A stretch of DNA of 64,000 bases from Octopus vulgaris (taxonomy: Eukaryota). Of the stretch, positions 1-64,000 are shown in pieces. The stretch covers positions 30,070,001 to 30,134,000 of the forward strand of contig OX597814.1 in NCBI GenBank assembly GCA_951406725.2, in the 5' to 3' direction. Within the stretch, counting starts at the first letter, position 1. Every line of letters begins with the position of its first letter. The notes under the pieces were generated by a model. It saw nothing but the letters and a program-made list of their open reading frames with translations, ran no database searches and was not told where the DNA came from. The position numbers were made by a program, and so were the translations under genes.

Positions 1-1356
1 ACAATCTCAAATAGTTTCTTGTTTGCATCAAAGTGTTTGGTTTCTCATTCCTATTCAGAGCCATAGAATGAATCAAACATTAAATATTTAACCTTCACAA
101 AGACTGAATGTGTTTTACTCTCAAGTACATTTTTTTTAATATTCTTGTTGAGTCTGAAGGAAATGGTGAAGAAACACTTTAAAAAACTATAGAAAGTGTT
201 GTACAGTGAGTTCAAACCTTGAACCTTGTGGTCACAAAGCAAACATTTTAACCACACAGCCATGCTCTTAAATGTCTAATTTTCATGCTGCTGACAACTA
301 AGAATAATTTCATTTTCTAGTATTTCTTTTAATTATACCAACAAACCTACATATAAGTATGTTTACATAGAGATTCACTTGTTTAAAGACATCTGACCAG
401 TTGGCACAGACATGGCTGTATGGTAAGAAGCTTAAAGCAAAAACCTGTTGTGTGTGTGTTTGTGTATGTGTTTGAATGTGTGTGTGTTTGAATGCATGTG
501 TGTGTGAGTTACTGTCTCCTTACCTTGACATAGCATGATATTGTAAAACAGTCTCGCCATCATGCAGGCAGTATCCTTTGTTTATAATCTCTTCTACACA
601 ACAAATGTCATCCGATCCATGCAAACATGGAAAAATGGATGTTAAAACTACTGATTGTGACAGAGTCTGGATCAGTTAAAGAGCTTCAACTAATGAGAAA
701 CATATATACAAAGTTATCTCCCATGGACACTGATAACAACAATATTGACCACCAGCAAATATTGTTTCTCTTTTGCCAATATATCTGAATACACTTCAGC
801 TCTTCATTGTCATAATAATTAAATATGCTTTTGCCTGCTTAACTCTCTAAATTTCTGCTGTTCCTGATAATAAATGCATGATATTGTAATGTTTTACTGG
901 CATCTAAATATTTCTCAAGAGACACAGATACCATGTACAATAATATGATGGTAACAGCTGTAAGTTGTTAACTGTTGCATAATTGAAAATTTGTTTCCTG
1001 CTTGCCATCACAGCAGATATTACTCCAGTGTTATATCAAAAATAAATTCGGATTAGGAATATGTGTGTATATGTGTGTGTGTTCAGTGTCTTAATGTTTA
1101 TCATTTTGCATATGAGCACACATAAAATACATGCTTGTAGGCAAGTGTGTAGAATCTATTATATACTCCACACTCTCTCTTTCTCTCTCTCTCTCTCATA
1201 GATTGTTTTTGTTTATATTTTACACACACATAGACATAATGTAACCATATGTAAATATATATATATATACACACACATATGTACATATATTTGCACTTAT
1301 ATATATGCATACATATTTATACATGCACAGCTGCATACATACGCACACACAATCAT

Positions 1357-1388
<32 letters not shown>

Positions 1389-1627
1389 TCACACATGCAC
1401 ACACACACGCACACACATATATACACATGCATGCACATATATAAATATATTTGTGGTTCTGTATTATATTTTGATGGATGATAATTTGATAATACTTGTT
1501 ATACAAACACACACACACACACACACACACATACACACACACACACATACAAATCCACATATATACTTTGCCATGTTTTTCTTCTTGTCAATTTTTTTAC
1601 GTATTTTTTTCCTCTATTCTTTTTCAG

Positions 1628-1817
1628 TAAAAAAATGGTTGGTTTTTGGACTCTAGGAGATGTCTTCAAAACTGTATATTTTATTTTAAGAGCAGCGCCT
1701 GCTCAGTTTTGGATTTGTGGTGTCTTACAAATATCTATTGATTTGTCTATATTTGCACAGGTTTTATACTATGGGGGGTTTCAGGGCCGCATTATGTCCA
1801 AATCAGCGGTCAGCTAG
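1628..1817 (+). CDS. PQLC1: Terminal coding exon of a PQ-loop repeat protein (PQLC1/SLC66A2-like)
   Basis: Polypyrimidine tract and ttttcag acceptor (AG 1626-1627). Reads (S)KKMVGFWTLGDVFKTVYFILRAAPAQFWICGVLQISIDLSIFAQVLYY...AVS*, resembling the PQLC1 C-terminus (KMVLMWTSGDAFKTAYF..APLQF..CGLLQV.VDLAILGQ, recalled from memory). Upstream exons not seen in the window. Confidence 0.85.
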
Positions 1818-2082
1818 CCCAGACAATCTGGAAATGACTGTGGTGGAAGAAGCAGAACAACAACCAGAGAGCTAAACATGGTTATATTAATTTCTGTAAT
1901 TTCTTAAAATTGTTTGTTATTACTATGATTATTTTCATCATTATTATTATTATTATCGTTATTATTATCATGACTTGGTGCAATCTGACTGGCTTATGAA
2001 AGGTTGACATGCATTATCAACATGTAAGAATGAAAAGTATGATGTTATCAAATTATCTGTCAATCAATCTATCTCTGTGTCA

Positions 2083-2118
<36 letters not shown>

Positions 2119-2247
2119 TTCTCCCTATATATATATATATATATATATATATTATGTATATATATGTTTACATATCATTATCATCAACATTATTTTGTGT
2201 ATAGAAAATGTGTGTATGAATATATGCATAACGTATATATATTACAT

Positions 2248-2307
<60 letters not shown>

Positions 2308-2422
2308 GCATGCACACATGCAAATAGACTGATACGCACACTCAAAGGCATAAAGCTGTATATGTATATATGTATATATATATATATATATATGTATGTA
2401 TATATATATATGTATGTATATA

Positions 2423-2460
<38 letters not shown>

Positions 2461-2802
2461 CATGTATATGTATGTATTGCACTTTGAAAAGCATGGGCAA
2501 TATGGGGGAATGAATGACATTCTCTCAACTGTTTGAGGGCTGATGCAAGGGATTGCATATTTTATGACACTATATTTTGAATTTACAATATTACATTTAC
2601 TAAGAAGAAAAGCAGATGAAGCCACTTAATTGATGACATGTAGAAGCATTTTTGGAAAATCATCATGATGTTCAGTTTTTCTCATTATTATAGTGATTGA
2701 TTTTGATGCAATTGATGGCACATAGTGAATTGATATGCAAGAATTATCTTTATACCTTCTATTCTCAGATTAGTAATACCAATAATTAAGTATGCGTGTG
2801 TC

Positions 2803-2837
<35 letters not shown>

Positions 2838-3123
2838 ATCTGTTGCAATATTTTCTGTATCTGCCACTCTGATGATTGCAGTCTTAGGTAATAACCTATT
2901 TCCTTAATTCATGTGCGAAATGGATTGGTAAGATGGGCTATAATGAATATTTTATACTATAATTTATATATATATATATATACACACACAGACACATACT
3001 TATGTTTGTATGTGTATGTATATATATATATATATGTGTGTGTTCAGCAAAATTTAGATTCAGATGAATATGGTGCAGCATGAAACAATTGTACTACATT
3101 ACCTTGGATATCCTTGTTGCTTA

Positions 3124-3177
<54 letters not shown>

Positions 3178-3226
3178 ATCATACATATATATATAGTTAT
3201 AAGTGTGTGTGTGAGTGTATGTGTAA

Positions 3227-3263
<37 letters not shown>

Positions 3264-3666
3264 TGTGTGTTCAAACACTTGTCACTGGCCACTCTCAGTT
3301 ATTTCTCTTGTCTCATATTTTTAAGAATTAAGCAATTTACATAGACCATAAATATGTCCTACTGTTTTTTTCTATGTACAAGTCCCTTGACTACTGAAGA
3401 TAAAATTGGCTGATGATGCCTATTGATGCAGAAACACATGGCCACAACTGTCCTTTTCTCCAATGACATGTCATTCTTGAGGAAATTCTTGATTCTTGAG
3501 ATTATCTCCCCTTTTCATCTGGAGCTGGTTTTAATTACCATTTTAAAATTATGATACATTCTCAAGAGGTGGAAATAATTTCAAGAAATCAAAAATTTAC
3601 AATGTATGGTATTTGATATATATGTATTTGTGTGTGTATGTGTGTGTGTGTGTGTGTGTGTACATA

Positions 3667-3715
<49 letters not shown>

Positions 3716-3730
3716 CGATATATATTTAGG

Positions 3731-3779
<49 letters not shown>

Positions 3780-3867
3780 ATGTATATCCCCCTCTGTTCG
3801 GCATTCGCCATAATAGATCGCTTGCCACTACACATTTTTATTTTCTCTTCTTGTTTCTTTCTGTGTT

Positions 3868-3905
3868 CCTTTCTGTGGAAGAGCATAGGCTTGAAACATT
3901 AAAGA
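3868..3905 (+). ncRNA. Degenerate minimal hammerhead-ribozyme-like motif (Penelope-like terminal repeat)
   Basis: cttt-CTGTGGA-a-gagc atag gctt-GAAA-catt-aaag: helix I cttt/aaag, helix II gagc/gctt. Same family as 63714-63751. Confidence 0.5.
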
Positions 3906-3996
3906 CTTTTTCACTTCTTGAGCATTAAACTAATACATCTGTTTGTTGTCTACACCATCTGTCTTTGTCTTTTGTTTTTTTTTTGTGAATTCTCCC

Positions 3997-4047
<51 letters not shown>

Positions 4048-6140
4048 TTATCATCATCTTTTTACATCAGCCTTTCATGCTGGCTTGAGATGGACGAGTC
4101 AGTTCTTAGTGGTAGTACAATTCCCTTAGCCTAGTGTTCATAAGTGTCATTTAGCTTGCTTTCTATGACTGGATACCCTTCCTATTGTCAACCACTTTAC
4201 AGAGTGTACTAGGTATCTTTTCTTATGTTACCAAAACAAGAGATTTTGAACTAAGGGACTTCATAATCTTATGTATGTTTTGCATATTTTCCAACTGGTT
4301 TTTAGTGTGTACTTGGTACATTTGTCACACTATCACTCAAGAGACTGTCTCATTCACCAGTCACTCTTGGTGGTGTGTAATTTGTTGGCTTTCCATTATG
4401 ACAGCAATACAAGAAGAAAGTCATGCCTTGTACATAGGGAAAGGTAGAGAGTATTCAGTGAGCTAAGACATGTTGGCCAAAGAGGGGAAATAGGAGATAC
4501 AATAATGCCAGCAGTGATGCTAGAAGTGGGGGTAAGGGGAACAAGTGTTTAAGTATAGAGTCAACTCAATAATCTTGGGTCAGTAAATTTGCTCAAATTA
4601 CCAAAGAGGGGAGTTATGATATCAGAAGGACTTGTATGCCTGGCTGAATGATGGAATAGTGGTATGATGTAAGTGGCCGGGTTGTTCAAGGAGGAGTTGT
4701 GTAGGGAGTTATTAGGAATAGGTGAACAAAAATAAGAGTGAGTGATGGAATAAGATAAGGATATGTGATGGGTGGCAAAAACAAGTAGCCCTGAGGAAAG
4801 GAGAAAGTAATGAGGGTGAGAACGATAGCTAATCACAGAGGACCGTAGTTTGAGTGTATTGTGTACAGGTTGAGAGTGGCCCATAACAATCTCTTTTATG
4901 TAGACCTAGTGGAGGGATGAGGTTGGATCAGTGCAGTTTCTTATACATTGATTTATTGAAGGATAGTGAGGGTGTTCAAAAGATGTAAGATATAAGCATG
5001 TATGTGTACAAACACACACACACACACGCACGCACAATATAGTGCATGGTGATCAAGGATGGGTCATCAATGACAAATATGAGTGGAGAAGATGATGGTA
5101 AGAATGTTGATCTCCTTGTCATCTGTTCTGTGAAGCTCAGCATCCTAAGATCAGTCTTCAACATTTCATCCCATATATTCCTGGGTCCCTCTTCCACAGA
5201 TTCCATCTACTATAACAAATCACCTTTCTTTATAGAGCTGTCCCTCATCCATAAGTACCATATGCCCCATTTCAATGCAGTATTTTCTGTTGAACACCAT
5301 ATCTGACACCTCTTATGCTCATTTTGTTTTCTTTCAACACATTTATACTCTGTCATTCATTACATGAACATTACATATCCATTGGTACAAGCTATTTTAA
5401 TTTCTTTCTTGTCTTCGCTGGTTCTCTGCATTCAGATCTCATGTCTCACTACCAAATAAGCATTGCAGTTCTTTAAATGTATATCAGCATGATTTAACAT
5501 CTATTTTCCATGCTGGCATGGGTTAGATGGTTCAACAGGATCCATCAAATCAGAGGTCTGTGTAGTGCTCCAATGTCTGCTTTGGCATGGTTTCTACAGC
5601 CGTATGCCCTTCCAAATACAAATCACTTTATAGAGTGAATTGGGTGCTTTTCTTTTCATGGCACCGCCACCACCACCACCACCACTGATGTCACCATGTA
5701 ACATGCAAGATTAAGGCGCCCCTTGACTGAGTGGTTGTGGGGGTAAGGAGGGAAGCAGCTTTAACGCTAAGTATTGAGCTGGTAAAGCATGGAAGAAGGG
5801 ACAGGAACAAGATTCATACTGTAGAGGAGAAATATGGCTACTTCACATTATATAGGAGTGCGTGATAGTAATTGGAGTAGAACTGGAAAGGGAGTTAAAG
5901 ATGGTGGTATTGATGTGTTAGAATGTGCCTTCAAGTTATAAGAAGGGGAGTGGAAGATTGGGGGACAGAGGATTAAGAATAGTGGGTCGGTAAAAATAGA
6001 GGTTGTAAGAGTGTATGAGTAAAGTGAAAAATATTGTGACATAGCTTCGGCATGAATGTATATTTATTATTTATCACATCATATAAATATATGCATAGAT
6101 ATCTCACGTCATGCCTATCACGTATAATATACACATAGTA

Positions 6141-6372
6141 TATTTCTTTACTACCCACAAGGGGCTAAACATAGAGGGGACAAACCAAGACAGACAAAAG
6201 GATTAAGCCGATTACATCGACCCCAGTGCGAGACTGGTACTTTATTTATCGACCTCGAAAGGATGAAAGGCAAAGTCGGCCTCGGTGGAATTTGAACTCA
6301 GAACGTAATGACAGACGAAATACCGCAAAGCATTTCGCCCAGCGTGCTAACGTTTCTGCCAGCTCACCGCCT
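6141..6372 (-). mobile_element. tRNA-derived SINE, family A
   Basis: Head ggcggtgagctggcagaaacgttagc...gagttcaaattcc (B-box) and tail gggtagtaaagaaa; near-identical copies elsewhere in the window. Confidence 0.85.
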
Positions 6373-6848
6373 TTTATATGCACATAATATACACACATGC
6401 ACACACACACACATGTGAATGTGTGCCTGATTATGTAATTATATGTAGTGCTCAGCTGCTTGCATGTTAATTTCATGAGTAAATTGTTTTGTTGTTCAGC
6501 TCAACTTGAACCCTTGTTGTTGTAACCAACAGAATGCCAGTTATGTGTATGTTTGTGTCTCTATGGCTTGACATCACATGATAGTTATAAATGAGTGTCA
6601 CGATCATACAACCAGTTTCCTTTGTTTCTCATTTTCCATGGAAACATATCTGGTTATGGAGAACTGTTAGAGGATTATTACCTTGAAGTGGGCATCGATG
6701 ACAGGAAGGGCGTTCAGTTGTAGAAAATCTGCATCGTCAAATTCTGTCTGACTCAAGAGAACATGGATAGGTTGGACATTGAAACAATGATGATAATAAT
6801 GACTCTATATTTGCAGATTCATAATATGTAATGCCTATGTTGTGTGTA

Positions 6849-6889
<41 letters not shown>

Positions 6890-6961
6890 GTGTGTGTGTG
6901 TTTGTATGTGTGTGTATATATATATATATATATAATAAAATATTAGGGAATAAATCTCTAA

Positions 6962-7008
<47 letters not shown>

Positions 7009-7136
7009 GGATAATAAGGATTATAGAAATTTTTTATTACCAATGGCCTAGCACAAAAAAGTTTAGTCAATAGACTATATATTATTCATATAAAATATCA
7101 TGTACATTAAATGTGTTTTAATGTACACAATATTTT

Positions 7137-7158
<22 letters not shown>

Positions 7159-7168
<10 letters not shown>

Positions 7169-8379
7169 GGGTTAAATTTGACAGTTTGCATAAATGAAAA
7201 TAAACACAATATCCCATCCAAAAGTAAAAGTATTTATAAAAAAAATATCAACTAGATTATGGCTGGGAGATGACAATTTACTCAAAGTAGCTACCCTCAG
7301 CTTCTACTACAGCCTCAAGGTGGCTCTGGAACCTGGTACATTTATTCCTCACTGTGTTCCTAGGGAGATCTTCAAATACTGCCTTGATCCCGGCCATAAG
7401 CTCAACCTCAGTTTTATAAGCAGAACAGTTGGTGTCTTTTTCAACAATGCCCTACACATAGTAATCCATGGGATTACACTCAGGGGAATTAGGAGGCTAG
7501 AAATTGGGGCTGGTAGAGTTATAGAAATTCTCCAACAACCACTTGTTACTCTTTCCAGAGGTATAGCAAGGAACTGAATCCTGCTGCTACACATATGGTC
7601 TTCTAGCAGCAACCATCTCCTGTCAGGGTTTGATCACAGTCTCTAGTAGTTTCACTTTGTTGTTTGTTTGTTCCTTCTCGAGCCATGCCTGGCTCATAAG
7701 GGCCGGTTTCCTGGTTTCCTTGGCGTATAGGTTCCCCACCTGGACAGGACGCCGGTCCGTCATAGGTGAGCTGCAAGATGCAGGAGGAAAGAGTGAGAGA
7801 AAGTTGTGGTGAAAGAGTCAGTAGAAGTTCTCCATTACCTTCTGCCGGAGGTGCGTGGAGTTTAGGTGTTTCGCTCATAAACACACACATCGCCTGGTCC
7901 GAGATCCGAACCCGCGATCCCTCGATCACGAGTCCGCTGCTCTAACAACTAGGCCATGTGCCTCCACAGTTTCACTTAGCCATCTGAATTGAGCCTAAGA
8001 TTCTGTTGAAAGATGTAGGGCACTATGATGTTACTCTCACTAGAGACACATGCCTGCTGTGTCCCTTCTTGTTGGCCCCATGGCTTTGTAGTCTCTGCTG
8101 CAGTTGTCTGTGTCATGTCTTACAACCTTTACAGTATTCACAGAGTATTTGAGTCGCAGTCAAAATGTTGACATTTTGATACCTGGTGTGAATCATCATA
8201 AAAGAGGTAACTCTTTTCCAATATTCAGGTGGCTTCCAGTCCTCCATGTCAACCAATTTATTTTCAACTACAACTTTAATCTTTATGCTCCCCATCATTT
8301 TTTACTATTCGCCAATACATCAAGCTGTTCTTAATAAAAGGAGACAAAAATAATCTCCAGATTTAACCCAAAAACCCTG
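7159..8379 (-). mobile_element. Internally deleted Tc1/mariner-superfamily element (maT/DD37D-like) with a nested SINE
   Basis: TIRs aaggtatttgggttaaatttg / cagatttaacccaaaaaccctg. The minus strand holds decayed RPYV*QQDSVPCYTS...*PPNSPECNPMDYYV* motifs. Confidence 0.75.
7700..7967 (-). mobile_element. tRNA-derived SINE, family B, inserted in the maT-like element
   Basis: Head gtggaggcacatggcctagttgttagagcagcggactc...gggttcggatc; homologous to 23712-24093. Confidence 0.8.
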
Positions 8380-9668
8380 CATATATAAAATAGTCACTAA
8401 TGCCTACAAGTAATAGAATAAAAGAAATAATGGAAGCTGAAAATGCACTGAGAATGTATAAGAATGTTTATTTATATTAATATTAATACACTTAACCGGT
8501 TTCACATTTGTGTGATTTTCGAAAGTGTAAGCTTTGATGGATTACTTGCAGCCTATACAGTTTGTGACCCGGCTCTGCATACAAATCATGCAAATATGAA
8601 AATGATCAAGTGTGTTAATCTTAATATAAATCTGTATACACATTCTCAAAGCATGTTCAATGTCTTTTATTTCCTTTATACATACATACACACACACACA
8701 CACATAAACACATATATACACACAAATACACATGCACGTGCATGCATACACACACATTGACAAACGTACATGTTTGTGATGTGTAATATGTTTGTAGTCA
8801 ATCTTACTGTTTGTCTGGTCTTATTTATGTGTGTGTGTGTGTGTGCATTTGCATGTATATATGTTTACAAGCATCAAAATATTTAGAATTGTTAAAAAAG
8901 AAGAATTGTACAAACTTCTCTTTAGCTTATTTGCCAGCTAATGTGTATTATCCTATTATACTATTCATGCAGGTTTCTATCTCATCAGATGACCTTCTCT
9001 CTGCATTTTGTCTTGGTGATCAATAATGGTATTTTAACCTTTTATTTAGTGATTTATTTATTAGTCCTGCTCCCCCCAGAAAAAATAATTGTTTGTTTAT
9101 AATAATTATGATGAGTACAAAACAAAAGCAAAAGAATAACAATAGATGGTTGGTGGAGTGACTAAATGGGTCGTGCCAACCTAAATGCCTTGAAGCATTT
9201 AGTTCCTTACCTTCATTGTCAGAATTCAATTCCTGCCAGAGTAGACTTTGCCTTTCATTCCTGTTTTGGTGGGGGATTATTGATAATGTAAATACCAGTA
9301 ATATGTGCCAATGTTAGAAATCAAATTAAATTGATAATTGATTATTGGTTTAATAAAATACCAAATAAATAGATATTATTATTATTCGTGAATTTTGTTT
9401 GATTTTTGGCTGACCACTAAGTTTATGGGACTAATATTTTGTCTGAAATTCATCAGCCATAAACTAATTGTAAAGGCAAAGTCAAATATATAAAACTTTG
9501 GTTATGTCTGTCTCTTTACAGAAATGTGTATTATATGAAAGGCATTAGCAATTATTATTGATAGAGTGTATAAATTGATAACATCCTGAAAAAGTAGAGG
9601 CATACTTGGGATATTTTTTTGTACCCTAGACTAATTTCATAACCTGCACCATTTCGTTTTTTATCATT

Positions 9669-9669
<1 letters not shown>

Positions 9670-9705
<36 letters not shown>

Positions 9706-10273
9706 TATATACATATATATATTGATATATATGGATATATAAATATATATGGATATATAGTAATATATCTATATTAATATATATATATATATAATATGTG
9801 TGGATATATATATGTATGTAAATATGTATGTATATACATATATATATAAATATGTATATATGTATATACATATATATACATATGTATATATATATACATA
9901 CATGTATATATATATATACATACATGTATATATATATACATACATGTATATATATATACCTACATGTATATATATATACATACATGTATATATATACATA
10001 CATGTATATATATATACATACATGTATATATATATATATACATACATGTATATATATATACATACATATATATATATATATACATACATGTATATATATA
10101 TATACATACATGTATATATATATATACATACATGTATATATATACAATATATATATATATATATATATACATACATGTATATATATACATGTATATATAT
10201 ATATATATACATACATGTATATATATACATGTATATATATATATATATATACATACATGTATATATATACATA

Positions 10274-10319
<46 letters not shown>

Positions 10320-10323
10320 CATA

Positions 10324-10355
<32 letters not shown>

Positions 10356-10655
10356 TATATATATATACATATATATATATACATACATATATATATATAC
10401 ATGCATATACATACATACATACATACATATATATATATATGTATATACATATGTTTGCATATATGTATATATATATGTATGTATATATATATATATGTAT
10501 GTATATATGTATGTATATATATATATATATATATGTATGTATATATGTATGTATATATGTATATATATATGTGTGTATGTGAATATATATATATGGATTG
10601 ATATGTATGTATATATATGTGTGTATATATATATATATATGGATGGATATGTATG

Positions 10656-10710
<55 letters not shown>

Positions 10711-10784
10711 GGATGGATATATATATGTATGTATGTATATGTATGTGTACATATGTATTTATATATATGGATATATTTTAATAC

Positions 10785-10828
<44 letters not shown>

Positions 10829-11223
10829 ACATATGGATATATTTTAATAAATATATATATATATACATACCTATATGGATATATCTTTATATATATATAC
10901 ACACATATATACAGATATATATTTATATATATATATATGGATATATATTAATATGTGTGTGTGTGTATGTATATATATATATATATGTTTGTTTTGTAAT
11001 GTGCAGGAACTATGTTAATCTTGTGCATGTTCATTTCTTTTGAAACCGCTGCAACCTGGACAGTTGCCCTATCATTTTATCATATGTGTGACCAATGTCA
11101 TAAATTGCACAATTTGATTTTTCCTATTACATATGTGTGTGCGTACATTGTATACACGCATGTATTTATATATAAACAAATGCATGTGCACACACACACA
11201 CATATAAGTGTATATAATGTGCT

Positions 11224-11263
<40 letters not shown>

Positions 11264-11279
11264 CGTGTGTGAAGATGTG

Positions 11280-11320
<41 letters not shown>

Positions 11321-11523
11321 GTGTATACATGCGTTTATATGTATGTGTGTGTGTGTGTATATGTGTTTATATGTATGTATGTGTGTGTGTGTATATATAT
11401 ATGTATATGTATATATATATATGTGTGTGTGTGTATATGCATCTATATATGCATACATATATATATTACATATGTATATATGTGTGTGAGTGTGTATATA
11501 TATATATACATACACACACACAC

Positions 11524-11562
<39 letters not shown>
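9670..11562. repeat. About 1.9 kb compound (TA)n/(TACATG)/(TG)n microsatellite array
   Basis: Directly visible; source of the many YI/HT/VC ORFs. Confidence 0.97.
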
Positions 11563-11565
<3 letters not shown>

Positions 11566-11859
11566 ACCTATATTATTCCTTTGTATACACCTCACTCCAA
11601 ACTGCTGAGGCCTGGGCTCTTGCCCTCTTAACCTATCCCATGTATGGCCTTGTATGGACAATTTTGTTGTATATTTTGCTTTTGCCTTATGCCTTACTTT
11701 CTGTGATTTAAAGGAAATGGATGCCTTTATTTTATTTTGTTATTTTTATTTAAAATATGGCTGCAATTATTATTATTATTAACATTTATGTTAATTCCTT
11801 TCCACTTTGAGTTATATAATCTTAAGTTTCCTTTTTTTAAATTTTGTGTGAGTAACTTA

Positions 11860-11897
<38 letters not shown>

Positions 11898-14800
11898 TTG
11901 TATTGGTTGTTATAATTGAGGCAAAAAATTAATCTCATATTAGTAGCTTAAACAAAAAATATTGTTCTATAATTAATTTTAGGTGCATATATTAGATAAT
12001 ATAATTAATATTTAAATGATAATGCCATTTAATCAAACATAATATTTATCTGTATGGTGCTATTTACATATATAAGATATATTACTCATACCTATTATAA
12101 TTAGTGAGGAACTAATAATTTGTCTGAAATTGATGATAAGGTATTTGATTTTATTTTCTATTTCTTTAGGACAGCTAATTTTACTTAATGATTAGATCAT
12201 AAAATAAATAACTAGGTAATAGTTTTGAAATTAATATAAAGTATTGCTTTTCGCAATTCTTACTTTGAAATGTAACATTTACATTTGTTGCTTGTTTGAT
12301 AAAATCTGTGGAAGTATGAACTGTGCTGAAACCAAATATTCATAGTAATTATTTGAAATTTAATCACAGGTATGTAGTTTGTAAGGACAGTTTTAATCTA
12401 CATACAACAGCAGTGGCCTTAAACTCTAGCTGTTATTATATGTAGGAAGAACTAAACAGAATTGTAGCCATAAGATAATTGAAATAATTTTTTTTAAAAG
12501 AAATTTTAATTAATAAGACAATACTAAAATAGTTTAAGTATTGAAAATCTGATTTTGTTTCCAATATTGATTATTTAATTATATTTAAGGAAAATCTTTT
12601 TATGTTTGATTGTAGCATAAATGTTTGTTATTCCATTTCATTTTGAAATCAAATCTTCAGCTATTTAATTCATAAAATGAAGAAAATGTTAGTTTTTATT
12701 ATTTTATGTTTTAACCATATTAATTTCTGCCTAATTTTGAAGTTAATTTTTTGAATAATTTACAAAATGCAATCATGTAGATATTCCAGTCTAATCTCAG
12801 ATATGTTTTATTAAAAATATATTTGGCTTTGTCAAAACTCATATAATTTTCCACATATAAACCATCAGTTTATCTAAATAAGTAGGTTAGAAGAAATAAT
12901 AAACAAATTCTTTGTGGTAAACAGCTTAAACTTTATAGGAATAATATTCTTAAAATTATTCCCATTTTTAAAAAAGTATTTATGAATGAATTTGCTCATT
13001 ATTATCTTAATGGCTACATGTTAAAAGATGATGCTTATAGTTATAATAATACTTAAAAAATCTCAAGTAAATAATAGCTGACACAACTTATATATAAATA
13101 ACAAAAAATAGCCTTCAAAATAATAACAAATAAGCACACTGATACTGATATTATAAGATAGAGTGTATGTAAAAACTGAACGTTACAAACTGTCTTCTAG
13201 ATCATTAATCCGAATTTTTGCTATGAGTCTTTCTGCAGAGCTTGCCAATCATAGAAAAAAAATAATGTTTGACATAGTCCTCAACAAACAACGTTGTGGT
13301 ATAGTTATGTTTTGCAAAACTTTACACCTTATAAGGGACACCTTAGTCATTTCAGGGGAATACAGTTGAAATATCACTTAACCAATTGCATGAAAAATAT
13401 TCTTCACTTTGATAAATCTCTACACAGCTTTTCTCTTCACATGAACAATTTTCCAAACAGGTTTTTTTGCACTGGTTCCTATCTTGATCTATTTTCATTT
13501 GAATTGGTTAACCTATGCAAATATTCTTTATGCCTATCTGTTGTTTACAATAAACAAGTAAATTTCAGAACAACTCTATGTAATAATTTTATATGGCTAG
13601 ATATCTTTTTATGTAACAAAACAACGATTTTAAGCATTTATTCTCTCTCACTTGGACCATGACCCTTATACAATGACTATCAACAAATAGTCATTTTTTT
13701 CTCTTCATATAATTGCAGTTTCACATTTTATACATTTTTTATTTTTCATTTTTTTTTAAAATTATTGTTTTCAAATTTAAATCCATCACCTTGCTGAATC
13801 TTTTATTTTTAGTCATTATGCTGCTGAAGTTTGAATCTTCATAGCTTGACAGCATCTTGTTCTGTTGACAGGTCTTTTACTATGTAGAAACCATTTTAAT
13901 GAAATTATTGTCACTCATGTGACACTGGGAAATATAATTACTCTGTTAATAAGAAAAAGAAGAAAGAAAACAAAAGAAATATGAAATACACATTTTATGG
14001 CATCAGTCATTCTTTGTTATCAGGACAAGGTCTGGTTGAAGTAGCCATAGAATGATTGCCTTTATATAATTTTGGTTATCACAATGTATTTAGATGTTTA
14101 TAATAAAGCATCTTTTGTTATGACATTAACTATTAATACATTTACCCAACACACTGATATTGGTTATGACAGATGTGTTTACACCAATAAATTTTTTATT
14201 ACCACACATAATATGACACCTATTCTGCTACATCTTTGGTTGCCATGAATATATCAAATGGCTATTTGGATACACTTTTGGTTATATTGTTAATGTATTA
14301 ATACTGATATACCTTTAGTTATCATAGAGGTAATAAAATGGTCAAACAAATGCCCATATGTTTAGCATGATTCTTATAAAGATTGTTAGAGCAATACAAC
14401 CTTAATGACCTCATGTATATTAATTTGATTGCCATAAAGGTATAATGATGGTTACATTGATACGTCTTCAATTGCCATTAATGTATTATCAAGTCATTAC
14501 ACTCATACCACTTTTTTGATAATAGATAGATACAAACATTAATGACACACATATTTATACACACACACACACATATATAAATCACATGAACACGTACATA
14601 CCGACACATTCACACACAAGAAGTTTTTTAATGCATCAACAAACCAAACATAGATATTGTAGCTTCTTGCAGATGAGGAAAGGTTGTGAGTTTACTTCTC
14701 ATCTTGTATGGGCTGTGTAAGGTTTATGGTTAATCTTGATGTGCAGTTCTTAAAATGAAATATTTTCACACACAAACATAGACTCACATGCACAAATACA

Positions 14801-15460
14801 ATCTGATTCATACTCAGACGAACACAAACAGACACATAAATCGAAATACTAACAGATTCATACACACAAAAATATGAACACATTGGTATCACAATTTCAG
14901 GTAAATCTTCTTTGAATATCTTTGGACTGTTTATAAAGAAGATATTTATGGCTGTAGAAAATCTTTAAAACAAAATTAAAAAAAATTTACCTCTAAATAA
15001 TGTCTTTGTTCTTTTTATTCTTTTTGATTTTGTTTAATATTGAAAAAAAAAAGAAACAAAGTAAAATAAAATATATATTTGGATTTTAGTATTTTCTTTC
15101 AAAATATGAAAAATTGTTTCACCCCAACCAAAAAAAGAAAAAAAAAACCCACTAGATGGATTAGTCATGGCTAGAATGCCTTTAATCATGTCTAATTACT
15201 TGAGTGGTTGAGCAGCAATATGAAGTGTGAGATTAAGTTCCAATAAGAATAGCTCATAACTAAAAGTGTTCTTTATAAAAGTAACATTTATTTTTGTTAT
15301 ATTCTTTATATTTTGTTTCTTTTTATATAATTCACTATGATATGTGTTTGTAATACACACACATATACTAGCAGTTACTTGGTGAGAGTTGTTTTTCTAT
15401 GCCTTGTTGATATACTACTGCATTTATATGTATCTGCCTATTTATGTATGTGCGTGTTTG

Positions 15461-15690
15461 AAAGTGGCAAGCTGGCAGAATCGTTAGCACGCTGGACGAA
15501 ATGCTTAGCGGTATTTCGTCTGGCGCTATGTTCTGAGTTCAAATTCCGTCGAGGTCGACTTTGCCTTTCCTCATTTCGGGGTTGATTAAATAAGTACCAG
15601 TTACACACTGGGGTTGATGTAATCGACTTAATCCCTTTGTCTGTCTTGTTTGTCCCCTCTATGTTTAGCCCCTTGTGGGCAATAAAGAAT
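15461..15690 (+). mobile_element. SINE family A, full length with 18-bp TSD
   Basis: TSD tatgtatgtgcgtgtttg at 15443-15460 and 15693-15710. Confidence 0.92.
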
Positions 15691-15962
15691 TATATGTATG
15701 TGCGTGTTTGCATGTATGTATATCTTGTGTTATTGTATCTGTCCATAATCTTCTCTCTCACTTGTGTGTTGTTGCCTTCTACATTCTTAGTCCTTGTCTT
15801 TATACAATTACTATCACAGGCACAATCAGAGGAGTTGTATTGAGAAATTTGAATTTACTGAAATTACAGAGATTTTGGTCTCCATGGCTGATGAAAGATC
15901 TATGTTTATTTATCCATTTCTGTTGTTTCCATATTCCACTTCAATTTTTGCTATATATATAT

Positions 15963-16762
15963 ATCATCATCATCATCGTTTAACGTCCGTTTTCTGTGCT
16001 AGCACGGGTTGGACGGTTCGACCGGGGTCTGGGAAGCCAGGAGGCTGCACCAGGCTCCAGTCTGATCTGGCAGTGTTTCTACAGCTGGATGCCCTTCCTA
16101 ACACCAACCACTCCGTGAGTGTAGTGGGTGCTTTTTACGTGCCACCGGCACAAATGCCAGGGGAATCTGGCAGTGGCCACGATCGGTTGGTGCTTTTTAC
16201 GTGAGCGCTGGCATCGGCCACATTCGGATGGAACTTTTAACGTGCTACCGGTACAGAAACCAGTCAAGGCGGCGCTGGCATCAGCCACGTTCGGATGGTG
16301 CTTTTTACGTGCCACCGGCACAGATATCACAACTACTATTTCCATTAATATAGATTTCGACGTTCATGTACTTGACTCAATCAGTCTCCTGAAGCACAGC
16401 GGGTTGTTCTGAAATCCAAGGTACTTTGAATGGGCTGGGGCTATGCGGAACTAGTGCAGGAAGCAGCCCGGGTCTTTGCAGTCACAGCAATTCTCCAGAG
16501 ATCTCAGTCCTTCGTCATTGCCTCTGTGCGGCCCAACGCTCTGAGGTCATGCTTGACTACCTCATCCCATGTCTTCCTGGGTCTACCTCTTCCCCTGATA
16601 CTTTCAACTGTTTGGGAGCGGCACTTCTTCACACATCTCTCCTCATCCATCTGCAGTACATGACCATACCATCGCAAGCGTCGCTCTTGCACACCACATC
16701 TGATGCTTCTTATGTCCAGCATTTCTCTCAGGGTGCTTACACTCTGTCGTGCGTGCACACTG
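15963..16762 (-). mobile_element. 3' end of an RTE-clade LINE (ORF C-terminus, 3' UTR, (GAT)n tail)
   Basis: ORF 16504-16800 contains RRLRWYGHVLQM...RGRGRPRKTWDEVVKHDL, typical of the RTE C-terminus. The UTR and tail recur in many short copies. Confidence 0.88.
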
Positions 16763-17042
16763 ACATATATATATATATATATATACATATATATGTGCAT
16801 GCTAATACAAGACCCACATTAAACTCCTCACTTGTATCCCTATCAAACCAAGAGTTTAACTACGATCTGTCCATAGCTCTTCCTTAGCGTTACCTGCCAC
16901 TCTTTGTGTCTTCTAGATACCAATACCTCTTGTCTATATATTATACACAAAATGCAAAGCCAAACAATTACAAAACAATGCAGAAACAACAAAGTCTTGT
17001 GAATATGATATTAGTTTAATACACAAAATGAATATAGAATGT

Positions 17043-17080
17043 CTGGATGTTTCAGACATTAGTCCATCTTCAGAAAAAAA
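17043..17080 (-). ncRNA. Degenerate minimal hammerhead-like motif
   Basis: CTGAAGA-t-ggac taat gtct-GAAA-catc; helix I is weak. Confidence 0.4.
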
Positions 17081-18893
17081 GAAGAGATGATGAGAAAATA
17101 TAGGGAAAGAGAAAGAGGGAGTTGAGAAAGAGTAAGTATGTTGAAAAAATACAAAGTTGATATATTCACTGTACAATTTCGAATGTAGTAAATTACCACA
17201 ATATAACAGTTGATGATGAACGAATATTCATATTAAGCAAAACAAAATAAAGATTAGGATATATCATACAATCAGAGCTTATTTGGTGGTATTGTGATTT
17301 AAAAAGTTTATTGATTTTTTTTTTTTGAAGTGATCAATTTTTATTAGAAAAGAAGGCTGGGCCAGTACTACATTTTAGGTAAACTAATGACTGTCTAAGG
17401 TGTTAACATCTGAGTTCAATTTCTGCTTAGGTCAGCTTTGCCTTTTATCCTTTTGAGGTCAATAAAATAAGTAACAGTTGACCACTGGGGTTGATGTGAT
17501 TGATTTACCCACTTGACAAAAACTGTTGGCCTTGTGCCAAAATTTGAAATCATTTTTTAAGTCTATGAAAATATATCAGTAAAATTCTTGTATGGCAGTA
17601 TAATTCCATTATTTTACAAGATGCACATTTGTTGTAGAGTTCTTAGTTCGACATTTGCTGAGCTATATTCTAACTGGACAAAGAAAACTGAACAAAAGAT
17701 TTCCATGTCATAAGGTATATTTTTCTAATAATTCATCCAAACAATTGTATTTTCAGTGTCTACTTTGTAATTAACTAGAATCATACAGGATTCAACCTCA
17801 TAGAAGTGAAAGAAATACAGCAAGGAAAAAAAGCTATGCAGTATTTGTTGTGACTATTCATTTTGATTGTAAATCAATCCAAGATCAACTTTGCATTTTA
17901 TCCCTCCAGGGTCAAGAAAAAAAAACAAAAAAAAACAAAGTATAATCAATCAAATACTAATTTCTTGAACTTTTGAACGAAAGTATATACAGGTTGTTTT
18001 GTTTTTTTTCTTTTGATCTTCTGACTGAGGAAAAAGAATTGCTATTCACTTCACTTCAACTTAGGTAAATGGACACATATTTTTGGTATGATATCAGTCA
18101 ATATCAGACACATTTTTCGTATGATATCAGAAGGATGAAAAACTATGTTGACTTTGGTGGGATTTGAATGCAGAATGTAAAAGGATGCAGTTGAAGGTTG
18201 TTATTCTGAATTAGTGAAATTGTTAAAGCATTAGACAGAATGCTTTGCAGTATTTGTTTTAGCTCTTTGCAATACGAGTTCACAGCCTGCCAAGGTTAAC
18301 TTTGTCTTACACACTTCTGAGGTCAATGAAATCAAGTTCTTCTCAATCAGTGTTCTTCTCAATATTCTTATGCAACTCCCAGCATTCCTCTAATAACTGA
18401 GATAATTTCTACTTAGTCAATCCAAAGTTTTCTCTGGTCAGTTCTATATACTTTTCAATATTTCTATTTTTTTCACTGTTTCTTCTGTCATATGACAAGA
18501 CAACATCCATAATTTTACATACCTTGCTATTGTTCCCTCTGTTATTTTCATACCTACTCTCCATGTCTTGATTACATGGCTAGCTTGCACCAAAAAAAAA
18601 AAGCCTCTTAGGATCCTGGTAATTCTCTTTAGTAACTTCACCTTGAATTCAAAGGGGTCAATATAATCAACTAGCTCTTCCATCACAAATTCATGGCCTT
18701 GTATCCTGTGCCACCTTAAGGCAAGGGCACACTGGGTTGTTGTCTGATAGGGGACCCATGCACCTAGGTGCCCAATGTAAATCCATATATGTTGTATGTA
18801 TATATATGTAGGGACCTCATTGCAGTGGTTTACTCAATGGACTATTCTACTTTGCTTGTGGCTGTATAAGAAATTAAGGTGTTCTATGCAGTT

Positions 18894-18899
18894 TTTATT
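18894..18899 (-). promoter_or_regulatory. Candidate polyadenylation signal (AATAAA) for the NRF-6-like gene
   Basis: tttatt on +, about 230 nt downstream of the stop codon. AT-rich context makes a chance match possible. Confidence 0.45.
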
Positions 18900-19128
18900 T
18901 TGTTTGTTTTTGTTGTGTATTTCAAATTATATTCCTCTTTTTATAAAATTTAATACAAAATTTTTACATGTGAATAATGGAAATTTTGAAATGTAAAATT
19001 CATGTTGGAGAATTAATTTTGGTTAGTGAATAATTAGGAATGGTCTGAGAGTTTTTTGTTCCATAATTTTGCAATTTTTTTTTTTGTTCTACTTCCGTTT
19101 GTTAGTTATTATTTTTTTTCTTCAATCT

Positions 19129-19254
19129 CTATTTTTTCTTCCTTTTCAACTCCAATATGAGACGTTCTAAACCAATCATTGGAGCCTCAAAAGCCATTGA
19201 AACAATAAATGCTATCATGAATGCCATAATCATAAATCCAAAGAACAAGAATGT
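19129..19254 (-). CDS. NRF-6-like terminal exon l
   Basis: tttcag|ACA...[44 protein letters not shown]. Confidence 0.93.
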   Translation of the reverse strand, partial: TFLFFGFMIMAFMIAFIVSMAFEAPMIGLERLILELKRKKK

Positions 19255-19317
19255 CTGAAAAAAAAAAGAAAAATACAAACAAAAATAAGTATATACATAT
19301 TTTGAAAGAGAGATATT

Positions 19318-19365
<48 letters not shown>

Positions 19366-22300
19366 TATTTGAATGGAGGCAATACCAGTGGAAAACTAGA
19401 GGTACATGACCTATTATCCAATAGAATATTCAATATATATGTGTACTTTCGACATTAATAAATCAATATAAAGTTCAAGATAATATTAGTATTAAAAACA
19501 TACAAGTATATAAATATTTAATATTTAAAAACATAACCATTTTAAAATATTTAAAAATACGTAGGCATTTAAAAATGTATAAACACATAAATAGATATAA
19601 AAAACGTCGATATTATATAAGATAAAAACTTAAGGTATTTAAAAATATTTTAAAATACTCATAATATATAAAAATATGCAGGCAAAATATAAAACATCAA
19701 TATAATATAAGACTTATTGAATTATTAATTCACACGATAAGATACAAGGGAATAAAATTCACAAGTTACAACACTGAGTCCAGTGGAAAGTTTGAAATTA
19801 GAAAACATTAAAAGTATGTCCTTTTAATGTTTTAGAAAGAATAAGTCCTGGGGTCAATTTATTCAACTAAAGGTGGTGCTCCAGCATGGCCACAGTCAAA
19901 TGACTGAAACAAGTAAAAGAGTATAGTACCCAATGTGTCTTTTATTTTTTTTTTAGATTATAGCATGTTATTTGGAAGAAATTTAACTGCTATTTTTTGC
20001 AAGTTAAGTGACTGTCTAGAGCAGCAGTTCTCTACAATGGCTCCCAGGGCCACATACAGCCCTCAAGCATCTTTCCAGTGGCCCCTGACAGTCTTCCTTT
20101 TATAAATATAATAATTTTTTCTTTAATTGACTTGTTTTATTTATTTTTTTGTGCAGCCCCTAAAACAAAATCCAGGTTTTGAATCTGGCCCTGATATTAA
20201 AAAGATTGAGAACCGTTGGTTTTGAGGCTCCCTCATTCACTCATGATATTTAGTTACACATTCTTATGTTCTGAATCTAAATTCCACTAAGGTCAGCTTT
20301 GCTTTTACGCCTCCTAGAGTCAATAAAATAACTAGTAGTCAAGAACTAGAGTTGATCTGATTGACTAATATATATATTCAAAATGTCTTTTCTGAAACAG
20401 CTTGCAGCTGACTTGGTAGAAGCCCACAAGATTATCCATCATCTTTCCAACAATAACATTCACCATCTCTTTAAATTCAGTACCTCTACCACTCATGGTC
20501 ATGCTAATCAAAAAAAAAAAAAAAAAAAAAAAAAAAACCCAGCACAGCCGTGACTTCTAGAAAATTTTTCATGCTCAGAATTGTTGAAGCAAGTCATCTT
20601 TCAAAATTTCAATGCTTCCAGAAATTCACCAGCACTACTCCCAATATGCCTGTTCAACCTTATTTTTTAGGACACTTAATGTTCACTTTTTTCTATTTTT
20701 GTGTTTAATTCCATGTACTTCTAGCTTTCATTACTGCCTTTCTTTACTTGATTGGTATATCTACTCTCAGTCCCCTCTTTTAACCTTTTCTGATGAGTTG
20801 TAGTGCCCCTGAGCATTGTGTCCAATAAGATTGTAATATGTATGAGTGAAGGGACATCTGCTATTTTTAGCCATTTGAGCTACTGCACAGAATCTCTGAA
20901 ATTGGCTCACCTTTACTATTGTTGGTATTGCTTCGGCTCAGATCAACTCTAAATGAGCAAACCTGTGATCAAAATCATTCTAGTTGTGATAATCCATCTT
21001 ATTTAGTTAGAATTAAAAGTAATGAGCTGGTAGAACAGTTAGCAGGCCAGACAAAATGCTTAATGGTATTTCATCTGCCTTTTGGTTCTGAGCTCAAATT
21101 CTGACAAGGTCAACTTCACCTTTCATTCTTTTGGGGTCCTTAAAGAAGTACCAGTCAACTGACTTCCCCACTCTCCTCAAAAACTGCTGGTCCTGTGCCC
21201 AAATTTAAAACCACTTAGTTAGGATTACATTATCCAATGAGTTCTTAACTTTTTCTAAATGGTAGTGAGTAGTTTGAGGGAAATTTGGCTGTTGCTTCTA
21301 GTTTGGTGAATGATCCTGCAGAATCTTCCTAGCTATTATTGTTATTTGAGAAGATGAACATATTTATGTACTCACAGCTAAAACATATGTCAGGTGGAGA
21401 GAATAGCGTTGGTTGAGATAAAAGTAATACATCATAATTGGATGCACCAGATAAGCACAATATGTCAAACGGCTGAGGGGGATGAGTGCTTTCCATGACA
21501 AGATAGTGTTCACATAACCTGAAATGAAATAAGAAAAAAAATCAATAATTCCATTGAAATTATTTATAGAAAATATTTTTTTGTCCAAAATAAAAAAAAA
21601 GAAAGAAGGAAAAAATAATAAAATTGGCAATCAACAATAGGAATACCAATAACAAGAATGATGATAATATTGGGTTGTCCAGAAAGTTTGTGCCAATTTA
21701 TAGTAGCTTACCTTTCGACTTATTTTAGAACATGGTTGAGTCCATAAAATAGGATTTGACTACACCTCCATTTAGAGCACAGTTTAAGCTATCTTTTTGT
21801 GGAAGAAGGTTTATGTTCCTATAACCTGTATTAATTCTGTAATCCTTTAAAATGGAAGAGAAGAAAGTTCATTTTCGGCACTTGATGCTTTGGGAACCAG
21901 ACAAAGATTGCTGCAGCTTGGCTGGGATGTGTTACCCAACTCTCCATATTCATCAGTTATTGCTCCTTCGGATTTCCACTTATTCAGGTCTCTGCAGAAT
22001 AGCCTAAATGGTAAAAATTTCAATTCCTTGGATGATGTAAAAAGATACCTTGATGAATTCTTTGCCATGAAACCACCTCAATTCTGGGAAGAGGGTATTT
22101 TCAAGTTAAAGGAAAGATGGAGACGCATTGTGCAACAAAATGGTTCATATTTGGTTGATTAAAAATGTAATGGCAAGTATTTATTGACCTTTTTCTTTCC
22201 TTTAAAAATCAGCATGAACTTTCCGGACAACCCAATATTATAAATAAGTCATATGTTTACTATCAGGTATGCAAGAATCCTAGACTGAGTGTCTGCAGCA

Positions 22301-25225
22301 TTTTGTTTCATTCCTCACTTTATTCTGTGTTCAAATTCTATCAGGACTGACCAAAACTGTGCTCAAAACCAGTGGTTCTTAACTGGGGTCTGTATGACTC
22401 TTGGGGATCCATATAAGATTTTATTGGTGAGATTTATGTGCAATAAACTGGTTATTCTTCTACAATACAAAATATTTAAATTTTTCTAAATAATTCATAA
22501 GAATGTTTAATTATAAATTTTTTTTTTAGCATTAGATAGCTATGAGGGTCCATCCAAATATAATAGGAATCAAAGGGTTCCATAGGTCAGCAAAATAGTT
22601 GTGAAACACTGCTCTAACTGAAATAGACAATCATCTGAGTGCTATAATCTCTGAGCTGTTCACTATCTCTGAACAACTGAGACAAAAATTTCTAATCCAG
22701 TTAAAAGTATGGAAACTTAACAAAAAGAACAGGTGAGTTGACTCTCAGGAACAAAGTGGGGGAAGATATGGGGGTGATGAGAGGGATGTCGATGTGTTAT
22801 GACATTTTACAATGTGAAGCATTTTCAAATTCCCAAAATTAATAGATTTATTAGATGATTTATCAAGTTGAGTAAAAAGTAAGCAACGTTTTGAACCATG
22901 AAGAATTTGTACCAGATTTTTTGCAGTGTTTTGAATATTTTTTAAACATTTAAAAAAAAATTGTCTGATAATACAGACATAGACTTGCCCAAATTAACAC
23001 TGGTTTCTTTTTTCACTGTTGTTACAATCATCTGAAATGGAACTGTCAAAGTGTGATATTTGAGCTATTTTGCTATTCAACTTCGAAAAAGGACGTAAAA
23101 CAGTTGAAACTGCTCGCGATATCACCGAAACGTTTGGTGAGGAAATGACCAGTGAGTGGTCAACTTGAAAATGGTTTAAATGATTTTGCAGTGGAGACCT
23201 GAGCCTTGAAGATTGTGAGCATAGACGATGCCCATCTGTCATTGATGACAGCCAATTAAAGATCGTCATTGAGCAAAATCCATGTAAACCACTCATGAAC
23301 TGGCAAAAGAACTAGCCAGAAAACTGCCTGCAACCGTTTTCATGCAATCAGAAAATCAAAAAAGCTCAACAAATGGGTATCACACGATTTGAATGAAAAT
23401 CAGAAAATGCGCAGATATGAAATTTGCTCCTTGTTTCTTCTCTGTAACCAGACTGATCCATTTCTCAACTGTATTGTAACTTGCAATGAAAAATGGATTT
23501 TGTACAAAAATAGAAAAATGTTTTTTTGCAGTAGTTAGGCTAAAATGTTCTTTGAAAAACCTGAGTCACCTTTATCCATCACTAGGTCAAGTTCTAGGTG
23601 TGGGGCAGTAGCTTTTATGCCTCAGTGTCCCTGAAAGTTATGCCAGCAGTGCAAAACCTCTTGGTAGGGACACCCAAGCTGGATAGATCAAAGAATAAAG
23701 TCCAGATTAATGGAAGCACTCCGTCGGTTACGACGACGAGGGTTCCGGTTGATCCGATCAACGGAACAGCCTGCTCGTGAAATTAACGTGTAAGTGGCTG
23801 AGCACTCCACAGACACGTGTACCCTTAACGTAGTTCTCGGGGATATTCAGCGTGACACAGAGAGTGACAAGGCCGGCCCTTTGAAATACAGGTACAACAG
23901 AAACAGGAAGTAAGAGTGAGAGAAAGTTGTGGTGAAAGAGTACAGCAAGGATCACCACCATCCCTGCCGGAGCCTCATGGAGCTTTATGTGTTTTCGCTC
24001 AATAAACACTCACAACGCCAGGTCTGGGAATCGAAACTGCGATCCTACGACCGTGAGTCCGCTGCTCTAACCACTGGGCCATTGCGCCTCCACTCCAGAT
24101 TAATATGGATCACCTCTTTCCATAGGGCAAAAATAGGATTGCATAGGTAAGAGAGAAATGGTATTTATGAAGCTGATTTGTTCTTATATGTTTTGGAAAG
24201 GAAAACATCTTTGCTGCCAAGTTCTTGAATACTCTGATGGCTTATGAGAATCACCTACTGAATTGTTAATTGATTCATTCACAGGTCACGTATTGCCTAG
24301 GAAAAACGAAAGTTACAGAAGCATTGATAGCAATTCAAAACCAACAACCTGGGAAAGGAAGGCCTTCCCTCAAGTTGAGAAAAATGAAGAATTGTCATTG
24401 ATGGCCTATACTCCTAAGGGAGTGAAGTGTTTAAGTAGTAGTAATAGTAGCTGTTGGTAATCACCATTATAAATTAGTAGGAAACACACACACTCCTTAG
24501 GGAGTGAAGTGTTTAAGTAGTAGTAATAGTAGCTGTTGGTAATCGCCATTATAAATTAGTAGGAAACACACGCACACATACACATGCACATCTATATACG
24601 CACACAGGAAAATGTGTGATTAAATTGTTTCAGCTGTGGGATCAGAGCCAACATTAAATATTGATGATAACAATATGGGAAAGCATGAAAAAACAAACAA
24701 GACCACATAAAATGAATGACAAAATATTAAACAATTCTTTCTATTATAGGGACATGACTTGAATTTTTGGGAAGTCAATTTGACCAGTTGGTTATATCAA
24801 CACCAGTTCCTAACTGGTACATGTTTTATTGACCTTGAGAGAATGAAGAGGGAAAGTTGACCTCAACAGAATTTGAACTCAGTATGTAAAACTGGAAGAA
24901 ATGCCATTAAACATTTTGCCTAATGTGCTAACGATTCTACCAGCTCATTGCCCTTGCAATAAATTAAATCTATAGCTGCTGGTATGGCTGTGTGAATAAG
25001 AAGCTTGCTTTGCAATCATGCGATTTCAGGTTCAGTCCCACTGCACACCACTTCAGACAAGAGTCTCCAGCTATAACCCTGAGCTGACCAATGTCTTGTG
25101 AGTGAATTTAGCTGATGGAAATTGTGTGGAGGCCTGTATATACATGCATGTAAGTATGTGTGTGTGTGTGTGTGTGTATGTTTGTATGTATGTATGGTGT
25201 TGAGTCACTATCAGAACTATCAGAG

Positions 25226-25272
<47 letters not shown>

Positions 25273-28200
25273 CAAAACTGATCTCCCTCGTACTGATGCC
25301 ATGAAAAAAGCACTCAATCCACTCTGCAGGATGGTTGGTGTTAGGAAGGGCACCCAACTGTAGAAACTACAGCAAAACAGACACAGAAGACTGGTGCAGT
25401 CTTCTGCTTGGCCAACTCCTGTCAAACTGTCCAACCCATTCCAGCAAGGAAGGTGGATGTTAAACGATGATGATGATGATGATATATGTCTTTTTGTTTG
25501 TGTTTGTCCCTTCCTTCACCACTGCTTGACAACCAGTATGGTTTGTTTATAGCCTTGCAACTTAGCAAAAGAGACTGACAGTATAACTACCAGACTTGAA
25601 AAAAAAAAAAAATAAGCACTTGGTGTTGATTCGTGTGACAAAATCCTTTCAACATGGAGCCCCAGCATGGCAACAGTCCAAATGACCGAAATAAGTAGAA
25701 GATAAAAGATAACGATAACAATTATTATTTTTTTTATCATGGGACAAATTAGATCTTAATCACTAGGGGTTCCCAAAACATAACGAGCAGAATTTCAAAA
25801 GTAATTATAGAATATTTTGCAGCTATGAAAACACAATCAATCACATTGGGTCTGCTGTCCAGTCTTAATGGAAATGGAATATGGAGATTTCTAACATAGG
25901 CACCAAGCCACCAATTTGAAGAAGAGCAAAGTTTTGATAACGAGACTGATACACACTGACCACTGTGTTAGTAATGATGTTGTTTTAAATGGAGTGCATA
26001 GGTTACAGGTTCAGCCCCACTTTGGCATTGTGGTACCTTGGGCAAGTGCCTTCTTCTATAGCCTCAGGTCAACCAGAAGCCTTGTGAATAAATTTTATTG
26101 ATGGAAACTGAAAGAAGTCTATCCTGTCTGTGTATGTATGTATATGTATATATATGAGTGTGTGTATGCATCTATACACACACACACACACATACATACA
26201 TATATATAGCATTAGTAAGGGCATCCAGCCATAGGAACTATGCCAAAACAGACAGGGATGCTGAACAGCCCTTCAACTGGTCAGCTCCTGTCAAACCGTC
26301 CAACCCATGTCAGCATGGAAAACAGATGTTAAATGATGATGATAATGATGATTGATACACACACACGTATGTATGTATGTATGTATGTATGTATGTATGT
26401 ATGTATGTATGTATGTATATGCATGTATATATGTCATTATTCAGCTTATTGCAAGATTTCTTTCCAATAGAAAAAGAACCAGTTTCTAACCAAGATCCAA
26501 GGTTCCTTCATTGGAATTTCAACACCAACAACAGGGTATTTTTGTGTGTATGTATGTATATATGTATGTATGTATGTATGTGCAGATTTGTGTTTTATGT
26601 ATATATTCTCATACATATAGTTACATATCTAGACATGCTCTTATATCTTTAAATGATAAACTTCTGGAAAATTTTACAGATCTTTACAGTTCCATTGATG
26701 GATTGGATTTCTAGTCTTTGAATTAGCTTTCTCCTTTCTGGTTTTGAGAAGCCTAATTTCTCGAGATTGGTATTTAGGCAGTGTGTTAAAATCTCAGGGC
26801 CCCAATAATTACAGGTATAAACCTGAACTTGTAATCTAGATACAGTATGTATGTATGTAAGTATGTATGTATGCATGCATGCATGCATCTCTTTGCCTTG
26901 ACATTTGCATAGTAGTTGTGAATGAGTCTCAGTGTTACACAAGTGAAGTCATTCATTTGTAATCTTCCATGTAAACATTCATGGCCCTGAGGAAATATTA
27001 CCTTGCTTGGAAACAGATGTGGATTGGAAACAGGAAAGGCATCAAGCTGTAGAAAATCAGCCTTAACGATTTCCACTTGACCCATGCAAGTTTGGAAAAG
27101 TTGATGTCAAAATGATGATGACGATGATGATGATGATGATGAATACAATAAAGATGATTATAATAATGACGAAAATGATGATGATGATGATGGCAACAAC
27201 ATTGATGACGATGATATTGATAATGATAATAATGATGAAGACAATGATGATGAGGATGACATAAACAGTTATGACTAGATGCTATGTCAGCTTTATGGCA
27301 TATCGACAGAAAAAGAAAATATAAAAAAAAAAGATGATAGAAATACAGAGAGCAAAACATCTCTGGGAATTATGAAGTGACTATTCTTTGGGACATGTTA
27401 ATACCTCTGGGTAAATTTCCCATTCATTATTGTCAAATTCCATTAGGAATAATCATGTCTCCTAATTGACATATCAATTCTAATGGATAACCTTTTATGT
27501 CTGAATAAAGTGGAGAAATTGTCCAAATATAGAAACTTGGAAACAGAGGCATTGAAAATGTTGAAGAGTGAAATCTGAAACAATCTCCATAATAAAATAA
27601 TGCCTTGGGAATGATTAAAAATAAAAAAAAGATGCAGTCAAATAGATAACCACAACATTATAATTTGTATGAGTATGCAACAAATAGAAAATAACATTCC
27701 ACACTTATTAAGCTGAGTATTCTGAAGACAATGAAAAAAAAAATACACATAAAAAGCAATATGCTGCACATATGGCAAGCACAGGCACAAGCAGAGCTAT
27801 GTGGGTAGGAAGTTTACTTTACAATACATAGTTTGTGGTTCAGTCCCACTGCACTGCACCTTGGGGAAGTGTCTTCTGCTACTGCCCCAGGCTGACCAAA
27901 TACTTGTGAAAAGATTTGATTGATAGAAAAGCTTGTTGCATGCTTACATGTATACATACAAACTCTCTCTCTCTCACACATACACAGAGTTACATATGTG
28001 TGCATGTATCTGAGTATGTTTACATTTGCAGTTCTTCAAATGTTGATAAGCTACAAGTGGTGATGTTGTTGTCATTTCCCCTGTTGACAAATTGCTTGTT
28101 GTCTTTGTACTTTCAAAGACAAGTGGTATAAGAAATCATTTACTAGAAAAAACAGGTATAGGTTAACAACAAGAAGAGTTTACATCTGTAAAACAATGCT

Positions 28201-29993
28201 TCAATAATATATATGTCTAACCTCTTCTAACATGGAAAAACACAGATGTAAAATCAAATGAAATTAAAAGTGTACAGAGCAGCATTGTATATCAACTCTA
28301 GAAGGAAGTAACAGAAAAAAATTATCAAACAACAACAATATTGGTAATAATGATAACACTAATAATTCTTACCTCCATAACCAGTGCAACATGCGTAAAT
28401 AACCCATCCAACACACAGGCCCCATACACTGCGATTGGCTGTTGTATAGAATGATGCTGTATCTTGAGTCATTGCGTACCCATTATTGAGATTGTATAAG
28501 CCATAGAGAATGGAAACGGCAGATATTGTAGCCATCATCCATAGAACTGCACAAACATACTGCAAAAAAGTCAAATATATATATATATATATATATATAC
28601 ATACACACACATAAATGAGTGAAAAAAATGAATGAAAGCAGCTGTCAACACATTTGGTTAGCGTTACATAAATTTTTAATAATTTAAAAGAAATTCTCTC
28701 CACTCTGGCTCTGAATATCTGATGCGATGGACCTGTCTTATGTCCACAATTAAGTAAAACTGTTATTAACTATATGTATGAATGTATGTGTTTGTGTATA
28801 CATACATACATACATACATACATACATTAGTATCAAACTAATACACCTACTTGTTTATACACCTGTCTTCGTCTTTTGTTTTTCTGTAAATTAGGGAGTG
28901 TAAATGTGCACCCACGTAAAAAGCACCCACTACACTCACGGAGTGGTTGGCGTTAGGAAGGGCATCCAGCTGTAGAAACATTGCCAGATCTGACTGGGCC
29001 TGATGAAGCCTTCCAGCTTCACAGACCCCAGTTGAACCGTCCAACCCATGCTAGCATGGAAAACGGACGCTAATGATGATGATGATGATGATGATAGGGA
29101 GTATAGCTCCAAACTTACAGGAAAAATTCAATTTAGTATTAAATCAAATTTCACAGTATAAATATATAAAATACATATGAATATATATCATCATGATCAT
29201 CATTTAACGTCCGTTTTCCATGCTAGCATGGGTTGGACGGTACAACCGGGGTCCGGTAAGCCATGGAGGCTGCAGCAGGCTCTAGTCTGATTTGGCAGTG
29301 TTTCTACAGCTGGATGTCCTTCCTAACGCCAACCACTCCGTGAGTGTAGCGGGTGTTTTTTACGTGCCACTGGCACAGGAGCCAGAGCAGGCTGGCAAAC
29401 GGCCACGATCGGTTGGTCTTTTTACGTGTCACCGACACGGACGCCAGTCGGGCGACGCTAGTAACTGCCACGCTTGAACGGTGCTGATGAACTTGATTAA
29501 TTATAGTTATATTATTTGCTATTTATGTATTGGTTTATGTCTATCACTGTTTGAGTTGCATAATAGTGGTTTTATCTCTAATTCATATTTTATATATATC
29601 TTTATATATAAAAGTGAAGTTGTGTGTCTGTCTCCTACGATTTAGATTCCTAACTACTCCCACATTTTGCGGTGCAGTTTAACCAAATTAGGTTATAGTC
29701 GTGATTCAGATTGAGCCCTTCTGGGTATTAGCGTGCGTCTACAATGAGTCTACGATTTAAAAGAAAAATTACCATCATTTTTTTTCCCATTTTAATACAT
29801 TTTTTCGCTATTATATAAGGGAAGTAACTCTCTAAAAATGTCTACGATGAGTCTACGATTTTAAAAAAAAATTTATCATAATTTTTTTTCCATTTTTAAT
29901 GCATTTTTTTGCTATTTTTTGGCTATAACTCTCTAAAAATGCTTATATAGTTATTTCCCTTACAAACCCGAGCAACGCTGGGCGATACTGCTA

Positions 29994-30048
<55 letters not shown>

Positions 30049-31517
30049 ACCAAAAGTGAATGTACGGCACTATATGTATATATAAAAAATCAAAACAAAA
30101 AATGGAGCAGGAACATAACAGGCAACAATACAACATTCGGACAGTAGATGATACAAAAAAGGACAGGGAAAAACAAGGATGGGACAGTTCCTAAGACTCT
30201 AGTACTCTTAGCTTAGATTTCCTTGGTGCCAGCCAGACTAGAGCAGTCTCGAGATTAACTGGCCGAAACTGCGAAGATGATCTGCTTCTCAACTGAAGAC
30301 TGAAAGCTCCGAATGTCCTGTCCTTGTTTTTTTCTGTCCTTTTTTGTATCACCTACTGTGCGAATGTTTTGTTGTCGCCTATTATGTTCTTGTTCCTTCT
30401 TTTGTTTTGATTTTTTTAATATATACACTAGCAGTATCGCCCGGCGTTGCTCGGGTTTGTAAGGGAAATAACTATATAAGCATTTTTAGAGATGTAAAGT
30501 ATAATAGCCATCTCAATATGGTTAACCACAAAGGGGGTGTGTTACTGTAGCTTTTTACGTTCTGAGATTTAATAATACATTTTTAGAGAGTTACTTCCCT
30601 TATATAATAGCAAAAAAATGCATTAAAATGGAAAAAAATGATGGTAAATTATTTTTAAAATCGTAGACTCATCGTAGATGCGCGCTAATACCCAGAAGGG
30701 CTCGATATGAATCACGACTATAAGATACCCACTTTTGGTTAAACTGCACCGCAAAATGTGGGAGTAGTTAGGAATCTAAATCGTAGGAGACAGACACACA
30801 CAACTTCACTTTTATATATAAAGATATATATAGCACCGTACATACACTTTTAGTCTCTTTTGGTCTCCTGTATGTAAGTACATACATGTATATCTATATA
30901 TCTAAATTCTGTATGACTCTTATTCTTTCCTTTAGCCCCTTTCACACTTTCTTCGTTCCTTCCACTTTTATTTTTCTCGCTCCCACCCCTCTCACATTTC
31001 TTGGTACTCCATTCTCATCACTTTCCCTTCTCCTTTAACTCAGTCTGTCCCTTTCCTTTTTTTTTGTCTCTTTCTCATCCCTCCCTAATTCTTCAATCAC
31101 TATCCACTACCTCTCTCCTCTCCTTCCACATGACTGGTGTTTGGCCAAACCTGACCTTTCTTGGTTCAACTACCAGCTATGCAGCATCTCTCATATTTCT
31201 TCCCATGACTTTCATCTATCTTCCTGCCATAAGGCTTCCCTTCCATACACACCAGCTTAATTAATTTGTTCTTAGTCAAAAAACACCTGTTGTTAATGTC
31301 CTGTTGTTTTATTTGTAATTGTATACCATTTCTCTGTTTTTTTTCTTTTCGTCCTTGTTTTTGTATGCATTCACTTGCTTTCTTCCAAAGAATCTAGTAC
31401 TCTTAGCTTAGATTTCCTTGGGGCCAGCCAGATTAGAGTAGTCCCAAGATTAACCGGCCAAAACTGCAAAGATGATCTGGTTCTCGACTGAAGATTGAAA
31501 GCTCCAAATGTCCTGTC

Positions 31518-31605
<88 letters not shown>

Positions 31606-34600
31606 CGTATGTATATAAGTTAGTTGGTTTCCCTTTTTCTATGCTCATCTTCTTTCTTTATTCTTCACTCTGTTTCAGATTGGTTTTATTACCAAATATA
31701 AATATTTATGCATATCAATGGCAATACCATACAACTTTGGGAACAGAAGCAGTTGTTAGATGGGATGCAGTCTATTTGCACTGAATTAATGAATAATAAT
31801 TGATGTAAGTCAATTGTTGTTCATCAGTACTTCTCCGTTTTCTGTTTTCTTTAGATTTTATAAATGTATATATATATATAAAATTTGTGAAAATGCAGGC
31901 TGGAAAGCAGAACATTTCCCAATTGAAGTTGGATGTATAGGATTCGTTGGATACAGTGTGAGGCAACTGTTGTTATTGTTAGGTAAACACCACCATGAAC
32001 AACATCCAAACTACAGTAGAAAAAATTAGCTACTGGATTTGGTTAAAAAGAGATGATGAGCAATGGCTAGAAGATTATTGAGCTACATTTGATAACCAAT
32101 TGATCTAGCAAGCAGGGCTTCATGTTAGTGAGGGTGGCAAGGACAATGATACCTATTTCTTTACTACCCACAAGGGGCTAAACAAAGAGGGGACAAACAA
32201 GGACAGACATAGGTATTAAGTTGATTACATCGACCCCAGTGCGTAACTGGTACTTAATTTATCGACCCCGAAAGGATGAAAGGCAAAGTTGACCTCGGCG
32301 GAATTCGAACTCACAACGTAACGCAGACGAAATACCGCTAAGCATTTCGCCCGGCGTGCTAACGTTTCTGCCAGCTTGCCGCCAAGGACAATGATACCAT
32401 CGAGTGGTAAGCTCCAAAATGGTACACATTCTCTCCTGATGACCCCATACACTTGCTGGTTTCTGGTATGCATAGCTTTCAACTGGTAGCACTTACATGT
32501 GCAAGTTGCTTGCCGCTGATAGTCTGTAACAAGGGTTCTCGACCATTTTTTATCTATGGACCCCTTTGGTTACAATTTTATTCTGGTGGATCCCCATAGC
32601 CATTTGATGCTTAAAAACTAATTTTATAGATACATTTTCCAAAATTGCTATTTTGTTTTTGCACACATTAACTTGTGTTGGTTAAACTATGTAAAATGTT
32701 AGAGAAAGAAACCTAACTGTTTCTTGCAATACATACCAATACATACATCTAAAGCCAAAGTTTTTAGGAGGCCATAAATACTACTGTAGATCCATAATTT
32801 ACTATTTTGTTGCATGGACCCTCAAAACTTTATATGGTCCCTCAGGGGCCATGTGAACCCTGGTTGAAAACCCCTAGTCTGTACAAAGAGTAGCGTAACA
32901 CTTACACGATTCATCCTCATTTTGCATTTATTTTTGTATAGAAGATAGCCAACGAGAATTCCAATGAGATATGGCCCGATTCTGATGTATGGTTTGACAT
33001 AAATATCTGTGAAGTACTTTTGGCTGATGTCACTGAAATAGATATATGCACATATTGACTAAAAATTCAGTAATATTTTGAATATATATATAAATATACA
33101 TAGCTAATCCAAACATGAAAACACGAAGAGAAAACACAACAACGCGTGGACGTGGAACAAATATAGTATTATTGGACGCTCAGGAAGAAAGGGAAGAAGG
33201 AGGGTTTAATGTTTCGAGTGGAGCTCTTCGTCAGAAACATAGGAAAAGGAAAGATCCAGAGAAGGGAAGACGGAGGAAACAAAATTGCCAACAGTACACA
33301 TGCAGTCATGGAATTTAATGCAGGTGTAATTCAAATATCCATCATTTTCTGTTAAAATATCTTATTAATGAGTTTCATTTTTTCACTTCCCTGAAGAGAT
33401 TACATTGTTTTATACCACTTTATTCTTTTGGAATAATATCAGTGATATCTTCGAAATGTGTTGGAAGTAAAAGTATTTGAATTACACCTGCGTTAAACTC
33501 CATTTATTTATTTATATATTTTACAAAATATTTCACGTAACCTGAAGTTTCTACCTTTAAAAACAAAGAGTTACAACCTCTTTACTTGTGTGGTTTTTTG
33601 CTACCCTGGTCACTATTTATCTATTTTTTCTGTGTAAATTGTTAACAAGGGGAAAATACACACATCTATATATATATATATATATATGTGTGTGTATATG
33701 AATATTATTTTTTAGGGAATAAAAATTCCAACATAACAGGGGTTCAAATTATTCTAAATTAAAAAATATATATATATATATATACACATATATACAAACA
33801 TATGCACACATACAGTTATGTATATACTAGATAGCATGAAAAGGTTCCCAGACTAGTTCTGTAGTATGCTAACAGATGGCAGCACTTGGTTGTGTGCACA
33901 GCAAAAGCTAGCAGTGACCTTCAGGTGGCAGTGTGCCATGTGATATTGCTGTGTTTACTTTGCAAGCTGTGAAATTTGTGTTTTTGTGATCAAGTGTGTT
34001 TCTTTATTACCCACTAGGGGCTAAACATAGACGGGACAAACAAGGACAGACAAATGGATTAAGTTGATTACATCGATCCCAATGCTAAAACTGGTACTTA
34101 ATTTATCGACCCCAAAAGGATGAAAGGCAAAGTCGACCTCGGCGGAACTTGAACTCAGAACATAACGGAAGACGAAATACAGCTACGCATTTCGCCCGGC
34201 ATGCTAACGTTTCTGCCAACTCGCCACCTTTTATGATCAAGTGTATGCTGTAGTCTGTGATTTTGTAAAGAGCCAATGTGAAATTTTGCCTTAAACTTTG
34301 AGCATGCTTTGGCAAGCTTATGGCCATGAGGCAATGGGTTGTATACAATATTTTGAGTGGTACAAGTGCTTCAAAAGCTGAAGAATGTCCCTGGAAGATG
34401 ATGAACTATCTGAAAGACTTGCCACAAGTGTCACTCCTGATAAATTGATATTGTGCATCGGGAATTTGTACCTCAGGGCCAGATTGTCAATAGGAAGTTT
34501 TACTGTGGCATTGTGAAGCATTTGAGGGAGAATATTTGGTGAAAGTGACCAGACTAGTGGAGCGCGAAGAATCCAGTTCTTCAAGATGACAATGCAGCTT

Positions 34601-37450
34601 GTAACCAAGATCTTCTCACTCATGAGTTTCTCACCAAAAACAACATGGTGTCTCTTCCACACCTACTCTCTTCACAAAATTTAGAACCTGCAGACTTCAT
34701 CTCAAGATGAAAATGCAGCTCAAAAGTTGCCTTTTTAACACCAGAGCTGAAATCCAGAGCAAATTGCAGAAGGGCCTCGACTTGCTTACAAAAAAATGAC
34801 TTCCGGGTCAGATTCCAAAAATGGTAGGAATTCTGAGACAGTGCATTGCTGCTCAAAGTTACTATTTCAAAGGAGATGATGTTAAAACTTAGGTAAATAA
34901 GTAATTTTTTTAGGCACAGGTGTGGCTGTGTGGTAAGTAGCTTGCTTACCAACCACATGGTTCCGGGTTCAGTCCCACTGCGTGGCACCTTGGGCAAATT
35001 TCTTCTTCTATAGCCTCGGGCCGACCAAAGCCTTGTGAGTGGATTTGGTAGACGGAAACTGAAAGATGCCCATCGTATATATGTGTATATGTATATATAT
35101 ATATGTATATATATATATATGTGTGTGTGTGTGCTTGTGTGTCTGTGTTTGTCCCCATAGCACTGCTCGACAACCAATGCTGGTGTGTTTATGTCCCCGT
35201 CACTTAGCGGTTCAGCAAAAGAGACCGATAGAATAAGTACTGGGCTTACAAAGAATAAGTACTGGGCTTACAAAGAATAAGTCCCAGGGTTGAGTTGCTC
35301 GACTAAAGGCGGTGCTCCAGCATGGCCGCAGTCAAATGACTGAAACAAGTAAAAGAAAAAAAAAAAGAAGTCCTGGAACTTCTTCATACCACCTCGTATT
35401 TGTACATAACAAAGACTGATATATACGGTTTTGTGGTTAACACATTTGTCTCCCAACCATGCAGTTTCAGATTCAGTCCTGCTGCTTGGCACATTGGACA
35501 AGTGTCTTCTGCTATGGTCTTGGGCTGACCAAACCTCTGTGGGTAGATTTGGTTGAGAGAATGGAAAGAAAGCAGCAGCAGCCGCTGCCACCATCACTAC
35601 TAATACCGATGTTAGCATCATCATTTTGTTACATTATATGTATGTGCGTGTCTGCCTAACACAATAGTACGAAAATGTTACTATTAAACTTAATACATGA
35701 ATGCTTTACTCGTAATCTCGTTTGGGTCAACAATTTGCTCTAGAGTTATCTCCCTTGTTCAAGTGATTAACCCTTTTGTAACTGTATTTCTTCTGAGATG
35801 CTCTGTGTTTCTTTCAATAAATTTTAAATATAACAAAGAATTTAGTGAAATAACTTAGTTATCATTCAGCTAGTGTTAGGAACATAAATTGTGACTAAGG
35901 TTTGGCGGAAGATTTTTATTCAAAACTTATGAAAACAAGATATTTGTACTACAGAGCCAGAGCTGGTTTCAGCTGGGTTGGTAATGAAAGGGTTAAAATA
36001 ATACTTTTCATTGAGCGAATGTATTTTTTTCCTTCACAAAATTATTTGTAATTATGATTTTAATACTCACTACATTAAATATACCAACACTAACTTTTAA
36101 CTATTGCTTTCATGTAGATACCGTTACCAATTAATTTCAATGATACATTTAACACGGGGATACCTAACTACAACAAAACAACAGAATGAAGAAGGACTGG
36201 TATCTATAATTTCATCTAATTACACTAAGTATTTCACCTTGCCATACTGATTAAATTATTTTAATCTATTTATGTTTGATTTTCTGATGAGTCATAAACA
36301 ATAAACCATCTCATAGACCAAAGTGCCAAATAGTGGTGTTAAACTAGATGACAGATTAAGTCCACTGTCCATCATCGAAAAATAGCTTTCTAAAGGAAAT
36401 TGTGAAATCATCATCATCATCATCATCGTTTAACGTCCGCTTTCCATGCTAGCATGGGTTGGACGATTTTGACTGAGGGCTGGCGAACCAGATGGTTGCA
36501 CCAGGCTCCAATCTTGGTTTGGCAGAATTTCTACAGCTGGTTGCCCTGCCTAACGCCAACCACTCCAAGAGTGTAGTGGGTGCTTTTTACGTGCCACCGG
36601 CACGGGGGCCAGTCAGGCGGTACTGGCAATGACCTTGCTCGAATCTGAATTAAACCTACATCGATACTCTTCAGGTATGACAGGTGATACTTTTATCTTG
36701 AATAGTTTGAATCAGTTAATCAGCATTTTCGTATTGGAAATATTTTCACAAATACTTACCTGTCTTGAGAGAACATAACTGGAGGTAATTTTTCTGTGGT
36801 TGAAACGACCCCTGTTGTAATTAACTGGGCCAATGAAAAAACACCAATTAACACAAAACCAACAATTTCTGAACTGGAATTATATCAAAAGAAGAAAGTG
36901 TGTTAAGGATTTCAAAGTTATATGTAAACATTCAGTTACTAATGTAACATAAAACAAACACCAAAATATAAGAAGTTTACATGGACAAATGTTTTTTTAT
37001 CATAGTTTCAGATTGATCCAAGTTACATGAGTGATATTGAACAGACAACAACTGTACTGAAACCTGTCACTTGGATTGTAACTGTGATTTACGCGAGCAG
37101 CAATGTCAATGTAATGTCATGCTTGTGTGTGTATGGAGGGGAGAAAATCAGGTGTAGTGTTGGTGGATCTCAGGAAGCATGGAAGTTTTGAAGGATGCAG
37201 TGCACCGACAGCCAACAACTGATGCCAGCAGTTTGTTCCGTACATATATACATACAGACATACACATACCTACAAATACTTACATATACATATCTTAATA
37301 TTACAAATATGTATATGGGCTCATATAGAAGCATATGGATATAAACATATAACTGGTCCATAATTCTACGAAATAAATATAAACATACACAGATACACTG
37401 ACAGACAGACAGACATACATATGCATGTGTGTGTATATATATGTATAGAT

Positions 37451-37518
<68 letters not shown>

Positions 37519-37719
37519 TCTCTCTTTAACTTGTTCCAGTCATGTGACTGTGGCCATGCTGAAGCACTGCCTCTAGTCGAGCAAATCGACCCCAGTACAT
37601 ATTCTTTGGAAGCCTAGTACTTATTCTATTGGTCTCTTTTGCCGAACCGCTAAGTTACAGGGACGTAAATACACCAGCATCAGTTGTCAAGCGATACAAA
37701 TATATACACACATACATAT

Positions 37720-37755
<36 letters not shown>

Positions 37756-40700
37756 GACGGGCTTCTTTTCAGTTTCCGCCTACCAAATCCACTCACAAGG
37801 CTTTGGTTGGCCCGAGGCTATAGTAGAAGACACTTGTCCAAGGTGCCACGCAGTGAGACTGAACCCGGAACTATGTGGTCTGTAAGCAAGCTACTTACCA
37901 CACAGCCACTCCTACGCCTATATATATACACATACACACACATACACATATCTACATAGATTTCACTGTACACATCATATTAGTGTGGCTGTCTGGTAAG
38001 AAGTTTGCTCCCCAACCGCATGAACCTGGGAAAGTGTATTCTACTATAGGCTTGGACCAACAAAGCGTTATGAGTGGATTTGATAGATGGAAACTGAAAG
38101 AAGCCCATCATATTCCTAAATATGTGTGTGCGTATCTTGTGTCTACACTTGTCACAATTGTCACTTGACATCTGGTGTTGGTGTGTTTATGTCCTCTGGA
38201 AGCCATCTACTCGCAATACCAGAGGGCGCACACTCTCCTACCCTGATGTAATCTCCAGGGATACAGACATCCAGCAACAGGACTTCCGTAATGCCATGAT
38301 GGACCGTGAAGTCTGGCGTAGCATGGTAAATTCCATTGTCTCGACCACGGTCGAACAATGATGACAATGATGATGATGTGTTTATGTCCTTGTAACTTAA
38401 CAGTTTGGCAAAAGATATCAATAGAATAAGTATCAGGCTTAAAAGAAATAAGCACTAAATTTGGTTTATTTGACTAAAGCTCTTCAAAGCCGTGCCCCAG
38501 CGTGGCCACAGTCTAATGACTGAAACAAGTAAAAGATGAAATATTGACATACAATAATGCACACATCTAATGCATCAAACACTCGGAATAAAATAATGTT
38601 CGTTGTTGATCTGATGCTTTTTCTCTCTTTAGCACATAAGTATTTATTAATTAATTAGAGTTTTTTTTTTCCTCAATGCATTAATTATGATGGAACTAAT
38701 TTGACAGTTGGTTTATATGCTGATGGCATTTGAGAGTAATTTTCCATTGTAACATCATATAGTAATTGCTGACAAATTATTGGTGAGCTGCTGTGAAGAT
38801 ATAGAAATCTCAGTTATGACCAACCCAATTATTATTCAGGCATAGTGTATCTAGGATAACATTATATAATGTATCTTTCATTTCATAATTCAACAGGCTG
38901 ATTCAAAAGATATAGATTTGGCTGCTATTTCTAGCAGAAAAGTCTCCTTGTTGCACTCCCTCGCCAACAGAAAGTCAACAAATGCAGCCTAACATAGCTG
39001 TTTAAGAAAGATGGGATCTTTTCAGTTTGAATGGCAGTTTTTAACATAATTTCTAGGTAACTAAAAAATTTTAAACTTCGTATACAGGTAGAATGTGTTT
39101 ATAAAACATCTTTTTCTCTTGGATTTATTGAGAAAATTTTATAGTTTGTAAGATATTTGTTGTTTTTTTTTTCTTCAATTTCTGCAATTTCAACCAATCA
39201 ATGACGTCCATTGAGGTAAAAAAAACATTCTCTGCCGTATGAATATGTCCCTCGTTTAAGAAACAGATTGGGTTTATTTACATTTGTGAAGAAAAAAAGA
39301 TACCCTTCCCCCCACCCCTAATCCTAACCCTAAAACAGATTGAATTGCAATAGATCGATACTAGGGTCATAATTATGGGTGACAATTTTATATGACACCC
39401 CTAGAAAAAACTGCCGTTCAAACGGAAAAGATCCGAAAGATGTGAAAGGAAACTAAGTGTTATTGATAGAATAGTATTATAGTAAATGTGAAACTAAAGA
39501 TCCACTACTTGGTGATTCGACTGTGTCCGTAATAACAATCGAATTAACTCATTTTTAAGTATTAATCCGTTTATGTTGACTGATATTAAGACCTTACATT
39601 GAAGAAGAAAAACTGTATATGGAAGGGAAATCGTTTACTTACTGATAAAGTGCTAAAATGAATATAGGGCTGATGATGTAGAACTGCATATCATTTGATA
39701 AATACCAAGTCCAGGACATACACTAAATAGGAAAAAAAGAAAAAAATAGCTACAAATATAACAAAAACTAACGATATGTGTTGAATGTTACAGGAAGACA
39801 GTAGACATACATAGACCTATAAATTCAGATAGTTCATGATTGTTTATAGATAGTTCACCATCACCATCACCACCACCATCACCACCATCACCACCACCAC
39901 CATCACCATCACCATCATCACCATCACCACCATCACCATCACCATCATCACCACCATCACCATCACCATCACCACCACCATCATCACCATCATCTTCTTC
40001 TTCTTCTTGCAATGGTTTCTGCTGCTGGATGCCCTTTCTATTGCTAACCACTTTACAAAGGCTACAGGGTGCTTTTCTCGCAGCACTGGCATGAGTGACA
40101 TCACCAAGTAACTCACAAGACAAGACCTCTTTGTCTGGAAGTGGGGCTGAAGTATTGATAGAGGGGGCTTTCTGTTAGGTATTGAGAGGCCAGAGCTGTG
40201 GTTCTCAATTGGGTCCATGAAGATCCATATGGGAGCTTGTTAAAATATATGTGTAAAAAACCAGTTATACACAAAATATTTTTATTTTTATACATTTCCT
40301 AATAATATTTAATCATATAAATATAATAGTAGGATTTTTTAATCATTGAATGGCTATGAGGGTCCACCTGTGTGAAATAAGGATCAATAGCATCTATAGG
40401 CAAAAAATGGTTGGGTACCATTGGGCTAGAAAATGATAGGTGTCTCACTGTAGCAAAAATGTATGGCTACCCTAACTGCAAGGAAAGATATGATGGAAGA
40501 GATGAGATGCAAGGGTGTATCCTCAAGGTTCAAAAAGATGAGACAGAAAGAAGTGGCATAGAAGATCAAGGATTGACAAAAGAGTAAGTTTAGAAGAGTG
40601 TGGAAGAGGATTGGTGATAATTAGAGATGGGAATAGAGGTGCATGCAGAGCATGGGTGGAGGCCTATGGTGAATCTCAGTAAGGGGAAGGAAGGTGAAGC

Positions 40701-41971
40701 AAGTAGGAGTGGGTCAAGGAGTAGGAGGCGATAAGTGTCAGTACATAGAAGGTGGTGATGGTGGTGGAGAAGAGCGACAGTATAATATAACCATAAATAG
40801 TTGGAGACGGGAGTGAGAGAAAGATGCACTGCGACAAAGATAGATAGGGGTGAATACAGGGTGAATAAATAGGGGTGAATACAGTGAGTGAGAAGCAAAG
40901 GTAGGAGGGGAAGATTTCGACCTAGTGGAACCCCTGGGCCAATAGGTTTTAGGCTCCCTATCATCATCATTATTTAATGTGTTGTTCATGCTGGCATGGT
41001 TTGGACAGTTTGACAAGAGCTGGCAAGCTGGAAGGCTGCACCAAGCTCCAGCCTTATTCAGCATGGTTTCTATAGCTGGATGCCCTTCCTAATGTCAACC
41101 ATTTTAAGAGTGTTATTATGCATTGTGCATAATAACACTATCAACTGCATAAACAAGGAGGCCAACTACATGAGCAGATATCAGAAATTTTTCAACATAC
41201 ATCTCAAAACTTAACTCTGTGGCTATGGGGGCCTGCATGGATATGTGGTTAAGAAGCTCACTTTACAGTCACATGGGCTTTACAGTTTTGGGCTCAGTCC
41301 CACTGTGTGGCACTTGGATAAGTGTCTTCTGTCATAGCTTCAGGCTAATCAATGCCCTGTGAGTGAATTTTGCTGATGGGAAAGGAGGGACTGGGCCCTA
41401 ATGGTGAAGTTTTTATCACTGTTGACAGCTTGCCTCACTCAGGTGTCAGGTGATGCCTATGAGGGTGCTTGGCGTTTCCAATGCCTTAGCCTCATCATCG
41501 CTTGTGGTAATGCCACAAGCATGCTCGCTTGCTTCAGTAGGTTCCGTTGAACCTTGTGGTGTGCAACAAGTTGAAGCACTTGGTGCTGCATTGATGTTTT
41601 GTTTTCTTCTTTTTCTCTTTTGTTTGCATTTTTTCTTTGTCTTCCTTTTGTATCGTATATGTATCATATACATACATGTTATATATGTAATAAAATATAT
41701 ATAAATCTACAAAAATTCAAGTAGAGGCCCGTCATAAATATGTGTGTGTATGTGTACGTGTGTACACATGTGTCTTTGTCTTTGAATTTGTTTGCACATA
41801 GTAGGCACAGGTGTGGCTTTGTGGTAAGAAACTTGCTTCCCAACCACATGGTTCTGAGTTCAGTCCCACTGAATGGCACCTTGGGCAAGTGTCTTTTACT
41901 ATAGCTTCGGGCCGACTAAAGCGTTAAGAGTGGATTTGGTAGACAGAAACTGAAAGAAGTTTGTCGTATAA

Positions 41972-42011
<40 letters not shown>

Positions 42012-43789
42012 GTGTGCATGTCTTTGTGTCAGTGTTTGCACCCTCACCATCGCTTGACAACTTAGCAGTTCAGCAAAAGAGACCGATAGAATAAGTAGTA
42101 GGCTTACAAAGAATAAGTCCTAGGGTCAATTTCTTTGACTAAAGGCAGTGTTCCAGCATAGCCACAATCAAATGACTGAAACGTGTAAAAGAGTAAAGCT
42201 TGATGACCATCCCTGTAATTTAGTGGTTTAATTGAGGAGGCCAATAGGAGAAGTTGGTTAGTCCGCAATACTTCATAAGGAGCATAGGGCTGGTTTCCTG
42301 GGTTTCCTAGCACACATATTTCTCCCTGGATAGAATGCTAGACTGTCGCAGGATTACTCGTTTTTTCCAGATGAGTGGACTAGAGCAATGTTAAATGAAC
42401 TCAAGAAGACAACACACTGCCAGCAGCAGGAATCGAAACCACAATCTTACTATCATAAGTTCAACATCCTAACTACTAAGCCATGCGCCTCCATAAGATT
42501 AAGCACCAAATTTTAAAATAATTACTAATATCAATTTGTTTGACTAAGCTCTACAAGGCAATGCCCATTCATGGCTCTGGTTTAATGACTAAAAATAGTA
42601 AAAGATAAACAAAAATATCAAAGATAAAAAAAAGAGACAACTTACCATTCCTTTCTGTGGATCTGAGAGAAAGTTATTTATATATAACAAGTTGAAATAC
42701 CAAGTGTCTTTACAGTAATTTATCTCAAAGCCATCCTTTGGCCAATAAGGTCCATCACCCCAATAGCGAAACAAAGGAATGTACACCATCATAACAAGCA
42801 TGTAGGGAGGGGTCAAGCTGGTGTGAAAGATAAAATAAACCAATTAGTACAATAACATTTTTAGAAAGACTAAATTAAATACAATAATCAGATATGATAA
42901 TGAATATCACTTAAAGGAAACATACACACATCATCATCATTTAACATCCGCTTTCCATGCTGGTATGGGATGGATGATTTGACTGACAATTGGCAAGCCA
43001 GAAGGCTGTACCAGGCTCTGATCAGATCTGTCAAGGTGTCTACAGCTGGATGCCCTTCCTAATGCCAACCACTCTTTGCTGATCTTTAGCTTTATGCTGA
43101 CATCCATTGGGCAACTGTACATAGTTCCTATTCTCTGTTCCAAATCACTATGTCTGGTCTACTATGTGTACATTTTATTGTAGTTTTCACTGGGACATTC
43201 CACCGGTACACTATCACATTATGAGTTGCTATGGCCTCTTATCAATATGGCGTCAGGATTATCCTTCTGACAGATCTCATTATACAATGTTTTGACTACA
43301 ATATCATGTTGCATTGATTGATAATAATGCAATGACAGTTCTGGACAACTGCTTATGATGTGGGTGATATCTTTGGTGTTAACTCACCAAAGTCTGTATT
43401 GGTTATCATATATTGGTGTTTTTCCTGTCCCTTTTGTGTATCAGATATCTGATTGATATTTCCTGTTCCTGGATTACCAATGCATACCCTTCAAAGTGAG
43501 AGTTAGTAATCTGGCTGTTAGTCCACGATAGACTGCTTTGATTATCAATGTTAGTCATCCTGGAGCTTTCTGTTAACATATCCATGCATGGTCCTCCGCT
43601 AATATACAATCCCCCTAGAGTCATGAAGCTTCTTTGGGCATGTATTTAAGGTTATCAGGGAAGGAGTGCTGCTCAACTAGCTGCTTTTCAAGTCTCATAA
43701 TATTATCTGCCTCATGTATGCAAACTTGGTCAAGGCATGCACTTCAAAATTGGTGGTTAAAAGATGTTGCCAAAGGGATATGATGTGAC

Positions 43790-43820
<31 letters not shown>

Positions 43821-46800
43821 TGTGTGCCTTCATGCATGTCTAACATTAATAATAGGGTATTTTTTCATGCACGCATATATATGTGTGTATGTATGTATGT
43901 ATGAATGCATGTGTCTGTATACATACACGCATACATGTATACCAAGCAAATATTACTAAAAGATATAAGTGTATCAAATAACTCAATCCTAAATTGATAT
44001 TTTGCAATGCCATTAAAATACTTACCGCCAAAATCGATGTATGTAATAGTACACCCAGCCAAATTTACCTTCTGTTTTCTCCAAAGCTTTAAAGTTTCCA
44101 TAAGATACCAAAAGTCCACTGATGAGGTGAAATGAAAAGATATATTAATAAATTAATCAATAAATAATTATTACAATATCATTATTATGACAATTTTTAA
44201 GGTGGTGAGCTGGCAGAATCGTTAGTGTGGTGGACGAAATGCTTAGCAGTATTTTGCCTGTCACTATGTTCTGAGATCAAATTCTGCCAAGATCAACTTT
44301 GCCTTTCATCCTTTCAAGGTTGATAAGTACCAGTTGAGTAGATATCTATATATATTAGCTTGTGAAAAGTCACAGCTTGCTTAGTCGGGAAGCGTGTTTT
44401 GGTTCGACTTCTATCACTCGACCTGTTTTCTTTTGGCTCCCTCTCTCTCTCTCTCAAACTGTTGCTTATAATGTTTAAAAGACCACTGTTTTGAATCTAA
44501 ATACCATCATCATTATCATCATTGTTTAACCTACGTTTTCCGTGCTAGCACGGGTTGGACGGTTCGACTGGGGTCTGGGAAGCCAGAAGACTGCACCAGG
44601 CTCCAGTCTGATCTGGCAGTGTTTCTACAGCTGGATGCCCTTCCTAACGCCAACCACTCTGTGAGTGTAGTGGGTGCTTTTTACATGCCACCGGTACAGG
44701 TGCCAGGGGAGGCTGGCAGCGGCCACAATTGGTTGGTGCTTTTTACGTGCCACCGGCACAAGGTCAAATTTTTTCTTTCATCATTTTTGTAGCCATAAAC
44801 CAGTAATGCATTGGAATTAGTCCAGTAGACTAAAATCTCTCCTTTATATTTAAAAAAGATTATCTTGTACTTTTGAATGAAATTTAAGTTCCTGCTTCTT
44901 CTAAAAAAGAAAGAAAAAACTGATATTGCTAACAAATTTACATACCTCAATAAGAAAAATGTATCAACAGAGACCATAGCATTTGCAATGCCTTGGAATG
45001 CAAAATTTTTTGCAAAATCCTGAATAATTGTTAGGTTTCCTAAAATAAGAACAAAAAGAAAAAAAAACGTATGTTTAAAAAATGCATTTCATAAAAATAT
45101 ATATAAAATAAAGCTCTGTCACCCATAACATTACCAAAAATTTTGCTTTTGGGTTTACTTTCATTATATTTTTGACAATAAGTTCTGTTTTGTCATTCCA
45201 GAACTTCCTCAGTTTCTCTATAACAATTAACAGAAATACATCATTTCTAATCTTTTTTAGTCTTTCAAAGACAACGAAAACAATAGTAATAAATATGCTG
45301 AATTTTACAATTTAAATTATTTCAGTTTTTTTTTTTTCTGTTCAAAAGTTGGAATTTATGTCTTAGAGAACAAAGTGTTAGTTCTTATTTTACTAATTCA
45401 CCTGAAAAGTATTCTTTTACATAAGTTCATGACTACAGAAAAATCTCAGCTGTGGTTCCAAAATTTAATAATAGAACAAGAAGTTTACTTCTTTTATAAA
45501 ACAGGAAGGGTGACAGATGGGCAAAATTGTTAGACTGTTAGTCAAAAATAACCTGTGACATTTAATTACACCCCTTTATGTTCTGAGTTAAAATATTGGT
45601 AAGGGCAATTTTTGTTTTATCTTTTTAAATACTAGTCAAGAGCTGGGGTTGATGCAATTGGTTAACCCACTCTTCTCAATATTGCTGGCCTTGTGCCTAA
45701 ACTAGAACAGGAAGTTTTCCTGGAAAAGGAATCTGGACAAATTTTTAAAATTCACTATATCAACCTTGCAGTTTATTAATTTCTTATAGATGTTAAGGCA
45801 TGCATTCGTTAGTAAATTTTGTAAACTATATCAAAAGTGTTGCCAATTTAGTCAAACTTTATTACTTTGGTGAAAATAAATATTCTGAAGTCGATAATAA
45901 GTAGTAATAACTAAGAATTCAATGCTATAAAAACTGTTTATTGTACCCTCAAATACTCAGAACAGAGAAGGTCCTATGCATTATTTGAGTGGCACTCATT
46001 TTTCACCTCTCCAAATCATTGAACGCAAAACCAATAAACATTTTATTTTGTGACTGATGAGAAATATTGATTTTAAGTTGATTTAAGTATACTTATATAA
46101 CTTAATATTTCTGAACTCCATAGTGAGTTCTCCTTAATAAGAATATTTCTTGTCTCTGTGGCATATGTATTTTTAGCAAAATTATTTTATAAATCTGTTA
46201 TTATTTCATTGAAGAAAACAATAGATACAATTATGTGACAGGAAGGGAAGTAACTATTTTATGATACACACAACTACATGGTTTTGTTGTTGCCTAGGTG
46301 GGTCATTATGTCAATAATAAACACTTGCTTTGATTCTGTTTCACTTTTTTATTATTAGTCAGTTAGTTTAATCAATTAACTAAGAAGTTGTTTGATTAAC
46401 CATTTAGTCAATAAATCAAATATACAAGCTCGCATCAAGTATCTTGGAAACCAAATACAAAACAGAAATATAAAGTATATTACATGTTAACTTGTACTGA
46501 ATTGTATATTGTTTTAGAATATTTCAGGTCAGCTCAAGGTCTTGAGATTTCAATAGAATTTGTTTATGTCTTAACCCTTTCGTTGCTGTATTTATTTTGA
46601 GATGCTCTGTGTTTCTTTCAATTACTTTAAATATAACAAAGAATTTAGTAAAATAACTTAGCTATCATTCAGCTAGTTTTAGGAACATAAATTGTGACTA
46701 AGGTTTGGTGGAAGATTTTAATTCAAAACATATGAAAACAAGACATATGTACTCAGAGCCAGAGCCGGTTTCAGCCGGGTTGGTAATGAAAAGGTTAAAT

Positions 46801-48529
46801 GAAGTTAAAAACTTACTCCAAATTGGCATCCCAAAGATATAGGTGTGACCTAATATGACCCAGGTCATGCTGAGGAATCGAATGCCATGTATACAGGTCA
46901 ATGTACCATCTGGCTGATTTGTACTTAGCAACTTTTTAGCATTCTTATAAACAGAGAATGTAAGGAGAAATTTTGATACAGCATCTGCAAAACAAAAAAA
47001 TATATTTGTTAGTGAAGAGAATTAAATAAGGAGAGCGTGATTTAGTGAATATGTATAATGTTATAGGTACAGGTGTGGCTGTGTGGTAAGAAGCTTGCTT
47101 CCCAACCAAACAAACTCTCTCAACAATAACTTACTAACAAGCCACACCTTACATACTTTCCCCCTATCCTCCTCTATCAAACTTCTACATCTATTTCCCT
47201 GGCCTTGGTAAACATCTCATACATCTCAACTTGATAAACATCTCATCATATATACAGGTGTTGGACAAAATAATGGAAACATCTCGCATCATAATTTTGA
47301 AATATCTATAAAACCATCAAAAGCTTGTTTATTTTGTCAAAAGTGTCTTTAATTTTATGCTTTTTGATTTATTATCAGCGTTGCTTAATAAGTTTTGCTA
47401 AAATTGCTGTTTCTTTTCAGATATTGTCAGAAAAAGGTAATTAAAATTCATTAAAATGACAGATCTATTGGACTTGCAAAGAGGTCAAATTGCTGGTGCT
47501 AGTATGACAGGTGTTAGCGTAATGAAAACATTTCAAATGTTTGGTGTATCAAGAAGTACTGTTTTGAAAGTAATGATAGCCTTTGAGAAAGAGGGAAAAA
47601 CCTCCTTGTTGAAGCAAAACTCTGGAAGAAAACCAAAATTTTCACATAGGGACTGTCTGACTCTTATGTGAATTGTTAGAAAGGATCACATAAGTACAGC
47701 TCCCAAAATTACTGCAGAGCTTAATGACCACCTTGAGAACCCAGTTTCCAGAAAAACTGTTTGCCGGGAGCTGCATGAAGCCAGTCTTCACGGGACGGCT
47801 GCAATGAGAGAACCACTACTTTTAAAAACAAATGTTGCAAAGCATTTAGAGTGCAGTAAAAATCTACAGAATTGGTCCCTAGAGCAGTGGAAGAATGTTA
47901 TCTTCTCGGATGAGTCATCCTTTACCTTATTTCCAACTACTGGTCAAGTATACATGTGGAGACAGCCAAAAGAATTATCTGACCCAGACTTCCTTCTTCC
48001 AACTGTTAAACATGGAGGAAGATCTGTGATGATCTGGGGGAGCTATATCTTGGAAATCCGCTGGCCCAATAGTTTCCCTTCATGGCAGAATTAATAGTCA
48101 AGACTATTTAAGCATTTTATCTGATCAAATTCATCCTATGATTGCAGAACTGTTTCTGGAGGGAAATGCAATTTTTCAGGATGATAATGCACCAATTTGC
48201 ACAGCTAAAGTTGCTGCTGAATGGCACGATGAACAATCTAGTGGAGTTAAACATCTTATCTAGCCACCACAGTCCCCAGATATCAAAATTATCGAACATT
48301 TATGATGCATTTTAGAAGAACAAATAAGGGGTCCCCCACTATCATCACTACAAGAACTAGAGACTGTTTTAGCTGAAGAATGGATAAAAATTCCTTTGGA
48401 AACAATTCAAACTTTGTACGATTCCTTACCTCATAGAATTCAAGCTGTAATTACCGCCAAAGGCGGACCTACCCAATATCAAAATAAATTTGTTTGAAAT
48501 TTTAAGGTGTTTTTCATTATTTTGTCCAA

Positions 48530-48574
<45 letters not shown>

Positions 48575-48773
48575 TCTTTTACTTGTTTCAGTCATTTGAT
48601 TGTGGCCATGCTGGAGCACTGCCTTTAGTCGAGCAAATCGACCCCAGGACTTATTCTTTGTAAGCCTAGTACTTATTCTATTGGTCTCTTTTGCCAAACT
48701 GCTAATTACAGGGATGTAAACACACCAGCATCGGTTGTCAAACGATGTTGAGGGAACAAATAGACACACAAAC

Positions 48774-48836
<63 letters not shown>

Positions 48837-49125
48837 CATATACATACATACACATACATACATATACATACATACATATATATATACATACATACATATA
48901 CATACATACATATACATACATACATACATATACATACATACATACATATACATACATACATACATACATACATATACATACATACATACATATACATACA
49001 TACATACATACATATACATATACATACATACATACATATACATACATACATACATACATACATATACATACATACATACATATACATACATACATACATA
49101 CATATACATATATATATATACATAC

Positions 49126-49174
<49 letters not shown>

Positions 49175-49333
49175 ACAGGCTTCTTTCAGTTTTTGTCAAA
49201 CAAATCCACTCACACGGCTTTGGTCGGCCTGAGGCTATAGTAGAAGACACTTGCCCAAAGTGCCACGCAGTGGGACTGAACCTGGAACCATGTGGTTTGT
49301 AAGCTAGCTACTTACCACACAGCCACACCTACG

Positions 49334-49368
<35 letters not shown>

Positions 49369-52300
49369 TAGCTGAAGGTGACCCGCTCTACGCACAGGTA
49401 AAAGTGTGGTTGTTACTTTCTGTTGCTTCCTTTCAGCACATAAAAAGCACCATCCGAACGTGGCCGATTGCAGCGCCGCCTTGACTTGCTTCTGTGCCGG
49501 TGGCACGTAAAAAGCACCAACCGATCGTTGCCGCTGCGAGACCCTCTGGCACCTGTGCCGGCGGCACGAAAAAAGCACCCACTACACTCACAGAGTGGTT
49601 GGTGTTAGGAAGGTCATCCACCTGTAGAAACACTGCCAGATCAGACTGGAGCCTGGAGCAGCCTCCTGGCTTCCCAGACCCCGGTCAAACTGTCCAAACC
49701 GTGCTAGCACGGAAAACGGACGTTAAATTATGATGATGATTCTCCGTTTTTGTTTCTCTCTCCTTTCTCTCTCACTTTCCCACTCTCTTACTTTTCTTTT
49801 CTCTCGGACTCTCGCTCACTTTCTCTTACTCTCTATCTTTCTCTATCTCTCTCCCATTTATAAACAACAGAAGATCTTGAGTAAGTTGAGAAATAAAATA
49901 TTTAGAAAGATCAATCATAAATATCAGGCAGTGGCAATGGAAAGGCCTGCTTCAAGGCAGACAGCAAAACGCTAACATTTAAAAGGGACAGACGAACATG
50001 CGAGCTGAATAAAAATAATAAAATATTGGAAACTAAAGTTTGAAGGGATAGAATCTGAGGATAGTAGAGTCACCATGGCTGGCATTTCTTAACGACGGAC
50101 AACAACGTATTGACAGTTTAACGGCTGGCGTAAAATTTTGAACATGATGTAAAAGAAAATTCATAAACACCAAGTTTTGAAGTGATTCTTTCTCACGACA
50201 GTAGACTCACCATGGCAAGCATTCAAAACTTCTTTATCATGGACGGCAACACATTAACGATTAAAAGGCTGGCGCAAATTTTTTAGCTTGATGTAACAGA
50301 GAATTCCTAAACACCCGCTCCTTGAAATTTTAATCCCCTTCCAGCCCCTTTTCACATTTTGGTTAATATAACCCGATTTTATTCGGGTCTACTGGGGCCA
50401 CATTTTATAAGATGAGGAATTTTGTCCTAGAGGTGACGCCTTTCATTTGAGGAAAAAATAGTTGTCATGCAAACTTGCCAGCACTTTTAACATAGGTGTG
50501 CATATTTTCAGCTGAATCGACCGACTACGTAATGCACACATTATATATATATATATATGTATATATATGTGTGTGTGTGTGTGTGTCTGCACGCATTATA
50601 TATACAAATGTATACAAATGAGATATATATCTGTATAAATTAAATTAGAGAGAAAACCACTAATAGGCAAATCAAACAGTGAAAAACCAAAACCAAAAAC
50701 ATAAAAAAAAAATATAATATAAAAAATATATAAAATATAAAATTGAAAAATTTAAATTATTTAAATTGAAAATAAAAATTATTAAATTATATTTATAATT
50801 TGTTTAAAAATATATATAACTATGAAAAAGTATGAAAAAGTTTAATATACATAAATACAGATATATACACTTTGTATATATACATTATATATACATATTT
50901 ATATATAGAACACACACACATACATTATATATACATATTTATATATAGAACACATACATTATATATACATATTTATATATAGAACACACACACACACACA
51001 TATAAATGAACGCAAGAATATCTGATTCATAATATTTGTTCTCATGCTCGTGTGTTGTTGGTGACAGACAGATACTTAAAAGAATGCCGCCGAAGTGATG
51101 GGAAGGTAGGAAACAGAGTCAGTGAAAAAGAGAGGAAATAGCAAGAGTGACAGATACTTTAAATAACGGTAGTGGACTTATCAAAGTTATAAATAAAGGG
51201 GAGTAAGAGAGGGAAAGGAGGAAATAGCGTGAGTGAGGAAGATGGCCCCTAGCAACCACACCTTTTAAGATAGGGATTTCTAAGGTAGCCCACGAGCATC
51301 GTCACCTCATTCTACATGTCCCTGTAAATTTTGGAGCGAATCGGACGGGAGGTAGTGGCATTGAAAGCGATCCAAGCGGTAAAAACGCATTTCAGTTTTA
51401 TATATAGAGAAGATATATATATATATATATACATATATAAATTGTTGACATTATAAAAATTTAGAAACTTTGAGAGAATAGTAAAGTTCAAAGGAAATAA
51501 AAATATAGATAACAGCATATAAATATTAGGCTTATGTGTATATATATATATATATGTGTGTGTATATAGATAGATATATGTGTAGATAGATAGATGTGTG
51601 TGTGAGAGAGAGAGAGCGGGAGAGAGAGGGAGATAGGTGCAGGCATGGCTGTGTGTTTAAGAAGCTTGCTTTTGAACTATGTAGCCTTGAGTTCAGTCCC
51701 ACTGCATGAAACTTCGGGCAAGTGTCTCCTATTATAGCCCTGGGCTGACTAAAGTCTCATGAGTGAATTCAATAGATGGAAACTGAAATTTGGCTTGACA
51801 TGGTTTCTATGGCTGGATGCCCTTCCTCATGCCAACCACTTCAAGAATGTAATGAGTGATTTTATGTGCCACCGGCACAGGTGTCAGTTGCATGACACTA
51901 GTATCTGTCATGACTATGATTTCACTTGGCTTGATGGGTTTTCTCAAGCATGGCATATTGCCAAAGGCCTCAGTCATTTGTCATTGCCTCTGTGAGGCTC
52001 AACACTCAAAATCTGCTTTTTATGTCCCACCAGCATGGGTGCCAATTACATAACACTGGCATCGATGGATTGATAACATGCCCTCTGTCGTTAACCAGGA
52101 GAATTCATCTATGAAGCAATTGCCCCAGCTCCCTTTCAGGGTTGGCGAAAGCGATGTGGTGGACAACGCAAAACCTGGCTGATGATAGTCAAGGCTGATC
52201 TGGAACCCAACCTAGGCCCCCATGTCTACAGCGTTCGCCGCTGGAATAAGGAGTGGTTGGAGATCATGCGGTCATTAGCCTCAAATCGCCAGGCCTGGTT

Positions 52301-53109
52301 GGCGTTTGTGAGAGATGCAGCATTGAGGATGAATGAAGCCAGCTCAACGCACCCCGGGTGAATGCTGTCTCAAGTCAAGTCAAGTCAAAAACTGGCATCG
52401 ACCACGTTGCCTCCATGAGGCCCAATGCTCAACAGGTACTTTTTATGTGCTACAAGTACAGGTGTCAGTTGCCTCCATGAGGTCCAATACTCAAAAGGTG
52501 TTTTTTTACACGTCACCAGCACAGGTGCTGGTTACAAGAGACCAGCATTGGTCATGACTACGGTTTCACTTGGCTTGATGGGTCTTCTCAAGCACAGCAT
52601 ATTGCGAAAGGTATCTAGTCATTGCCTCTGTGAAGCCCAACATTCAGAGCTCATGCTTCACCAGCTTGTCCCATGTCTTCCTGGGTGTACCTCTTCCACA
52701 AGTTCTCTCTACAGTTAGAGATTGGCAAAAAGAACAATGCAAATACATGAATGAAATGAATGCAAAGGCACAAGCATGGCTGAGAGGTTAAGAAGCTCAC
52801 TTTGCAACCAAATGGTTTCAGGCTGTACCACGGTGTGGTATTTTGGGTTAGTGTCTTCTACTATAGTCTTGGGCTGACAAAAATGCCCTGTTAGTGAATT
52901 TGGCAGGAGGAAATTGATTGACAGAAACTGTGTGGAAGCCCTTCATATGTGTGAAGGAGTGGCTGTGTGGTAAGTAGTTTGCTTACGAATCACATGGTCC
53001 CAGGTTCAGTCCCACTGTGTGACACCTTGGGCAAGTGCCTTCTACTATAGCCTTGGGTCGAACAAAGCCTTGTGAGTGGATTTGTTAGACGGAAACTGAA
53101 AGAAGCCTG

Positions 53110-53155
<46 letters not shown>

Positions 53156-56100
53156 GTGTGTGCGTGTGTGCGTGTGTGCGTGTGCGTGTGTGTGTGTGTG
53201 TGTGTTTTTTCTTCTGTTGGTACCTCCACTTCCTTCTGCCTGACAATGGGTGTTGGCTTGTGCATGTGTCTGAAACTTAGCAGTTCAGCAAAAATGACCA
53301 ATAGAATAAGTAGCAGGATTAAAGAAAACAAGTACCAGAATAAATTTGCTTGATGAAAACTCTTTAAGGCAGTGCTTCAGGATGGCCACAGTCCAATGAT
53401 TGAAACAACTGGAAAAAGTATAAGAAAATAAGATAATGTTTTTACCTAATTCCTCATCACTTTTTGATGGAGTTTTGGTACCATTGCAGTTAACATGAGC
53501 CTCTTTTTCTTTCAATGAAACGTCTTGTGTGCTAGTTGGAAGAGAATTATTGATTCCATTCTGAGCAGCAGCATTTGAAGAGGACTTCCCAGATTGTAAA
53601 AGGACATCATATAATGTCCCCAGAAATATGTGCAGTAAGAAAATTGAGATGATAATCCTATAATAAAGAAGAAAATAATAATAATAATCCTTTCTATTAT
53701 AAGTACAAGGCTTGAAATTTTGGCGGGGAGGGGCCAAGTCAACTACATCAATCCCAGTGTTTCACTGGTATTTAATTTATAGATTCCAAAGGATAAAAGG
53801 CAAAGTTGACCTTGGCAGAATATGAGCCTGGAATGTTGTTGCTGAATGGCACGAGGAAGATTCTAGTGAAGTTGAACATCTTATCTTGCCATCACAGTCC
53901 CCAGATATCAAAATTATCGAACATTTATGATGCATTTTAGAAAAACAAATAAGGGGTCGATATCCCCCACTATCATCACTACAAGGACTGGAGACCGTTT
54001 TAGCTGAAGAATGGATAAAAATTCCTTTGGAAACAATTCAAACTTTGTACGAGTCCATACCTTGTAGAATCCAAGCTGAAATTATTGCCAAAGGCTGTCC
54101 TACACCATCATCATCATCATCATCCTCGTTTAATGTCCGCTTTCCATGCTAGCATGGGTTGGACGATTTTAACTGAGGGCTGATGAACCAGATGGCTGCA
54201 CCAGGCTCCAATTTTGATCTGGCAGAGTTTCTACAGCTTGATGCCCTTCCTAACGCCAATTAAAATAAATTTGTTTGAAATTTTAAGGTGTTTCTATTAT
54301 TTTGTCCAACCACTGTATATATGTGTGTGTGTGTGTGTGTGTGTGAGTATTTTTGCTTCTATATGTCTTCTTATTGGTACCACTTGGGCTACAGTGAAGT
54401 TTGTTTATGACCCACATAAATAATATGTCCTGGAGTGCAGCAGTTTGACATGCAAAAGACGAGTGGAAGGAAGTACTTTACTTGCAATCATGTAAGGGTT
54501 GGTGTAAAGAAGGACATCCAGTCATAGAATACTGACTTAAAAGATCTCACCCAAACCATGCCAACACTGGAACCCCCCCCCCCCATCACCACTAAAAACA
54601 GATCTAAAAATTATGATCATGGTGGCGATGGTGTTGTTGTTGCTGTTGGTGGTGGTGATGATTCACTAAACTACAAATTGCATCAAGAGTAACTCCTACA
54701 TCAACAGACTAAAATATCCTCCTCCTATCACCATTATCATCTTCCCCTCCTCCTCCTCACTGAATTTTTACATTTGGCCAGTGAAATTTTTTCTCTCCTT
54801 TTTTCATCTCACAATGCGATCTGTTACATTTGGCTTTCATAAATGAATGATAATGTTTAGAAACAAATACAGCCTGTACTTTAAGCTGGACTTTTTTTAT
54901 ATATGTTTTACTTGAAATAATATTATTTCCCATTTGTTTCAACATTTGGTGTGCTATTTTAACTAATATATTTAACCTAATTTCCTTTGTGAAACACTTG
55001 GCAGGATATGAATTAATTTTTAATACAATATTTTTTATTAATTTTTAGTTTTTTAGTATCTTTAACAGAAAAAATATATTATTGATTATTTTTTTTTCCC
55101 ATTTATCTAACTATTTGTTTTTAATTAATGTTTTTCTTCAAATTATAGCTGTAATCTATTATTGAAGGAATATATGAAAAACCATTCTTAATTTCAATGT
55201 TTGATAAGCATGCTTAGTTTATCAGGCAGGAAAATTACTACCATCCTGCTTTGATAGAATTAGATGAATTCTTGAAGATTAATTCTTTGTGATGTCTGAT
55301 GTGTAGGTGGAAAATTGTGCAAGAACAGGAAAACTAGAAATTCATTGAATTAAAGAAAAATGAAGATTAAGTGTGGGTAGGATAGGGGAAATCATGTCAT
55401 ATTCTCAGAGAGGGATGGCAGGGGAAATGTAAAACAGCTGAGAAAAAAAAACAAAACAAATGACACAAACACGACTGGTAAAACACATGCATCAAAACAC
55501 ACACCTCCCATTATCATATGGATCTAGTTCCAGTTACCATTTTGTGAATTGTGACACATCTTCTAGAGGCAAAGATAATTTTGATAAATCATCAATTCAT
55601 GTAGTATGGTATTTAATATACCTATATTTTGTCTATGTGTGAAGGCACGTGGCTTAATGGTTAGGGGCATTCGACTCATGATCGTAAGGTTGTGAGTTCA
55701 ATTCCAGGCGACGCGTTGTATCATTGAGCAGGACACTTTATTTCACGTTGCTCCACTCCAATCAGCTGGCAAAAATGAGTAGTACCTGTATTTCAAAAGG
55801 GCCAGCCTTGTCACACCTTGTGTCATCCAGAATCTCCCTGAGAACTACGTTAAGGGTACACGTGTTTGTGGAGTGCTCAGCCACTTACACGTTAATTTCA
55901 CGAGCAAGCTGTTCCGTTGATCGTATCAGCTGGGACCCTTGTCGTTGCAACCGATGGAGTGCTCCTATCCTATGTATGTATGTATGTATGTATGTGAGAT
56001 CGCGTGGCTTAGTGGTTAGGGCATTCGGCTCATGATCGTAAGGTAGTGAGTTCAATTCCTGGCGGCACATTGTGTCCTTGAGCAAGACACTTTATTTCAC

Positions 56101-57530
56101 GTTGCTCCAGTCCAATCAGCTGGCAAAAATGAATAGTACCTGTATTTCAAAGGGCCAGCCTTGTCACACTCTGTGTCACGCTGAATCTCCCTGAGAGCTA
56201 TGTTAAGGGTACACGTGTCTGTGGAATGCTCAGTCACTTACACATTAATTTCATGAGCAAGCTGTTCCGTTGATTGTATCAGCTGAGGCCCTCGTCGTCG
56301 CAACCGACGGAGTGCTCCTATACTAATTTGTCTATGTAGATAAAATAAATGCCACTGGCTACTCTGAGTTATTTCTCTTAGTTAATTTCTGTCTAATTTA
56401 AATCTGTATAATCTTGCCTGTTGAGGTAAAAACATGTGTCTATGAGTGTCCTTTTATCTTCAGACAATAAGCCTGTCTGTTTCCTTTATGACAACATTAG
56501 AGAATTCTGGATTCTTAAGATTTTCTGTCTGTATGTCAGGATTAGTGTTTCTAGGACTACATTTGGCAATACATCCTACTTTTTTAAAAAGATAGCAGCA
56601 TGTGGTTTGCGGCAGATTTGGTGACTGAGTCTATCCAGAGGTTCCCTCATTAGCACATCCCTAGCCATGTTTTTTAATGCAAGAGTTCAGAAAAAGCACC
56701 AGTTATATCAATCTCAAAAGTCTTGGAGTACTCCTCTTCAACAAAGGCACAGACATGACTGTATGGTAAGAAGTTTGCTTCCCAACAACATAGTTTTGGG
56801 GTTCAAGCTCATTAAGTGTCTTCTATCATAGTTTTGGGCTGAGAAAAGCTTAATCATCATCATCATTGTTCGACAATGGAATTTACCATGCTACGCCAGA
56901 CTTCACGGTTCATCATAGCATTACGGATGTCCTGTTGCTGGATGCCTGTATCCCTGGAGAGTACATCAGTGTTGGAGAGTGTGCACCCTCTGGTATTGCG
57001 AGTAGATGGCTTCCAGAGGAGAAGAGTAGAAATTGCCTCGTTTTCAGCTCTTCAACAATGTCCAGCAAAGCTTCACGAGTAGATTTGGTAGATGGAAACT
57101 AAAAGAATCCATCATTTGTGTGTGTGTGCGTATAAATATGTATGTATACTTTTGTTTATATCCCTGTAACTCAGCAGTTTGGTCAAAAAAAAAAAATGAT
57201 AGAATATGTATTAGATTTAAAAATAAATTGAGGGGTTAATTTTTTCAACTAGAGTCTTCAAGGCTATGCTCCAGCATGGTTACAGTTCAATGACTGAAGC
57301 AAATAAAGGAAGATAAAAGATAACAACAATTGAAACAACCACAACAACCAAAATTCAGGTAACAATTGTCTGAAATTCAAATGTTAGAACCAATAAATTC
57401 CAGACATAAAGTTCAATATTTAGCAATACTTACAATGAGATGATAGCTTTTGAATCATAGCCTCTATCTTCTTCACACTGCACCACTGAGCTGATATTTC
57501 CAGAAATTGATTTTGGGAGAAGATGGATAT
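19129..57530 (-). CDS. NRF-6 (nose resistant to fluoxetine 6)/O-acyltransferase-like protein, acyltransferase-3 family; 12 exons, 5' end outside window
   Basis: Exons joined by hand: 1613 nt, every junction GT-AG and phase-compatible. Family motifs [74 protein letters not shown]. Confidence 0.93.
20022..20218. mobile_element. hAT-like MITE
   Basis: TIRs cagcagttctc / gagaaccgttg; degenerate 8-bp flanks gtctagag/gttttgag. Confidence 0.6.
21376..21518 (-). CDS. NRF-6-like exon k
   Basis: tttcag|GT...GCT|gtgag. [48 protein letters not shown]. Confidence 0.95.
21670..22235 (+). mobile_element. Non-autonomous mariner deletion derivative with both TIRs and TA TSD
   Basis: TIRs ttgggttgtccagaaagtt / aactttccggacaacccaa flanked by TA. 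N-terminal [14 protein letters not shown] is joined directly to the C-terminal [27 protein letters not shown]...[13 protein letters not shown]. Confidence 0.93.
22370..22611. mobile_element. hAT-like MITE (related copy at about 40195-40423)
   Basis: Ends cagtggttctt / gtgaaacactg; internal ggatccata and gggtccatc motifs shared with the copy near 40200. Confidence 0.55.
22861..23530 (+). pseudogene. Decayed mariner transposase, 5' half
   Basis: From ATG 23037: [28 protein letters not shown]...[14 protein letters not shown]...[11 protein letters not shown]...[16 protein letters not shown], with stops and frameshifts. Confidence 0.85.
23712..24093 (-). mobile_element. SINE family B, full length with 11-bp TSD
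   Basis: TSD tccagattaat at 23701-23711 and 24094-24104; tRNA-like head. Confidence 0.9.
24410..24573. repeat. 82-bp direct tandem duplication
   Basis: actcc(t)aagggagtgaagtgtttaagtagtag...taggaaacacac occurs twice, with about 3 differences. Confidence 0.9.
27110..27260. repeat. Degenerate (GAT)n trinucleotide tract
   Basis: Directly visible; explains the poly-His ORF 26998-27360. Confidence 0.9.
28373..28559 (-). CDS. NRF-6-like exon j
   Basis: ttgcag|TAT...G|gtaag. [22 protein letters not shown]...[26 protein letters not shown]. Confidence 0.95.
28911..29487. mobile_element. Two RTE-tail short retroposons in tail-to-tail inverted orientation
   Basis: 28911-29092 (+) and 29187-29487 (-) share ccatgctagcatgggttggacgg...ccttcctaacgccaaccactccgtgagtg. 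Confidence 0.85.
29599..29994 (+). mobile_element. Non-autonomous Helitron
   Basis: 5' TC(tttatatataaaag), subterminal hairpin cccgagcaacgctggg, 3' CTAG; inserted between A and T with no TSD. Confidence 0.85.
30428..30824 (-). mobile_element. Non-autonomous Helitron, same family, inverted
   Basis: Reverse complement of the 29599 copy's termini; hairpin cccgagcaacgccggg; A|T insertion site. Confidence 0.87.
32154..32382 (-). mobile_element. SINE family A with 16-bp TSD
   Basis: TSD caaggacaatgatacc at 32138-32153 and 32383-32398. Confidence 0.93.
32530..32876. mobile_element. hAT-like MITE with 8-bp TSD
   Basis: TIRs caagggttctcgacca / tggttgaaaaccccta; TSD gtctgtaa/gtctgtac. Confidence 0.8.
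32906..33032 (-). CDS. NRF-6-like exon i
   Basis: tttcag|T GAC...CGT|gtaag. [42 protein letters not shown] (absent from the ORF track). Confidence 0.95.
33204..33238 (-). ncRNA. Minimal hammerhead-like motif
   Basis: gttt-CTGACGA-a-gag ctcca ctc-GAAA-catt-aaac: canonical CUGANGA/GAAA core with helices I and II. Confidence 0.6.
33385..33468 (+). ncRNA. Hammerhead-like motif with extended helix II
   Basis: acttcc-CTGAAGA-[gattacattg...cagtgatatc]ttc-GAAA-tgtgtt-ggaagt: perfect 6-bp helix I; helix III reads as CpG-decayed ACGCGT. Confidence 0.55.
34000..34229 (-). mobile_element. SINE family A nested in the mariner relic
   Basis: TSD ttt(g/a)tgatcaagtgt on both sides. Confidence 0.88.
34912..35355 (+). 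mobile_element. tRNA-derived SINE, family C, with an internal (TA/TG)n tract
   Basis: Head ggctgtgtggtaagtagcttgc...gggttcagtccc, CORE-like ccttgggcaa, 3' ctccagcatggccgcagtcaaatgactgaaacaagtaaaaga. Other copies near 37518-37918(-), 41802-42195(+), 48572-49336(-), 52950-53420(+), 60323-60722(-). Confidence 0.88.
35771..35992. mobile_element. piggyBac-type MITE
   Basis: TTAA|CCCTTT ... AAAGGG|TTAA; second copy at 46575-46794. Confidence 0.88.
36760..36873 (-). CDS. NRF-6-like exon h
   Basis: ttccag|T TCA...AG|gtaag. [37 protein letters not shown]; 114 nt, phase 2-2. Confidence 0.9.
37518..37918 (-). mobile_element. SINE family C
   Basis: Reverse complement of the 34912 copy. Confidence 0.87.
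38195..38375 (+). mobile_element. 3' end of a LINE (RTE-like) inserted in a family C SINE
   Basis: [24 protein letters not shown]...[12 protein letters not shown] with a (TGA)n tail; TSD tgtgtttatgtcct; second copy at 56854-57075 (-). Confidence 0.75.
39014..39434. mobile_element. MITE with about 28-bp GG-initiated TIRs and a perfect 8-bp TSD
   Basis: TIRs ggatcttttcagtttgaatggcagtttt / aaaactgccgttcaaacggaaaagatcc; TSD gaaagatg at 39006-39013 and 39435-39442. Confidence 0.9.
39643..39722 (-). CDS. NRF-6-like exon g
   Basis: tttag|TGT...CA|gtaag. [26 protein letters not shown](H). Confidence 0.95.
39855..40008. repeat. (CAC/CAT)n then (CTT)n trinucleotide tract
   Basis: Directly visible; explains the SP-, GD- and VM-rich ORFs. 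Confidence 0.92.
42646..42817 (-). CDS. NRF-6-like exon f
   Basis: accag|C TTG...ATG|gtaag. [26 protein letters not shown]...[23 protein letters not shown]. Confidence 0.95.
43080..43790 (-). pseudogene. Decayed fragment of an RLE-type non-LTR retrotransposon (R4/Dong-like)
   Basis: [17 protein letters not shown] followed, after a frameshift, by [23 protein letters not shown] and QHDIVVK, resembling a decayed CCHC zinc-knuckle region. Confidence 0.6.
44026..44118 (-). CDS. NRF-6-like exon e
   Basis: catcag|...CG|gtaag. [30 protein letters not shown](R). Confidence 0.93.
44946..45039 (-). CDS. NRF-6-like exon d
   Basis: tttag|...AG|gtatg. [30 protein letters not shown](S). Confidence 0.93.
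46575..46794. mobile_element. piggyBac-type MITE (second copy)
   Basis: TTAA-flanked; homologous to 35771-35992. Confidence 0.88.
46817..46984 (-). CDS. NRF-6-like exon c
   Basis: ttgcag|...|gtaag. [55 protein letters not shown]. Confidence 0.95.
47255..48535 (+). mobile_element. Near full-length Tc1-like transposon with a pseudogenised transposase
   Basis: TIRs caggtgttggacaaaataatggaaaca / tgtttttcattattttgtccaaaccct with TA flanks. Motifs [42 protein letters not shown], with stops and frameshifts. Confidence 0.93.
49368..51413 (-). mobile_element. Probable non-autonomous Helitron with nested insertions
   Basis: Minus-strand 5' TC(ttctctatatataaaac) at 51413; 3' hairpin and CTAG at 49368-49371. 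The two ends could belong to different copies. Confidence 0.55.
52066..52387 (+). mobile_element. 3' end of a LINE with a (CAAGT)n tail
   Basis: TSD actggcatcga on both sides; inserted in an older RTE-tail repeat. Confidence 0.7.
53446..53657 (-). CDS. NRF-6-like exon b
   Basis: tag|G ATT ATC...TTA G|gtaaa. [20 protein letters not shown] helix followed by a hydrophilic loop. Confidence 0.85.
53833..54315 (+). mobile_element. 3' part of the same Tc1-like family, interrupted by an RTE-tail element (54106-54258)
   Basis: Homologous to about 48210-48535; ends in the TIR ttttgtccaaccactg|TA. Confidence 0.85.
55638..56318 (+). mobile_element. Head-to-tail pair of family B-related SINEs
   Basis: Two units of about 325 bp (55638-55965, 55993-56318) separated by (TATG)n. 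Confidence 0.88.
57434..57530 (-). CDS. NRF-6-like exon a (most 5' found)
   Basis: ttgcag|AT...TT|gtaagt. (D)[31 protein letters not shown](L); phase 2 end matches the next exon; looks like the end of the NRF domain before the first TM helix. Confidence 0.8.
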
Positions 57531-57954
57531 CTGCAATCATAAGAATATTTTGATAAGTAAAGGTCTACAGCCAAGGGGAAAAATATTTCTGTCTCCCTTT
57601 CTCTCTCTCTACATATCTATCTCATCACCATCATCATGTTTGTGTAGTATAGTCTGTAAGAGATGCTTTCTCAAGATGTAAAGTGCAGTTTAGAAGGCTT
57701 TCAGCAGTATATGTGTATTGATTATGATATGCAGATTGCTAATTTGAACTGATATTGTTACTGTCATTAATAACGAATTTTCATTCAACCTGCTGGCTAA
57801 ATGCGACATCAGTTTTACTAAATCAGTTAGCTTCTGACATTTCACTTAGAATGTGGTGCCAATGACTTGCTATTGATGAAGCTCAAAATAGCAGAACTCT
57901 GGGTTTATAAATATATTATGTTTGTATGTGCATATACGTATATGTATTATGTAT

Positions 57955-58390
57955 GCATACAATGCATCTCCATCTTTCCTTTAACTTGAAAATACCCTCT
58001 TCCCAGAATTGAGGTGGCAAAGAATTCATCAAGATATCTTTTTACGTCACCCAAAGAATTGAAATTTTTACCATTACGACTATTCCGCAGGGACCTGAAT
58101 AAGTGGAAATCCAAAGGAGCAATATATGATGAATATGGAGGGTGGGGTAACACATCCTAGCCGAGCTGCAGCAATTTTTGTCTGGTTTCCAAAGCATCAA
58201 GTGCCGAAAATGAACTTTCTTCTCTTCCATTTTAAAGGGTTACAGAATTAATACAGGTTATAGGAACATAAACCTTCTTCCATGAAAAGATAGCTTAAAC
58301 TGTGCTCTAAATGGAAGTGTAGTCAAATCCTATTTTATGGAATCAACTACATTATAAAATAAGTCGGCATGAACTTTCCGGACAACCCAA
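57955..58390 (-). mobile_element. Second copy of the mariner deletion derivative, 3'-truncated
   Basis: Same N-/C-terminal junction as 21670-22235; TIR and TA at 58390; [21 protein letters not shown]. Confidence 0.9.
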
Positions 58391-58904
58391 TACGTACATG
58401 ATAATGCTGGAACATTACCTGTCATATGATAGGTAATTTTGGAAGTCTATCCATGCCATAATGAGTAATATCAGGAAATATGGCATTCAACAATAACTAT
58501 ATTATAAAGTTTTTTCGAATTCCTTGATGCCAAACAAAATGATAAAATGAATATCAATTTTCAAAAGAAAATATCTATTATCTGAAAATAAAATTAGATA
58601 ACACAAATTTCTAATTTGTGTAGCTCCTCATTTAATTGCTACCATTTGCTCTTCTTCCTCCTCCTGCCATCCTGCGCCTCATATGTTAACTCTTCCTCTA
58701 TCTCTCTTTTATTTCATATGATGTAAAGCATGACTGAAGAAATTTACCAGAGAAATTATGTGTATGTGTAGGCATTTATATGCATGTATATATATGTGTG
58801 TGTGTGTGTGTGTCTCTTCTATTTTTTTAATCATTATAAATCTTTCACTGAGGAGGGAGCTGGTTTCCTACAAGGATACAAGGCTCCATCTCTTGAATGT
58901 AGTT

Positions 58905-59617
58905 AACACATACATACATAAATTACATATATACATACATACATATGTACATACGTACGTAAATACATATAGATATACATACATACATATGTACATACAT
59001 ATATATATACATATGTATGTACATACATACATATGTATGTACATACATACATATGTACATACATGCATTTGTATGTACATACATACATACATATGTATGT
59101 ACATACATACATACATATGTATGTACATACATATGTATGTATGTACATACATAAATACATATGTATGTATGTACATACATAAATACATATGTATGTATGT
59201 ACATACATAAATACATATGTATGTATGTACATACATACATACATATGTATGTATGTACATACATACATACGTATGTATGTACATACATACGTACGTACGT
59301 ACATACATACGTACGTACGTACGTACATACATACGTACGTACGTACATACATACGTACGTACGTACGTACATACATACGTAAGTACGTACATACGTACGT
59401 ACGTACATATACGTACGTACGTACATACGTACGTACGTACGTACATACGTACGTACGTACGTACATACGTACGTACGTACGTACATACGTACGTACGTAC
59501 GTACATACATACATACATACATACATACATACATACATACATACATACATACATACATACATACATACATACATACATACATACATACATACAAACAAAC
59601 AAACAAACAAACAAACA
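58905..59617. repeat. Compound tetranucleotide array (TACA/TATG, TACG, TACA, CAAA)
   Basis: Directly visible. Confidence 0.96.
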
Positions 59618-59713
59618 ATGTATTGCTGTCTTTACTTCACTTAATTACTGCTTTTTACCTTTCTTTCCAACAAGTTGTAGTGCATCGTGACATTGTATAC
59701 AATAAACCCATTA

Positions 59714-59747
<34 letters not shown>

Positions 59748-60513
59748 CATATCCTAAATTAATACTTCTAAATTAATACTTTTAAATTAATACTTATATC
59801 TTTAGTATTATCAGTTTTATTGTTACTTTTATGATTACCATTATTTCCATTATTACTATTCGAAGTCAAATACTGCAGTTGATGCTACCATTTGCTTTGG
59901 CCTTGTACTTCTGTAATGTAAACACTGTTATCAATTTGATCGGTATCTTTATTTGTATCACCATTGTTGTCTGGCAGCAGTGGCGAAGGTAAAGTTCAAT
60001 GGTGGTACTTTGTTATCAATACCACGATGTATATATTTCTATCATCATTATCATTATAAGTAATCAATTGGCTAACTTTTAATGAAATGCCTATCCTTAA
60101 CTAATACTCTGCCTTCCCAAAATTTTATTGTACCCCATTCTTAATTTATATTCAGTTTCATATATCTTCTTTAAAAATCCTTCCTCATCTCTCTTCTATT
60201 CTTGCTCATCCTGCAGACCATAGTCAATAGCTGACCTAGTCACGTACTTTTCTAAACTCTCTCCAAATTTCATATCCTTTAATTGTCATCGTTTTTTTTT
60301 TTTTTGTTATCACTATCTTCTGCTCTTTTACTTGTTTCAGTCATTTGACTGTGGCCATGCTGGAGCACTGCCTTTTTAGTCAAGCAAATCGGCCCCAGGA
60401 CTTATTCTTTGTAAGCCTAGTACTTATTCCATCGGTCTCTTTTGCCGAACCGGGGACGTAAACACACCAGCATTGGTTGTCAAGCGATGTTGGTGTGGAC
60501 AAACACAGACACA

Positions 60514-60570
<57 letters not shown>

Positions 60571-61035
60571 AACAGGCTTCTTTCAGTTTCCGTCTACCAA
60601 ATCCACTCACAAGCCCGAGGCTATAGTAGAAGACACTTGCCCAAGGTGCTATGCAATGTGACTGAACCCAGAACCATGTCGTTCGTAAGCAAGCTACTTA
60701 CCACACAGCCACTCCTATGCCTATTATCATTCATTATTTCTCCATTTTACTTGGCAGAATCGATAGAGTGTTGAATAAAATGCTTCTAAAGTATTTCTTT
60801 CAGTCCATAATGTTCTGAGTTCAAATTCCACCGAGGTCATCTTTGCCATTCATCCTTTCCGGGTCAGTGAAATAAAGTAGCTAGTTGAGTATGCTTGATC
60901 AATGTAATTGAATAACTTGATTTGATTGAGAGAGTGAGCTAATGTACAATACAAACATTTGATCACTATCAACAATTCATTTGTGCAGGTCGATTAGCAA
61001 AATCTGAACTCTCATATGTCATCTTCAGAGAGTCC

Positions 61036-61600
61036 ATCATCATCATCATCATCATCATCATTGTTTAACGTCCGCTTTCCATGCTGGCATGGGTTGGATG
61101 ATTTGACTGAGGATTGGTGAACCAGATAGCTGCACCAGGCTCCAATCTTGATCTAGCTGAGTTTCTACAGCTTGATGCCCTTCCTAACGTCAACCATTCT
61201 GAGAGTGTAGTGGGTGCTTTTACGTGCCACCAGCATGGGGGCCAGTCAGGTGGTACTGGCAATGACCTCGCTCAAATATTTTTTCATGTGCCAGTGAGGT
61301 GATGCTGGTAATGATCACGCTCGAATGGTGCCTTTAAGTGCCACTGGCATAGAAGCCAGTTAGCTGCTCTGGCAACAATCATGCTTGGATGGTACTCTTA
61401 GCACCCCACTAGCACGGGGCACAAGTGCCAGTAAGGTGACGCTGGTAACGATCACACTCAAATGGTGCCTTTTATGTGCCACTGGCACGGAAGCCAGTTA
61501 GCCGCTCTGTCAATGAGCATGCTCGTATGGTGCTCTTTGCGCCCTGCTAGCACGGATGCCAGTCATCAAATTTGATTTCGATTTGCTCATCATCATTATT
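61036..61600 (-). mobile_element. RTE-tail retroposon with internal sub-repeats of about 60 bp
   Basis: (CAT)n tail and family core; repeated atggtgc...gtgccactggca units. Confidence 0.75.
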
Positions 61601-63140
61601 ATTATTGAGTGAGAGAGCGGTGCATGCCATCAAAGTGACACCAGGGTAAAATATACAAAGCCCAGTATACCCATCTGATAAGGGTACACCAGGCATATGC
61701 ATCACAACCATATGTGTGCGACATGGCGATCTCATATCAAGATAAATAGTACACGACCTTGCAGGTGGGGCCCAGTTAGAGTTTTCTTCAGGTTGAGTAG
61801 CCCATCCTGCTCAAAAGGTCCCTGAATAAGAGTTGTTTAAGGATGTTTCCTGAGGTGAATTATCCAAACCCCAAAGAATCCCTCTCAACACATGGCTATG
61901 ATACTCCCCCACTACTTCTGCTCGTGATTAGAGATGCACATATTGTCAGCCACTAAGGGGCGTACTCAACTGGTTATGATCAAACAACTGACAAGCAAAT
62001 CTGTGGTATTGAGCAGAATATTTGCTGTAGCCCATCTTTTATATGAAGACAAAACAATGTACATGATAACACTTCCAGTCAGTTAAGATCAGAAGCCATG
62101 AGAACTACTGCCTGGTACTGCATCAGGGCAATTGGACTGCAACCACGCTTGGGCACCTCTTTGAAAGGTTTTGTTGATCAAATTGACTCCAGTACATATT
62201 TTTTGGTCATACCTACAAAAGTGTGCACCCCCACCCCCGGACTTTGTTTCCTCATAACCTCCAGAAAAAGGCAGCGAGGAGGCAGAACCATTACTGCTCT
62301 AGAAAAACTGCTTAACAGTATTTCTTCCATCTTTATGTTCTGAGTTCAAATGCCACCGGGGTCAATTTTGCTTTTCATTGTTATGGGGTTGATAAATTAA
62401 GTACTAGTGAAACACTAGGGTTGATATAATTGACTAGTCTCTTCCCCAACAATTTCAGGCCTTGTACCAGTAGTAGAAAGGATTATTATTATTATTATAA
62501 TTATTAATATTATTATTATCATCTTGTTGTTATTGTTTTTTACCATTGTTTCAAAAATTATAGTCAGTACTACAACTATTTTACACATTATTTTCCATGT
62601 TAGTTATTCTATTCCTATTTTTATTCTCACTATTATTACCTCTGCCTTCAGGTGGAGGTATTGTTTTCAGTTGTCTTTGTTTGTTAGTTTGTTTTTCTGT
62701 GGACAAGATATCTCAAGAACTGCTGGATGGATTCGGATAAAACTTTCAGGGATGACTGGCACAAACTGTTTAGATTTTGGGATTGATTAGATACTGGACA
62801 AAGATTCTGGATCATTTTTCCTGTTTCTTTACTTTTACATGTGTGGGTAAAGTTTCACTTAGTTCTCTTGTACATGCACACACATACACACACACATTTT
62901 CAGCGTTGAACCTTATCATCCCATTTCCATTGTACACACACACATGTACGCAAACATAGCTTGCTTTTACAAACAAATCTACTCACACTTCAAATGCCGT
63001 TCATTGGCTTTTTCACTCTTTCCTTCATTATTCATCTATCACCCCTTCCTTTCTCATTCATACAATGCTCGCTGTGCCATTTATCTTCTCTACCTTCACT
63101 TCTCACTCTGGCTCTATTTTATGCACACACACATACACAT

Positions 63141-63182
<42 letters not shown>

Positions 63183-63401
63183 AAATATTAGGGAATAGAT
63201 CCAAACTTACAGGGAAAAATCAGATTTAGGATTAAATCCAATTTTATAGTAAAATATATTATATTATATTAAATTAGAGATAAAACCACTATTAGGCAAA
63301 TCAAACAATGAAAAACATAAGCCAATACATAAAATTAATTAATTTATATTATTTTAAATATATATCAAAAGTATTAAAAGTTTAATAAAAGATAAAGAGT
63401 A

Positions 63402-63474
63402 AAACACTACGATCGTTTCATGGCTGTACAATTCGTAATAATTTGAGTAATGGTTACAGTCAATCTTCAGGTTA
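63402..63474 (-). ncRNA. Hammerhead-like motif with palindromic helix III
   Basis: aac-CTGAAGA-t-tgactgta...tacagcca-t-GAAA-cgatcg-TA-gtgtt; ACGATCGT palindrome and GUA triplet. Confidence 0.55.
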
Positions 63475-63713
63475 ATTGAAATATTTATCTTAGTGAGGTT
63501 TAGCATATATATATATATATATATATATACAAATATACATATATATATATATATACAAATATATATACATACATATATATATATCTACAAATATATATAC
63601 ATACATATATATATAATGGGAAGCTTTATGAAAATAGACAAAAGACGAAGGCAGGTGGAAAACAAACGAACAATTGTATTAGTATGGCGCTCAGGAAATA
63701 TAAATAAAACAAG

Positions 63714-63751
63714 TCTTTAACGTTTCGAGCCTACGCTCTTCAACAGAAAGA
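63714..63751 (-). ncRNA. Minimal hammerhead-like motif with CUGUUGA core
   Basis: tcttt-CTGTTGA-a-gagc gtag gctc-GAAA-cg-TT-aaaga: perfect helices I and II, ACGT palindromic helix III. Confidence 0.6.
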
Positions 63752-64000
63752 TACACAGAGAGAAAAAAAACACAGAAAGAAGGAGAGAAAAAAATGCGTG
63801 CAGTAGCTAACGAATCAACATGGCGATCTGATTTCGGCCAGAGGTCAAAGATCAAACATGAGACGCGAGAGCGAAATAAGGGGAGATAATAGGGTTGATA
63901 ATAGGGTTGAAGGACCAGCTAATAGTGCGTAGGAGGGGTCTGGACGTGTGTATGTATAGGGTTGGTGTATGTATTAGTATGTATAAGGGTGTGTGTGTGT

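What the first reader, a model, noticed from the sequence alone, without database searches (positions are those of the whole stretch)
3868..3905. Recurring non-canonical CUGUNGA core (U at conserved position A6)
Seen: the copies at 3868 (+, CUGUGGA) and 63714 (-, CUGUUGA) are 60 kb apart with homologous flanks (taatac..tgtt...cacc..tc(t)tcgtcttttg). Both carry U where hammerheads normally have the invariant A6, while the related motif at 33204 has canonical CUGACGA. Inference: the U6 variant may be the family consensus. That would mean either a tolerated variant catalytic core or a family that kept amplifying with a dead ribozyme.
Basis: partly seen in the sequence, partly recalled or inferred. 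Interest (0 to 1): 0.7.

Follow-up and report, generated by a model that had tools for sequence, protein, structure and literature searches.

The report
U6-core hammerhead in young Penelope retroelements
Tens of thousands of copies of a recently spreading jumping-gene family in this animal genome carry a small self-cutting-RNA (hammerhead) motif in which a normally fixed core letter is U instead of A, and the rest of the motif has been preserved as if it still works, so it is likely a slowed rather than dead cutter, which has not been tested.

Summary
Observation confirmed. Both copies are 3' ends of a Neptune/Nematis-type Penelope-like element carrying a minimal type I hammerhead. U6 is the lineage consensus: 5,021 of 5,132 exact-core matches (A6: 34), 87 of 88 copies found without using the core, and both repeats of intact 4.5-kb RT+endonuclease tandem units. 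A further 15,804 copies have a GUA/GUC cut site (93 of 100 listed U6). Across flank-defined subfamilies only N7 (four states) and H17 (C, A, U; G only as scattered mutants) change, while 38-51 of 87 flank columns do, so a neutrally decaying dead ribozyme is unlikely. Cutting is not shown: published A6 mutants are slow, at least 79 of 90 tandem insertions run through an uncut upstream motif, and stem II covariation was not above control. The copy at 33204 belongs to a sister A6 family, 8 of 12 sampled copies of which carry U4C. I found no natural U6 hammerhead in print, but the most relevant paper (Lunse 2017) was not held. The scan noted altered cores before on other DNA (this genome, possibly this family; A6C in a shark-like genome). 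New variant of a known kind.

The parts
3789..4001 (+). 5'-truncated 3' end of the element, older 'UG' subfamily, between (TA)n microsatellites
   Evidence: 85% over 217 nt to copy L010; flanks seen
3869..3904 (+). Minimal type I hammerhead, U6 core (C3 3873, U6 3876, H17 3900); decayed at three CpG-type positions
   Evidence: sequence; stems not predicted to form in this copy
63618..64000 (-). 3' end of a copy of the youngest subfamily; continues about 1.2 kb beyond the window into endonuclease-coding DNA
   Evidence: 94.8% to full unit L166; L047 1-1226 matches unit 3087-4123; EN frames in L047
63715..63750 (-). Intact minimal type I hammerhead, U6 core (C3 63746, U6 63743, N7 63742, H17 63719); stem I 4-5 bp, extra A after A9, stem II 4 bp with GUAG loop, ACGU palindrome in place of stem III
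   Evidence: sequence; stem II p 0.88, stem I p 0.61-0.73
33090..33308 (-). Copy of the sister family with canonical A6 and a 3-nt loop II (hammerhead 33204-33238)
   Evidence: 92% to L067; 4,309 A6-pattern matches, mostly this family in the 100 listed
28820..28900 (+). Short remnant of an old U6-lineage copy truncated downstream of the hammerhead (approximate ends)
   Evidence: flank profile hit, E 6e-13

Best explanation
The motif is the minimal type I hammerhead in the terminal repeat of a young Penelope-like retrotransposon lineage in which core position 6 is U, and it likely still cuts RNA slowly, as a predicted dimer. Shown: it lies about 100 nt before the element's 3' end, in both repeats of 4.5-kb tandem units with an open RT+GIY-YIG frame, and U6 is the majority state in every subfamily examined. 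Inferred: a read-through transcript brings two motifs together through the ACGU palindrome to build stem III; cleavage after GUH would release unit-length RNA that may be circularised; the endonuclease would nick (TA)n and prime reverse transcription at the TA-rich unit junction. U6 removes the purine of the U4-G5-A6 turn but leaves C3-G8, G5, G12 and A15.1-U16.1, so the rate would fall without the fold being lost; slow cutting would be tolerated, perhaps useful, because new master copies need more-than-unit templates.
For: Counts. Intact tandem units 96.8-99.4% identical, U6 in 14 of 14 motifs of 7 loci; 28 of 30 endonuclease-anchored loci have the motif downstream, all U6. Subfamily majorities differ only at N7 and H17: constrained columns variable 0-2 of 30 against 14-15 of 56 or 38-51 of 87 flank columns, Fisher p 0.008 to 3e-7. 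G17, which the NUH rule forbids (recalled), has 114 matches spread over all N7 states, against 5,021 U17 and 15,804 A/C17. In contigs of four coded organisms only N7 and H17 vary at 5% or more inside the core. A natural pyrimidine at 6 (A6C) cuts at low but detectable rate (PMC3088659 section 8; PMC7151607).
Against: No cleavage data. In a comprehensive mutant scan all single mutants of the CUGA turn had low activity (PMC9901934 passage); A6C cut one fast ribozyme about 1e5-fold slower at 0.3 mM Mg; minimal PLE hammerheads are already weak in vitro (PMC4209133). At least 79 of 90 tandem-junction insertions extend through an intact upstream motif and none starts exactly at the predicted cut. 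Compensatory stem II changes in U6 copies were not clearly more frequent than non-compensatory ones among 27 hits. Most loci were fetched with core patterns, so part of the invariance is ascertainment; flank variability is inflated by alignment slip in T-rich runs.
Confidence: 0.5

Rival explanations
1. The motif no longer cuts but is kept for its fold or sequence, as a dimerisation or RT/endonuclease-binding signal; U6 may even lock it as a rod-like hairpin by pairing U4-G5-U6 with A15.1-C-G.
For: Read-through of intact motifs in at least 79 of 90 tandem insertions; A6 mutants are slow; the sister family spread with a second turn mutation, U4C, in 8 of 12 sampled copies; U6-A15.1 pairing p 0.36-0.45 in the two UU groups; N7 and H17 would also be unpaired in such a hairpin; Naiad elements spread without canonical hammerheads (PMC8557442 passages).
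Against: The hairpin is weak or absent in the UA, UC and UG groups with more than one copy (p 0-0.09); catalytic G8 and G12 and the non-G cut site are kept in all subfamilies; read-through is also expected of a circular template.
Confidence: 0.35
2. U6 is fully compensated in its own context (GUAG loop, metal preference or protein help), so the ribozyme is as active as A6 relatives.
For: Mn restores A6C to about 0.3 per min; loop II is unchanged across subfamilies apart from CpG decay in a set I selected for it; no A6 revertant subfamily arose.
Against: No rescuing double mutant for the CUGA turn in PMC9901934; four invariant loop positions are expected by chance at the flank rate about one time in four or less.
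Confidence: 0.08
3. The ribozyme died when U6 arose and has hitch-hiked neutrally in a successful element.
For: Individual copies do decay neutrally (copy 1; table); no covariation shown inside the U6 lineage.
Against: Subfamily majorities up to 33% apart in flank (K=6) keep the core and both stems; changes concentrate at exactly N7 and H17.
Confidence: 0.07

Closest known systems
Minimal type I hammerheads in pseudo-LTRs of metazoan Penelope-like elements (Cervera and De la Pena 2014, PMC4209133; read parts 1-2 of 4, supplement file 2 by search only)
   Same: Position in both flanking repeats, short stem I, extra nucleotide after A9, G10.1-C11.1 pair, CG palindrome in place of stem III, U-rich upstream, mostly solitary truncated copies.
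   Different: Their consensus is CUGANGAH and the only core variant named in the parts read is U3-A8; 'CUGU' occurs in the supplement's alignment only in stems and flanks (3 passages). Here position 6 is U lineage-wide and stem II is 4 bp rather than 5-8.
A6C hammerhead of phage Bcep176 (PMC3088659 section 8 and passages; PMC7151607 parts 1-2 of 4)
   Same: Natural pyrimidine at core position 6.
   Different: C not U; one phage sequence with full helices, against tens of thousands of dimer-dependent copies in an animal retroelement; its activity was measured.
Neptune and Nematis clades of C-terminal EN+ Penelope-like elements (PMC8557442, passages)
   Same: RT followed by CX4CxxC linker and GIY-YIG endonuclease with CCHH, tandem units, inverted truncated partners, (TA)n targets.
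   Different: Clade not placed by a tree here; hammerheads of such elements are described as canonical.
Stem-III-reduced hammerheads of Penelope-like elements that cleave as dimers (Lunse, Weinberg, Breaker 2017, PMC5785218; only the reference line seen; paper not held)
   Same: By title and recall: reduced stem III, dimer cleavage, PLE association.
   Different: Unknown whether their alignments contain position-6 variants.

Membership tests
Minimal type I hammerhead of PLEs | Core CUGANGA ... GAAA ... UH | tested here: not met
   All core letters present except A6, which is U in 5,021 of 5,132
Minimal type I hammerhead of PLEs | Stem I closing the motif and stem II with G10.1-C11.1 and an extra base after A9 | tested here: met
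   Sequence; pair probabilities in copy 2; stem I fourth pair is C-G here and G-C in the sister family
Minimal type I hammerhead of PLEs | Palindromic 15/16 segment for dimer stem III | tested here: met
   ACGU is self-complementary; 6-mer duplex -3.5 kcal/mol; cofold MFE did not give the hammerhead dimer
Minimal type I hammerhead of PLEs | Located in both flanking repeats of a PLE | tested here: met
   7 of 7 tandem loci, L166-L172
Hammerhead ribozyme | Site-specific self-cleavage after NUH | not testable with these tools
   Indirect tests inconclusive
Hammerhead ribozyme | Covariation of stems within the U6 lineage | tested here: inconclusive
   27 double-change hits, compensatory not clearly above non-compensatory, no covaried subfamily
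Rfam hammerhead families | Covariance-model match | tested here: not met
   0 matches at E up to 10 over 63620-63860
C-terminal EN+ PLE, Neptune/Nematis type | Single frame with RT then GIY-YIG endonuclease | tested here: met
   1,082 aa from first Met in L166; RVT_1 E 1.4e-7; GIY-YIG E 0.0012, 19.5 bits, below the 22.6 cut-off
C-terminal EN+ PLE, Neptune/Nematis type | CX2-5CxxC linker and CCHH motif | tested here: met
   CX4CxxC before, and CxxC inside, the GIY-YIG motif, two later His, read from the frame; definition
C-terminal EN+ PLE, Neptune/Nematis type | RT tree placement | not tested
   No reference PLE proteins fetched

The most novel reading that the evidence does not exclude
A natural U6 hammerhead class in which the uridine turn is dispensable: two dominant Penelope lineages of one genome independently altered that turn (A6U; U4C) while keeping every catalytic base, because slow or protein-triggered cutting is what the element selects for, making the hammerhead a tuned switch between unit-length and more-than-unit templates.
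Probability: 0.25. Interest if true: 0.75.

Novelty: new variant of a known kind. Interest (0 to 1): 0.5.

Why it matters
What hammerheads do in Penelope-like elements is stated to be unclear (PMC8557442 passage). This lineage offers a natural test: an apparently active autonomous element, a dated series of subfamilies, and matched A6, U6 and U4C motifs in one genome. If U6 cuts, the hammerhead core consensus is too strict and descriptor searches miss whole families (Rfam finds nothing here). If it does not, the element conserves a hammerhead for something other than cleavage.

Tried and rejected
A6 as true consensus with decay: rejected. An A6 revertant or ancestral subfamily inside the lineage: 6 of 11 sampled CUGAUGA copies share old flanks, but that subfamily is 84 U, 10 C, 5 A, 1 G of 100 listed; rejected, though 5 A is somewhat high. 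Shifted register that would restore an A6 (U3-U4-G5-A6-A7-G8-A9): fails in UG, UA and UC subfamilies and leaves a 2-bp stem II; rejected. A downstream GAGCGUY motif as an intramolecular stem III partner: the youngest subfamily has GCC there and the sister family cannot form stem I with it; rejected by inspection. Pile-up of 5' ends at the cut: 5-6 of 34 distinct loci among 100 listed rows start at 0/+1, counted by eye, but other A/T-rich positions also have 3-4, so microhomology with (TA)n can explain it; inconclusive. Metagenome scan for U6 cores: 80 of 90 stretches given as loci, 2 of 80 had both stems of 3 bp or more; hits are selected for U6 by the pattern, so no family claim. Expression: no RNA holder listed; not tested further. 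Papers not held: Lunse 2017 and a recalled id for Nelson and Uhlenbeck 2008. The rate table for PMC9901934 was not read (supplement list only); file 1 of the PMC4209133 supplement was not searchable; both may bear on the A6U rate and on novelty.

Full report
Observation. Read with standard numbering they are minimal type I hammerheads: stem I, CUG-N6-N7-GA, an extra A, a 4-bp stem II, GAAA, CG, U, H17, stem I. Copies at 3873 (+) and 63746 (-) have U6; the copy at 33234 (-) has A6 and a 3-nt loop. The first copy is decayed at three CpG-type positions, the second is intact. Rfam has no match over the second copy at E up to 10; no hammerhead was among the 150 of 426 whole-window rows shown.

Is U6 the consensus? 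Yes. With positions 6 and 7 free, the 28-nt core ending in GUU has 5,132 exact matches and the reversed control 0; 5,021 have U6 and 34 A6. A looser pattern for cut sites GUA or GUC has 15,804 matches; of the 100 listed 93 are U6, 4 A, 2 C, 1 G. A6 with this family's stem II and GUA/GUC has 137 matches whose N7 letters and flanks are spread over the U6 subfamilies, as expected of mutations after insertion. Tests that do not use the core agree: 15 of 15 lineage copies with a motif in 784 kb (700 kb at fixed round coordinates, plus the window and its two neighbours), found by downstream flank only, have U6; 87 of 88 copies found by stem I flanks in random, endonuclease-anchored and junction-anchored loci have U6 and none A6 (this set is dominated by the youngest subfamily). 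About 16-17 flank hits in 700 kb extrapolate to very roughly 65,000 copies. Contigs of four runs from four coded organisms show variation of 5% or more inside the core only at N7 and H17, none at position 6.

Host element. Upstream of longer copies lies a GIY-YIG endonuclease frame. A search with it gave 17,396 candidates; the 150 scored were 99-100% identical without stops, many in frames over 1,000 codons. Seven loci picked for tandem hits or long frames each hold two U6 motifs about 4.5 kb apart; L166 has a 1,082-aa frame from the first Met with RT (Pfam RVT_1), a CX4CxxC linker and a GIY-YIG domain with CCHH (the Pfam GIY-YIG score is below its cut-off). Five other units are 96.8-99.4% identical to it. 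By the features in PMC8557442 (passages) this is a Neptune- or Nematis-type Penelope-like element; no tree was built. Copies end about 100 nt after the motif in (TA)n and are 5'-truncated; 162 exact unit junctions exist. Recent activity is inferred from identity and open frames. 'Octopus-like' comes from earlier scan notes and recall, not from a call of mine.

Selection. Clustering 193 copies on downstream flank alone (43 loci fetched for carrying A6 were screened and their A6 copies dropped) gives groups with mean divergence from their majority of 0.04 to 0.17. All have U6. N7 takes all four letters and H17 takes C, A and U; the other 30 core and stem columns vary in 2 (both in one degenerate group of 6), against 38-51 of 87 flank columns (Fisher p 1e-4 to 3e-7). 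On a conservative 56-column flank block the figures were 0-1 of 30 against 14-15 of 56 (p 0.008-0.0009; the single variable column there came from the A6-enriched sample). G17 has 114 matches across all N7 states, background level. N7 and H17 are the two positions free in the hammerhead consensus quoted in PMC7151607. Caveats: most loci came from core patterns; T-rich flanks misalign; columns are not independent events. Against a structural claim, stem II covariation inside the lineage was not shown: 27 double-change hits include about as many non-pairing as pairing changes and no covaried subfamily. Between lineages the fourth pair of stem I is C-G in U6 and G-C in A6 families.

Does it cut? 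Not shown. A natural A6C phage hammerhead cuts at under 0.1 per min (PMC3088659 section 8), 0.004 per min at 1 mM Mg and 0.31 at 1 mM Mn; the same change slowed another ribozyme from 0.3 to 3.6e-6 per min at 0.3 mM Mg (PMC7151607). All single mutants of the CUGA turn had low activity in a pairwise scan (PMC9901934 passage). Minimal PLE hammerheads are inactive as monomers and weak as dimers (PMC4209133). In the genome, at least 79 of 90 examined junction insertions (of 162) extend upstream through an intact motif, one starts 4 nt after the predicted cut and none exactly at it: templates were uncut or re-ligated, which fits both a slow cutter with circles and a dead one. Short copies starting at the cut are not clearly enriched. 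Folding suggests U6 can pair with A15.1 in UU groups (p 0.36-0.45) but little in other groups.

Sister family. The 33234 motif belongs to a family with A6 and a UCC loop (4,309 A6-pattern matches). In the core-blind sample 8 of its 12 copies have U4C, a change reported to lower activity in vitro yet permit viroid infectivity (PMC3088659 passage). So both large lineages altered the U4-G5-A6 turn and kept the rest; the role of the third-position purine in such turns is recalled, not read.

Mechanism. Best reading (0.5): a slow, dimer-dependent and perhaps protein-assisted cutter that processes read-through RNA, slow cleavage being compatible with the need for more-than-unit templates. Main rival (0.35): cleavage-dead but kept as a fold or binding signal. 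Full compensation (0.08) and neutral hitch-hiking (0.07) are less likely.

Novelty. Nine full-text searches listed no paper whose title, abstract start or term counts point to a natural A6U hammerhead or to this lineage. Read: PMC4209133 parts 1-2 and supplement search; PMC7151607 parts 1-2; PMC3088659 section 8 and passages; bioRxiv 10.64898/2026.07.22.740005 part 1; passages only of PMC8557442, PMC7229834, PMC9901934, PMC10085705, PMC12192606, PMC6155905, PMC3376415. Lunse 2017 was not held and could already contain U6. Earlier scan notes, unchecked by me, mention altered cores in this genome (one possibly this family) and A6C in a shark-like genome; searches by sequence and by the U6 words found nothing. 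Verdict: real, a new variant of a known kind, interest 0.5.

Noticed in passing
window 33090-33308 (-) family; L182, L196, L217, L220, L221, L231, L243, L245: The sister A6 family has a large U4C subfamily (CCGACGA), 8 of 12 copies in the core-blind sample.
   Followed up: partly
L385 (G000:C8:18599500-18604500): Array of 492-bp mini-units with five U6 motifs, joining the element's 5' region to its terminal repeat: a retrozyme-like deletion derivative.
   Followed up: partly
L468, L469, L474; L489, L507; L466, L472, L521 (metagenome contigs): Repeat-like sequences with CUGUNGA and 4-7 bp stem II; selected for U6 by the pattern, stem I weak or absent; L507 has an inverted arm with A6.
   Followed up: partly
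L114, L117, L118, L120, L123, L128, L134, L175: Old, unrelated hammerhead copies with G6 (CUGGUGA, CUGGCGA); probably single A>G changes of A6 families, not tested.
   Followed up: no
window 29012-29265: Long inverted repeat of a common dispersed element around an (ATG)n/(CAT)n centre; scores weakly as a miRNA hairpin.
   Followed up: no
window 48373-48407 and 54004-54038: Two copies of another repeat 5.6 kb apart that match the loose core pattern without stems.
   Followed up: no
L002/L261, C1:34405628-34405999, L273/L274: Inverted pairs of U6 motifs 140-350 nt apart on opposite strands, the usual inverted 5' partner of Penelope insertions.
   Followed up: no
L046 3752-5317: Frame ending in a helicase-like segment, possibly a Helitron fragment (label recalled).
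   Followed up: no

What the first reader, a model, noticed from the sequence alone, without database searches (positions are those of the whole stretch)
63402..63751. Two nearby minimal hammerhead-ribozyme-like motifs on the NRF-6-like sense strand
Seen: on the minus strand about 240 nt apart, UCUUU-CUGUUGA-A-GAGC(GUAG)GCUC-GAAA-CG-UU-AAAGA and AAC-CUGAAGA-U-UGACUGUA...UACAGCCA-U-GAAA-CGAUCG-UA. Both have the CUGNNGA/GAAA core and a palindromic helix III (ACGU; ACGAUCGU) too short to fold alone. Established: Penelope-like element terminal repeats carry such minimal type I hammerheads, which cleave as dimers. Inference: these are PLE- or retrozyme-type non-autonomous elements, probably within an intron of the gene and transcribed in the active orientation.
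Basis: partly seen in the sequence, partly recalled or inferred. Interest (0 to 1): 0.75.

Follow-up and report, generated by a model that had tools for sequence, protein, structure and literature searches.

The report
Two Penelope hammerheads, one altered core
These two hammerhead-shaped RNA motifs are the tails of two unrelated jumping genes that landed side by side in an intron; one family, with about 20,000 copies, carries a changed letter in the normally fixed catalytic core yet keeps the rest of the hammerhead pattern, so it likely still cuts weakly, which is untested.

Summary
Both motifs are real and lie on the sense strand of a 10,024-nt intron of an NRF-6-like gene. They are not a pair. 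HH1 (63751-63714) is the 3' pseudo-LTR hammerhead of a 5'-truncated copy of a young Neptune-like Penelope-like element (intact RT + GIY-YIG copies exist, 4.5-kb tandems). HH2 (63473-63405) belongs to a 330-bp deleted derivative of a Hydra-clade element. Both sit in (TA)n, and their helix I arms cannot cross-pair. Such hammerheads are well known. What is new: HH1's CUGUUGA is not decay. Of 19,868 exact motif matches only 356 have the canonical A6; intact young copies carry U6. Across subfamilies the other core positions stay fixed, position 7 takes all four bases and the cut site moves between A and U, not G (125 versus 5,077). Descriptors that require CUGANGA would miss this family. I found no natural A6U in print, but could not read Lunse 2017. 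Cutting is not shown: truncation points do not pile up at the cut, and A6 changes slow other hammerheads. The lone intronic copies are probably inert. The scan has noted other core-variant hammerheads in this genome; none listed names this variant.

The parts
63714..63751 (-). HH1: minimal type I hammerhead with A6U core (CUGUUGA), extra A between 9 and 10.1, 4-bp helix II, ACGU palindrome, predicted cut between 63719 and 63718
   Evidence: its 28-nt core equals 48 of 50 hammerheads found in loci picked by the family's endonuclease
63619..64000 (-). 3' end (3' UTR / pseudo-LTR) of a 5'-truncated Neptune-like PLE copy; it continues 1,226 nt beyond the window end and holds a broken GIY-YIG endonuclease remnant
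   Evidence: 310 of 316 aligned bases identical to the pLTR of intact copy L094; 10-nt gap in the EN part and a ~190-nt internal duplication
63506..63618 (.). (TA)n-rich microsatellite separating the two elements; likely the shared insertion target
   Evidence: 80 of 90 family-1 copies have TATATA within 55 nt of the 3' anchor
63405..63473 (-). HH2: type I hammerhead with canonical CUGAAGA core, U.U at the base of helix II, ACGAUCGU palindrome, GUA triplet, only 2 contiguous helix I pairs; predicted cut between 63408 and 63407
   Evidence: same layout as Hydra-clade hammerheads in File S2 of PMC8557442
63175..63505 (-). ~330-bp non-coding derivative of a Hydra-clade PLE: pseudo-LTR joined to a 3' UTR motif that lies ~0.9 kb further upstream in long copies
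   Evidence: 98% identical to L240 over 313 nt; junction shared by 8 distinct places among 30 fetched loci; motif spacing in long copies
57531..64000 (-). part of the 10,024-nt GT-AG intron of the NRF-6-like gene that holds both elements (5' splice site 3,554 nt beyond the window end)
   Evidence: flanking exons join in frame with GT/AG ends; PF20146 NRF on the two upstream exons, E 2.8e-9 and 8e-4; predicted from DNA only
57434..57530 (-). predicted next coding exon (97 nt) of the NRF-6-like gene

Best explanation
The two motifs are pseudo-LTR hammerheads of two unrelated Penelope-like retrotransposons, one Neptune-like and one Hydra-clade, that lie in the same (TA)n tract of an intron; the Neptune-like family has U fixed in place of core A6, and its hammerhead likely still cuts slowly as a homodimer in tandem element transcripts, while these lone copies are probably inert. 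Shown: family identity, linkage to RT/EN ORFs, tandem layout, U6 in intact young copies, and the hammerhead-shaped pattern of conservation. Inferred: two hammerheads of one tandem transcript swap strands through the ACGU palindrome, perhaps helped by the element's protein as reported for Poseidon of Anolis; U6 lowers the rate; cleavage trims or circularises element RNA but is not the step that sets the 3' end of new copies, which lies about 100 nt past the cut at a UA-rich segment.
For: EN remnant 1.0-1.5 kb upstream of HH1 on the same strand. It finds 150 of 150 scored genome matches at 100% identity, many in open frames over 1,000 aa. These ORFs carry RVT_1 (E 3.8e-7, above cutoff) and GIY-YIG (E 0.007, below cutoff), DKG, YIDD and a CX2-5CxxC linker, are 96-99.6% identical to each other and sit in ~4.47-kb tandems with the U6 hammerhead in both pLTRs. 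In 71 of 90 copies picked by a downstream flank motif (19 dropped, mostly truncated before the hammerhead), 0 of 12 core columns carry an allele shared by 3 or more copies apart from CpG decay; structured columns 4 of 28 versus flanks 27 of 59 (Fisher p 0.004); N7 is A24/U28/G7/C12 and N17 A55/U14/C1/G1. Genome-wide: A6 356 of 19,868; G17 125, spread over all N7 types, against U17 5,077 in two subfamilies. Contigs of 4 runs of four coded organisms vary inside the motif only at N7 and N17. For HH2: of 17 loci picked by the family's EN (87-96% identity), 16 have HH2 or its pLTR downstream on the same strand; 3 more loci of a sister family carry a covarying hammerhead (palindrome ACGAUCGU versus ACAAUUGU, helix I CAC/GUG, helix II UGUC/GACA). 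The ORF has KWK, DKT, YRDD and CxCX5C, matching the Hydra definition.
Against: No cleavage data. All single changes in the CUGA turn gave low activity in a mutational scan (PMC9901934, passage) and natural A6C cuts at under 0.1 per min in Mg2+ (PMC3088659, passage). Truncation points beside (TA)n show no pile-up at the cut: 8 of 55 distinct places at -1/+1, against 11 at +7 and 4-5 at several other offsets (hand count of the first 100 of 250 rows). Loop II (GUAG) is about as conserved as the core although catalysis does not need it, and the flanks hold conserved blocks too, so conservation is not exclusive to catalysis. Only a few subfamily-level changes underlie the N17 argument, and columns are not independent. 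The swapped-strand dimer (-14.9 kcal/mol) is less stable than two core-occluding monomer hairpins (2 x -10.8) in ViennaRNA. In the Anolis element hammerhead mutants did not affect insertion in vitro (PMC11167929). The tree does not resolve one origin of U6 (13 changes, at least 4 forced). Pfam found nothing in the Hydra-clade ORFs.
Confidence: 0.62

Rival explanations
1. The U6 hammerhead is catalytically dead or negligible; the family keeps the folded motif as a protein-binding or folding signal, or simply has not yet had time to lose it, and spreads without cutting.
For: A6 changes are harmful in vitro. Cleavage was not needed for insertion in the one PLE tested, and Naiads spread without canonical hammerheads. 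No truncation footprint at the cut. Loop II is conserved too. The monomer folds into a hairpin that pairs the core strand. An earlier scan note (e1-8672774, not checked here) reports a Penelope mini-element that kept spreading after core changes.
Against: The two positions that drift are exactly the two that the catalytic fold leaves free (N7; N17 not G), while 0 of 12 core columns changed at subfamily level as 27 of 59 flank columns did. A6C variants keep measurable activity, more in Mn2+.
Confidence: 0.3
2. The two neighbours act together, or alone, to cut the NRF-6-like pre-mRNA and so regulate the host gene.
For: Both are on the sense strand in one intron, 240 nt apart. HH1-family motifs lie within 1.5 kb of HH2 in 6 of 30 loci.
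Against: Helix I arms are not cross-compatible (AUCUUU/AAAGAC versus AUUAAC/GUGUUUU) and the palindromes differ. Orientation and distance vary among the co-occurring loci, and only 2 of 118 HH1 loci have HH2 nearby. No second same-family hammerhead was found in the window and BLAST over 93 kb found no other copy beyond one old 146-bp fragment. Both copies match their families closely, with no sign of locus-specific change.
Confidence: 0.04
3. They are non-LTR retrozymes: non-coding tandem repeats that make small circular RNAs.
For: The HH2 copy is non-coding, about 330 bp, and its deletion junction recurs at 8 places; retrozymes are thought to derive from PLE pLTRs (bioRxiv 10.64898/2026.07.22.740005, abstract and introduction).
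Against: Neither motif is in a tandem array here; HH1 is attached to a coding PLE remnant; the retrozyme definition used in that preprint needs two or more tandem units.
Confidence: 0.03
4. Chance matches to a short consensus, or a decayed single copy.
For: The relaxed pattern occurs by chance 0.35 times per shuffled window; no Rfam hit.
Against: Thousands of family copies, fixed position in pLTRs, covariation in sister families, U6 in intact young copies.
Confidence: 0.01

Closest known systems
Minimal type I hammerheads of metazoan PLE pseudo-LTRs (Cervera and de la Pena 2014, PMC4209133; read parts 1-2 of 4 and passages of supplementary file 2)
   Same: U-rich 5' flank, 4-5 bp helix I, extra base between 9 and 10.1, G10.1-C11.1, palindromic 15.2/16.2, NUH with CGU-U common, position in pLTR, many solo truncated copies, inverted pairs.
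   Different: Their consensus is CUGANGAH; the core variant they report in the text I read is U3-A8. HH1's family has U6. No octopus family appears in the passages seen.
Hydra-clade PLE hammerheads, including Hydra-1_Obim and Hydra-1_Crog (Craig et al. 2021, PMC8557442; read section 11, passages, supplement rows)
   Same: HH2 has the same ctgaNgat...tgaa-ac layout with U.U at the base of helix II and a longer palindromic helix III; the ORF has the Hydra motifs; (TA)n targeting.
   Different: By eye a different family from Hydra-1_Obim; much longer AT-rich 3' UTR (mostly about 2.2-3.6 kb against whole elements under 3 kb); longer loop II; weak helix I in the window's subfamily; a short deleted derivative.
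Neptune clade PLEs (definition from PMC8557442)
   Same: Single ORF, RT then CX2-5CxxC linker then C-terminal GIY-YIG, tandem pLTR layout, microsatellite targets.
   Different: Clade placement rests on motifs, no tree against reference elements was built; Nematis shares the linker.
Natural A6C hammerhead of phage Bcep176 (Perreault 2011, PMC3088659, passages; Naghdi 2020, PMC7151607, parts 1-2)
   Same: Natural change at core position 6 with the rest of the core intact.
   Different: C not U; a single phage sequence, not a 20,000-copy animal retrotransposon radiation; tested in vitro (slow in Mg2+, better in Mn2+).
Poseidon hammerhead of Anolis (Frangieh et al. 2024, PMC11167929; read parts 1-2 of 4)
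   Same: PLE hammerhead; copies end downstream of the cut at an internal priming site; no natural ends found at the cut.
   Different: Canonical core, overlaps the ORF start, shown to be protein-assisted; here untested.

Membership tests
PLE minimal type I hammerhead (HH1) | Core C3 U4 G5 A6 N7 G8 A9 / G12 A13 A14 | tested here: not met
   A6 is U in the window and in nearly all copies (356 A6 of 19,868); all other core positions met
PLE minimal type I hammerhead (HH1) | A15.1-U16.1, palindromic helix III, NUH cut site | tested here: met
   ACGU + U; N17 A/U/C, G rare
PLE minimal type I hammerhead (HH1) | Helix I 4-5 bp, helix II with G10.1-C11.1 and an extra 5' base | tested here: met
   little true covariation inside the family, the helices are conserved rather than covarying
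PLE minimal type I hammerhead (HH1) | Located in the pLTR of an RT + GIY-YIG element | tested here: met
PLE minimal type I hammerhead (HH1 and HH2) | Site-specific self-cleavage as a dimer | not testable with these tools
   only contigs were offered, no raw reads; indirect truncation test negative
PLE type I hammerhead (HH2) | Canonical core and NUH | tested here: met
   CUGAAGA, GAAA, GUA
PLE type I hammerhead (HH2) | Three helices supported by covariation | tested here: met
   sister family covaries in palindrome, helix II and helix I; the window's subfamily has only 2 contiguous helix I pairs and an A.C mismatch in helix II
Neptune-like EN+ PLE (family 1) | RT with DKG, C-terminal GIY-YIG, CX2-5CxxC linker | tested here: met
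Neptune-like EN+ PLE (family 1) | RT phylogeny within Neptune rather than Nematis | not tested
   no reference proteins held as usable sequences
Hydra clade PLE (family 2) | RWK-like motif, DKT, CxCX5C linker, CxxC and CxH around E/N, no CCHH, (TA)n targets | tested here: met
   KWK in the sister ORF, DKT and CxCX5C in both; CxxC and CxH read by eye; definition
Hydra clade PLE (family 2) | Generally short (<3 kb) | tested here: not met
   ORF about 2.5 kb plus 3' UTR mostly 2.2-3.6 kb; the paper gives this as a tendency
Non-LTR retrozyme | Two or more tandem non-coding units each with a hammerhead | tested here: not met
   single copies at this locus; not tested genome-wide for the 330-bp unit

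The most novel reading that the evidence does not exclude
The most abundant hammerhead family seen in this genome is a working natural A6U ribozyme: a successful retrotransposon lineage swapped an invariant U-turn base, stayed under selection for the catalytic fold through several subfamily radiations, and depends on its own protein or on an unusual ion preference to cut. Searches that demand CUGANGA would miss about 20,000 such ribozymes here and possibly similar families elsewhere.
Probability: 0.4. Interest if true: 0.62.

Novelty: new variant of a known kind. Interest (0 to 1): 0.42.

Why it matters
PLE hammerheads are known but their role is open: they cut poorly, and in one test were not needed for insertion. 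This genome offers a natural experiment: sister lineages with canonical A6 and with U6, intact young ORFs and thousands of copies. If U6 cuts, the hammerhead consensus and the search descriptors need widening and a protein-assisted or ion-shifted mode becomes testable. If it does not, a very abundant PLE lineage spreads with a dead but conserved hammerhead, which argues for a non-catalytic role. The locus itself is ordinary: two transposon tails in an intron.

Tried and rejected
Rfam scans: no hammerhead family listed, only microsatellite-driven miRNA hits. DNA search of the genome with HH1's flank returned 0 because common words are skipped; patterns were used instead. Pfam on the short EN pieces, on the Hydra-clade ORFs and on five downstream NRF-6-like exon frames found nothing useful. 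Expression: no RNA holder listed on record, contigs only; the upstream exon had no cover in 4 runs, which shows nothing. Truncation footprint at the cut: none. Single origin of U6: not resolved; many A6 rows were picked for A6 and fall inside U6 subfamilies as likely back-changes. Idea that U6 specially locks an inactive hairpin: the core strand is paired in the predicted fold of all 44 intact copies, including the one A6 copy, so not specific. Idea that the downstream GAGCG pairs with helix II as a switch: not in the predicted fold. Heterodimer and fixed composite element: rejected. Literature searches for a natural A6U: 'hammerhead ribozyme' + 'A6U' (2 unrelated listings), 'CUGUNGA' (none), CUGUUGA/CUGUAGA/CUGUCGA/CUGUGGA (top 20 of 56 listings seen, none on natural ribozymes by title), hammerhead + octopus. 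Lunse et al. 2017 on PLE hammerhead variants and one review of hammerhead mutagenesis were not held; supplementary file 1 of PMC4209133 was not searchable. These could already hold the variant.

Full report
Observation. A relaxed scan (CUGNNGA, helix II, GAAA, palindrome) finds only these two in the window; 100 shuffles give a mean of 0.35 hits, and 0.01 when helix I must have 3 bp, a test that HH1 passes and HH2 (2 bp) does not. Rfam has no matching family at this place. The genome is 2.8 Gb; I take it to be octopus-like from recalled repeat types and from earlier scan notes, which no call of mine proves.

HH1 is the tail of a young Neptune-like element. An exact pattern with positions 6, 7 and loop II left free matches 19,868 places, the reversed control none. 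Just past the window end, on the same strand and 1.0-1.5 kb upstream of HH1, lies the C-terminal part of a GIY-YIG endonuclease with a CxxxRCxxC linker. That piece finds 150 of 150 scored matches at 100% identity out of 12,870 candidates, many in frames over 1,000 aa. Ten fetched regions show ORFs of 1,021-1,200 codons in nine, ~4.47-kb tandem units and the hammerhead in both pseudo-LTRs in nine. The ORF has RVT_1 above the Pfam cutoff and GIY-YIG below it; six intact ORFs are 96.3-99.6% identical. The window's copy is 1.6 kb, 5'-truncated, with a 10-nt gap in the EN part and an internal duplication. It ends at 63619, about 100 nt past the predicted cut, in (TA)n, as 80 of 90 sampled copies do.

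The core change is a family trait. The window's core is CUGUUGA, with U at the invariant A6. In loci picked by the endonuclease 48 of 50 hammerheads have this same 28-nt core, the other two are U6/C7 (2 of 40 loci had none in range). Only 356 of the 19,868 matches have A6. To avoid choosing copies by the hammerhead I sampled 90 copies by a downstream motif (20,661 matches); 71 were kept as reaching the hammerhead, 19 dropped (one truncated copy slipped through and was removed, leaving 70). None of 12 core columns has an allele shared by three or more copies apart from CpG decay; 4 of 28 structured columns against 27 of 59 flank columns do (p 0.004, columns not independent). N7 takes all four bases and marks subfamilies; N17 is A55/U14/C1/G1. 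Genome-wide G17 has 125 matches spread over all N7 types, which looks like decay after insertion, while U17 has 5,077 in the U7 and G7 subfamilies. Contigs of four runs from four coded organisms differ inside the motif only at N7 and N17. A flank tree puts canonical-A6 families outside the U6 radiation at a midpoint root but does not show a single origin. So the motif kept the constraints of the catalytic fold after the change. Against this: loop II is conserved as well, and flanks have conserved blocks.

HH2 is the tail of a Hydra-clade element. Its pattern has 461 matches, often in inverted pairs. Long copies run upstream through an AT-rich UTR into an RT/EN ORF. Of 17 loci picked by that endonuclease, 16 have HH2 or its pLTR downstream on the same strand, and three loci of a sister family have a compact hammerhead that covaries in the palindrome, helix II and helix I. 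The ORFs show KWK, DKT, YRDD and CxCX5C, as defined for Hydra (PMC8557442 section 11), and that paper's File S2 lists hammerheads with the same U.U layout, including an Octopus bimaculoides family. The two families' proteins share only about 27% identity over short stretches. The window's copy is a 330-bp derivative lacking about 0.9 kb; the same junction is at 8 distinct places among 30 fetched loci.

Why they are neighbours. Both insert into (TA)n. HH1-type motifs lie within 1.5 kb in 6 of 30 HH2 loci, and HH2 in 2 of 118 HH1 loci, at varying distance and strand (overlapping loci not merged). In a double hammerhead each site needs the partner's helix I strand (established model, PMC4209133); the arms here do not cross-pair. 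No same-family partner was found in 93 kb around. The host intron is 10,024 nt with GT/AG ends and in-frame flanking exons, in a gene with PF20146 NRF hits. The copies are in sense but lack a partner, so I expect them to be inert.

How it likely works. Shown: structure, linkage, conservation. Inferred: a read-through tandem transcript carries two hammerheads that swap strands through the palindrome and cut after N17; new copies start at an internal UA-rich site past the cut, as found for the Anolis element, where the hammerhead needed the protein to cut and was dispensable for insertion in vitro (PMC11167929). U6 should slow cutting: natural A6C cuts at under 0.1 per min in Mg2+ and better in Mn2+, and changes in the CUGA turn gave low activity in a scan. 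An indirect test was negative: 5' truncation points next to (TA)n do not pile up at the cut (8 of 55 places by hand count; the idea for this test came from scan note e1-8663719). Folding energies favour an inactive monomer hairpin over the dimer. I put slow or assisted cutting at about 0.6 and a dead but conserved motif at about 0.3.

Novelty. PLE hammerheads, also in octopus Hydra elements, are known. A natural, family-wide A6U core did not appear in five searches or in the supplement passages of PMC4209133, but Lunse et al. 2017, the paper most likely to list such variants, could not be read, and one supplement was not searchable. Scan look-ups by words and by sequence found nothing on this variant; genome-wide look-ups showed 8 notes each of 237 and 252, on other hammerhead variants. 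Verdict: new variant of a known kind; the locus is ordinary, the family is a good test case.

Noticed in passing
L247, L252, L253, L263, L265: A6 copies with G7 and U17 share flanks with the U6/G7 subfamily; CTGAGGA looks over-represented among A6 matches, so a small subgroup may have returned to A6.
   Followed up: partly
L033, L249, L257, L258, L259, L261, L271: A divergent sister family (100/100 support) keeps canonical A6 with the same helix II stem and other loops; a natural control for bench tests. L008 has U6 with divergent flanks and may be a separate change.
   Followed up: partly
L094:4520-4545; L266: At tandem junctions the element's 3' end runs through a short TATATA segment into the 5' UTR, about 105 nt after the predicted cut; it may be the internal priming site that pairs with nicked (TA)n.
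   Followed up: no
L226, L229, L234, L236, L240: Further unrelated PLE-type hammerheads (palindromes ACAUAUGU, ACAAUUGU, ACGU) lie in the flanks of fetched loci; such motifs are dense in this genome.
   Followed up: no
L241-L243 and one search list: A young Hydra-clade sister family with ~840-aa open frames, asparagine-rich linker and compact hammerhead.
   Followed up: partly
window 3842-3982 (+): Old 146-bp fragment of the family-1 3' region, 74% identical.
   Followed up: no
window 58930-59600: ACGT/ATGT tetranucleotide microsatellite that gives many false miRNA hits in Rfam.
   Followed up: yes
window 1485-1814 (+): Frame that looks like the last exon of another gene (PQ-loop-like by recall, not tested).
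   Followed up: no
window 21851-22159, 47441-48260 (+): Mariner/Tc1-like transposase fragments, named from recall.
   Followed up: no
L195, L196: Tandemly duplicated leucine-rich-repeat genes each preceded by a family-2 element.
   Followed up: no
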